DNA of 61,128 nt, counting the filler, from Dugesia japonica (Eukaryota): the NCBI GenBank assembly GCA_001938525.1. It is 6 parts of 6 records of this genome, joined end to end, with 100 filler letters (N's around TTAATTAATTAA, not from the genome) between each part and the next. Parts side by side here need not be neighbours in the genome. Positions count along the whole stretch, not along the records: positions 20,016 to 32,593 come from MQRL01573047.1; 5 more parts are not named here. One strand, 5' to 3'. A program made the translations under genes and the position numbers. The notes beneath the pieces were generated by a model. It searched no databases and was not told where the DNA came from. It saw only the letters and a list, made by a program, of their open reading frames with translations. This document shows positions 1 through 61,128 of this stretch, piece by piece (position 1 is the stretch's first letter; every line of letters starts with the position of its first letter).

Positions 1-1324
1 ATAAAGGATAATTAATAAAATTGACGGGTTTTAGAAGAAAAAACGTTATTCAATAAATGATTGGATCTCCTCAGAAGATTTAAAATTTTCGACTTGATTG
101 ATGCTTACCAGAAGATAAAACTTACTTGCTTACTAGTATCAAATTTACTTATTTTTTTCTGAAAAGTAGATTATAATCACCAACTGATATTCGATTTAAA
201 AAAACGAATAAATTACTCACAGACTATTTTATTAATGGAGAAATAACTCACTCTAGAAAAAACCCAACACTATTAACTCGGAAGAAAATTGAAGGGAAAT
301 GAAAAGTTGATCTATGGTAATGACTCTTTCAGAGATACTCTAAAATAATTCGGGTGAGATTCTTTGACAATTTCTTGAAATGATTCTGTTTAGGAAGACA
401 GTGCTACTTGTGTTTGTAATTGATCAAGTAAAAATATAGACTCAAACTTCGTTTTTTTCAAAGGAAGTTTTGATCAATTATGGGGTTTCAATCGCTCCGT
501 GTCTAAACAAAGAACCTAAGTTAAATCGATGTCTGCTTGCACTTCACCGACGCCGTCGAGAAAAGCTGTCTTTGTATGGTCAGGTAAACCATGGTCGGGT
601 ATTAGCCGATACGCCTAGACGCTCTACCAATCATAAAAATTCAAATTACTAAAATAACTACTGATATCTCAACATTATTGTTGTCATTATTATTATTATT
701 ATAATTAAAATAATAATTATAATTATTATAATATTTATATTTACATTAAAAAAGTGAAAACCATAACTCATCCAAAATTTATTGAAATATTATTACACGC
801 ACGTTTATTGTTCCATCAAAGCAGGATTATAATTCATCTATAATCATATCAATATTATTCTATCAAAATAAAAATTTCTACCATGACTGAAATTGTTTCC
901 GATATCATTTTCATTTTTTGTTGAATACTCATTCAAACTTTCTTGAGATGAAACGTAATATTGTGATTGATCGATTTCAGCAGAACCAAAATAAAATTTA
1001 TTTTCATAATATATTCTAGGCTTGACTTGCGGTTGTTTGGAAAATTTAGAAAGAGCTGATTTGAAAAAATAAATTAATAATAATGATAATTGTGAGGATT
1101 TGTAATTCAGTATATTTTTAAACTTTTTATAATTTGTATTTGTATTTATATCTTTCTCAGAATTAATTTGTATTTTAATTAAATTGAATTAGTTTTATTT
1201 TTACAACAATATTTAAATACGAAAAACAATTTTTACTTGGCTACAGAGATCGATTTGGGTAATGCATATTACTAGATAGTATTAGAGGAAAGTTCAAAAT
1301 ACAAAACGACATTTTCAGTTAAAA

Positions 1325-2748
1325 GAAAAAAGATTTAAACTTCAAACTGATCACAAAGCCATAACTTTCATGATTAATCCAAAAAAATCGATTACTCCAC
1401 AATTCCAGACATGAATAAATAATTTAAGTAGTTTGAAAATGACTATGGAATACAGAATAGGAGAATGTCATTTAAATGCTGATTCAATGTCGAGGAATAA
1501 ATAGCGAAACATGTATTCAATGTCAAATGAATCATGAGAATGCGAAAAAAGAAAAAATGAAAACAAAGGTATTAGCAATCGAGCTTAAAACAAATGGTAA
1601 TAAATGACAAGAAAACTCTGAAGAAATTAATATTATAAAAAGTAACTTAAAAAATGGTGAAATGAATTCAAAATTTAAGTTTTCAAATGGAATTTTAATG
1701 ACAAATAATAGTCAAATTTTAGAATGCAGAAAATTATTTGTAAGAAATGAACACGAATCATTATGTCATATAGGATATCGAAAAATGGATATCGAAAAGG
1801 TCTAGAAGAAATTCTAAAAGCTATTACTCAAAATTGTAACAATTGTCAATTAAGAAAACACTGACATCTCAAACAAAAGGAAAAATTATTAGTATTCCAG
1901 TTGATGGCATCTTTGAAATCATTCATATTGATTTTTGTGATTCTTTTAAGAGAATTTTATATGGAAAGCAATACATTTTAGTTATTATTGATAAATTCAG
2001 TAGATTTATATCTCTCAATGCAGTTATACATCAAGACTAAAAAGCTACTGATAAAATATTAGAAAATAATTGGATTTTGAAATAAGCTACACTGAGAATA
2101 ATACATACAGATCGTGGAAAATCATTTGAATTAAATCTTTCCCCACAATTAGCTAATGAATTTAATTGTGAAATCCAATAATCTAGTCCATATCATCATA
2201 GTAATAATGGAATAATTGAAAGACAACTTCGAACTATAAGATATACAATTCATATTAGCTTACAGGATAAGCAAAAACAGGACCGGGCCGAAATTTTACC
2301 AGAAATAGAATTTATGTTGTACGTCACAATTCAGAGAACGATGAATGTATCTCCAGTTGAAATAGTTTTTGGGGAAAATTTACACAAAGAATGGATTGTT
2401 AGGAATGATCACAAAATTTAAATGAAAGAAATCTAAAGCGTAAAAGAATTATAAACAATTTAAATAACTATGAAAATTCCAAAAATTTANNNNNNNNNNN
2501 NNNNNNNNNNNNNNNNNNNNNNNNNNNNNNNNNNNNNNNNNNNNNNNNNNNNNNNNNNNNNNNNNNNNNNNNNNNNNNNNNNNNTAATTAAAAGAGAAAG
2601 TCCACATAAAAATGGAAACAGATATGAAGGACCAGCAATAACTGTAGAGAAAAAACACAATAGAAGTTTTAAATTAGAACTATATAATGGTAAAAACATA
2701 ATAAGAAATATTGAATGGTTAAAACACTTTAAAAAGGGGGGAATGTGA
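1325..2748 (+). mobile_element. pol: Degenerate Ty3/Gypsy pol 3' part (RNase H end, integrase, GPY/F), ending at a polypurine tract and LTR start
   Basis: KRFKLQTDHKAITF (RNase H), IHIDFCD..KQYILVIIDKFSRF and IHTDRGKSF, SPYHHSNNGIIERQ (integrase core), RYEGPA (GPY/F). Then AAAAAGGGGGGAA followed by TGT at 2744. Many stops and frameshifts. Confidence 0.92.
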
Positions 2749-2830
2749 GATATGACTAAGAATTGCATAATATTTCTATACTGAAATTTGTCTATTAGCA
2801 AATTTATGTGTGTAAAAATTATTATATATA

Positions 2831-3010
2831 TTAGATCAAAATTTGTTTTTTTTGGATTTTGACAATAATTAAAAATTCAATAATTATTTTCAAAATCCAA
2901 AAGAAAAACAAATTTTGATCTAAGCTTTTATTTTAAATGAATTCTGAAAAATGATCAATGGTTACGCCCAGCAATTATTCTCACAATAATTGCAATTGTA
3001 AAATAATAAT
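2831..3010. repeat. Hairpin with ~40-bp arms (2831-2922) running into dispersed repeat family R1 (..GATC[G/T]AAGCTTTTATTTTAAATGAATTC..GATCAATGGTTA..CAACAATTATTCTC.CAATAATTG)
   Basis: TTAGATCAAAATTTGTTTT..GGATTTTGA pairs with TCAAAATCC..AAACAAATTTTGATCTAA. R1 recurs near 3325, 26235, 27040(-), 31255(-), 31450, 49455, 54435(-) and 59645. Confidence 0.8.
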
Positions 3011-3451
3011 GATAATATTGATAATAATAATAATTGTTAGAGAGCGGGCTTACATACCCATTATTAAAATCGCCTTCTTTTTCATCAAACATTTATTTAA
3101 AAATAAAACTATAACAATTTATTAAATACAATAATAATTTATCTAACAACTATACAAATAACAAAATATAAAAATCGTAGGTTTACAATTTAAATTTATG
3201 CAATATTTAAACAACCGAATTTTACAGTAATAAATACAAAATTTTAATTAATTCTAAAAACTTAAACTATTCAAAAAATAGTATATCTCAATAATAATAA
3301 TAATTATAATTCATTTAATATTAAAGCTTTGATCAAAACTTTTATATTAAATGAATTCTATAAAACGATCAATGGTTATGTCCAACAATTATTCTCGCAA
3401 TNNNNNNNNNNNNNNNNNNNNNNNNNNNNNNNNNNNNNNNNNNNNNNNNNN

Positions 3452-3511
<60 letters not shown>
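3452..3511. repeat. (AAT)n microsatellite; similar tracts at 9214-9278, 47380-47540 and 56085-56156; (AT)n at ~40259-40291 and ~43461-43488
   Basis: Directly visible; most tracts abut N gaps. Confidence 0.95.
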
Positions 3512-3513
<2 letters not shown>

Positions 3514-3519
3514 AAATTT

Positions 3520-4130
3520 CTACATATTGGTGGAATTTCTCCTCGTAAAATGCTAGCAATCCAATCTAAAATGTAAAGTGATCCCCATATTCCATCATAT
3601 TTTTTGTATAATACATTCTAAATTGTATATAATTATCTATCTAAATCTACAAAATTAACAGACATTCAAAAAATCTAAATAGATCAACACGGGTGTTGAT
3701 GTTATTTCAATTGATCTGAGTATTTCTGTATTCGAGGAACTGAAACAAATTATTTTCTCAGCCAATAATAATAAATCACTAACGCATCAATATATTTCAG
3801 AATAATATTGTCATAAAGATCTTCCCTGAGTCTTCGCAGTCTTGGAACGTCAACTTTTATTCCAATATGAAGCAAAATCTGTCTTTTTTCTGATTTAAAC
3901 TGTTTTAATTCTTGCAAATTTAATGAATTCTTAATGTAACAATAAAACAAAATAGTTTTTAAACCAATTCAACATTTACCATTAAATACAACTTAGCAAG
4001 ATTAATCGCTATTTCTACATCATTTAAATTCATCAATTTCTTCGGTTTTAAATAACGCCATCCATCACTACCTTTGTACGAAGCAAAAGTATTCAATTCT
4101 TGGATATCATTGACTTGATTCTGCAAGCTT
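3520..4130 (-). CDS. Internal exons of a host gene of unknown function (partial)
   Basis: Exon LQNQVNDIQELNTFASYKGSDGWRYLKPKKLMNLNDVEIAINLAKLYLM joins in frame, across a ~50-nt GTAAAT..TTAAG intron, to NSLNLQELKQFKSEKRQILLHIGIKVDVPRLRRLREDLYDNIILKYIDA. Confidence 0.5.
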
Positions 4131-4779
4131 GAATAATAAATTTATAATAAATGAATTATGTGGTGGAATAATATTATATTATTATAATATTATCACTAGG
4201 TGGTTTTATGAGCGGCAAGCCGTCTTGTGATCAAAGAACTAATATAGAAAAATTTTATTTGCTAAATTATTTTTGAATTAAATTTTGTTTATGCATCATC
4301 ATATATTTACAAAAGAAAAGATAAAAAGATGCACACTTACCATATATATCGCATGAAAATGAGATCTGCTAAAATGTATCTCAACAGTTACCCGTCTTTT
4401 AGGCATCTAATTTTTTTCTTATTCATTCGTTTGCTCAGTACTTGCTAAAAGGATATTATTTAGCTTGACATTAATGCTTTCTATCTGTTCTTTTTCTTTC
4501 TGTTCTCCAACGGATTTTATGTCTACTTTAATTTTACTATAAACCACACGTCTTATTTGGCACATCAACAAACTTCAGGAAGCTACGTGATTATGTACAC
4601 TCTGCATGTTTTTGNNNNNNNNNNNNNNNNNNNNNNNNNNNNNNNNNNNNNNNNNNNNNNNNNNNNNNNNNNNNNNNNNNNNNNNNNNNNNNNNNNNNNN
4701 NNNNNTCATTAAAATTTTTCAAATTATCATCATTGAAGTTGACAATTTTTGTATACTTTACTTGGTCATTTTCTGAATT

Positions 4780-5160
4780 ATTTTCATTAAATCTTTCAAA
4801 GTTTTTAAAGCTTACTAAATTTTCAATAAAAATATATAAATCTGTATCATTAGTTTTGAGGTTTNNNNNNNNNNNNNNNNNNNNNNNNNNNNNNNNNNNN
4901 NNNNNNNNNNNNNNNNGTTTTTAATATAATAATTAATTTGTAAACATAAATAAAGTCTTGTACCGGGTAACATTTTGTCTCCTGTTTTGGTTATAGACCT
5001 TATGGATTTTATTGCAAACCAAAAATAACTTAAAACAAACAAGCAAATTCATCTATGGTTTAGATATATAGGTGATATTTTGTCTAGTATTTATTCTTCT
5101 TTAGAAAACATTCTGGGAATACGCAACAATGTTAATGCTAATATTAAATTAATTTTACAG
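4780..5160 (+). mobile_element. Penelope-like element (PLE) reverse transcriptase fragment
   Basis: LVPGNILSPVLVIDLMDF (cf. GxxMGSPLSPxLANIFM) and LWFRYIGDI (decayed YxDD), then NNVNANIKL (cf. NSIHPNIKF). Confidence 0.7.
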
Positions 5161-6150
5161 AAGTCAAATATTCCCATAATAGTAAAGAAAACATTCAATA
5201 AAAATGTTTCTTATCAATGCTTACGTAAATTTTAATTTGATTTAAAAATAATTTATTAATTAAAAGTTTTAATTATTAAAAAACAATATTTGTAGTCCAA
5301 CTACCACGTATAGCACAATTACGTGTACGGTACCATCGAATGGTATAAGCCAAATATTGTCAATCAGGATTAATTATAGTATCAAACCATAGTTTGAACT
5401 GGTAGAGATGCTAGCCAAGGATCTAGTTTATGCATACCATTCATAGGTTTTCGCCAATATTCCACTTACCGATTCCAAGTATAACCAGTGTAAGTAGTAG
5501 GGGCGGGAAATTTACTGGGATTCCGGTGACCAGATTGATATTGAGAGAATAACTTATCAAGTAGCCTTTGTAATTCCCTGTTTTTTTTTAATTTGTTCTT
5601 CACACTTTACTGTTACTATAATCACAAAGGCCACTATAGGCTATCATACCAGCAGCTAAAGCTAAGTTAATACTAGCATTCGCATGATAACTGCGTCCAG
5701 CACCACGATTAATAAATCTATACATATTACGGACATTAAGACGGAAAACAAAGGAACGATTCACTGTAGNNNNNNNNNNNNNNNNNNNNNNNNNNNNNNN
5801 NNNNNNNNNNNNNNNNNNNNNNNNNNNNNNNNCCGGTAAACGTACAGTTCGTGAATTTGATGTGCTTTTGGAATTATGGGAGGAAAGCGTAGTGCATGAG
5901 TAAGAAATAATTCATAGATGATGCATACTTTGGTGTATATTATCAATTGCTAAAATAAACAATGATAAAAACCTTTGTGTCGTTGAATAAAATAAATTTT
6001 CAAAGTTTAAGTAAATATTTTATTAATTTGAACAAATAGAGAAAATGGTTTATTTGAATGGTTCTATTGTTACATTATTTTCAAACATTTCATATAATCT
6101 TATATATACATTAAAAAATAGGAATTCAAAGATCATTCGATTTATTGTTA

Positions 6151-7001
6151 CATGTCTTCAAAAAGTAAGACGACTTTTTAATTTGATACTTGCGCGAAAG
6201 GTATAGTCAAAAGATTTTATATGCATATCTTTAATGTTTAGTTTCTTTGTTTATTTGTATTAATACTTTTACCTTATTCGATTTTAAAATAGGATGTATT
6301 TNAACAAAAACTTTGCATTAAATTTTGTGTGAAAAAAAAATTATCGCTACGGAAACGCTTAAAATGATGCAGGAAGCATTTTAGTGAAAAATAGTATTCA
6401 ATGGTATACTGTTGCCAGAGAAGGCCGAGAATAATTAAATATTTATATCATTCAGGTCGTCTATTAAGATCAATAGTTAAAGAAAATGTGAAAGAAATTA
6501 AACAAGATAATGGTAAATCGTCATTTGACAGTGAGAGAACTTGCTTGAAATGTTTGCATATCAACATATTTAATAGACGTAATTTTAACTGATGTTTTAG
6601 ACTTGAAGTGTTTGGCAGCAAAACTCATTCCAAAATCATTGAATTTTTTGAGTACTTCATTCGTGAGTTTCTTACTAGAACATTTAGAAAAAAAATTACC
6701 CTACAAGCCTCTTATTCTCCAGATATGTCACCATGTGAATTTTTCCTTTTCAGTCTATTTGAGAAATCATTTTGAGAAACCTGATTTGAGTTAGTAGAAT
6801 AAATAAAACAAAAATCAAAGGATATACAGATGGAAATTCTAAAAATTAAATACAACAAAGTGTTTTAAAGATTCGGTTTAACGTTGGAAAATATGTGTTG
6901 CAATTAGAGGTATCACTTTGAAGAAGGCAAAATAAATTTGGATGATCAAATAAATAGTTTGTATTTTATTTTAAAAGCCATCTTACTTTTTGTTCATAAG
7001 A
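6151..7001 (+). mobile_element. Internally deleted mariner (Tc1/mariner) transposon with both TIRs
   Basis: QKLCIKFCVK..TETLKMMQEAF (N-terminal HTH), SYSPDMSPCEFFLF (YSPDL motif), RWKICVAIRG..FEE C-terminus. Imperfect TIRs with core CAAAAAGTAAGA.G.CTTTT, flanked by TA. Confidence 0.88.
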
Positions 7002-7337
7002 TATCATTTCTTTAAATTCAACAGGAAAATATTCTGAATTACGTTGAATCATATTATAATTTATTTCTATAATAATTATTGGATTTAACGATTGATTTCA
7101 TAGAGATATTTCAATAGAAGTAAAATGCACAAATTAAAATATTCTTCTCAAGTGAATTTGAACAAACAAAAAACATTATAGAACAGTTTTATTTTTACTT
7201 TAATTGAAATTCTAGCTTCGTAACCTATCTTGTTGATTTATAGATAAAATAAAGATAAATTATAAAAAATAATATATAAAATTACAAGCAATAAAAAAGC
7301 CTTCATAAATTTGTAATCAGTAAATTTTTATTTGTTA

Positions 7338-7566
7338 CTAGCTATACCCGGCCACTCGTTGCTATGGCTGAGTGTGATTGAATGAATTTTACACTGCTTG
7401 TGGATATACAATAAGTTTTGTTATTCCAATATTTTTGTAGATTTAAAAATTCTTTGGTTTCAGACTCTTGAACATGCAATTCGTCAAAATTTCAAGGTTA
7501 TCGGTGAAAAACTTTGGAGTTTTTCGATTTTTAACAAACGAACATTTACATTTTTATTTATATAGA
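7338..7566 (-). mobile_element. Non-autonomous Helitron (~230 bp)
   Basis: On the minus strand it starts TC(TATATAAATAAAAATG), ends in a GC-rich segment plus CTAG, and sits between A and T. Related copies at 25009 and 26685. Confidence 0.75.
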
Positions 7567-7625
7567 TTATTAATAATTCATGAAATATAATTTTGAAAAA
7601 CTGGAAAATAATGTAAAATCCTTAC

Positions 7626-8505
7626 TGAAAAGGTAGAAAAGAGACTACTGTTGATATTATTGGAATAATTCCATAATAATTATCAGCTATTTTCCTTAAA
7701 AGATTTATATCAGGATTTCCATTTCCGCTAACGATAACAACAAGAATATCGGAAATATTACTCAATCTTGTAACTGTATTATGAAAATCATCTACTGAGA
7801 TTGCGGAAAATAATTTCTTCTGATAAAATCTATACATAAAAGATATAAAATTAAATATTTACTTAAATAAATATACTAACAAATATGCAATTTGAACGAG
7901 CTTTTCAATTGAATATTCTCCATTTTTGAATGATTTAACAAAACTGCCATTTTTATAAACATAAAATCCCGGATAAATCGAATAAGTTCCGGATTTGAGA
8001 CAAAACTGATCGAATTTCCAACAGTCAATTCCTTGGTAAACATTCTCTATTCCAAGACATTCAGCAAGAACTTTATTGGCCTTGTTTAAAACATTAGACA
8101 AAATTTCAAATTCTACAATCCCTGAGAATATTTAATCCGACAGTTTTCAAAATCTATTTTCTTACTTACATTTTTGTATTAATACCAAAATGATAAAATT
8201 TTGCTTTTTAATATTTTCCATTAGATAATCCTGAACATTTCGATTGGATTTTATATCGAGTGGAGGTATAAAATATAAATTAGAATCCAGTTCTCGGTCA
8301 TTCCATTTCATAATGATATCATCCGAATCATTCTCATTATAAATATCTATAAAATATAATTATTTATATTTAATATCAATTAACAAACACACTAATTCCC
8401 ATTGGTTGAATTGTTGAATGATTTGTCAAAATATAAAATTGGGTAATGAAAAAGTTCTCTATTAACCTTTCATCGGTAAATGATTCTTCGAATCTGATTG
8501 GGTTC
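7626..8505 (-). CDS. Multi-exon host gene, thioredoxin/PDI-like fold protein (partial)
   Basis: Exons splice in frame over 33-49-nt GT-AG introns: ..NFIILVLIQK|WIVEFEILSNVLNKANKVLAECLGIENVYQGIDCWKFDQFCLKSGTYSIYPGFYVYKNG, resembling the Trx-fold VDC..LC..xYPT..F..G pattern. Confidence 0.62.
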
Positions 8506-9209
8506 TAAAGAAANNNNNNNNNNNNNNNNNNNNNNNNNNNNNNNNNNNNNNNNNNNNAATAAATAATTAATCAATTAAATCAGTTAAATCAGTGTTTTTC
8601 AAGAGAGTTTCCAATCAAAACTTTATCTATTTAATTCTTTCAATATATTCAAAACTTTCTGAACTTTTAAACTTTCAAATGATCTTTTATGTAGTTTTCT
8701 GTTTAAATTAATTTTTAAAAAAATCACGTTTTAATTAATTATTTTATTAACCAATTAATAAATATTATAAATCGATTAAAAATAAAAATCGATAATTTGA
8801 AATTTAAATTTAAACAAACATTTAGATTTTACGAAAAAGCTTTAGAAAATTAAATTTAAATTTTAAAGGATATTTTTTCTCTGGAAAATATTTAAAATAA
8901 AAAAAGCAATTAAAAAATTTTATACGCTATCAAAAGCTCAGAATAATATTTAATATTTGATTAGTAAATAATATTATTTACGAAACCTTAAAAACCTCAC
9001 ACAAATACTCACATTAAAACTTGATTTTATTCGAAACTCTAAGTTTAGCTTTCTAAATTCGTGTTGAAGTTTTTCGTAACAATGTACAAAAGATATAATG
9101 GTTTATTTTAGTTTATTTCAAACCATGAAAATCTTTTTTTATGAGCAAATTACAGAGTTCCAATTAATGCTTATTTTTTTAACTTTATGGTTAAATCTTA
9201 ATCTTAACC

Positions 9210-9278
<69 letters not shown>

Positions 9279-9378
9279 NNNNNNNNNNNNNNNNNNNNNN
9301 NNNNNNNNNNNNNNNNNNNNNNTTAATTAATTAANNNNNNNNNNNNNNNNNNNNNNNNNNNNNNNNNNNNNNNNNNNN
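9279..9378. other. Artificial scaffold spacer N44-TTAATTAATTAA-N44
   Basis: The same 100-nt construct, with stops in all six frames, occurs five times. Confidence 0.95.
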
Positions 9379-9954
9379 ATGATTTAATTTAAATATTTAT
9401 TTAATATCACGCATTGAATTTATAACAGTTGACTTTGATTTCTTTACCATTTTGCGGAGCCATGTCGAGCCAAATATTGGCGTTTATGACTAACTGTTTT
9501 TTTCTTATAAAGGTTATACAGTTGTAGCAATGTATACTTGAAACCGGATGTGAACGGTCTGAAGCCTAGATGCGAGAGATGCACATACTGAAATCGAGCT
9601 GAGTCTAGTTAGAACTACATAAGCTGATTTATAAGTTCAATTATAAACGTACTCGATTGGATGCTAACGAACCTTGATGGATTCGCTCCGTCGGACTGTA
9701 CATGTCAGAAGAGGTAATGTAATGTTACGAAATTCAAACAAAACTGTTATTGAAACAATGTACGAAAATAATTTTTAATGATATTATTGATAATAATTTT
9801 ANGTAGAATACAAATAATATACTGATTTCATTAATTATAATAAGACGAAGAGTAATGTTACTTAAACATAAATATTAAGAATGATTTTCCTTGGAATATT
9901 AATTATTTCTTCGGGTGAAAAGCTAACATTAATAAAACTGGGAATATCCAATGT

Positions 9955-10270
9955 CAGGAGCATTGAGTAGTTTGTTTAGGGAGCATCTAATGTCGGTTAC
10001 AAACAAGAGTGCGTACCCATAGACATTTCATAGTTTTTACCCTGTAGCAACTAATGTTTCCAACGAATATCTCATAGTATGAACCCTAAAACATTTAATA
10101 TTTAAATCGTTGAATGAATATTAATATTGATTAGTTTAGCATTGAATAGTTTGTTAAGAGATCATCTTTTGTCGGAGCATCTAATAGTATGAGCCAGGGA
10201 GCATCTATTGTCGGGTGTAGCCAAGAGTGAACCCATAGACATATCTTAGTATAAACCCTGGAGCAATAAA
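9955..10270. repeat. Diverged tandem duplication
   Basis: AGCATTGA.TAGTTTGTT, GGGAGCATCTA.TGTCGG..CAAGAGTG..ACCCATAGACAT and ACCCTG.AGCAA each occur twice. Confidence 0.7.
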
Positions 10271-10332
10271 GTTTCAATTAAATCCTAGGAAAGTTTAGAA
10301 AAAAATACAAAATACATCAAATTATAACTTAC

Positions 10333-10537
10333 CTTCAACAAATATTGAATCATTTGTTTTTTCAGAAGAAATCCATTTACAGTTATAAATGTCCATTTTA
10401 AAGTCTTCACATGATCCAAGAACTTGAACAACACTGTTTAAATAGCACTGCAAACATGAAATATTATCTAATACAGATATTTGTAAAATATCTTACATAA
10501 CCTTTCGGGTTCGCAAATCCTAATGGTTTCCAAGTTT
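10333..10537 (-). CDS. Two exons of a ubiquitin-specific protease (peptidase C19) containing the Cys box
   Basis: Removing intron 10448-10496 (GTAAGA..TTGCAG, 49 nt) gives WKPLGFANPKGY|CYLNSVVQVLGSCEDF, the same register as the canonical GLxNxGNTCYMNSxLQ. Small exons at 9445-9700 may belong to the same gene. Confidence 0.75.
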
Positions 10538-11037
10538 CTTAGAAAATATAATTTNNNNNNNNNNNNNNNNNNNNNNNNNNNNNNNNNNNNNNNNNNNNNN
10601 NNNNNNNNNNNNNNNNNNNNNNNNNNNNNNNNNNNNNNNNNNNNNNNNNNNNNNNNNNNNNAGAACAGGACTGCAAATAAATGTGCATTGAATTTAGGAT
10701 AAATTTTAAATATGCATTTTTTAATCATTTTTGTTAGTGTTAAATTTAAATTTGAAAATATAAATTACATGTACGAACTATTTTTTTTAAGAAACTTAAT
10801 GACATTTACAGTAAACAATTCGTTTATTTTAGGCACTTTTCGGTCATGTTATTTTCTACGATGAGTTAAATTAGATTTTTTTGTTTACTCGACATAAATT
10901 AACTTTCAGGTTTTTAATTAAATTTCGACTTTTATTTCGGAGATTCTTATTTTAGAACTGATGTTCGATTTTATTAAAGAAAATCTGTATATAATTAATG
11001 TATGATTGGTTTGAGTTCCAAGTTAACTTCATCTGAC

Positions 11038-11285
11038 ATGCCCCCACATATATTGCTGCTTAAAAGTAGAACTATTATCATGTTGTTGAGAAATTTGATT
11101 TCTGAAGAAGGGTTTATGCAACGGTACACGATTGGTGGTTGAGTATCTTTCTCGAAATACAAACACTGAACGAATTATTTTTGAGTGCAATCGCGGTAAT
11201 GCAGTCATTATTCCTCGAAGCTACATCACCATGAAAAAATCTCAAGGTCAAACTTATGACATGGTGGGAGTTGACTGCAGCTTCC
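11038..11285 (+). mobile_element. Helitron RepHel PIF1-type helicase remnant
   Basis: MPPHILLLKSRTIIMLLRNLISEEG/LCNGTRLVVEYL and ITMKKSQGQTYDMVGVD match the PIF1 motifs PPHxLxLK..LLRNL..GLCNGTRL and TIxKSQGQT. Frameshifted and internally deleted. Confidence 0.88.
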
Positions 11286-11763
11286 GGTATTCGGCAAAAT
11301 CAAAGCGGGTATGAGATCCGTTGGACAACAGGAAGAGACAAAAACTGACAAAGGCACTGATGTCGAGGAGAATAAGATCTCTTGAGCAAACAAACGAATA
11401 AGACAATACTGAGGCGTCTAAAAGATGTTTTTAGCAGAAGCAAGGTCCTTCTCGACGAATAAGATGTGAACTACAATGGTGGAATACCAATCGAAAGTGA
11501 CTAAGAATACAGTTATATAATAAGTCACATATAACTGTCAGTCAGTGAATTAAAAATATTTTTGTCGGCCATATTTAATCAGTGTTCACGTAAAATTAGT
11601 CTAAGTGTGTTGACTAAATTCAAAACATTCGAAGAAAAATAAATTTCAAATTTTAATTTTGCAAGAAAACCAGCAGTGAAGAAATTATCTTGTTCAGCAG
11701 CAACAACTTTGATCCAAATTTCATTTGGATCCAGTTATTTTTACTTCTATTAAAATTTTATCT

Positions 11764-12993
11764 TTAGTCTCTATTATTAAATGTATTCAGATAAATAAAA
11801 TAAAAATTGAAATAATAAATATTATTCAATAATTTATCTAATAATAAATTATATTCAATATTTTTACTTTTAGAGTTTTCATTTTCTGATTCATATTTGC
11901 TAATTTGCAATTTCATATTTTCATATTTGTCAAATAATTGATTATATGAATTATCCAAATCATCAAATTTGAACTGCAGATTTCCATTATTTGATTTCAA
12001 ATATTTGATTTCACTTTGCAGTTTAACATTTTCTAATTCATTTTTATTAATTTCTAATTTTAGATTTTCATTTTCACTTTTCAAATTATTCAAAAATTTA
12101 TTTTCGGATTCTAAATTATTAATTTGTTTTCTTAAATTTTCTATTTCGTTTCGTAAATTTTTATATAATTGATCTAATTCAATATTTTCGCATTTCCATT
12201 TTTCACTTTCTGATTTATATTTCTGTTTTTTTGATTTATATTTCTTAATTTTCAATTCATAGTTATTATTTTCTGATTCTAAATCGTTAAGTTGTTTTTT
12301 TAATTTTTCCGTTTCATTTTCTAAATTTTTTTTTAGTTGATCCAATTCAGTATTTTTACGTTTCAAAATTTTATTTTTTGAGTTATATCTCTTAATTTCT
12401 GATTCATACTTGATGGTTACATTTTCAATTTCCAAATTATGTAAAAATTTCTTTTCTGATTCTAAATTATTAATTTCAGATTCATCTATGTTTATTTGTA
12501 ATTTTTCATCTTCATTTTGTATTAACAAAAATTTATTTTCTGATTCTAAATTATTAATTTGTTTTCTTAAATTTTCTATTTCATTTTGTAAAATTTGATT
12601 TAATTGATCTAATTCAATATTTTCACATTTCGATTTTCTACTTTCTGATTTATATTTCTTATTTTTAGATTTATATTTCTTAATTTTTAATTCATGGTTA
12701 TTATTTTCTGATTCTAAATCATTAAATTGTTTCTCAAATTCTTTAATTGTATTTTGTGAAGTAATATTGAGACGATTTAATTCAATATTTTCATATTCCA
12801 TAATTTCATTTTCTGATTTATATTTCTCAATTTTTAGTTTATAATTGTTATTTTCTGATTCGATGTGTTTAATTTTCAATTTCAAATTTTTATTTCTGCC
12901 AGAAATTTGATTTTTTAACTTATTTAATTGATTATTTCTGGATTTTAAATATTGAATATCGTTTTCGAATTTTTTGAATTTGTCTGCTACCAA
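11764..12993 (-). CDS. Long K/E/N-rich coiled-coil protein (ORF or large exon) with internal repeats
   Basis: 409 open codons in DNA of ~20% GC, heptad-like NLESEN repeats, and a ~66-aa unit duplicated. A likely splice acceptor (TTTTCAG) lies at ~13011. Confidence 0.7.
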   Translation of the reverse strand: MVADKFKKFENDIQYLKSRNNQLNKLKNQISGRNKNLKLKIKHIESENNNYKLKIEKYKSENEIMEYENIELNRLNITSQNTIKEFEKQFNDLESENNNHELKIKKYKSKNKKYKSESRKSKCENIELDQLNQILQNEIENLRKQINNLESENKFLLIQNEDEKLQINIDESEINNLESEKKFLHNLEIENVTIKYESEIKRYNSKNKILKRKNTELDQLKKNLENETEKLKKQLNDLESENNNYELKIKKYKSKKQKYKSESEKWKCENIELDQLYKNLRNEIENLRKQINNLESENKFLNNLKSENENLKLEINKNELENVKLQSEIKYLKSNNGNLQFKFDDLDNSYNQLFDKYENMKLQISKYESENENSKSKNIEYNLLLDKLLNNIYYFNFYFIYLNTFNNRD

Positions 12994-13194
12994 ATTGTGA
13001 TAAGTTACTTCTGAAAAGAATATTATTTATGTAAAAATTTTCAAATTAATTATTTAATTAATTACTAAATTAATATTTCAATTTTGTTTGGATTAAAATA
13101 TTAGCTACATTAACCCACATCTGATCGAAATGCAATCTTGTGTTTTTTATCAAAACCATTTTTTTATAATTTTGTTTTAATAAATAGTAATTAA

Positions 13195-13700
13195 ACTTAA
13201 AATGGATATAGTAAACAATTTTTAAATTCATTCAGTTCGCAGACAATTGACAAAATATTGGTTGGTAATAATACTGATTTCGATAAAAATATTGAAACTG
13301 TGTTGAATAATCCTGAACCTGATAACGCTTTATCAAACCGTTTCTTGTCATTTGTTTTATCAATTCCTTTTTTTGAAGGTTTCAAAAAGTTTAAGAATTC
13401 CTTTATTGAAAATGGTTTTTACTTCACATAAGATTATTAATGGCTTTGTTAATAACGCCGATACAACAATTGGCTAATGTTCTAACCTTGTATATCAATT
13501 TAAATGTAATGGGTGTGATACCACATACATTAGAGAGACTGCCCGTCATCTCTATACAAGGGTTCAAGGGCATAATAGTTATGGTGGTGGTAGTAATATT
13601 GCTGAGCATAAAAATAAAAGTAGTTGTAAATCGCAAAAAAATTCAAAATCACAAATTAATTAAGAAATTTAAGTAAATTAAAATTTTTGGAAATATCAAT
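13195..13700 (+). mobile_element. PLE 3' remnant (RT thumb end plus GIY-YIG endonuclease)
   Basis: NGYSKQFL, then SNLVYQFKCNGCDTTYIRETARHLYTRVQGH..SNIAEH (VY-x-C-x2-C-YIGET-R-L-R-H pattern). Homologous to 22735-23140. Confidence 0.85.
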
Positions 13701-14104
13701 TTATTTTTGAAAGTTCAGAAAATTTTAAAATAATAATTTAATAGCAAGTGATTTTGTTTTGAAAATTTTATGAAAGTTTTGTAAAAATTTTAAAACATAA
13801 TATTACAAATGATCATTTTTGGTTTCGAAATTTTATGAAATTTTTTTAACGGTTTTAAAATTTTGTAAAAAATTTTAAAATTATATGTTAATACGAATGA
13901 TCATTTATTTTTGTTTTAAAAGTTTATGAAAACTTTAAAATGATGTGTTATTAAAAAATAATTATTTTCTGTAAAATTATCAAATTAATTTAAATCAAGA
14001 TTTAAATCTAAATTTTTGAAAAATAATTTCCGATTAGAGCATAAAGTTTTAATTTGTTTATTTAAACGAATAATGATGTAAATGGTTTTTATTTAAATAA
14101 ATTT

Positions 14105-14780
14105 ATGGAGTTGAATTCTGATGTTAATGATTCGAGGAGTTTTCCAAACTCTCCTAACATGGTGGCAGCGGTAAACACCGATGCAATCACGGAAAGATTG
14201 TTGCCAAAAATATTTAGAAAAGTTTATGAAAATGTGTGTATTATACTTTGTGGCAAAGAACATCGTTGTTAAGAAAGATCAGGAACAATATGTAACATGT
14301 ATGCTTCATGAAGATTTAATTGAAGCATATGTGAAGACATGGAAGAAAAGGAATGGATATCGAGAGAGATTGCGATTAGCTTTTGGAGCAAGAGAGACAT
14401 AAAAAAAATTGACAGAATCTTTTAAGCTATCAACGTGGTGATGAATAACTTGAGGTGAATTTTTAAAAAGTGGAAGATTTGATTGATATATTTTTAGCAA
14501 ATGGAGAGTTGACGAACGAAAAACTCTTATCAAAAATGCTAATAATTTGTGCAAATAGTAAAAAAACAGAAGAAGAGATTATCATGCGAAAATTGGAGAA
14601 AGTAGAAGATATAGAAAAAACGTTATCATTAGCTGATAAAATAGAAAGAAGAGAACCTACTAATGTAGTAAAGAAGTGCTCTGGTGTAACACGTAGATAA
14701 CGTACTGGAGAAAATAGACAAAATATTGAGAGAGCTACACAAAGAACAGAACAACTTTCAACAACCATTACTTTCAACTA
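14105..14780 (+). pseudogene. Probable decayed retrotransposon gag-like ORF
   Basis: Broken charged helical ORFs (..KFMKMCVLYFVAKNI.., ..EDIEKTLSLADKIERR) resembling a Gypsy gag capsid. No diagnostic motif. Confidence 0.35.
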
Positions 14781-15769
14781 ATTCATCATTTTAAGCAAAA
14801 TACAGCATTTTTAACCAAAATAAAGATTTCAAAAAATTATTAAGTTACACCCACCCGCAAGAAAAATTTCAAATAAATCTTAAAAAATCCGATTAATTCT
14901 CTTTCCACTCATACCTTTTTTCAACTCCCGAAAAATTTTTTAACACACTTATACTACTTACAAATATCAACTAATCAAATTCGAACACAACTAATCAGAA
15001 ATGAAAGCATAATCGACATCCAAAATCATACCCATCACATTACCTTTCCAAAAACCCATCCACCAACAAAATACAATAACTGCCTACAAACATACGCACT
15101 CCCGAAAAACAACCCACGATAACTCATACGACTGTGCCCGTGCACTGCCACACTTCTAAGACCAACCATCCATCCAACCTCATGTACTTTAGACAATGTA
15201 TAGACCAAATTTTTGTCCATCCACAACCAAATCTTAAAAACCCCAGAAAAATTATTTCCAACATCTGCAAAACTCTTTCGAGTCCAAATTCCTTCTTACA
15301 CACACGCACACACACTAACTCAACTTGACCTACTTTAAAATAACCCTCTTAGCAACCCAAACACACAAAAATTTCAAAAATTTAATATGCACACAGCCTC
15401 TCAGGATAAAAAACTGATCCGATCAAAAAAAATTTGATCCCAAAAATCTTAGAAAAAAACACCCCAATTTTAAGCAGTTTCCGAGCCACTTACCCAGTGT
15501 GGTTTAATGCAAATTTAGGTAATCTTATTTTACTTGTAATTTTTATTAAATTCTTATATTTTTTAATTTTAAAATTTTATTTTTTTGTTTTTAATTTAAA
15601 GTATTTTAACTCTGGTTACTGTTTATATTCATTTTATTTGCCTTTTTATTAAAATATTTATATACCTAGTATTCTCAAATCATTTTAGAGAAATTTTCAG
15701 TTTTTAAATAAGTATTTTGAGTAGGTGGCGCATGTAGCCAAACCCCCGGTGGAGAAAATTTTTTGAAAG

Positions 15770-16896
15770 AGGCTACGTATCCTGCGATTTGATTTATCGA
15801 AATTTTCAAGTGAATACTTATACTTGATTGTGATTGGTCGAATTTATGAAACTATTTATAATTGACTACGTATACTCGATTCTAATTGGTCAAGAACTGG
15901 GTACTATTTCTAAGTGACTACGTATACTTGATTATGATTGGTTATAATTTGTATATATAAATACATGTGCGGCAATTCAAATTTCATTTTGACATAACCG
16001 AGCGATACTTCAACGTACAGGTATTGCCATTAGTATCGTTGGATGCGTAATAACGTAATGATTTTTGATTAACGTCTAATACATTTTGAATAATTTTAAG
16101 TAATTTTGATTATTTTTTTAAAATTTTTGATTAATTTGTATTGAATTGTGATTAACATGTAATGATTTTTGATTAATATATAATAAATTTTTGAATAATT
16201 TGTAATAAATTTTAATTCAATTTTATTGAATTATTTATTTATTGCTAATTTTATGAATATTCTGTTCACTGTAAAAGAAATTTGAATGCAAAACATTGCG
16301 CGTCCAATGATACCAAATTTGTGACTATTCGATAAGATAATACAAACAAAAAACAAAAATAATAATAATAACCTTCAAAATGAAAATAAATGCCTTGAAG
16401 GAAAAGAAATTAATAACTAAATAAATAAAAATAATTATAATTTCTTTCCTTAATAGCTTTTACTGTCACGCTTGATTGAACTGAGGATTGCACCATGATA
16501 ACCGTCACGTTATTATGCATCTAATGATACTAAAGGCAATACCTGTACGTTGAAGTATGGCGCGGGAATGTCAAAACGAAATTTGAATTGCCGCACATGT
16601 ATTTATGCGAAGGCTTTCCGCAATAATCGATGCAGCTGGAGAATATACCATATATTAACGATATANTGTTTTCTGTATAAATATATATAATATAAATGTT
16701 GTAATTTTTTGTACTGGACAATTTAATGTAACAGACTGTATATACAAATTACAACCAATCACAATACGTAGTCACTTAGAAATAGTAACAAGCTCTCGAC
16801 CTAAGACAATCGAGTATACGTAGCCACTTATAATATAGCCTCATAAACTCGACCAATCACAATCAAGTATAAGTATCCACTTGATAAGTAGCCTAC
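15770..16896. mobile_element. Long inverted-repeat (foldback/TIR-type) non-coding element
   Basis: 15806-16056 is the reverse complement of 16507-16606 plus 16739-16884; the right arm carries a ~130-bp insertion. Each arm has three ~52-bp subrepeats. Confidence 0.8.
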
Positions 16897-18214
16897 TATT
16901 TTGTAAAAGTACTTAATTGTGTATGTCCATGTCTTTTTCTGAAGTTCACTGTTAACAACATGCTAATAATCACATTTAGAAACGTAAGTGATTTTTTAAA
17001 AATAATATTTCACTAGACACAGTAGATCTCTGGTTCAGTAATAGTTGTATCGATATTAAAAAATTGAACTTTTTAGCGATCAACAATTTGGGCACCACTA
17101 ATAGATATTGATGATAATTTTACTTAAATAGATAATTATAAATTTGTGATCACAGATTGAAGTTTTGAACCTACATCTTTATATCATTTATATTATAATA
17201 AAAATAACGAAGAAGAAGAATTAAATAAGTCTACTATATAATTTTTCTGTTTTAATTTCATTTATAATTTTTTAAGAATTAATATTGCTTTAACTAATGA
17301 CCTTAATAATTTATTTCTTTTTGACAAAAAGATAAAACAAAAAAGATAATACAAAAAAATTTACCATCTTTTTTGGATTTTGATTTTTTCTAAAAATATT
17401 AATGTAGTAATTGTTAAAATATAAAAACAAATAAAATATATAGTAAAAAATAATACATAATGTTTAATTACTCATAGGTCTACCAAACAGATGAAACAAA
17501 ATTAAGTTCATATTTAGGATAATAACCTATTAATAAAAAAACGAAATTACGAAACAGATAATTTAGTACTGAATCACCTCNNNNNNNNNNNNNNNNNNNN
17601 NNNNNNNNNNNNNNNNNNNNNNNNNNNNNNNNNNNNNNNNNNNNNNNNNNNNNNNNNNNNNAATTTTATTGGTCAATTTTCGGTCAATTTTATCGTATGG
17701 TTTTAATATGATTTTTTATGGAATTAAAAATTGAACATTTTTTGTATAAAGTTTGTTGTAAAAATGCTTGGTTCTCTCAGAAAAGGTAGTGGCGCACTGG
17801 ATCACTTGAACTTTGGTTTAGAATTTTCTTGGCCAATATCGATCAAATTGTGATAATTTTGGTATCTTTAGACTCAGAATAAAAACTTACTAATACATTA
17901 ATTTAAAAACTTCTAGTGAAAAATGAGTGGTTGAGGAAATATTATATAATTAAATAATTAATTATAAATTATAATTAAATTAATAATAATCTTCATAAAT
18001 TTTTACATCTTTAAACTCAGAATTAAAAATTCTATAGAAATAGAACTTTACTTTTTTAAAAACATGCTTGGTTCTCCCTGAAAAGGTATTTGCACACTGA
18101 ATCAGTACTTTCCTGATCTAAAATATTTTGAATCGAAACCTGTAGCATTACTTAGAGAATTAAAAGTGGGTCATAAATCTATCCATGCTTTTTTCTTGTA
18201 GTTTTTATCCTACG

Positions 18215-19600
18215 TCAGGTTTTCAGACTGTCTGCATTTCGTTTTTCCTCCTGACGTTCCTTCTTTCGTAAATTTTTATTGTGTCTGTTATCCTCGAGCG
18301 ACATCATTTCCCTCGTCTTTAATTTATTCCGAATTGTACTGTTACAATTATCAGGGAGCTTTGATTCTTTGACCAGACTGAGCGCGCCATTACTTGTTTT
18401 AGGCATAGAGAGCCTTAGATATTTTCTTGTTTCCGTGCCTCTTATCCCATCCATGAAGTCTTCAAACACCACGGTCTTTATTTTGTCTTCTGGTATTATT
18501 CTTTTTACTAAACTGATCTATTATTTCAAGTATGTATTTTTTTCGTCCACTTGTTTTCCGCATTAACCCACATATATCTGTGAATAAGACTTCAAAAAAA
18601 CTGGTAGTTATTAATCTCTTTGTCGTCTCTAAAGTTGCAGTCGTCACTACTTTGGTTTTATGACAAATTTCAGAGCTACGAACCATCTTCCGTATTTGGC
18701 TACAGGAATTTTTTGCAATGTATTTGTCTCTCATATATTTGTACACCTTTCCAACTTTTGCATGACATCTTAATTTGTGTGTTTCCTCTATTGATTTCTG
18801 TATTTTGTCATCCGGAATTTTAATTTTCTTGATTATGTTTAATTTACGCTTTTTTCTCTTTATATTGCGTCCAGTACTCTTGTTTTAATCTTCCCTTTCT
18901 TGGCATCTTCATGTGATAGATAGGCACCTTACATGTCTAGATAGGATTGCTATGTTGAATTCCTTTCTATATTTCAAAACTATGTCTAGACTACTCAGAT
19001 AATTAATCCATGTCTGAAATGAAGATGTAATAAGTTTCTTTGTCGTCATCATGAAAGTTAGAGCGTTATGATATGTTATAAAAGAAAATCTTCTGCAATA
19101 CAAGCAATGTTTGAAATGCATGCAGAAATAATAAACAGCCAATAACTCTTTTCAGGTAATGCAATATCCCTTTTCATGACTCGTCATTGAATGTGATCCA
19201 TAGGCAACAACCCTTCCTTCTTTATCTCGATATGACAATACTGCTCCAATTGTATCGAAACCCGCATTTGTATTTAACATAAATTATTTGTTTATGTCTT
19301 GAAAACACAATGTTAGCGCAGTCAGACCCTAAAAAATATTATTTATTTCATTTGTCCATTCTAACTTTTTGTTGCTTGGTCTGCTACAGAATTGTTCCAA
19401 TATCTTTGATTTGCTTGGTCTGCTACAGAATTGTTCCAATATCTTTGATTTGCTTGGGTAGTTTTCTATACACTTCCTGTAGTAATTACAAATTCCTAAG
19501 AAACTTCGCAACTTATTTTGTGTTTTATCCAATGTGTACATCCTACATCCAATTTATCTGCCACGAAAACATCTTCTTTATTTCCAATTATTTTCTTTAA
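18215..19600 (-). mobile_element. Rearranged, degenerate Ty3/Gypsy remnant (RT thumb, RNase H, integrase start, then a gag-like piece)
   Basis: LRSFLGICNYYRK, NAGFDTIGAVLS, YCITxKELLAVYYF..TYHNALTF..FQTWINYLSS, TDICG..KYILEIIDQFSK, then FMDGIRGTETRKYLRLSMPKT. Confidence 0.85.
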
Positions 19601-19915
19601 TCTTCAAAATATTTAAAGCTCTAGTAAATCGCTCTCCATTTTTAATTTGTCTCCCAAATTTTGCTTCAATATTACAAATGTAATTTTCGGCTTTTTTACG
19701 TTTTTCTTTACTTGATCTACTAACGTCATTGTTTCTTCAATTTCTTCTATATTCTGTCATTTCCGCAAAGTCAGGTCTTATACAACTTTTTGTTACCTGA
19801 AAATTAAACTAGCATTATTACTACCATTTTTTCACTAAATCTTAAAATAAACTTGAATCTCTTCATTTCTACGCATGTAGTTAATTAAATTTTGAAAATC
19901 TTTGATAACATCTTT

Positions 19916-20015
19916 NNNNNNNNNNNNNNNNNNNNNNNNNNNNNNNNNNNNNNNNNNNNTTAATTAATTAANNNNNNNNNNNNNNNNNNNNNNNNNNNNN
20001 NNNNNNNNNNNNNNN
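19916..20015. other. Artificial scaffold spacer
   Basis: N44-TTAATTAATTAA-N44. Confidence 0.95.
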
Positions 20016-20060
20016 ATTTGATATAAAGATCGACCCCCCTAGATTTAATCACATAAATCA

Positions 20061-20501
20061 TCAACGTAAAAAGGGTAGAACCCCAACAGAATATTCCGTG
20101 GCCTTATAGGACCATGAGCATTGCTTAATTTCTACACCCTCCTCTCCATCTTTCTCAAATTCACCATGTATGTCAAATTGAACTTTACAATTTTCAAATT
20201 TCCCAAGCTTGCTTTCCACCTGATTTTTAAAATATTCGGAAACGTAAACACTTTTCATTTTCTGATCTTTTACTTTGAACTGGAGACTGATGTAGGCTCC
20301 AGGAAAATCGGATTTTCTAATAAAATCATCGGTTATTGTTGTGATTCTCATCCTCTTCTGGTCCATATTATCTTCTATCAATTGAATTTTCTGTTTTCTT
20401 TCTTGCATATTTTTCTTAGCAGATTGATGCTCATCATCAATTTGTTTATAGCAAATAGATTGTAAATCAATTAATCTGTATATACTAAAATTATTCACCA
20501 T
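20061..20501 (-). pseudogene. Maverick/Polinton pPolB N-terminal-like ORF, truncated at the scaffold edge
   Basis: KVQFDIHGEFEKDGEEGVEIKQCSWSYKA aligns with KIQFGINVEFVKE..EEIKTCPVSSRA of the clearer pPolB remnant at 33593-33823. Intronless. Confidence 0.6.
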
Positions 20502-20669
20502 ATTAATTTTAAATGGTAGTTGTTGTTCATCATGTGATTACCAATATTGTTACAAATAATGAATATTGTCATGTTATAATCATTCACAAATTTTTTAAAT
20601 AATAAAAAAAACAAACATCGAATTTATATTTTAAAATGAACTATTATACAAGAGATCATCATTAGACAT

Positions 20670-21079
20670 TCATTGATAGTCATACATTATTTGTTTGATA
20701 TTCCATAAGGGAACCATGTCATCATCATAGTTATCTTGTTTAAAACCATTCAGTGCAATTTCGAGTCGACCCTTTATTAAATTTGGCATCTTTTCTAATT
20801 TTCTACCTATAATATACAAAGTTGTTATTTTATGACCCGGTAAGTAAGGATTATCAAGAGATTTTTCTTTAAACTCTAAATCAGCATCCAACTGTTTCGT
20901 TGCTTACCTCATTTTCTCCAGATCGTATTTACTCATATTCTTTATTAGATACATGTTTTTGATTTTTCAATTTCTACACTGTCCTCAGTATTTGTAATAA
21001 TAGTTTATCTAACAAGTGGAAATAGTGATTTTTAAATTTCCAAACGATTAATTGATGATCGAATTATTTTGTTGTTCAT
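20670..21079 (-). pseudogene. Disrupted intronless ORF of unknown function in the Maverick cluster
   Basis: ATG at 21079, several stops, and an open C-terminal part DADLEFKEKSLDNPYLPGHKITTLYIIGRK..DMVPLWNIKQIMYDYQ. Tightly packed between the TBP-like and pPolB-like ORFs. Confidence 0.45.
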
Positions 21080-21122
21080 AGTTCATTGCGAAATTGTAAA
21101 ATAATAAAAGAAATTTATACAT

Positions 21123-21599
21123 TTATATAATATTCTTTAATAATAATTTTGATTGATTTAAACAATATTGTATATATTTTGCAATTTCTTTGGTAATTTC
21201 ATGATAATCCAATGACCTTAGTACACGAATAATCACTTTTCCACTGGTAAAAACATTGACACATAATAACTTGTATTTGGTAACTTTTAATGCTGAAAAT
21301 AATTCTGGTTCGAACCAACAATGTAATACACTACTCAATAAATCCACTCTATGTTCAAGATCACACGTATCAGTAATTGATTGAATACCATATATTTGGA
21401 TATTGAGATTTATGCAAGTAATTTGTTTATCGATGATCTGTTTCTTGCATCCCATGATTCGACATTTTCCAGATTCAAAATCAATTACTGAATAATCTTT
21501 CATTTTCACTACATATTGCCTGGGTTTCTTCCAGGTAATAAATCGAAGATCTGAAAGTGAATCAATTAGATGAGCTCTGTAATTAATATTTGATAACAT
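21123..21599 (-). CDS. Divergent TATA-binding-protein (TBP)-fold protein, intronless, Maverick-associated
   Basis: Two TBP half-repeats. LSNINYRAHL..VIDFESGKCRIMGCK matches QNIVSTxxL..LIFSSGKMVCTGAK. IQSITDTCDLEHRVDL..FEPELFSAL..VNVFTSGKVII matches IQNMVGSCDVKFPIRL..YEPELFPGL..LIFVSGKVVL. ATG at 21599; the ORF track extends it to 21662. Confidence 0.85.
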   Translation of the reverse strand: MLSNINYRAHLIDSLSDLRFITWKKPRQYVVKMKDYSVIDFESGKCRIMGCKKQIIDKQITCINLNIQIYGIQSITDTCDLEHRVDLLSSVLHCWFEPELFSALKVTKYKLLCVNVFTSGKVIIRVLRSLDYHEITKEIAKYIQYCLNQSKLLLKNII

Positions 21600-21680
21600 T
21601 GTATAATAACGAATGAGCCATAACCATGAGCTTATATACTCTTTTTGTATAAACAAAATCATTTCTATGGTTTCTGTAAA

Positions 21681-22310
21681 ATGTTACTACAAACAAACGT
21701 GGTTTTTCAAATAGTCGGTTGCAGTGGAAGCTGCAAAACATAATTTGTTTGCAAATTACTACAAAGCAAATTGTTTCGGACAAAATTCAAAAATATTTAT
21801 TAGCATCAAGATGGTGGAGGTGAAGCTGGATTGACTGATGGTGCATTTTGCAAGTTGAGAAAGATTACGATAATTGCTGGATTCGATGATGATTGGTTAA
21901 AGAGATTAAATACTGGGGATGTTATTGTAATCGATGACTTGTTTCAAGAGGCAAATAAGCAGGCTGATTTTAATAATCTCTTTACAAAAGCTGCTCGTAA
22001 TGGTAATGTAACTGCCATTTTCATAACCCAGAATCTTTTCCATTAAGACGGTATGTCTCGTACACGTAATGTAAACGTTCATTATTTGGTTTTATTCTGA
22101 AATCCCCGAGATCAAACTGTGGTTGATTATGTTTCTTGTTAAGCCTTTCCTCACAATAAAGAATTTTTATCAGATGCATTTCTCGATGTTACTACAAAAC
22201 CACATCGATATTTATTTATTGATTTTTTCCAACAATGTCCTGATGATGAACAAGTAAAAACCAATATTTTTAATTCGGAAGGAATAACGGTTTACAAACC
22301 ATTGGTATAA
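21681..22310 (+). pseudogene. Maverick/Polinton A32/FtsK-like packaging ATPase, disrupted
   Basis: Walker A IVG/CSGSCKT (frameshift), Walker B VIVIDDL, then LFTKAARNGNVTAIFITQNLF, SRT..N.HYLVLF.NPRD, KPHRYLFIDF and KTNIF, as in Maverick ATPases. Five in-frame stops. Confidence 0.92.
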
Positions 22311-22384
22311 ACAAAACTAATACTTATTTTCTTGTCTAAATTAGAGTAGATTAATGATTATTTTTCGGTTAAACCTTTAGTTTA

Positions 22385-23420
22385 GAAAAGTTATGTCCAT
22401 GACATTTTTCTTGTTTTTGAAAATCACTCTCAAGTACATCCGTTTTTGGAGTATATGAATAACTTGCATCCAAATATAGGCTTTAAGGTTGACGAAAAGA
22501 TCAATTCAACTATTTTATTTCTTGATTTGCTTATTGAAAGAAAGAATACTTCATTTGAAACAGAGATATATAGTAAGAAAACTGATACCGGTTTGTTTAC
22601 AAATCCTGCCAGTTTTAGTGACATAAAATATAAAAGTAATATGATTAAAGGACTAATTCATCATTCTTGGTCTCCCTCTTTTAGTTTTATCAAAGCAGAC
22701 AAGAGTCTAAAAAAATTAATTGACTTACTTCATCATAATGGGTACTCTAAATTGTTTACGCACAAATTAGTTTAAGAAACTTTGAATAAACTTAATAGTG
22801 ACTTGTCTCGTGTTTATGTATCTGAGGTTGAAGAAACGGATCCTAAAATTGTTTTATCTTTACCTTATTCTGAAGGCGTTAAAAATTCAAACTTTCGATT
22901 GAAAATGCTCTTAGGAATATTTAAAATATAAAGGTTGTATCTCAATCTCATAAGGTTATAAAAATGTTCATTAATATATCTATGACCCCTTGTGCTCTGA
23001 TCTGGTCTATCATTTTAAATGCTATGAATGTAACGCCCCATACATTGGAGAGACTTCTCAACATCTCTGCACCAGAGTTCAAGAGCATAGTCGAAGTAGT
23101 TGAAATAGCAATATTGTTGAACATCAAAGAAAATGTATAAAATATATATGGTTTTCTGATTTTAAAATCTTGCCCAGTGAATTTAATAACTATTGGGAGA
23201 GAGGGATGTGTGAAGCTCTTTTGATAAGGGCATTAAATCTTAAAATTAATGTTCAGTTGACGGATTCAACATCGCTCTTAACATTATTTTATTGATTATT
23301 TATTGAGATGGCACAATTTGAAAATATATAATCATTTAAACTTTGTAAATAGTTTGTTTTAATATTCTTTAATTGTTTGATGATGACGGTTATTCAGTCG
23401 AAATTGATAGCAAATAAATA
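22385..23420 (+). mobile_element. 5'-truncated Penelope-like retroelement (RT C-terminal half, GIY-YIG, 3' pLTR-like end)
   Basis: YVHDIF..FLEYMNNLHPNIGFK..ILFLDLLI..YSKKTDTG, NGYS, LVYHFKCYECNAPYIGETSQHLCTRVQEH, and EALLIR..KIN. Confidence 0.92.
23372..23416 (+). ncRNA. Degenerate minimal type I hammerhead ribozyme at the PLE 3' end
   Basis: TTGT-TTGATGA-T-GACGG(TTATT)CAGTC-GAAA-TTGA-TA-GCAA: core (C>T)UGAUGA/GAAA, stem II, near-palindromic loop III, stem I. Confidence 0.6.
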
Positions 23421-23639
23421 TTTTAAAATATGGTGTTCAATTAAATATCAAATTTGTGAATTTCAATGAGATTTCCGTGGTAATTCTGATTCCTTTAATT
23501 AATGTAGCTATATTAATTTTAATGTTTGTTGTAGCCAAACGCAGTAAATTTGATAACGATTTATTCGTCATGGAACTTCTATATTTAGATTTTAACTTTT
23601 ATTAGATATTTAACTTTTCATGAAATAATGTATTACATA

Positions 23640-24978
23640 ATGTATATATGTTTTTTGGAAAAATTATTCGCAAGCCGAGGTTTGGACAGCTCTGACCTAG
23701 ATGATATTTTAATTTTTTCTGAACTATTAAATATTACTAAAAGAAAATTGATAATGTTTCGAAATGTATAAATGAACTCGGTTTATAAATAAGTTATTCT
23801 GAATGTCATTTCACGAAAATCTGGATAAAATTTAAAAGTCATATTATTAATTCAAAGGAGTTCATATTGATAACGAAAATATTGAAGCAATATTTAGTTT
23901 TAAAACCCAAAATTGTGCTAAAAAGTTGAAAAGTTTTTAGGCCTCGTAAATTATTATAAGGGATGTATAAAGGACTAAACAAAATATTCACAATGCTTAG
24001 AAAATCTCTGTGATAGAAGCCAAAAAAAATTATACTTGGCTGATGAGTGTGATAATTCCTTTAACAATTTGAAACCTGAACTAATGGAAACTCCAATTTT
24101 AGCTTTTTCTAATTTTTTTAAAGAATTTATATTGGGTACTGGTGTCAGTTTTGATAAAATTGGTGCAGTCTTAAGTCAAAATATTTAGTTGGATCGCTTA
24201 GAACCACTTGAAATGAAAATGTACATTGGAAAATATATATCACCATTGTTTTTGGAAAAAGAATTTCACAAGAATGGAATAGATCAATTTAAAAAGTACA
24301 TCTCATTAACGCCAATAATTGATCAAGCTTAAAAAATTGTAGCAAAATACACTAAAAAAACTGTGTTTTTTGAGATTTGTGTCACTTAAAGTTATTATAC
24401 GTGATATAAAAAGATCATTTGAATCGAATTAGATTAGAGAATTACCAGAAATACATGGAATAGAGTTAAAACTTTAGTATAGTCCGTATCATTTTTCTAG
24501 TAATGAACAAATGGATAAGCAATTTCGAATTATAATAGATTACATTCACATAACATTACAAGATAAAAGAAATGAAGATTGGACAAATGTACTCCCAGAA
24601 GTAAAATTTGAAACATTTTCCATAAATTTTAGATATTAATGTACATCAAAATTGGAAACTGTTTTTGGAAAAGAAATTTCACAAGAATGGAATATTTATG
24701 AAAATGTAGAAGACAATCAAAGAAATACAGTACATAATAGTATTGATCAAGATAAAATTAATCACAGCACGTATGGAATTACAAGAAGACATTCTGAAAT
24801 TTGAAACAAAGTTTTAGTTAAAACTATTGCCACTAATAAAGTCAAAGATAGATATGAAAGCCCAATAATAAATAATAATAATAAATAGATATGATAGAGT
24901 TTATCAAATAAAATTTGAAAATGGTAAAATAGTTTGATAGTTATAAAAAATGTAGGGATTAAAGCCTTTAAGGGGGCC
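23640..24978 (+). mobile_element. Highly degenerate, internally deleted Ty3/Gypsy pol remnant
   Basis: LDDILIFS, SFLGLVNYY, FDKIGAVLSQ, SPYHFSSN, DWTNVLPEV and KDRYESP, ending at a G-run PPT-like site (TTTAAGGGGG). Confidence 0.8.
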
Positions 24979-25008
24979 ATAAAAATATTTTATACATATT
25001 ATAAATAA

Positions 25009-25209
25009 CTAGCCATACTTGGCCTCGCGTTGCTGTGGCTCAATTCGGTTAAATTAAATGAAAGAATGAATACGTTTCTAATATATTTAATTTTACAATG
25101 CTTGTGAATATACAATATGTTTTGTTGTTCAATTGTTTGTGTTGATTTAAAGATTGCATGGAGTTTTTTGATTTTGAACAAACGAACATTTAAATTTTTA
25201 TTTATATAG
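25009..25209 (-). mobile_element. Non-autonomous Helitron, same family as 7338-7566
   Basis: Shares both termini (CTAGC.ATAC..GGCC..CGTTGCT.TGGCT and AACAAACGAACATTTA.ATTTTTATTTATATAG). Confidence 0.72.
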
Positions 25210-26117
25210 TGAAAAGTTATATTGTGAAAAGTTACAACTTCTACACATCTCCCGATCAACAATCAGAAGTTAGTTCTATTCTGTCTTTCTCTTTAACAAA
25301 AGGTTATACTGAATTCACTCCTTAAAAATAGACAGTAAATCAAAAATGTTTTTATTATAATGGAAAACCTGACTTAACTACTTGACTTTAGGGGACCTGA
25401 AATCTCCATCATCCTAGGACCACAAAGTTTAAATCTAGCACTGGTAGTGGCCATTTTTTATAGATTTATCAAATCATGAAAAGTTTATTGTAGCTATCTA
25501 TGGAAGTAAATTTCACTTATTCCTAACCAGTTTTTATAAATTAGATCTACAATTTATTATTTACATGACAAGAATTTAGAAAATATTAGGAATTAAGAAA
25601 GATAAAAATAATGTTTAAAGTGGTACAATGTGATGATGATTTCCTCTGATAAATAAATAGGATTACATGTAGAAATTGTGATAGTAATTAGATGTATGTT
25701 GGTTTTTAAAGATTATTTGGAGTATAAAATCCTGTACTAAGTAGAATGAAATATGCAGAGAAAGACAAATGAGAAACCAATTTTTCAAATGAGCCTAAAG
25801 ATTCCAGTTAACAAAATATTTTATTGATATAATTAATTTTGCAACCAGCAACAGTGAAATCGCGATTTTCAATATTTATCGATGTAATTATTCTAGTAAT
25901 TAAAGCTGATGTTACACTTTCATCAAAACAATCTTAGTAAAAATCACATGCTCGTAATTCCCAGGCACATAGTATTCGTAATATGGAAAAAAATGTCGTA
26001 TTTTTATATTAATAAATCGATTTCCATCTTTATGCAATCAAATCGGGTTTTGTCTAGATATCGTTGTAATATATCCAACAATTCATTATATTTCCTGTTC
26101 CTGAAATTATATTTGAT

Positions 26118-26151
26118 GTTCCTGAAGAAGACTATTGTCGAAAATTTGAAC
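26118..26151 (+). ncRNA. Minimal type I hammerhead ribozyme motif
   Basis: GTTC-CTGAAGA-A-GAC(TATT)GTC-GAAA-AT-TT-GAAC: intact core, perfect 3-bp stem II and 4-bp stem I, palindromic AAATTT in place of stem III. R1 follows it. Confidence 0.65.
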
Positions 26152-26684
26152 TTTTTTTACAAATAAATTTTGTTTTGTTTTGATNNNNNNNNNNNNNNNN
26201 NNNNNNNNNNNNNNNNNNNNNNNNNNNNNNNNNNTTTAATGAAATCTCAAATCCGATCAATGGTTAAGTCCAACAATTTTTCTCACAATAATTGTAATTA
26301 TAAAATTTATTATAAGTAAAAATTGTTTTATTATTGATATTATTGAAAATCTCTAAAATATGAAGATATGAAACAAACAATCCTAATCGAATTCGCATTA
26401 AATTTTCAATTTCTGGCCATCATTTGTAATCTTTAGATATTTCCATTCAGATATTAATAATTAGAAATAATAAAATGTATGTTAAAATATTAAAAATGAA
26501 ACAAAAATTAAATTATTTTAACTTATATTATTGTTATCAACTTTTGATATAATAAATTTATTTAAATTAGATTTAAAAATATTTTTATGTCAAATAATAT
26601 TAAAACAAAACAAATTTCACAAGGAATTAATTAAGATCAATTAAAAAAATTTGCTTAGGAATATTAACATATAATAGTTATATA

Positions 26685-26806
26685 TGAACATGTCTGGATT
26701 TGAATGCAAGATTGTATCAAAGTTGCAAGGCAATCATTGAAAGACTTTCGGAGTTTTTCGGTTTTGAACAAGCGAATATTTACATTTACATTTTTATTTA
26801 TGTAGA
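26685..26806 (-). mobile_element. Truncated copy (5' part) of the non-autonomous Helitron
   Basis: Matches 7465-7566 (CAAGG..ATC..TGAAA.ACTTT.GGAGTTTTTCG..TTTACATTTTTATTTAT.TAGA). Confidence 0.65.
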
Positions 26807-27259
26807 TTATTAAAATCGTATGTTGCATAATTATTATTTGACTGTGAGTTTAAGCATGTTGAATAATAGATCAATGTTTGTTTGCTGATTGAGGTATTTT
26901 AATTGCTAAAATCATAACTGCATATATATTTTTATTTTTTTTCTAGATTTTCTTTAAAAATTATTATGGATCTCAAGCAGTTTTCCAACAATAATAATAA
27001 GTGAAATTGAATACAAATTTTTAATAGTTTTAACATTACAATTATTGCTAGAATAATTTTTGGACTTAATCATTGATTATATTTGAAATTTCATTAAAAA
27101 AATTGATAATTTTATTTATTTATTTATCGTAAAAAATTGATAACACCAATTTATCTTGGACCTTCTTCTCCCCCTTGTTAACAAATATCAAACTATAAAT
27201 TTTGGTGACATAATTAATGTATTACCAATAATAAATTAAATAATGTGGCTTATTTTTGC

Positions 27260-28171
27260 GAAATATAAAGAAAATGGATGTCCCCGAACTATCAGTGAAA
27301 TATTTGCAAAATTTCATGGCTTATAAGTTTATGCAGCAGCAGAAACCACATGCAATATTAATGATGTTTTTACAGAGCAACGTTGTATGAATGGAAGGTA
27401 AAAAGTTTAGTTTGGTAGCATTTTGACCTTGAAGATGAGCTAAGATAAAGAAGGCTATTTGTCATTTACAATAAAAACAAATTCTTTGCAATTTTTTAGA
27501 AGATGACTTTCGAATGACCCTAGTTGAGATCATAGAACAATTAAAGGAACTTAGATTAACAATATTTGACCATCTAAAAGCAATTGGTTAAGGAAGCATT
27601 GAAGGAAAATTGGTGCCTTATCTATTGACTAAAATGAATGAAATGTAATGATTACCCATCAGCAATCTTTTGTTTTTCTTAATCTAATTGTCATCGATGA
27701 TGAGAAATGGAAATAATGCAATAACCCTAAAACCAACCAAACTTTAAAATCAACTCCAAAACCATAAATCCAAGGAAAACAGATATTTACATTGAATTCT
27801 CAACTATGAAGTGCTGGCTTACACCGTAAAAGTTACTCTCCAGGAAGCCATGGATTTTATCTGGGATATTCTTTCTAATCCTCCATATTTTTTAGATATA
27901 GAAACATCTGACAACCAATTATTATGGTTAAAACAACATTTTCTTTTTTGTAATAAATTTGAAGACCACGATGATATTACGAAAGAATTCGTCGAATTTT
28001 CCAACTTTGAGGAAGAAGATTTTTACAAAAGAGGAATTGGAAACTTGGTTTCCCACTTGCTACAAGTAAAAGAACGGGACGGAGACGCTATTGATGATTT
28101 AATAAATTATTGTACTCATAAATTTTGATTTATTAAATAAAAACGGGAATTACTTTTCGGACGACCTATTA
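27260..28171 (+). mobile_element. Degenerate mariner transposase remnant (different family from 6151)
   Basis: AAETTCNINDVF, FDLEDELR, HLKAIG..KLVPYLLT (WVPHEL), IVIDDEKW (TGDEKW), ILSNPPYFLDIETSDNQL (HPPYSPDLAPSDYHL), FYKRGIGNL. TIR-like 3' end ..GGAATTACTTTTCGGACGACCTATTA. Confidence 0.88.
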
Positions 28172-28819
28172 AAATGAACAGAAATTCTAGTACGTGATAT
28201 AGAATGGTCAGTGTTTATTTTCTTTTACTTATTTGAGTTTAGTATATGGTTGATATAATAAAGCATTTTGTAAGGTGTTAATTGACTATCTTTGAGTTAA
28301 TTCTCTAAATGGTGTCTTTTATTCGATTACATGCATTTTTTATGTTTAATGTCATTAATCCTTTATTAATTTATTTATTAAAATTAAAGAATATACATTA
28401 ATAACCATTATTTTTATTGACAAACATGACTTTTTGAAAGTATTTTTAAATGACACACTTCTCTTGAAACTTTCATTCAAATATAGATAGTTTTCATTTT
28501 ATTTACTCGACCATAATTCTGATTTGGGCTCTTGAATTATTTTATGTTTTATGATATTTTAAATATTTTATACTAGCATCATAAATTTGATAAAGGTTGT
28601 GTTGGAACGTTTTTACATTTTTTAAACATGCGCAAGAATAAATTCGAAATTAAGTATTACTCCTTTATTTTCAAGTACTGTCATTTTACAATTACTTGTA
28701 TAATATATACTTTTGTTTCTCTTATTTTTATTTCCAAATTTTAATTAAACAGATTTTATTTAAATATTATATTTTATTGATTTAATTTATTTTGATTCAA
28801 AGTATTTTAAAACCAACCG

Positions 28820-30715
28820 GAAAGTAATAAATTCTTTTGTGCTTCATATTCCCACGAGATCTTGGTCAACTTCAAGACATCTTGAATGAGAGTAGACTAT
28901 ATCGTCATCTGAAATCTTCTAATTCAATAAATCTAAAAAATATCAAAATCCGCTTCACGAAGCAATCGTTTATCTACGAAGTTTGACACTGTTTAACTTC
29001 TAATTGAGCGTGGAGAACTAGATTAGCCTGGTGACCTTTTTTCTCAGTGTAGAACTTTAGAATAACGGATTTTCTGTACCAGAATCATGATACCAAGTCA
29101 AGAGCTGAACCGAGCACACATGTAACTCTCCTATTCAGCATAAATTTATTCTACTTTTTTGAATATGTTTGAGTCAGAAACTTTCACCTGCATTATAAAT
29201 CTGAACTAATATTCTCTAACATTTATAATGTTTTATTTATTTAACTCTTTAATTTAGTCTTTATCATAAATGAGATTTTATAATTATCGATTAAATTTTC
29301 TAAGTCGGCTTAACAATAGGGTTTATCAAAACTGTTTAACAGTAACAGTAAAACATGTTTTTTGAATAACTGTTTTGATAGTTTATATGTCTTTTTTCAA
29401 AATGTTCTACAACTCCAATTATAAAAATAACAATAAATTTAATAGATATTAAATATAGATATTAAATATTCAAATAGCATTTATGATCGATCATGAAATT
29501 TTTATGGAAAGAGATTAAAATTTAAAAGTGAATTATTAATTTAAATAATCAAAGAAAAACAATATGTTTCGACATAATATCAGTATTCTTCAAATACAAT
29601 ATTTAATCCTTTTAAAAATGCTTTTATATTAAAATTTCTGATTGTTGGGACAAAACCCAACCAATTCGTTCATAAAAATAAAAGCTATAAAATAGAAAAA
29701 TANNNNNNNNNNNNNNNNNNNNNNNNNNNNNNNNNNNNNNNNNNNNNNNNNNNNNNNNNNNNNNNNNNNNNNNNNNNNNNNNNNNNNNNNNNNNNNNNNN
29801 NNNNNNNNNNNNNNNNNNNNNNNNNNNNNNNNNNNNNNNNNNNNNNNNNNNNNNNNNNNNNNNNNNNNNNNNNNNNNNNNNNNNNNNNNNNNNNNNNNNN
29901 NNNNNNNNNNNNNNNNNNNNNNNNNNNNNNNNNNNNNNNNNNNNNNNNNNNNNNNNNNNNATACTTACAAGAATTTGTGGGAAATTATTGTAAATTTTAG
30001 TCGAAAGGCAGCCAATAGAAAGACAAATCTGAACCAGAATTACTATAAAAAGGGCTAAAAAATAGGCAAACTTACCCTTATCAATCTCGTTAGCTTGAAA
30101 CATCAATCCACGTTCATCATAGCAGATCTACAAAAATTTCAGAAATAGTTTCAATTTTAAAAAGAAAAATTCACTTACGAAGAAATTTTAAATTCATTCC
30201 AACCAATCAGAACAATAATTAAGATTTTGATTTCTTTCCAAAACCCATATTAAAGTTTTAAAAAAATTATTTGAAACATCTTCGTTGATTCCCAAAATTG
30301 ACAATCGTTTGACAATCAGAATCTTCCTTATCCAGGCCATTAAATCGCTGCTTCAATTATCTAGAAGAAAACAGATAATTACTTTTAAAATTTCTACATA
30401 CTTACTCGGTAAGAACATCAATTCAGATCAGAAGCGGTTGTCACTTGAATCGATATTCCAAATGATTGCTTATCGAAATCTCCTATAAATACTCACTCTC
30501 CAGAGTATCAGATCAGACAGAAATTCTTAAATTTCCGATTCATTTCAATCGTTGCAAGTAGAAGCCGTCAACTTTATCTATATCTCATAAAGCTCGCGTC
30601 AGTCTATCGTCATTATCCAATTCTCCAAGAAGATTTTGATCAATTTCCATCAGTTCAAATCCAGCTCTCATCCATCTATTATCACCTGTGCTCCCGTAGT
30701 TTTTTATTGATTCTA
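28820..30715 (-). pseudogene. Spliced minus-strand locus without an intact reading frame (pseudogene or lncRNA)
   Basis: Repeated GTAAG(T) donors (forward CTTAC at ~29964, 30071, 30174, 30401) with AT-rich short introns. Exons are richer in GC, but every frame has stops. Confidence 0.35.
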
Positions 30716-31254
30716 ATCGTAAGATGTATTTTATTTATTATTAGCTATTAAAATTTAGTTTTAAAAAATAATTTTTTATTTTTGTTTCTGATAATTAAAA
30801 TGAAATTTTAATGTATAAAATAAAAACTCGAATTCAATTCCAATAGTTTCAACTCTCTCGATTCTTAATGATTAATACTAACGATCGATATTATCCTTAT
30901 TACATTCGCCTGTTGTAACAAATTTTTTGAAACTTAAAAAGAAATATAGCCAATAAGAAAGTAAATATTAGATAACTCAATGCAAGATTTCTCTATTATC
31001 ATATGCTAACAAATATTGTTGAAAGGGATATATTAGGTCTGAAAATGAAAATTATTTTATTAAGACTTAAATTAAATAATTATTTTGTTTAAATTTTTAA
31101 CTTGGAAATGAATTTCCTGGGGTTTTCAGAAAAATTTTCAAATCGAAAATTTTTACAGTAATATTTTTTCAGGTAATATTTTTATGAAATAATTTTTTTC
31201 TAGGAAAGTTTTTTTGATGTAATATTTTCTATGAAGGTAAGTGATAATTTTTTT

Positions 31255-31478
31255 TACAATTGCAATTATTGCGAGAATAATTGTTGAACGTAACCATTGA
31301 TCGTTTTTCAGAATTCATTTAAAATAAAAGCTTCGATCAATTGTTTTTCGTTTATTGAGATTGATTCGATATTTCGCCAGGAGTTGTCAAGTCAATTGTC
31401 AAAAAGTCAATTCGAAATATCGAATAAATCTCAATAAACAAAAAAAAAATTTGACAGAAGCTTTTATTTTAAATGAAT
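31255..31478. repeat. Head-to-head inverted pair of R1 copies (~60-bp arms, 31312-31376 and 31413-31478)
   Basis: ATTCATTTAAAATAAAAGCTTC..GTTTATTGAGATT.ATTCGATATTTCG is mirrored by CGAAATATCGAAT.AATCTCAATAAAC..GAAGCTTTTATTTTAAATGAAT. Confidence 0.85.
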
Positions 31479-32593
31479 AATAATTTTTTGTTAAAATATT
31501 GTGGATCAAATATTTTTCCTCGCTATATTTATAATTTACCATAAAAAAGTTTTAAAAATTTAATTATATTGTTTGAAAATTGAATTAAAAATCTTTCGAA
31601 AATGAATTAAAACCCTTGAAGAGATATACCTAAAATAAGTGTTTTTATTTAATTTTCAAAAACAGTAAAAACGGTTGCTTTCTAAAACACTCCATTTTTG
31701 AAAAATCCTAATTAACAAGTATTTTATTAATAAAAGTTTATTTGTTATTTAAAGTTGATCAACATATTTTAAACTTTTAAAATCTTACTTTGAACATTGA
31801 TGGTTTGTGTTATTTAAATTGAAAACTGCTAATTCATTAATTTATTAGACTTATTTTCAAATTAAATATTAATTAAGATTCCAATGTGCTTGATTCACAT
31901 AATTTTATAATTAAATTTCATCTATTCAACGATAAATATAATATCTTGAGAATAAATAACGCAGCTTAAATAACAATTTCAAGGTGAATATAANNNNNNN
32001 NNNNNNNNNNNNNNNNNNNNNNNNNNNNNNNNNNNNNNNNNNNNNNNNNNNNNNNNNNNNNNNNNNNNNNNNNNNNNNNNNNNNNNNNNNNNNNNNNNNN
32101 NNNNNNNNNNNNNNNNNNNNNNNNNNNNNNNNNNNNNNNNNNNNNNNNNNNNNNNNNNNNNNNNNNNNNNNNNNNNNNNNNNNNNNNNNNNNNNNNNNNN
32201 NNNNNNNNNNNNNNNNNNNNNNNNNNNTATTATAATATTACAGTGAACTATGCTTAATGAGAAAATTTTTTTGTCCTCTAGAAGTGAATTTTCTCTTTAA
32301 GCAGAGTATTTGTATAAGAAAATTTGAAATTACACAAAACTGAACCTAAAAAAAGTATTTTTTCTCTTTAAAAGTGTTGTTTTCCAGAGTTTATTGTATC
32401 TATTAAAAGATGAGTTTTCCCGGGGTGCCTGAAAACCTTTATTCGGCTCTGCTTGTCATGATAACCAATATTATGTGCTAATTTCAATAGCTAAATCAAC
32501 TTAATATCTTTTTGCCGATATCCAACGGATATTCCATATTTTTATTGTGTGATTACCTGATCTTTATCTGTAATAGATCCATATTATTTGCAA

Positions 32594-32693
32594 NNNNNNN
32601 NNNNNNNNNNNNNNNNNNNNNNNNNNNNNNNNNNNNNTTAATTAATTAANNNNNNNNNNNNNNNNNNNNNNNNNNNNNNNNNNNNNNNNNNNN
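32594..32693. other. Artificial scaffold spacer
   Basis: N44-TTAATTAATTAA-N44. Confidence 0.95.
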
Positions 32694-32801
32694 ATTATTC
32701 TTTTATTGATTTGCCACAAAAAAATTCCCCGAATCAATCTGTCTATTTAATTTACCTCACATACATAATATGGAATATATTTTTTAACATAATATTTTAT
32801 T

Positions 32802-34213
32802 TTACATAATATATATTTTAATTATATTCTCGATTTCCTTAAAATTATTAACCAACAAAAGTTCAACCGAATCCGGTAAATGTTTTTGGAAATGACGATC
32901 ATCCGCTGGGAGTACTGATTCAAAATGAATATATATTACGAATGGCAGAGTGACGGTTTTAGAGTAATCTTTGAACTCTAAATCTTTCTCTGGCGGCATT
33001 GTATATAGCGTTATGCCAGTTTGTATTCGTTCGCAAATTGCTTGATGCTTCTCGTAAGCATTGTTGTCCCTGAATCTGTTTAGGCAATTTTTGCATCAGA
33101 TTGACTGTATTCGTTCCCGGTTCTTTTTGATATCCCGATTCATTAATCTATTGATATTCATTACCGCCGTGTAATGAAATCTGTTTCCATTTTCTAACAA
33201 TAATAAGTTTATTTTTTCTCCATCACAGACCGATGTAAGATGTCTAAATTTGGGTGTTGCATTACTACATCTTCAACAATCAGAATAACACGTTAATAGA
33301 TAAACCTGGATTTTCTCTCTCAAATTTGGGTATGTTGGTCAATTTCATAGGTAAATCTTCATAATCATATACTAGTTCCGACAAGTACTTACTATATTTG
33401 CTAGCTCTGCATTTATTGTTTCCAATTGAATTTTACTTAAGTTTAACTAATATACTATACAGGAAACATTTATTATCTGTGTTCTGAACATTTATAATAG
33501 CNTTTTTCTTGTCCAGTTTCCTAGGAGTTGTAATATAACTTGATATCAGTATTAGTAGTAGAATATAGTTGCAATTTTAGTTATTTTGAAATTCACTTCA
33601 AGGTTCTGCTCAAAATCCAACTTAATCCTATTTCATTTCCTATCTCAATTTTCTCATTTAGTGAATTTATTCCATCAATGAAAAATGTATCACTTAATGG
33701 AACGGCACGACTAGACACCGGACACGTTTTTATCTCCTCTTCTTTAACAAATTCGACATTGATGCCAAATTGTATTTTAACATCTCGTAGCTCCTCTATC
33801 GTCTTATTTAGTTGATCAGTCAATGAATTCGGTAAAACTATTTCTCTTGTATTCTATGATGAGATATCAACTTTTAAAATCTGGTGACGGCACAAATCAG
33901 TTTCAATCATCACATCGTTTATCGATCCTACAACAAAACACTCTTCCGTTACTTCATCCAAATCAATACTATCCAACACTGCGTCATATTCATCCACCAC
34001 TCGAAAATTGTTCCATTCTTTTAACTTTTGTTTTTTATTTGCCCGACCACTTATTTCATTATTTAAAATTGCTTTTAATAGTTTCTTTTAAATTAATGTA
34101 AACTTTTCTATGTGGTCTGAGTGCAATCTATAGAAATTTATGTATGTACCTAAATCTGCAGACTGACAAGTCGGACATATGTAATACTTTTTCTCAACAA
34201 ACGTTTTGCCCAT
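32802..34213 (-). pseudogene. Maverick/Polinton protein-primed DNA polymerase B (pPolB), N-terminal half, disrupted
   Basis: N-terminal CPTC..H..H zinc-finger-like segment, GLSWIL (cf. GSGW), SSYITTPRKLDKKxAIINVQNTDNKCFLYSIL, IPKFERENP, INLLLLE..HYTAVMNINRL, CKNCL..H...C, and LPFVIYIHFES (ExoI, cf. FVIYADFES). Confidence 0.9.
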
Positions 34214-34779
34214 AATATTTTTCCATTATATTATGGCAACCGTCTTTATTAGTAGAATCGCAACAATATTGCTTGTATGTTGCACATTGGTCTAAAAGTA
34301 ATATTTGATTTTAATTCTATGTTAAAGAATAATATTTGAAAGCAATTATTAATATATCAAAATGTTATTATTTATCTAATAATAATTAATTTATAATAAG
34401 TTGTATTTATAAATGAATCTGGTTTGGTAAATTTTTTTTTAAATTGTGACAAAATAATCAAATCATACTTGTTTAGAAGTAATTTGATTGGTTAGTCAAT
34501 CAAATTGTTGTAAAAAACTTTTCAGAAAATTTTAAACAATTACAACGTAACATATCTGGCAAAATAACTGCAATAACAAAGTTTTTAGTCACAAAGACAT
34601 AATGATGAAATTAACACAGCTTAATTAACAGCTTTGTAAATATATTTTTATAAATTTTAAAAATAATTAAAAATAATTAAAAATTGTTAAAAATAACTAA
34701 AAAAACAAATAATTAAATAAGATTACATTTTTATACATTTATTTTTTATATACAACATCTTTACCACAACCATAATGTA

Positions 34780-35962
34780 CATATTTAAACCATAATGTTG
34801 ATTTTTTTAACCACAATAAGCAATGTCCCTAGGTTTTTACTCTGCATATATGCTGTATGGAATGTTTGGTTGTTACTTGTAAATGCTCTAGGTTTTTTGT
34901 TATTGCTGCTTGTTGTGTTATTATCTGTATATTTTTTATGAGCTTGTATATATTGTGTTTGTGTATAAAATGTTCCAAATCGAGATATTCAAATCGTGTC
35001 TAAAATGAAAAAACAATTAAACATTTTTGTCGACAATTGTGTCAAACTTGTTACTCCATCTGTAGATGGTGGTTTACTATATATATATGTATGTATAAAT
35101 AAAGATATAAATTTTAAGGTATTCAAATATACATTGTAAAAAGTGTTCATACTTGTGTCCATTGGACAAAGCCTGGTGAGTGGGGGTATTGCCACGCCGA
35201 TAATGCTGCCTCCTCCACTTATAGCGCTTGTGAATTTGATAAATTGATACTTAAAACGCTACGAGGAAGAGTAATACGCCTGTTCCCAAAATTATTGGGG
35301 GAATGCTTTTTATTATTTCACTTTCAGCTTCTGGATTTTTTGTGGTACCTCAAAGTTGCTGAATTTTATCCTTATAGTATTGATAATTTTTATTGTATTT
35401 GCTTAAATCGGAGTTTTGATTTCTTATTCTATAATTCATATGTTAATTTAAATTTTCTGGTCAATAATTTATTCTTTTAATCGGGTTTTGAGTAGAGTTA
35501 GGTATTTTATAGAATTTTGTGGGAGTTGATGTTGTCATTCGATTTATAGTTTTAGTCGTTTTTAACTCTTCGGGAGTTGATCTCTTTATTTGATTATTAA
35601 TTTGAGTTGTTTTAAATTCTTCGGGATTTATGTACCTAAAATATATTGGAAATGTTGTTAAAGTGATAGTTTCGGAAGCGCGAGTTACAAAATCTATTCC
35701 CCCTATCCAATTGATGGTAGATTTATATTTAGTGCTGGGTATTAATCCGATATGTTCAATGTATTTGCCCGAACCATTGAAATTTCCTCCTACTATGCAG
35801 GCATGTGGGTTCATAGAAGGTTTTCTGTAAAGGGATTTCGAATGTAAATTTATGTGAATATATACCTATTTCTACCATAGGTTAAGAGCCTTTTCTAGGT
35901 GATAAATACGGAAAATCGGCTGAACAGCTTGTTATGATTGATTATTATAGTACTACTGACAT
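34780..35962 (-). pseudogene. Candidate env-like third ORF downstream of integrase
   Basis: Signal-peptide-like MSVVLxxSIITSCSA, ectodomain-like NPHACIVGGNFNGSG..NWIGGIDF, a Thr/Pro-rich repeat and later hydrophobic stretches. Broken by stops and frameshifts. Confidence 0.4.
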
Positions 35963-38900
35963 GATCGGTAATGAACTTTGTGATTGTGATCTGTTATTAT
36001 ATTTGTGTGATTTTGGAGTTATCATTTTGGTTTCTGCTAGTTTGCACCTATTAAATGCGACTACTGTAGGCTCATTATTTTTATTCTTTATCACTTGTAG
36101 GCTTGTATCTGTTACCTTCACTACTTTGAAAGGTTTTTTAAATGGTCTGGCCAGTTTGTTTGTTAAACCCTTTTTTGAATTTGGAGTTTTTATCTGCTTT
36201 TTATCTCCAACTTTAAATTGATGTGGTTTCGCATTTTTGTCATAATAAACTTTGTACGGTTCTTGTTTGAATTTTACTCTCAATCCAGCTTGTTTATACA
36301 CTTCATGTATTGTTTCTTGCATTTTTGTAATATAATCCGGATTGTCCATATATTGTTATACAATAGGCTCGAATCTATCGGGTTGTGATTTTCTCTCAGG
36401 TACATTAAATAAAATGGTGAATATCCAGTTGCTTCGTTTTCTGTTGTATTATGAGCGAATAATGCTGGTTTAATAAGTAAATTTCAATCGTTTTGATTTG
36501 TATTGACAAATACTGATAATCTGTTGCATAATGTACTAGTACATCTTCCTACAAGACCGTCTGTTTGTAGACGGTATAATGAAGTATTTCTTTTTTTGAA
36601 TATTGAACATTTCATTGAATCTTTTAACTGTTTCGCTTAAGAAATTTCTACCTCTGTCCGGCAATAATTTTTTGGGTGCTCCATATTAAAAAAAAAATTT
36701 TTCCACTAATAGTTTTGCGACTTTTTCGGCTGACTCGTCTTTGGTGGGGAATGCTTCAGCCCACTTTGTAAAATAATCGCTAAATACNCAAATATGTTTA
36801 TTGCCTTTTATTGTAGTTGGTAATTTGCTTAGGAAATCCATAGCACATATTTCCATTGGTGAACTTAGTACTGGTATTGGATGAAGTGGTACTTTTGTTT
36901 TTATTCTAGTGTGCTTTCTGGTTGCGCATATTGAACAAGCTTTACACCATTGTTTTACATCTTCCTGAAAATTTTGCCAATAATATTTCTGTAAAATTCT
37001 AAATGCTGTTTTTCTACTTGATAAATCGCCACCAAGGGTACCATCATGTTTTTGAAGAAGTAACATCTACTTTAATGAATCAGGGACAACCCATAAATAT
37101 TTTCCTATATTGTCATATACAAGTAGATTCTTGTATATTTTATACTTCGTATTTTCGTTGAGATTATTTCGTATTGATTTGATGATTTTATCCTTTTTTT
37201 GTTCGTTTAAGAAAGTTTTATCATTTGTTCCTTCAGTTATTATACCCATTAATTCTATTGTTTCTACGTCTTTTATATTAGGAATTCTTGATAATGTATC
37301 AGCATTTCTGTTAGCTCTTCCGGGCTTGTATTTAATTTATATATTCACATCCTGGATTTTCATAGCCCATTTTAATATTCGGCTGGATGTATCTTTGTTC
37401 TTTCAAAGACCTTCAAGTGGTTTATGATCTGTTCGTATGGTAACTTCTGTTCCATAGATAAATGGCCGAAATTGTTTCAATGCGTATATTATTGCATAAC
37501 ACTCCTTTTCAATTGTTGAATATCTAGTTTCTGCTCCTTTTAACATTTTACTTGCATATGCGAATGCAGTCTTTATTTTTCTCTTCTTGTCTGAGAACTG
37601 CTCCCACTGCGTATCCGCTTGCGTCTGTCATAATTATAAATGGTTTGTCGAAGTCTGGGTATCTCAATATTGGTGCTATTATTAATTTTTCTTTTAATAT
37701 ATCAAAAGCTTTCTGTTGATTGTTTCCCCATAGTTTTTGTATTTTGCTGAGCTTTCGTCGATTTTCTCAGTGATCATCACATTTTTACTTTCTCCTTTTG
37801 TTTTTAAATCTTTTGTTAATTTCACTAGCGGGGCAGATATTTTAGTAAAATCCTTTATGAATCTTCGATAATATCCAACTAATCCGTTATAACTTTGTAG
37901 TTGTACTGTTTTTGGTATTGGGAAATTCTTTACTGCTTATATTTTATCTGGATTTGGTTGTAAACCTTTTGATGAGACAATATGACCTAAAAATAATAAC
38001 TGTTTCTTTGCAACCTAGACATCATATTTTCTAAGTTTATTAAATGCTGCTCAAATGATTCTGACGCAATCAAATTATCGTCCATATATACTATTACATG
38101 TTCCACATCTATTAGTACTGTATTCATCAATCTCTGAAATGAGGCTGGTGCGTTTGTTAAACCAAATGGGATTCTTGTAAACTCGTATAACCCATCTTCG
38201 GTTACAAATGCAGTCTTTTCTCTATCCTGTAATAGCACGTTAAGACCATAAAAACCTTTATTGGCGTCAAATATAGCGAACCATAGTGCTTTACTTAATT
38301 TATTAAATTGCTCTTGTATTTTCGGGAAAGGATGCGTATCCTTTTTAGTATCTTCGCTTAACTTTCTATAATCTAGACACATTCTGATTTTTCCATCTTT
38401 TTTCTTTACTGGCACTACCGGTGATGCTCATAAAGAGAAGCTTTGTACTATTATTCCATTGTCTTTTAATTCTTTTATTTGTCATTTGACTTCCTCTCTT
38501 AATTCATATGGTGCATGGCCTTTGTTTGATGGGCTTGGCACTACCAGTGCCAATGGCGTGTTGTATAATATCTGCTTCACTCATATAAAATTCATGATTT
38601 GCTAAAACATCTTCATATTTATCTATTAGTGCTTGTAGTTGCTGTCGCTGACGCGATGTTAAATTGCTTGAAGTTATTTTGGTTTTATCGTAAACTTTTG
38701 TTTGCTTAGGTATGATTTTATCATAAATTAGTGTTTCTTTTACTATTTGCTTTTGTTGTATAGGGTTATTATCATTAATGGTAATTTCATTTATTTCACA
38801 GTCCTCGTTTTTTATATATAGTTTACCTAATTTCATACCTGGGAGAAAATTAACATCTTGATTATTATAATTGGCGATTCTTATAGGCATGTTTCCATCT

Positions 38901-39350
38901 TTTGGTACAAAGCATCCGTGTACTATTGATATATTAAATTTTTTCTCTAATTGACTATTTGGTTCAAAAAAATAGGTATTTTCACTACGGAACCATAATT
39001 TTACAGGCATTATACTTTCGCATGAATATTCTATTTTTGCGTTGGACTTTAGATATAAATCTTTATTTACTTTTTCATTATTTACTGGAGCTGATTTTGA
39101 TAATTTAAATCCATAATAAATCCATTCCCAAAATACAATCTTGTACCCCTTGATCTACAACTCTGAATGGGTGTTGTATATTTTATTTTTCTATGGTAAT
39201 ATTACAGTCTATTATCCGTTTTATAGGTAATTTGTGACCCGTAAATGATTTTAATTCCTCTGACAGTCTCGTATCGAGATTCTCTTGTTGTTTTTTGTTA
39301 AGAAATATTTCTTTTATTATTGAGCATGCTGCTCCAGTATTAATGAAGTT
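35945..39350 (-). pseudogene. pol: Gypsy pol (protease, RT, RNase H, integrase)
   Basis: ORF fragments 38504-39010, 37987-38415, 36686-37066 and 35945-36349 carry the canonical motifs in Gypsy order. Confidence 0.93.
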
Positions 39351-40032
39351 ATGTTATATCCATTTATTGATATTATCATAATAGGTCTAGGAGTATCTCC
39401 ATTTATCACATATATGTCTTGCGATTTTTTAGGTGCGGTATATCTTATTGATTTTTCATTTTAAAAATTTGATTTTAACTCATTAAGTTTATGTGTTTTT
39501 GATTGATAGTGTTTATTATCATGTTTATCGAATTCTATGTTTTCATCTCTGTTTGATAAATCAATTATATATGGTTGATTTTGTCTTTCTAATTTGGTGA
39601 TTTGGTCGTGGGGATTTTGCATGATTAAATGTTTGACTATAAATGGGCATATGCATGCTGCTAATTTTCATGTAGTACCAAATACTGAATGTAACTGTTT
39701 TAGTGATATTAATTGGTGACATGCTAATTTTAATAATATCGACACATAATATATTAATAAAAAGAATGAAAATACACCACAGATTGCTTGTGCTTTGCCC
39801 AGACATTTATCAATAAAACCTTGTATGGCTCTTTTGTAGTGATCTACATGTAATAATGATTCAAAATTAATATCATCGGCTTGGCTTCCTTCATGAATTC
39901 AAATTTCGTTTCAATTTAAAGTCAGTTTTTTGTTTTAATTCTCAAAAGAAAATTTTATTTTAAAATTTTAATTTTAGTTTTGAACACTTGTATATTTGAA
40001 TATATATATATGTATATTTTATATGAATAAGC

Positions 40033-40050
40033 TCCTCACTCGGGGCACCA
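40033..40050 (-). promoter_or_regulatory. Primer binding site, probably elongator tRNA-Met
   Basis: TGGTGCCCCGAGTGAGGA lies 4 nt from the LTR end. It is complementary (17/18, from recalled sequence) to the metazoan elongator tRNA-Met 3' end ..TCCTCACACGGGGCACCA. Confidence 0.7.
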
Positions 40051-40257
40051 AATTTGTTGAGATGTCTTTGGGATTTCGCAAATGCAAATCAACGATTTTA
40101 ACGTGAGCTCTATTTATAAACTTAAATCCGTTTAATGTTCACTTATAAATAAACTGATAATTTTATTCTTATTGAACCTTATATGTTTAATATATATAAG
40201 ATATATANNNNNNNNNNNNNNNNNNNNNNNNNNNNNNNNNNNNNNNNNNNNNNNNNN

Positions 40258-40298
<41 letters not shown>

Positions 40299-41129
40299 AT
40301 AGTCGCCTTATACAAAATAAACGAGAATTTACTTTAACAATTTTTTTTATTAAAATCCAACAAATAATTTACAGAATTCAATTTAATATTCGCGTTATTA
40401 TTTTTATCTTATGGCCTGTAACTTTAGAAGTCTTTTTTAAGGTTTTAAATAATGATGCTAAAAATGAAATTACGCTCTCTATTTGTACTAGAGAGATACA
40501 TAGGTACATTATTGAAAAGCATAAATATTTATAAAAATATTATAATAATTCATTAGAATTTATAAACATTATTAAAAATTTTCTAATTATTTTTTTAAAT
40601 TTTATAGAAGTTATTTAAAAGTTTTACATAATAAAATCGGTAATATTACTTTAACACGATTAAAATAAAATCAATAATATAATGTTACATTAGTTTATTA
40701 TATCTAAAGTTGTTTATAATAGTTAAATTTGTACATCGAAACATAATCAATTAAAAGTAGTAATACAGTAATGGTAACATAATCAAATAAAAATAGCAAT
40801 ACAGTAAATAAAAATTTGAAAATTAATAAAATAATAATATCATAACAATTTAAAAATTCATAAAAAGTCAAATTAATTATCCATCATTAATTTTGTCCGA
40901 TTAATATCAATAATTGAATCATAATACGAGTTAATGGATCATCGTAAAAGTTAAATTTGATCGTAGATTGATTTGAATTTTGATCACGAATTGGTTTGAA
41001 TTATTGAATCGATTGGTGTTATGTTGAATTGAGTTGAATTATCCTGTGTAGGTATGTGTATGCATGATTTTATTTATAAATTTTGTTTGTATGAACTTAT
41101 GAGCTTTCCCTACCATTAATGTTATTTAT

Positions 41130-41600
41130 TTCGTTATGGGTTTTGATGACATCTAATGAAATTTAGATTTGCTATATAATAAAAATGTTTGATATATAAA
41201 GGTAAAATCCAACAATGACTGCTTGTATTTCCACCTGTATCATATATTGTTGGGATTTTTCGAAAGCAATCGATTTTGAATCATTGTAATTGATGAAAAC
41301 TGTGTCCTTTATGGGTTCTAAATCATTGGTTCAATTCTTTGGAATAATAAATTCAAAGTATTCATGTCTTTGGAAATGATATCTGAAATCAACACACTAT
41401 ACGTAGATTATGTTATCTTCACAGGCTCCTAAATGAAAATATTAAATAATGAAAGAAAATAAATACAATTACTCGAAACATATATACTATTGATCTCTTA
41501 AGTAATTTCATTTGGATTCCATAAAATTCCATAGGCTGTCGGTAATCATAACATTATCTTTTGTTAACCCAATACTTGGTTGCATATTTAAATAATGCAA
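41130..41600 (-). pseudogene. Decayed host-type exons, unknown product
   Basis: GTAATT..TTTAG intron (~41429-41472). The frame GACEDNIIYV*CVDFRYHFQRHEYFEFIIPKN*TNDLEP..HCWILPLY contains stops. Confidence 0.3.
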
Positions 41601-41989
41601 ATTTAATAAATGTTTTTGCTTTTATACTCAGTGTTGATAAGCAATTATTCCATAGTTTGTATGTATGCTTTTATTGGCTGAAATTGTGTTACTTCGATTA
41701 TTATCATGTTTTGTTTGGTATTTCTTTGTTAAAACAATATAAGTGCAATACAAACGCAAAACCACTGCAAGTTTAACAAAGCATTTGCAACTTTTTGATA
41801 AGTACTAATGGTTAATGTAATGTTTACGTATTTATTATTTCTTTATCAAATTGTACAAGAATAAATATAAAAAATAAAAAATTTCGGCATTTTTCTTGTT
41901 TTTGAAATTTCTTTGTTTAATAACATTTTATGATGATGCGAAATGAAAAACGTTTACATATCAAATTGACTGTCATATAATTGCGCGTC

Positions 41990-43456
41990 TTTTAAAATTA
42001 TGTTCGTCGCGAAATTGTGTTTCTACTTGACTCTTTCCTGAATAAACAAAGTTCCTTTGTTCCTATTTTACACTTTTTATAAGTCCTTGATCTGATCCTG
42101 CTAATGCTTGTTCATCATATCTTTGTGATATATTATTTAAATTGTTAGCTTGCACTTTTTCTGGTAATACATCTTCTGATTTTGGTCTACTCTTTTACTT
42201 TTTGTAATTTGATGCCTTGTCTTTAAATATTTTTTGTCTTGGTACTTCACCTCTTATATTGTTTGAGGTTGATGGTCTTTCATCTCTTGAACTCGATGCT
42301 GGTAGTTGTTTTGTTTCATTGTCTTGCTGACTCGCTCTTTCCTCTTCAACTTTATCTGCTTGTGTCATAATGCTCAAAATTTCTTCCATAGACTGTTGTT
42401 GATCATTTGTTAATGCTTGTGATATATGTTTCATTATCGTTGCTTTTATGATATTGATATTACTTGGAATAATTTTGTATTCTATTAATGCTTTATTTTC
42501 GATCAACTCTGTATTGTTAAACGATACTTGTATCACGCCTTTATTTTGCAACACCACTGGCCAATCTCTTTACTGGTTTATGTAATTTATTCGTTTTTGT
42601 ACATGCATGCATTGGTAACTCTAACACTGTTAGAGAAAAATCATCTTGTCCTGCTATGACTTTGATATTTAGTGATTCTTGCCAGGTTTCATTTTTCATT
42701 ACATGATCACTATAATTTTGGAAAATTTCATCTATTGCATCAATATTTTCATTTATCTCTATCTTATTTCGATGTTTTGCTAACGTGATTTTTATTGGTT
42801 TGATTTTTTGAAAATTGATAGAATATTCGTTAATATCATTTAAATATTGCAGTAATCTAAGTTCGTTAGTTCTTTCTTTTGTTATTTCTAATCTGGCATT
42901 TTCAGTTAGTATTTCTTGTTTCTTTTCATCGATCGTATATAAATCCACTTCTATCGGTTCACACACACATATTTCATATTCATCTCTTTCTTGTTGTTTC
43001 ATCATTCGCTGATAATGTATTTTATATCTTTTAATTCAATTCTCATATTCTGATAAGCTTCATTGTTTACTATTTCAATATAATTAGATTCTCTTCTTTC
43101 TGGACTAAATGATACATCTTTTTTCAGAATACTTCTAGAATCATTTGGTTTGCTTCTACATACTCTTGCTATATGTCTGTATTTATTACAATTGCAACAC
43201 TTTATTTGCCTTTTGTTATTTAATTTATCTCTTCCTTCATTTGAGAAGTATGGGCTACTCTTTTTTTTCCTACTCTTTTTAGTTTGCTTTTCGCTTCAAT
43301 TCTCCTTGCTTTTGCTGTTAATACCTCTAAATATTTATATTCTGCTGCCATTAGAGCTTCTCGAATATGTTTATGTGCTCTATTCAGAAATTGAAACTCT
43401 ATGATATGACCAGTATTATCTCCTTTTCCAAAAGCTTGTTCTGCTAATCTTGTTAA

Positions 43457-43460
<4 letters not shown>
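41990..43460 (-). mobile_element. gag: Retrotransposon gag with CCHC knuckle and a long C-terminal extension; no pol follows
   Basis: KLTRLAEQAF and KCCNCNKYRHIARVCR (C-x2-C-x4-H-x4-C) at ~43155-43202, followed by ORF pieces 42541-43005 and 42195-42557. Confidence 0.65.
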
Positions 43461-43488
<28 letters not shown>

Positions 43489-43588
43489 NNNNNNNNNNNN
43501 NNNNNNNNNNNNNNNNNNNNNNNNNNNNNNNNTTAATTAATTAANNNNNNNNNNNNNNNNNNNNNNNNNNNNNNNNNNNNNNNNNNNN
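43489..43588. other. Artificial scaffold spacer
   Basis: N44-TTAATTAATTAA-N44. Confidence 0.95.
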
Positions 43589-46050
43589 TCAAAAATTCTA
43601 TTTCTGGTAGAATTTCGGCCCAGTCCTGAATTTATTTATCCTGTAAACTAATATGAATAGTATCTCTTATATTTCAAAATCTTCTTTCAATTATTCCATT
43701 ACTACCATGATGATATGGACTTGAGTATTGGATTTCACAATTAAATTCCTTAGCTAATTGTGGGAATAGATTTGATTCAAATGATTTTCCACAATCTGTG
43801 TGTATTATTATCGGTGCACCATATTACAAAATCCAATTACTTTTTAATAATTTAAAAGTGGTGTTTTCATCTTGAAGTGCAACTGGATTGAGAGATATAA
43901 ATCTACTGAATTTATCAATTATAGCTAAAATGTATTGTTTTCCATTTAACGTTTTCTTTAAAGGACCACAAAAATCAATATGAATGATTTCAAAGATGTC
44001 ATCAACTGAAATACTAATAATTTTTTCTTTTGTTTGAGTTGTTTGTGTTTTTCTTAATTGACAAATTTTACAACTTTGAGTAACCGCTTTTACAATTTCT
44101 TCTAAGCCTTCCATATCACAAATTTCACTTATATGAGCTGCCATTTTTCGAAATACTATATGACATAATGATTTGTGTTCATTTCTTACAAATAATTTTC
44201 TACATTCTAAAGGAATCCAAATTTTATTATTATTTGTCATTATGATACCATTAGAAAACTTAAATTTTGATTTCATTTCACCATTTTTTTAAGTTACCTT
44301 TGATTATATTAATTTCTTCAGAGTTTTCTTGCCATTTATTACTATTTGTTTTAAGCTCAATTGCTAAGATTTATTTTTTCATTTTCCCTTTTTTTGCGTC
44401 CTCATGATTCATTTGACATTGAATACATGTCTCGCAGTTATTTCTCAACATTGCGTCAGCGTTTTAATGACATTCTCCTTTTCTGTATTCCATAACCATA
44501 TCCAAACTACTTAAATAATTGATTAATGTCTGGAATTTTGGAGTAATCGGTTTTTTAGTATTAATCATAAAAGTTATGGCTTTGTGATCAGTTCGAAGTT
44601 TAAATCTTTTCCCGTATNNNNNNNNNNNNNNNNNNNNNNNNNNNNNNNNNNNNNNNNNNNNNNNNNNNNNNNNNNNNNNNNNNNNNNNNNNNNNNNNNNN
44701 NNNNNNNNNNNNNNNNNNNNNNNNNNNNNNNNNNNNNNNNNNNNNNNNNNNNNNNNNNNNNNNNNNNNNNNNNNNNNNNNNNNNNNNNNNNNNNNNNNNN
44801 NNNNNNNNNNNNNNNNNNNNNNNNNNNNNNNNNATAGGAGCCTTCATTAATTCTCGTTTCAAAGCTTCAAAACTTTGTTTACATTGATCTGATCAGATTT
44901 ATTTGTTTTTATTGTTTGTACAAGGTTTCTCTAGTGTTTTGAATAATCTTTAATAAATTTTCTGTAGTAAATTGTATGCCCTAAAAATCCACAAAGTTTT
45001 TACAAACACTTAGGTTTTTCAAAATCTTTAATTGCTTTTATCTTTTCTGGATCTGTTTTTAAACCATCTTTTGAAATGATTTGGCCCAGAAACCTAATCT
45101 CAATTTTCATATATACACATTTATCAGGACTTAGTTTTAAACCTGAATTTCTGATTTGATTAAAAACATTTTCCAATATTTTTGTATGCTCTTTCTCAGG
45201 TTTAGAAAATATCAGTATATCATCAAGATAAACAATTACTTCCTTCCTATTTAAGGGTCCTAACACTTTTTTCATTAATTTTTGAAATGTTGCTGGTGCT
45301 GCAGCTATTTCAAATGGCATTCAGTTGAAACAAAATTGACCAAACCTTGTAGAAAATGTCGTTTTGGATTTTGAACTTTCCTCTAATTCTACCTGGTAAT
45401 ATGTATTACCCACTTCTATCGTTNNNNNNNNNNNNNNNNNNNNNNNNNNNNNNNNNNNNNNNNNNNNNNNNNNNNNNNNNNNNAATGGTCTCTCCGTTAT
45501 ATTATTCAATAATCTAAAATCCAAGCAAATTTTAATGTCTTTTTTCTCTTTCTTCCAAACAAAAACTAATGGACTATTCCACTCAGAATCATATTTTTAA
45601 ATGATATCCTTTTTTTCCATTTGTAAAATAGCCTTATTTATTTTATCTTCTAAACGAATAGGTTGTTGCCTAGGATTCACTACAACTGAACCACCGTGGG
45701 TAACAATTTCATGTTTTAATAGTGTTGTCTTACCTACATCCCATTTATTTTTCATAGACATTTCTGAAAATCGTTCAATTATATCANTAATATTTTTATT
45801 CACTTCATTTTTAAAGTTCATAGTTTTTATTTCAAATATTTCTTTACCAATATAATTTAGCATTTATAATTTGATATTAAATTTAAATAAAAAATCGATT
45901 CCTGCAATGACACTAGAAGAAATATTTTCTGCAACATAAAACCTAATATATTCTGTTTGATTATTAAGTGTAATTTTTAACATAATACTTCCTATTATTT
46001 TAAGTTGACTTTCATTAGCACAAGTAACATTAACATATTCACTTTTAATT
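43589..46050 (-). mobile_element. pol: Degenerate Ty3/Gypsy pol (PR end, RT, RH, IN), same family as 1325-2748
   Basis: SEWNSPLV, CLDFRLLN, MPFEIAAAPATFQ..VYLDDILIFS, RTDHKAITF, IHIDFCGPL..DKFSRF. Aligns closely with 1325-2310 on the opposite strand. Confidence 0.93.
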
Positions 46051-46127
46051 CACGGATGATTGAGCTCCTATTTTTATCACTTCCCTTCGTACCCTTCATA
46101 AATAATTTTCGACTCTCTTTTAAGGAA

Positions 46128-46420
46128 TATTTGGCTCTGCTTTCATTTTCTTGTAATAAATAACTTTCAACTTTCTTTCACATAACGTTTGCCTGTGATT
46201 TCATTTTCTTATAATAAGTAATTTTAATTTTCTGTAAAGAGATTTTTGACTATGTTTTCATTATCCTAAAAAATTATTTTTTACTTTCCTTCACAAAATA
46301 TTTGGCCGTAATTTCATTTTCTTGTAATAAATAACTTTCAACTTTCTTTCACATAACGTTTGCCTGTGATTTCATTTTCTTGTAATAACATATTTCTTTG
46401 CAATCGTTTGGCTCTGCGAT
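46128..46420. repeat. Tandem duplication (~85-bp block, ~171-bp spacing) built from TTTCATTTTCTT.TAATAA subunits
   Basis: TTTCATTTTCTTGTAATAAATAACTTTCAACTTTCTTTCACATAACGTTTGCCTGTGATTTCATTTTCTT occurs twice. Confidence 0.8.
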
Positions 46421-47378
46421 CATCATTTATCCATATGGCACTGGAGTTATAATAGAGTTCTTCTTTATATCCATGTATTATCTTCGTGACAATAAATCAA
46501 TTTTTAATTGTAGCCAAAAATAGTAAAACTTTTTTTTTAAAATTTCTTGATTCGCAAAAGAAAATCCTTGAAAAGTAATAATCATGTAGCCTTTAATATA
46601 ATACCACGACTAACGCTTGACATGCTGTTGGTTTATGAGAGTCACCGATACAAACATACAAACTCCAGTTANNNNNNNNNNNNNNNNNNNNNNNNNNNNN
46701 NNNNNNNNNNNNNNNNNNNNNNNNNNNNNNNNNNNNNNNNNNNNNNNNNNNGGTTTCCTCAAGAACTTGATTGACATACAATTTGGTTTTCCAAATCTTC
46801 AGCAGCCCTTTGGTAAGGATCTTAATTTTTATCTGATTATCGAACTAATCATCATTTCATTTAATTTTGGAAAAACGAGACAAAGCAGGTGACTGGGGGG
46901 ATTCATATATTGTTAATTAACAAAAATTATAATAAAAATAATTTTAAAACAGAATTTTCTTTTTATTATAGTAATAAAATAATGTCGTAGAGACCTCTTT
47001 ATTTATATTATAGTATAGTTTTATTGTTATTCTTAGTATATATTTTTTAATAAAATTCATCTCATAAATAAATTAAAATATTTTTGGTGGATTTCAAATA
47101 TATAATTATATAATAATTTATTATAATAATAATCTAATAATATAATTATATATATAATAATAATAATCTAATAATATAATTATATATATAATAATAATAA
47201 TATAATTATAAAATAATTATATAATGATGATAATAACAATAATACAGATAATGATAATAAATTCTCTGGCCCAGCACTATTTATTTCTCTACACATTTTC
47301 TCTCAATTTCCATGCTTTTCTTATTTACTTTCACTCTTTTTATATGCTTTGTCTCCGGTCATATGTGTTCTAGCCCAA

Positions 47379-47433
<55 letters not shown>

Positions 47434-47498
47434 NNNNNNNNNNNNNNNNNNNNNNNNNNNNNNNNNNNNNNNNNNNNNNNNNNNNNNNNNNNNNNNNN

Positions 47499-47540
<42 letters not shown>

Positions 47541-48249
47541 TTCAGATGAGTTTGCAATACTAATCGGATAACTAATTTCAAAACTCATTTCCGTAAAAGA
47601 TTTATTCACAAAACAAAACTATATCCAACACTATTTGTTTATTCAAACAAATTAAAATTCTGTTTTAGTTGTAGATCATTTTTCAATTTATTAAAATTTG
47701 AGATAAAAATTTTACTTTATTATTAAATCTTAATTTAAAATATTTTCAAAATTTAAAAAAAGTAATTATTTGTTATTGAAAATGACTCCAATAGTTTTCG
47801 AATTTTATATTATTCATTATTATTTATTTTCAGCTATCAAACGCATCACTTAGCAAACAAACAACAAAACCAATTCCAATTGATGTCAAATACATTAATG
47901 TTGGATTTAGTTTCGCAAAGAATTCGTGTAAAATTCTATCAACAAATTTTTGTAGAAATATAATATTTGAATATTTTTTTAATTTAATTTTAGTTTTCCA
48001 ATATGATAAGGAAAAATTGGCATATGTAGACAACTCCCAATTTTTTATTGTAAAATTGAAAAATGCCAATAATACACAATACAAAAACGGAAAACTGGAT
48101 TATGTAAATTTGATAATAACTAGTTAATAATATAGATATCATTGAACATAAATATGTCTGTACACAAAATAAATAGTTGAAATATTATTTTAAAAAAATA
48201 TTTTCATACATTAATTTTAATAAAATGGTATGCATTTTTATTTAAAAAT

Positions 48250-48470
48250 TGATAGAACAGAACATCTACCGCATTATAAGTGCTACTGTTCAGAAAGGTT
48301 CTATCATAATGAGTAATGAATGGAAAGGTTATACTAAATTATCGAATGATAAAAATTACATTTAAAAATTACAGTTAACCACAAATTACTATTTATTGTC
48401 AAAAATAGTGGTGCCAATACACAAAGAATAGAGTTGATTTGGGGAAAACTGAAAATTAAAATTGTAAGTA
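48250..48470 (+). mobile_element. Merlin (IS1595/ISXO2-like) DDE transposase fragment
   Basis: VQKGSIIMSNEWKGYTKL..TVNH..SGANTQRIELIWGKLK matches GSxIxSDEWxGY..VNH..GAxTQxIExxW. Confidence 0.82.
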
Positions 48471-49107
48471 TGAAGGGATAGTTTTTAATATTTTAATTTA
48501 AAATTCTATCATAATTTTTTCTTTAATAAATCTTTAGATTTTTTAATTTAAAATAAATTTATAGATTTAAATTTATAAGTNTTCTACGTGTTTTTAATTT
48601 GAACAATCCATTATATCACGTTTTTAATTTGAATAAGTTGGTCAAAAAAGATGATCCAAAAAAGCTATACATACATTTGAATGCAATTTATTCCAAATAA
48701 AATTTATTTAAAAAAAATAACGGTAATTAATATTAAAACAAAAATAAATAATCTTGATAATAATCCATAAGTTTAAATGTTTAATCAAAATGAAAAATTT
48801 ATTACATGATTTTTAAATGCATAAAATAAAAAAAAATATAACAAAAATATAATAAATCTTTATTAAGCATTTTTCTAAATTCAGTTTTCAACAATTTGAA
48901 AAAATCTTGTCACTATAATAAGTATATGATGTGTCGAATATCATTTTAATTCTTTTGTGTTTTCGTGATCAAACACAAAGGTTTTTGCTTTTTAGCATTT
49001 TCTGAGTTTGTTAGTAATTCGCCGAAAATATAAAATTACTAAGTATTGCAGTTAAAAATATAAGTATTATTAAATATTAATATTTATTTTTCAACAATGA
49101 TTTTTAT

Positions 49108-49437
49108 GGTGTCAGAACGAAATTACACGGGTAAAAATTACACTGGAAAAAAATTACACATAGATGACATTACACTAAGAAAAAATTACATGTGAAAAAA
49201 TTACATGGGAAAAAATTACCATGGACGTATTTGTTACACAAACTTAAGACAAATATTTCAAGGATTGTACAAAATTATGACTGTAATAGACGACCCGAGT
49301 TCTTGAGGTCTTTAGCTCATATTACTTTACTTTTAATATTAGATAATAAATTTAAAATTTAAATTCTATTAATTTATTAACTTTTTATATGTAACTTTTT
49401 CCAGTGTAATTTTGTCCTGTGTAATTTCATCATGCAA
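49108..49437. mobile_element. MITE with TIRs built of ~15-bp AAATTACAC subrepeats
   Basis: GAAATTACACGGGTAAAAATTACACTGGAAAAA is mirrored by TTTTTCCAGTGTAATTTTGTCCTGTGTAATTTC. Confidence 0.7.
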
Positions 49438-49837
49438 NCAATTTTTATACAATTTGATCGAAGCTTTTAATTTAATGTTAATTTAGTTTTGATATAAGGT
49501 GTTACAATTTTATTTTGAATGAAATAATTGGATTAAGTCAAATAAATGAATATATGAAGTAATGAAGTATGGGAATAGACTATGAATGAAGATTTTCCAC
49601 GACAGACTTAAGACTCAAAGTTGTTGTATATTACTTATAAATTTATATGAAGTTTATATAATTCTCGATAAATTTATGTATGCTATTAAAACGTATGTAT
49701 ATTAGTATGAAATTATTGTTTAATTTAGGAAGTTAGTATAAAAGAGTTAATAATTTCTTAAAATATTGTTGTTTTTATAAAAATATTTGTGCAACAGTAA
49801 ATAGAAAGGAGGACTCGAGAATAGTAGTTTTCTAGGT

Positions 49838-50265
49838 ATTACGTGATCATGACTTAATCATCCAAAAACTATTCCCCAATTACGCAACCGGTGAAAAATT
49901 TGTTTGCAATCAATACGTAAGATTGCATAATTGTTACGTAATCATGACATAAATTTTCCAAAAATATCATCTAAATACGTATTCAATACTAAGTTGTTAC
50001 ACAGTCGTTACGTAATCAACCAAACTGGACTTTTCGGATAGGTAATCGTTACATAATCATGACGTAATCGACCAAAAAACATTTCTCAATACGTATTCAT
50101 TACGTGATCGTAACAAAATTAAACAAAAATACATTCCATATTATGAAATCATCGAGTAATTATTACATATATGACCTGAATCAATTTCTGAATTACTTAA
50201 TCCAATATATAAATAAGATAAGATTAATCAGACGTATTACGCAATCATTTCGCAATCGCCAGGGA
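49838..50265. repeat. Degenerate tandem array rich in TTACGTAATCATGAC; related sequence at ~60345-60440
   Basis: Recurring TTAC[GA]T[AG]ATCATGAC..CCAAAAA..AATACGTATTCA units. Confidence 0.6.
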
Positions 50266-52189
50266 AAGGTTTTCATATTGCTTAATCATTTCACATGAAC
50301 ATAAGTTTTCTTAATTAAATACTTGTCATTACTTTGTTGTATTTTTGTTTATGTTATTACGTATTATTTAATGGTTACCTTTATCTAAGTATCAAACATA
50401 ATGTTTAATATTCCTCCAGGAAGTGACTTGATTCTATAGTTTTTTTCTACTGTATTTTCTACTGTATCTTAATGCATATTTGTTCACGTCATATTTTCAT
50501 TCACGCCACTTCATTAATCTTTAAAGAGTGTCATATAGTAATAAAAAAAGACATTTAGACTGATTAACAGTGAGCAAGTGTTGATATGACATGCTTTTTA
50601 TTTAAAATAATATAACTATTTCAGTATAATTTAATCATGTGATTATTCATTTGCTTCTTGCTTGCTCCTTGGTTCTCTGCTTGCTTATTAACAACCCTGC
50701 TTGCTCTTTGGTTTTATGAAATTCCTTTTTCTTTTGATAGTCAATATTCAGATACATTGTTAGAAAGTAAGAAATTAACATAGAAAAAACGAATGTGATC
50801 ATTAGAAATATTGGTCTCAACATTGAAAATATTAGTTTCAATAGATAAAGTTATGGTTTCAACATTGAAAATACTGGTTTTATGATAAAAATATACGTTT
50901 TATACAAAATATGGGATTTATAATGAAATATAAGATCTTTAAATCAAATAAATTCAATAAACCGATTCACACTACAATATTATTTATTATTATTTAGAAC
51001 ATCATATTGACAAATAAGTAATACCCATTCAATTATTTCTTAATCAAATCAGGTTTCACTTTATTCTTCGTATGTTTCTTTGTTGTAAGTTATAGAAATG
51101 AATAAAAATAAGAAAGATCAGTGAGATAGGATACGTGTGAGAGACAAAGATAGAGAGGGTGAAAAAGAGTGAGATAGTATTATCAAATTTATTTGAAGTC
51201 ATGAAATTTAATCTGAAATTTAATCTGAAATTTACTTGAACATTTTTTGTGAAAAATGACACAATCTTTCTTATCATCACTGAAAAATGACAAGAACTTA
51301 CATAAAAATAGTTAAAAATTCTACATTCTTTTTAATCATCATTGAGGATTAGCACAAACTTTAAATTTAATTTTAAACTTAACTAGAACCTTTTTTGAAA
51401 TCATTGAGAAATGGCAGGAAATTTTCTAAAAGTGGTTTAAATTTAATAGATTCTTTTTAAAGGTGGTTAAAATTTCAACGTTGAAAATTTCGTTGAAAAT
51501 TTACTATAATGTTTCTAAAACTGGTTTAAACGTCCACAATCTTTTCTGTAATAGTGATTATAATACTGTCAAGGTTTATGTCATGATAATTCATTCATAT
51601 AATTTCTTAGTAAAAATTGATTTCATATGTTAATATTCCTCTGGGAAAACAACTAAATTTTAATTGTATATGGGTTCATAATAATGATACTCTATTACTC
51701 ATAAAATCTAGCAATTGTTGACTCAATCAGTTGTACTTTGATTGTACTATCAATCAAATAAAATAATTCAAGCGTTCACATATTTTCATCTTAATATAAA
51801 AAATCCTTTAAATAAATAGGTTTGATTCAATTAATGTGTATTATTCACCTATTATTAGTACTTAGTATAATTAACTCGTTATAGTCAAATCTAATAAGAA
51901 CTGTGTGCAGAGATCCAAATAGCTGCAAGTTGTCGAATCATCCTCCAATTAAATACTATTAATTATGAATTTTATGTTTGTTTAATCGTATGAAATCAGA
52001 AAATAGACCTTATTTTGTGTTTATTACCTTTATCTCCTAAGCGGAAATTGAATTTTTATATTTAAAAACAACCTTTTGATTCAATTGAAAAGATATATTT
52101 AATTATTTCAATTTTTACGTGAGGCTAAAACATCTGATCACAAATCCTTTGACTAGAGCGTCATTGGATAACATTGAGTGAATATAATA

Positions 52190-52289
52190 NNNNNNNNNNN
52201 NNNNNNNNNNNNNNNNNNNNNNNNNNNNNNNNNTTAATTAATTAANNNNNNNNNNNNNNNNNNNNNNNNNNNNNNNNNNNNNNNNNNNN
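52190..52289. other. Artificial scaffold spacer
   Basis: N44-TTAATTAATTAA-N44. Confidence 0.95.
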
Positions 52290-54458
52290 ATGTTCAAATT
52301 AAAATATTTATTAACATAACAAATCTATTCTATCTTTTTAATACTTTTAACTTTTCATATCGGAGCCACATTGTTTTCCAATCTCTTATTATCCGAGTAT
52401 TTCTGCTGTAATCATTGATTTACTCGAATTTTCATAGGCAACATCATCCTTCAAGATGACGAATGTAAGTGTAATATATTTCATTTTTAAAATAATGGAA
52501 ATATTATTAAAAGAATAGCTTTACCTAGTAGTAAGTGTATGTGTAATAAAATGCATGTATGTTTCAAATTAATACAGTGAAACAAACGACTTAATAATTT
52601 AATTTTAATCAAATTTCATTTTTTTAAAATTTATAAATTAATATTAATATTGCCCATGAAATATTTATTATTAATATTGTCCGGGGGATATTAATATTAA
52701 TACAATCATAAACACAGGAGACATGCTTAATTAACATGCTTAATAACAATAAATTTCAAAATCAAACTATAAAATAATGATTGTCTAAATACGAAATTGC
52801 TAAATCGAAAATAAATTAAGAGATTATAGTTAATNNNNNNNNNNNNNNNNNNNNNNNNNNNNNNNNNNNNNNNNNNNNNNNNNNNNNNNNNNNNNNNNNN
52901 NNNNNNNNNNNAATAATAATAATAATAATATATTAATAAGAAATCAAATAATCAAATTTACAATAACTGACCTTTATCAAAATGAGGTCAAATAATGACT
53001 AATGATGATATAAAATGGTAAAAAGCAAATATTGATTCAAAAACATTATAGAAACGAAAATAAAGAAATACCGTCAGTTTTTTATGCGGCAAATCAAAAT
53101 ATCGCATAAAGGAACATTAAATAGATATTAAAATTAGAAATAGGTTCCGTAATCATAATAGAATAAATAAGAACCAAACAGAAAAAATTCGATTTATATA
53201 TTTTTAATAATTACAATCTTTTTAATTTTTTTATTTAGTAGAATGATCGTTGTTTGACAATTTTTCTTAAATGTGTCTGAACTGGTTCAAAATCACTATC
53301 ATAACTATAATAAATAAAATTAGCTGCGTTTTACTGTTTGTTTCCTTTGACAAGGTAGTAATTAAACCTGATATTGTTGATTTCTTCAATATCCTTTGCA
53401 GTTAACAATGACCAAATAAAGTATATTTATAATAAAAAAATGAATAAAAAATTAAGAAATCCTTTTCAATTTCCTTTGATTCAATGAGTTGATAATTTGG
53501 ACAGGTAAACAATTATATTTCAATAAATCTTTCATACTATTTATAAATTCATTTAATAATTAGGGAAGCATATGAATTGACAGAATTATTACTCTCATCT
53601 TTATATTTTTTTGTATTAAAGATCTACTTTTTAAATTCAACTACCTCGAGATCTACTCATATACAAATTTTAAATAATATAATTACCAAAATAAAAACAG
53701 TTCATCTCGTGAATTCTTTATCGAAACTTAAATATTCAAACAAATACTAAACATGAATCAAAGAAACTGCGAAAATCGAGTGTTTTAAAATTTCCAATGT
53801 CTACTTAAAATAGACAAGTAAAATTAAAATTAAATTTAAAATAAGGCATCTAAGTAAAATAGAACACTTATAGATATTTAATAACAACAAAACAAAGAAT
53901 TTAATAGTGCTTGCTTAATTTTAATTATTATTTTTGTTTACAAAAAAAAATCTTTAAGAAGTTAACATTTTCAGTTTGTAGTAGAAAATCGACCGAAACT
54001 CGTGTCGCGATCGCTTGGTTGGGCCGCACTGAAATATACAATTTTTTTAAATCACATTGGAATGTTAACGATCTTTCGTAATTTTGATCATTATTTTAAG
54101 ATAGATTTCCTAATTTATTACAAAAACTCAANAAATTAAAAAGCTTATTTCAGAATATTGTTCTTTTATAAATTCTTGTTAGCAATCCGAATTTATAAAA
54201 AAAACAAAATTTTTACCTAAGCTATTTAATTTATTATTAAAAATGCGATCAATTATTAAGTAATAATTGTATTAGTTAAAGAAAACTCACTTAAAATTAT
54301 TTTGCATTAAGACATTTAAAAGTTTTTAAAAGTTAAAATTTCATTTCCAAAGAAATCGTTTTCTCTGGCAGTTTTTTTTTCTATTAGGCCAAATATTAAC
54401 ATTAAATATCTATTTCATTAAAATAAAATAATTAAAGCTTCGATAAAATTAAATTGTC

Positions 54459-54492
54459 GTTCAAATTTTCGGCTATTGTCTTCTTCAGGAAT
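54459..54492 (-). ncRNA. Minimal hammerhead ribozyme motif, second copy of the 26118 type
   Basis: Minus strand ATTC-CTGAAGA-A-GAC(AATA)GCC-GAAA-ATTT-GAAC, followed by the R1 start (ATCGAAGCTTT). Confidence 0.55.
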
Positions 54493-54620
54493 ATGATGAC
54501 TTTTTGATAGATTCAATCGATATTAGAACATTGTTACAACATTGTTTATATTTTATTGGTTTATTTAAATTATAAATTTTATTTTATATTTAACCTCAAA
54601 GGTTTTAATTAAATTAAACN

Positions 54621-55250
54621 CATTGCAACACCATCTTTCTGAGTGAACCAATCATTATTAAATAAAAAATTAACATCTTTACAGCAAAATGTCAACAGTT
54701 CCTTCATAGCTGTTTCATCAAATTGATAGGTTAAATATGCGTAATGATTTGCCTAGAGATCAACACAAATATTGATAGTTTAATTTATAGGAACGTTTGT
54801 GAACAGAGTAATTATATCAAATGAAACCATAATTTCCTTATCTGANNNNNNNNNNNNNNNNNNNNNNNNNNNNNNNNNNNNNNNNNNNNNNNNNNTTATA
54901 TTTTATTGGTTTATTTAAATTATAAATTTTATTTTATATTTAACCTCAAAGGTTTTAATTAAATTAAACACATTGCAACACCATCTTTCTGAGTGAACCA
55001 ATCATTATTAAATAAAAAATTAACATCTTTACAGCAAAATGTCAACAGNTCCTTCATAGCTGTTTCATCAAATTNATAGGTTAAATATGCGTAATGATTT
55101 GCNTAGAGATCAACACAAATNTTGATAGTTTAATTTATAGGAACGTTTGTGAACAGAGTAATTATATCAAATGAAACCATAATTTCCTTATCTGAGATTA
55201 GTTGTTTATTTTTTAAGCAATTTACGAATTCAAAAGTATTTGTCATGATT
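54621..55250 (-). mobile_element. PLE reverse transcriptase fragment; appears twice across a gap (likely assembly overlap)
   Basis: NTFEFVNCL..IMVSFDIITLFTNVPIN..ELLTFCC..FLFNNDWFTQKDGVAM (SFDxxSLFTNVP..QxDGVAMG). Confidence 0.88.
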
Positions 55251-56101
55251 GAAATCGTTATTTGTAGTCGATTATTAATTTTACCATGTTCTACTATCCC
55301 TATATTTGGTCATTATTATTACTAATACTTTTATTACTATAAATTGTTTATATTATGACTATTATTTACTATCAATATTAACACTAATACTACTATTATT
55401 ATCCCCATCATTATTATCCAAACTATTATCGTTACCACCGTTACTAAGGTAAGGATGATGGTGGCATTACACCGATGCTTTAACTCATGAGAGTTACAAT
55501 GAGAATCAACATCATTTCATAATAGCACATTAATCTTGACTGATCCAAAACTAACACTATCACTAGTACTCAGAAAATAAATCTTAACCAACAGATATAN
55601 NNNNNNNNNNNNNNNNNNNNNNNNNNNNNNNNNNNNNNNNNNNNNNNNNNNNNNNNNNNNNNNNNNNNNNNNNNNNNNNNNNNNNNNNNNNNNNNNNGGT
55701 AACTAGTACCATCGCTAAATCTTATTTAGATTCCGTAAATTATATTTCATTAACGAATAATTAATGAATATTTCAATAACAAAAATGCTCCTCAAAATGT
55801 GGCAAACCAGCATTTATTTCAGTTGAAGCCCAGTAGGACCTTAGGAGCCAAAGTACAGCTTCCTGCCAGTTTTGACGGTCAACTGGCCACTACAACGAAT
55901 TGCTCCAGAGCATGCCAGGCATTGCAGGAAAAGATTGCAGTGTTGGTATTCAAAATGTCACAACTCAGGCTACAAAACATCGAGTATACCCTGAGGGACA
56001 AAGCACATGGTATGTGAATATGGGAGTTGGAGGCCGAAGTGGAGTGAAATAATTTTTTAGCCATATCACCCATGACCCAAACAATAATGATAATAGTAAT
56101 G

Positions 56102-56156
<55 letters not shown>

Positions 56157-56959
56157 NNNNNNNNNNNNNNNNNNNNNNNNNNNNNNNNNNNNNNNNNNNN
56201 NNNNNNAATAACTATTAAAAATGATAATAATAATAATTAATAATAATATTATTAATAATAATATTAATAATTCCTAGGTTCTTCCATACACATTATTACT
56301 TGGGTTTCTTCATAGTTCAATGTCTCCGATAGTTTATTGGTTCATCAATTCTAGTTTCAAACAATCATTACAAAAGTTAATGGGTCAAAATTGTTACATA
56401 ATCACGCGTCGTTAAATATTTCTGAATCAAAATATAATATATTGTATGGATTATTTTCTTGTGAAATTTTTTCAGAAATAAATAATTTGTTAATGTCTTT
56501 ATATTAATTTAATATTGTTGTTTATTCTCAATAAATGAAATAAACAAAAGAAATGATCTATTAAATAGTCAATTATTTATACCACGAATTCTCTAGACCA
56601 TGGCTCTTGAACACTTATTTTCTTATAACATTATAAGTATCACTTTTTAAAATATTTTTAAATGAAAAAAGTAAAATTTAAGAGAAAACCATAAATTACA
56701 TACATTAATTCGCACTTATGGAACGTGAGATTACATAATTCATTAAAAATCGTTTTTAAGCAAAATGAATTATACATTTTATATAAAATACAATTGAATC
56801 AACCAGTTGACTTTACTGCACAGACTCATCCGTAAAAAGCAGGCATTACTAAGCAGGAGTGCAGTGTCAGTAATTCACTCTTGTCCTATCGATTAATAAT
56901 GGTCCGCATCTACGTAAGAATCTTCTCGATACTGTGCACATTTTATATTATAGCATTTT

Positions 56960-57238
56960 ATAAAGGCGAAAAATTAAATGGTCAGAATTTAAATCAATTT
57001 TTGGTCAGAATTTAAATAAATTTATGGTCAGAATAAAATTCAATTCTTGGTCAGAATAAAAATTATTATAGGGTCAGAATTTAATAACCATCCACCAATT
57101 TTATTTAAATTATGACCATTATATATATAAATTCTGACCATTTTATATATATTCTGACCATTTATTATTTATTCAGCCCTCTGTAATTATGATCAAAACT
57201 GTATTAAAATTCTGACCGGAAAAATACGGACCTTTTAT
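56960..57238. mobile_element. Foldback-type MITE of ~22-bp GGTCAGAAT subrepeats
   Basis: Five direct GGTCAGAAT units, then about five inverted ATTCTGACC units. ATAAAGG and CCTTTTAT ends. Confidence 0.75.
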
Positions 57239-57710
57239 AAATATTATACGTTACCGATTTGTAAGAAACAGTTTAAGGGGTTATCTTTATTAAGAGTTGA
57301 TTATTTAGCTACACTAATTTTTATGGGCACATTTTTTATACTTTTGGGTTGTATGATTGTCTGATTTTTATTTCTACCCAATATTATATGTGCATGTTAT
57401 TATCTTTATTATATTTGAGTGAAAACCTTATTTGAAAAAGGTTTCATTTATGTTCTAGTCATCTTAGGTTGTGACCCTCTTATCTTTGTAAAACATTAGT
57501 GTGGTCCTTAGATGAAAAATTTTAGAAACTCCTGATTTAGATATTTCAAAAGAAAACATGAATCAAATTATTTTATTTTCTACATTCTGCGTGCATATCT
57601 GAATTTCTTAGTATTCTTCTTTAAAAAAATACTCTTTGTAAACATATTTCTTAATTCCAGCTAGACTTGCTCAACTAAAAAGAATTATTAAAATCAGACT
57701 ATATTGTCAA

Positions 57711-57931
57711 CTAATTTATACGAATAAATATGAATAAAGATGAAGGGCTATCTTCATCTTCGTTCTTCTTTCTGGCTAACCGAACTCGAACTTTATAAGA
57801 AACATTTCTGATACCCTTACCCCAGATGAACTTGTTCAATCGGACGTCAACACGTACGTCTTCAGTACCCATTTGTTTTTGAGCAAATTTTTTAATTTCT
57901 TTAATAGCTCTGGGTGCACGATGTTTAAATC
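57711..57931 (-). pseudogene. RPL31: 60S ribosomal protein eL31 internal exon; isolated, possibly a pseudogene fragment
   Basis: After an AG acceptor: [62 protein letters not shown]. The family identity is clear; functional status is uncertain. Confidence 0.9.
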
Positions 57932-60649
57932 CTAGTTATGGTTTGAAATTATGAGCTAAATTTGTTTTGAGATGAGTAGTATGTTAAAAATGTCATCTGG
58001 TTATCAATATATCAACTATTATAAAAGTTGTAAGGACTATTAATATTATCATTAGTAATTTACAGAATTTTAATTTCAAGGATGTTGCAGTTTATATTTA
58101 ATAAGATTAATTCTGGATCACTTACTAATACTATCAAATCAAACGAGACTTTAAATCGCTTCATACCAATGTAAGAAAATAACATGACTNGTTACAATGA
58201 CTGAGAAAAAGGTTATATTCCGTCAATTTAAACAAAAAAAATCAGTTTAAAGAAATGTTCGTAAATTTTAGTTAGTTTAAACAAAAAATCATTATTTTCA
58301 CCTCGTTTAAACAAGAAATCAAATATCCCGTCGATTATGGAGTGGTTATGGAATATTATATACATTACGTCATCGTACACATCGATTGCATAACAAACTA
58401 CATACTTTTAATAGACATTCTATTGCTTAATTGGCTAAACATAATCTAATTGGTTGATGTAAATGCCAATGGACCAATGCGATATTATCTACCTACTCGA
58501 CATAAATTAAAATTTAATGTTTAAATGAGCTGTCCATCATTATACCATTCTGTTATAATATGAAATTCATTTCACAAAAGAGCTTTCTGTACAAACATTA
58601 CGTTATGTATTTATTATTATAAATTTACCTTTTAAGATGAATTAATATTTATCGGTCAATTTGTGCTTAAAAACTTTGAATATTTTAAGTAGTAATGCCA
58701 TTAAAAATTTAAACATCCTTCACTGGATGAAAACCTCAAGAAAAATAAAATCGTTTTTCAATATTGATATATAACGATTGATATATATCATGATTGATAT
58801 ATTTAAGCTTATGAATTTCTAATTAAACATTTTAAATAAAACATTTTAATTAAACATAGCTAAAACTCCAAATATATTTTCATCTGAAGCTGAGGGATAA
58901 TTTACGTCTCCTTAAATTAATTACCTAACATGATTCTGAATCAAAAAATCAATTTTATTTTTTATTCAACGTTTCTACATGTTTATTTTATCAATATATA
59001 TTTGAAGAAATCTTTCTAAGTCTTTTTTGAATATTTTTAAATTAATTTGATTTGTTGAATTAGTTGTATAAATTGAATGAATTTGAAATTGAAATTGAAT
59101 TGGAATATAAAGGCTATCATTTTCATAGATTAAAAATTATACCAGATAATGAATATTTAATAAATGAAAATGACGAAAATATTTAGTGTTTATATTTATT
59201 AATTCAACATTAGTGTTTTGAGACTTAATTTTTCTCAATTAGAAAATATTTTATATTTATTTATACTAAAATTAATTTTTCATAGATCAATTGTAGGATA
59301 TTTTTAGTGTTTAATTTTTATTAATTTAATTTATTATTTTTAATTTTTACAATAAAGAATTAAGTATTAAATTTTTTACATAAATCAAAATGTTTGTTTA
59401 AATTTTTCTGGATTTTAAATTATTTTAAATTTAATAATTTTTAAAAAAATTTTATGGAAACTTTTTTTTTAAATTAATTTGAATAAAAGAATAAAATGTT
59501 GAAGTAATTATTTAACAGAGAGAAAATCGCAAAAGGACAATTTGGAAGTGAAAAAGTTTAGGAAATCATCATGAAGTATAGTAGAAAAATTCTGATAACT
59601 ATCAAAAAAGAAAGAGAAATACATAAAAATAAACAAAATAACATTTAGATCGAAAGTTTTAATTTAATGAAATCTCAAATTCGAACAATGTTTAAGTCCA
59701 ACAATTATTCTCACAATAATTGTAATTGTTAATTTAATAAATTTAATTTAATTAATTACAATATTTAATATTCTGATCTTATAAATTAAGTTAAACATTT
59801 TTTGTTACCATATATTGTTATCATATATTAATTGAAAGAAAAGATAGGCAAGATATATTGCAGTGTATATTTAACATCAAACCAAAATTTTAATTAAAAT
59901 ATAAATCTTATTTTACTACCGAGAACAGCCAAGTCAATCAGTTAGTTTTTTTAATAAACTGTTTGCTACAAAATAAATTCTGTACTTTTCTTTGAACTTT
60001 TCTTTTTATTAAAATATTTCACAATACAAGTGCATTTGTATTGTTAAGAACAAATAAGTTAAAATTATTTAAAATAATATTTTGATTATTGATTTCAAAG
60101 TAAAGAATAAGTCTAATCAGAATAAATCATATCTTGGGAAAGAACCCATCCTAAATAATAATTACAAAAAANNNNNNNNATCACAGAGATAGTGCGGGTG
60201 TCCAAAAATTAATATTTCATTCAAATATAGCAAGAAAGATGATACATATTGGTACACTGCAACAAATTCTGCACAGGATTAAAAAAATTTTATGGCAGAA
60301 TTTTGACTGTTTGCACACATGTTTCCAGTAATTTGATTTAGGTGTGATTACGTAATTGTGGCAGTAATACTACAATTTTTTGGTCGAAATTTATATGTTG
60401 ATGGCATAATGATGACTACATAGTTATGTAATCATTACATAACAATTATTTTTGTTTTAATTGATGGGTTTTTATGATTTTTTATTTAAAGAAGGTACAA
60501 ATATTTATTTTTCCTTTAAATTAAGTGAAATTGTTTTTTTGTTTAAATTAAGTGAAATTAATAGTTTTTATTTAAATGTAATTATTTTATTTGTTTTTCA
60601 AATTAAGTGAAATTAATAGTTTTTTTTAAATTAAGTAAAATTAGTGACT

Positions 60650-60980
60650 TTTGGTATATTTTAAGTTATATGGTAAAAGTTATATTTTCAATGATGAATG
60701 TTGTAAAATCTAGGATGAATCCAATATTTTTATGTTGATATATCTATTTTCTATGTCGAAGTGTTGGTTTTCTATGACCAAGTGACTATTTTCAATTTTA
60801 TATGTTGACTAAGAAATTTATAGGTTGAAATGTAATTTTCAAATGATGGAATATAATTTAAGTTTGATGGAATGTAATTTTTGTGTGATATAATACTATT
60901 TTACTGTAATGAAATACGATTTTGTATGATGGGATCTATTTTTAGTGTGATGGACTATAATTCTAGTGTAATGTGTTACA
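60650..60980. repeat. Degenerate ~21-bp tandem array (TATTTT..ATG.TG.A..); similar inverted array at ~50760-50940; TTAAATTAAGTGAAATT repeats at 60515-60645
   Basis: Periodic ATG(A/T)TG motifs about every 21 nt. Confidence 0.6.
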
Positions 60981-61128
60981 AGCTTTCGTTCACTCTTCTC
61001 TGGTCTTATCTCTCTTCTCACTGGATTTCTTTCACTCTTTCTAACATTATTGTGGGACATCATGATTCTAGTATTTCTCGGGGACATTAATATTACTCGG
61101 GGGATATTAACATTGTTCTGAGGACATT

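Follow-up and report, generated by a model that had tools for sequence, protein, structure and literature searches.

What is a gene with the TBP fold doing beside the packaging ATPase of a Maverick/Polinton element? The question is raised by 61,128 nucleotides of DNA from Dugesia japonica (assembly GCA_001938525.1; the whole of this stretch is called the window below), in which a first-pass annotation had read a TBP-fold transcription factor gene inside a Maverick gene cluster. The DNA of the window is AT rich and eukaryotic, with numerous gaps and retroelement pieces. Table 1 gives the positions of the features that bear on the question.

Table 1. Features of the window at and around the TBP-fold gene
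Feature	Position	Strand	Basis and remarks
Short TBP-fold gene, 158 aa	21123..21599	-	Open frame, Pfam, AlphaFold2 model; likely decaying
Maverick A32-type packaging ATPase pseudogene	21681..22310	+	Five in-frame stops, single frame; relatives match Pfam Pox_A32
C1 relic, predicted T7 gp2.5-like single-stranded DNA-binding protein	20688..20999	-	Profile match, E 1e-5 at Z=100
146-aa ORF, multicopy in the genome, membership of the element uncertain	20061..20501	-	No family match
Frameshifted N-terminal fragment of a Maverick protein-primed polymerase	32829..33823	-	34-49% identity to residues 1-337 of the L006 polymerase
TATAAACA box, candidate late promoter	21648..21655	+	33 nt before the ATPase start
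Second TATAAACA box	22306..22313	+	At the ATPase end; relatives have one there before the next gene (C8)
TATATAAG, host-type TATA-like box upstream of the TBP gene	21631..21638	-	Sequence; predicted function
TCATT, which we take to be an initiator-like element	21612..21616	-	22 nt after the TATA-like box; predicted function

The reading frame is open over about 158 codons, as first described, and encodes both TBP half-repeats, which end in FESGK and FTSGK, together with an EPELF motif. An in-frame ATG upstream of position 21599 would give a product of 179 aa; relatives start at the ATG at 21599. The expected TBP fold was found by profile: against PF00352 the protein scores 29.8 bits (cut-off, 22.9), the match lying on the C-terminal repeat, and intact relatives score 63 bits. 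The protein also matches solved TBPs by sequence. An AlphaFold2 model built from a 99-row alignment has a pLDDT of 95 and was compared with known structures by Foldseek as well as by structural Z score; TBP structures align with it at Z 12.0 and an rmsd of 2.9 Å over 147 residues that span both lobes, and the best non-TBP row reaches Z 5.8. The only helix in the model lies at the C end (residues 133 to 157), and the N-lobe helices are absent. Likewise, the region of N-lobe helix H2 is deleted in the alignment of the short type of this protein, and long-type relatives retain it. The TBP-fold gene is real, and as modeled it encodes a two-lobed saddle without N-lobe helices.

The residues that make contacts in cellular TBP were followed through 122 short-type relatives. 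Three of the four intercalating phenylalanines had been described as kept, and F41, F101, and F117 are indeed conserved in 99 to 100% of the relatives; the first, described as lost, is unconserved whichever alignment register is used (K25 or Y29). The EPELF stirrup is likewise retained, with E97 present in 99% and E99 in 100%, and the two C-lobe stirrup glutamates that match this pair are TFIIB contacts in the accessible text of Ravarani et al. (PMC7221094). New invariant residues on the DNA face (N4, N6, R47, M49, C113, and N115) accompany family-specific motifs (N-x-N-Y, R-x-M-G, and C-V-N). The conserved phenylalanines and the new invariant DNA-face residues together suggest that DNA specificity has changed but has been maintained. 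The protein thus resembles cellular TBPs (PF00352; eukaryotic and archaeal) in its saddle, in three of the four intercalating phenylalanines, and in an EPELF motif with both TFIIB-binding glutamates, but it differs in its low identity (~20%), in the first phenylalanine, in residing on a mobile element, and in being a bare core of ~150 aa without an extra domain. In the model the short type also lacks N-lobe helices H1 and H2 and the basic patch for regulators. The basic N-lobe helix is described in the same accessible text (PMC7221094) as the common docking site of TFIIA, TAF1, Brf1/2, Mot1, and NC2; because the model has no N-lobe helices, this docking helix would be missing from the short type.

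A search of 1.84 billion protein representatives returned 123 clusters at 50% identity, one of which (P0128) is a cellular-type TBP, and a metagenome scan with the TBP yielded 38 loci. A Maverick ATPase, integrase, protease, or polymerase gene is present at 14 of these 38 TBP-selected loci and at 9 of the 13 that measure at least 3 kb, the remaining 4 carrying a shared gene for the predicted single-stranded DNA-binding protein (SSB); when TBPs are grouped at 85% identity, Maverick genes occur at the loci of 11 of 23 groups. Two loci, L006 and L015, are near-whole elements with the TBP, the ATPase, an rve integrase, putative capsids, and a polymerase bearing endonuclease VII. The hallmark genes found in relatives, namely, an A32 ATPase, an rve integrase with a chromodomain, a C5 protease (Peptidase_C5 in L025, E 1e-7), the endonuclease VII-bearing polymerase (a match to a PHROG DNA polymerase in L006, E 5e-20), and PLA2, are those of Mavericks/Polintons (adintoviruses; Polintoviricetes). 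The putative capsids are labeled from gene order and from motifs that we take to be diagnostic, with a weak double-jelly-roll match in one of six (E 0.039) and no sequence match in the PDB. An independent scan based on the ATPase found four loci, L042 to L045. At L042, found by its ATPase and not by its TBP, a longer TBP gene stands immediately before the ATPase; L045 (20 kb) is a TBP-less Maverick relic, and L043 and L044 are so short or broken that they do not bear on the presence of a TBP. The linkage on which the first-pass reading depended recurs, and the TBP-fold gene belongs to a clade of Maverick/Polinton elements that bear an integrase. The gene is under purifying selection in intact relatives: among 231 pairs from 22 sequences, the 26 with dS between 0.05 and 1.5 give dN/dS values of 0.11 to 0.45. 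When viral contigs were scanned for TBP, the ATPase, the polymerase, the capsid, and cellular-type TBP, only three distant virophage-like loci and two viral-contig TBPs were obtained.

Several other observations were made at these loci. Host-like accessory genes (ubiquitin-conjugating enzyme, dual-specificity phosphatase, RING finger, leucine-rich repeat, and PLA2) lie near the TBP gene at L015:225-719, L004:4008-4316, L030:1710-2168, L033:1304-1843, and L042:300-686. A putative minor capsid gene is present in two tandem copies at L015:5616-7684, and L026 has two tandem C3-SSB units. The Maverick fragments L042 to L045 are located within bacterial MAG assemblies, one of them a mussel symbiont MAG, and are probably eukaryotic or viral contamination. 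One plant TBP model of 305 aa (P0218) has three half-repeats and is probably a gene-model artifact.

The origin of the gene was approached with a tree of 78 rows, in which those outside the Maverick type were three eukaryotic, two archaeal, one halovirus, and two viral-contig TBPs (L047 and L048). The 70 Maverick-type proteins form one long-branched clade (support, 100/99) that lies apart from cellular TBPs; the proposed comparison with cellular and archaeal proteins thus returned a separate clade, as judged against only eight outside rows. The N-lobe helices are present in long types and missing from short types, the window copy among them; support for the short types as a single clade is only 64/41. 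Long-type proteins of ~160 to 180 aa in which both helices are kept (L042:969-1469, P0096, P0105, P0115, and others) offer a natural series for the study of helix loss. Because no animal TBP, TRF2, or TRF3 is among the tree rows, no donor can be named. A single long-branched clade with no identifiable donor among the eight outside rows points to an old acquisition of TBP rather than a recent capture from the Dugesia host.

The 81 bp that the first-pass annotation had counted between the TBP gene and the ATPase ATG at position 21681 were confirmed. The two genes are head to head, and the gap holds both of their signals back to back, with TATAAACA facing the ATPase and TATATAAG and TCATT facing the TBP gene. 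Unbiased k-mer counts in 124 upstream regions gave ATAAACA and TATAAAC as the top 7-mers. We report the occurrence of ATAAAC within 90 nt upstream of each gene after removal of near-duplicates. It precedes the ATPase in 8 of 8 relatives (at 31 to 47 nt), the putative major capsid gene in 6 of 6 (at 32 to 83 nt), C8 in 5 of 6, and C16 in 3 of 3, which amounts to 22 of 23 genes against ~2.3 expected from shuffles, with none reversed; distances from the ATG are mostly 31 to 47 nt. In contrast, the box precedes none of 25 TBP genes and none of 8 C3 genes. Fisher's test for this late/early contrast gives a P value of 1e-14, which overstates its strength because the grouping was drawn after the data were seen and the loci are kin. 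Elsewhere in the structural module the box is patchy (putative minor capsid, 4 of 6; pX, 1 of 6; protease, 2 of 4). Upstream of the TBP gene, a canonical TATA is present in 7 of 25 relatives, and TCA(T/G)T or TCATA occurs within the last 30 nt in 15 of 25. No box stands before the ATPase-region, C8, and capsid ORFs of the TBP-less L045; the TBP-less controls consist of this one decayed animal-type element and three distant virophage-like contigs, two of them near-identical. The ATPase has a conserved Y-K-Q end in L013, L019, L025, L030, L032, and L036, and at least in L025 and L036 it is TATAAACA that encodes it; this end may be kept for the promoter of the next gene rather than for the protein.

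At L030:376-415, the TBP gene is split by a 40-nt GT...AG stretch of the length needed to explain the frame offset, and a viral TBP gene thus likely contains a spliceosomal intron. Similar GT...AG stretches lie upstream of the SSB and C5 exons and of some C2 genes. The likely introns point to nuclear transcription by Pol II. In L002 to L012, L022, L023, L026, and L035, C3 (a short acidic ORF) and C1 (the OB-fold SSB) resemble a pair of exons from a single spliced gene.

Against a viral reader of the box, host TBP is able to read TATAAA, and ATAAACA fits the forkhead consensus. On balance we think that the viral TBP probably acts as a late-gene switch. Host TBP would drive the early genes, among them the viral TBP gene itself, which would be made early from its host-type TATA promoter; the viral TBP would then bind the TATAAAC box upstream of the packaging and putative capsid genes and, once bound, would recruit host TFIIB and RNA polymerase II to these late genes. 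Loss of the N-lobe surface may free it from regulators that dock there, allowing escape from host Mot1/BTAF1, TAF1, TFIIA, and Brf1. By Pfam, no TFIIB or RNA polymerase match was found among 52 + 90 locus ORFs, those of the near-whole L006 and L015 included, although spliced or divergent genes could escape such a search. This negative result, the box confined to certain gene classes, the retained TFIIB-binding glutamates, and the likely introns lend indirect support to the first-pass suggestion that the element may redirect host Pol II to promoters of its own. The neighboring gene C2 was considered as a short TFIIB and ruled out; by eye, it resembles a small membrane protein. A fuller proposal, which we put forward tentatively and hold to be nearly an even call, is that a large animal Maverick clade runs a self-encoded early-to-late cascade with one minimal TBP, whittled stepwise from the long to the short type until the DNA face and the TFIIB stirrup were left, which would read its own TATAAAC, use host TFIIB and Pol II, and be invisible to Mot1, TAF1, and TFIIA.

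The same box could instead be read by a host factor, either host TBP or a forkhead protein, with the viral TBP serving as a decoy that damps host transcription by sequestering host TFIIB or by sitting on host TATA boxes. Such a role would suit a protein whose TFIIB-face glutamates are its best-kept surface while its N lobe has eroded, and a box that matches a forkhead site and is absent before some structural-module genes. However, the three DNA-face phenylalanines and N4, N6, R47, M49, C113, and N115 have been kept across 122 relatives, the orientation and distance of the box are fixed like those of a core promoter, and the single TBP-less animal-type relic is without it. We therefore regard a decoy as unlikely, though it deserves to be taken seriously, and continue with the late-gene switch as the preferred reading.

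Whether the copy in the window still works is a separate matter, and here the first-pass annotation had allowed for either selection or chance as the reason for its open frame. The window TBP departs at 10 of 40 columns that are invariant in six intact TBPs (intact proteins, 0 to 11%), a load equal to that of the dead ATPase, which departs at 23 of 102 columns. Lineage divergence explains part of the departure of the window genes, since even an intact ATPase, the most divergent one (L025), departs at 21.5%. At near-invariant columns the window TBP departs at 4 of 29 (102, 105, 111, and 126), as much as only 6 of 122 relatives do, and few of the 123 proteins compared show as much damage. Seven of eight listed differences from other genomic copies are at codon positions 1 and 2 (among the sites listed, 40 of 422). 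RNA reads from two runs, mapped at 82% likeness, numbered 5 and 385; they lie on both strands, and ~60% continue into unlike sequence.

These counts bear on the idea that the window copy was kept by selection, as a domesticated or otherwise functional gene, while the rest of the element died. Its promoter-like elements are intact, and zero stops against five in the ATPase has a P value of ~0.03 to 0.08 in a conditional test and 0.005 to 0.035 under a Poisson model, neither of which allows for the ORF having been picked because it was open. Against selection stand the missense load shared with the ATPase, a long terminal branch (0.45, versus 0.16 for the sister), the loss of two residues from the short helix of the C lobe, seven residues found in no relative, and the finding that none of the 390 RNA reads is at least 99% alike, although strain differences could hide the copy. 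We consider selection on this copy improbable. Given a missense load equal to that of a dead gene, its frame is probably open by chance, and judged from its sequence the copy is likely a nonfunctional relic.

The ATPase carries the five in-frame stops reported for it, but the frameshift also reported was not borne out, as a single frame runs over 206 aa with 65% identity to the intact ATPase of L006; the Pox_A32 match found in relatives scores 28 bits. On the other side of the TBP gene, the C1 relic sits between that gene and the 146-aa ORF. The fold of an intact C1 relative aligns with T7 gp2.5 at Z 8.1 to 8.5 and an rmsd of 2.6 to 2.8 Å over 101 to 103 residues, values that barely exceed those at which a match may reflect no more than a common arrangement. 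The 146-aa ORF had been taken for a co-oriented pPolB-like gene, a reading that we abandoned: Pfam, PHROGs, the ESM Atlas, locus profiles, and a longer-protein search gave no polymerase match, and the best pairwise BLAST hit had an E value of 1.1, although a very divergent N-terminal piece could escape. The polymerase fragment listed in Table 1 is 11 kb from the TBP gene on the same strand, with other repeats between, and is either part of the same element or a separate insertion.

The predicted SSB encoded by C1 is the commonest neighbor of the TBP gene (~14 of 38 loci after removal of two low-complexity members), and the TBP gene is often near the packaging ATPase, an arrangement that would also fit a role in DNA replication or packaging, in which the protein would bend DNA at the termini or the origin, instead of one in transcription. 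We judge this quite improbable, given that the EPELF stirrup has no known role beyond TFIIB-type binding in the accessible text of PMC7221094, that the TBP gene changes position among loci (it follows a MAEL-like gene in L021, L024, L025, L028, and L034), and that early genes group together regardless.

The Maverick remnant in the window is a 2.3-kb fragment. Of the gene cluster first proposed, the adjacency of TBP and ATPase stands and the rest does not, as a profile search found no integrase, protease, or capsid of the TBP-linked Maverick in the window; the integrase matches that do occur are on retroelement pieces. The element being fragmentary, no terminal inverted repeats or target-site duplication were seen among the 25 longest of 405 inverted pairs in the window. 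Directly after the ATPase, positions 22386-22928 hold a retroelement-like reverse transcriptase fragment without a Pfam match, presumably Penelope-like, which seems to truncate the Maverick; reads with loose ends fall at 22325-22348, just past the ATPase.

Elsewhere in the window, remnants of LTR retroelements (integrase, reverse transcriptase, RNase H) and a Pif1 helicase fragment occur at 1328-2316, 43590-44610, 18465-19553, 35945-39010, 45000-45320, and 11099-11311, and two of the LTR-retroelement remnants are 87% alike in inverted orientation. A 420-codon open frame at 11764-13026 encodes coiled-coil repeats based on 21-nt units and has no clear family. An inverted repeat at 15957-16606, with 107-nt arms that are 89% complementary and spaced by 436 nt, is a possible MITE.

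With a window so crowded with unrelated repeats, and with Pfam and JGI labeling the relatives simply as TBP, a host TBP paralogue or retrocopy might have come to lie beside a Maverick ATPase by chance, but this is refuted by the Maverick-linked relatives and by the multicopy state of the TBP-ATPase stretch, which is spanned whole by >3,000 contigs in each of two runs from the host species, and it also sits badly with a clade set apart from cellular TBPs at 100/99, so that we give it practically no credence.

Among known systems, most Nucleocytoviricota encode their own RNA polymerase. Their TBPs resemble the Maverick protein in being viral TBP folds (BFVD matches, down to E 4e-7) and, in the accessible text of PMC7221094, in having lost the N-lobe regulatory signature. 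According to the same text, the stirrup glutamates of viral TBPs are mostly variable, and their own TFIIB is nearly always encoded. In contrast, the glutamates of the Maverick TBP are invariant, and its loci gave no TFIIB or RNA polymerase match. The closest working model, by analogy, is the TBP mimic of beta- and gammaherpesviruses (KSHV ORF24, EBV BcRF1, and HCMV UL87), a viral TBP-like factor that steers host Pol II to late genes (PMC7498053, accessible text) and acts through a variant TATT box. ORF24 differs in being large, in working within a six-member complex, and in binding the Pol II CTD via an extra domain, whereas the Maverick TBP is a bare core with a stirrup. The MELD viruses of Starrett et al. 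(2021; PMC8502044) are midsize linear double-stranded DNA viruses with an adintovirus-like PolB and a TBP-like gene; in the accessible part of that paper the TBP is listed in the legend to Fig. 5, an entry that does not establish that it belongs to the same family as the Maverick TBP. The main text of later Maverick surveys, as far as it is accessible, mentions neither TBP nor TATA. Beyond the Starrett legend, the literature searched describes no Maverick TBP family or TATAAAC box, although subscription journals, figures, and supplements may hold one.

For this family the window copy itself, probably a relic, adds mainly another host. No virions of animal Mavericks have been seen, according to the accessible part of a recent preprint (bioRxiv 10.64898/2026.06.19.733378), and a dedicated factor together with a defined box would make the timing of Maverick capsid genes testable. 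The short TBP is a natural deletion experiment on which TBP surfaces initiation needs. If the late-gene switch is true, it would separate Mavericks that use the host nuclear polymerase from virophage-like elements that borrow giant-virus machinery. If the minimal-TBP cascade is true as well, it would be the smallest known viral takeover of Pol II initiation, and TATAAAC would mark, at the sequence level, the time at which Mavericks make virions.
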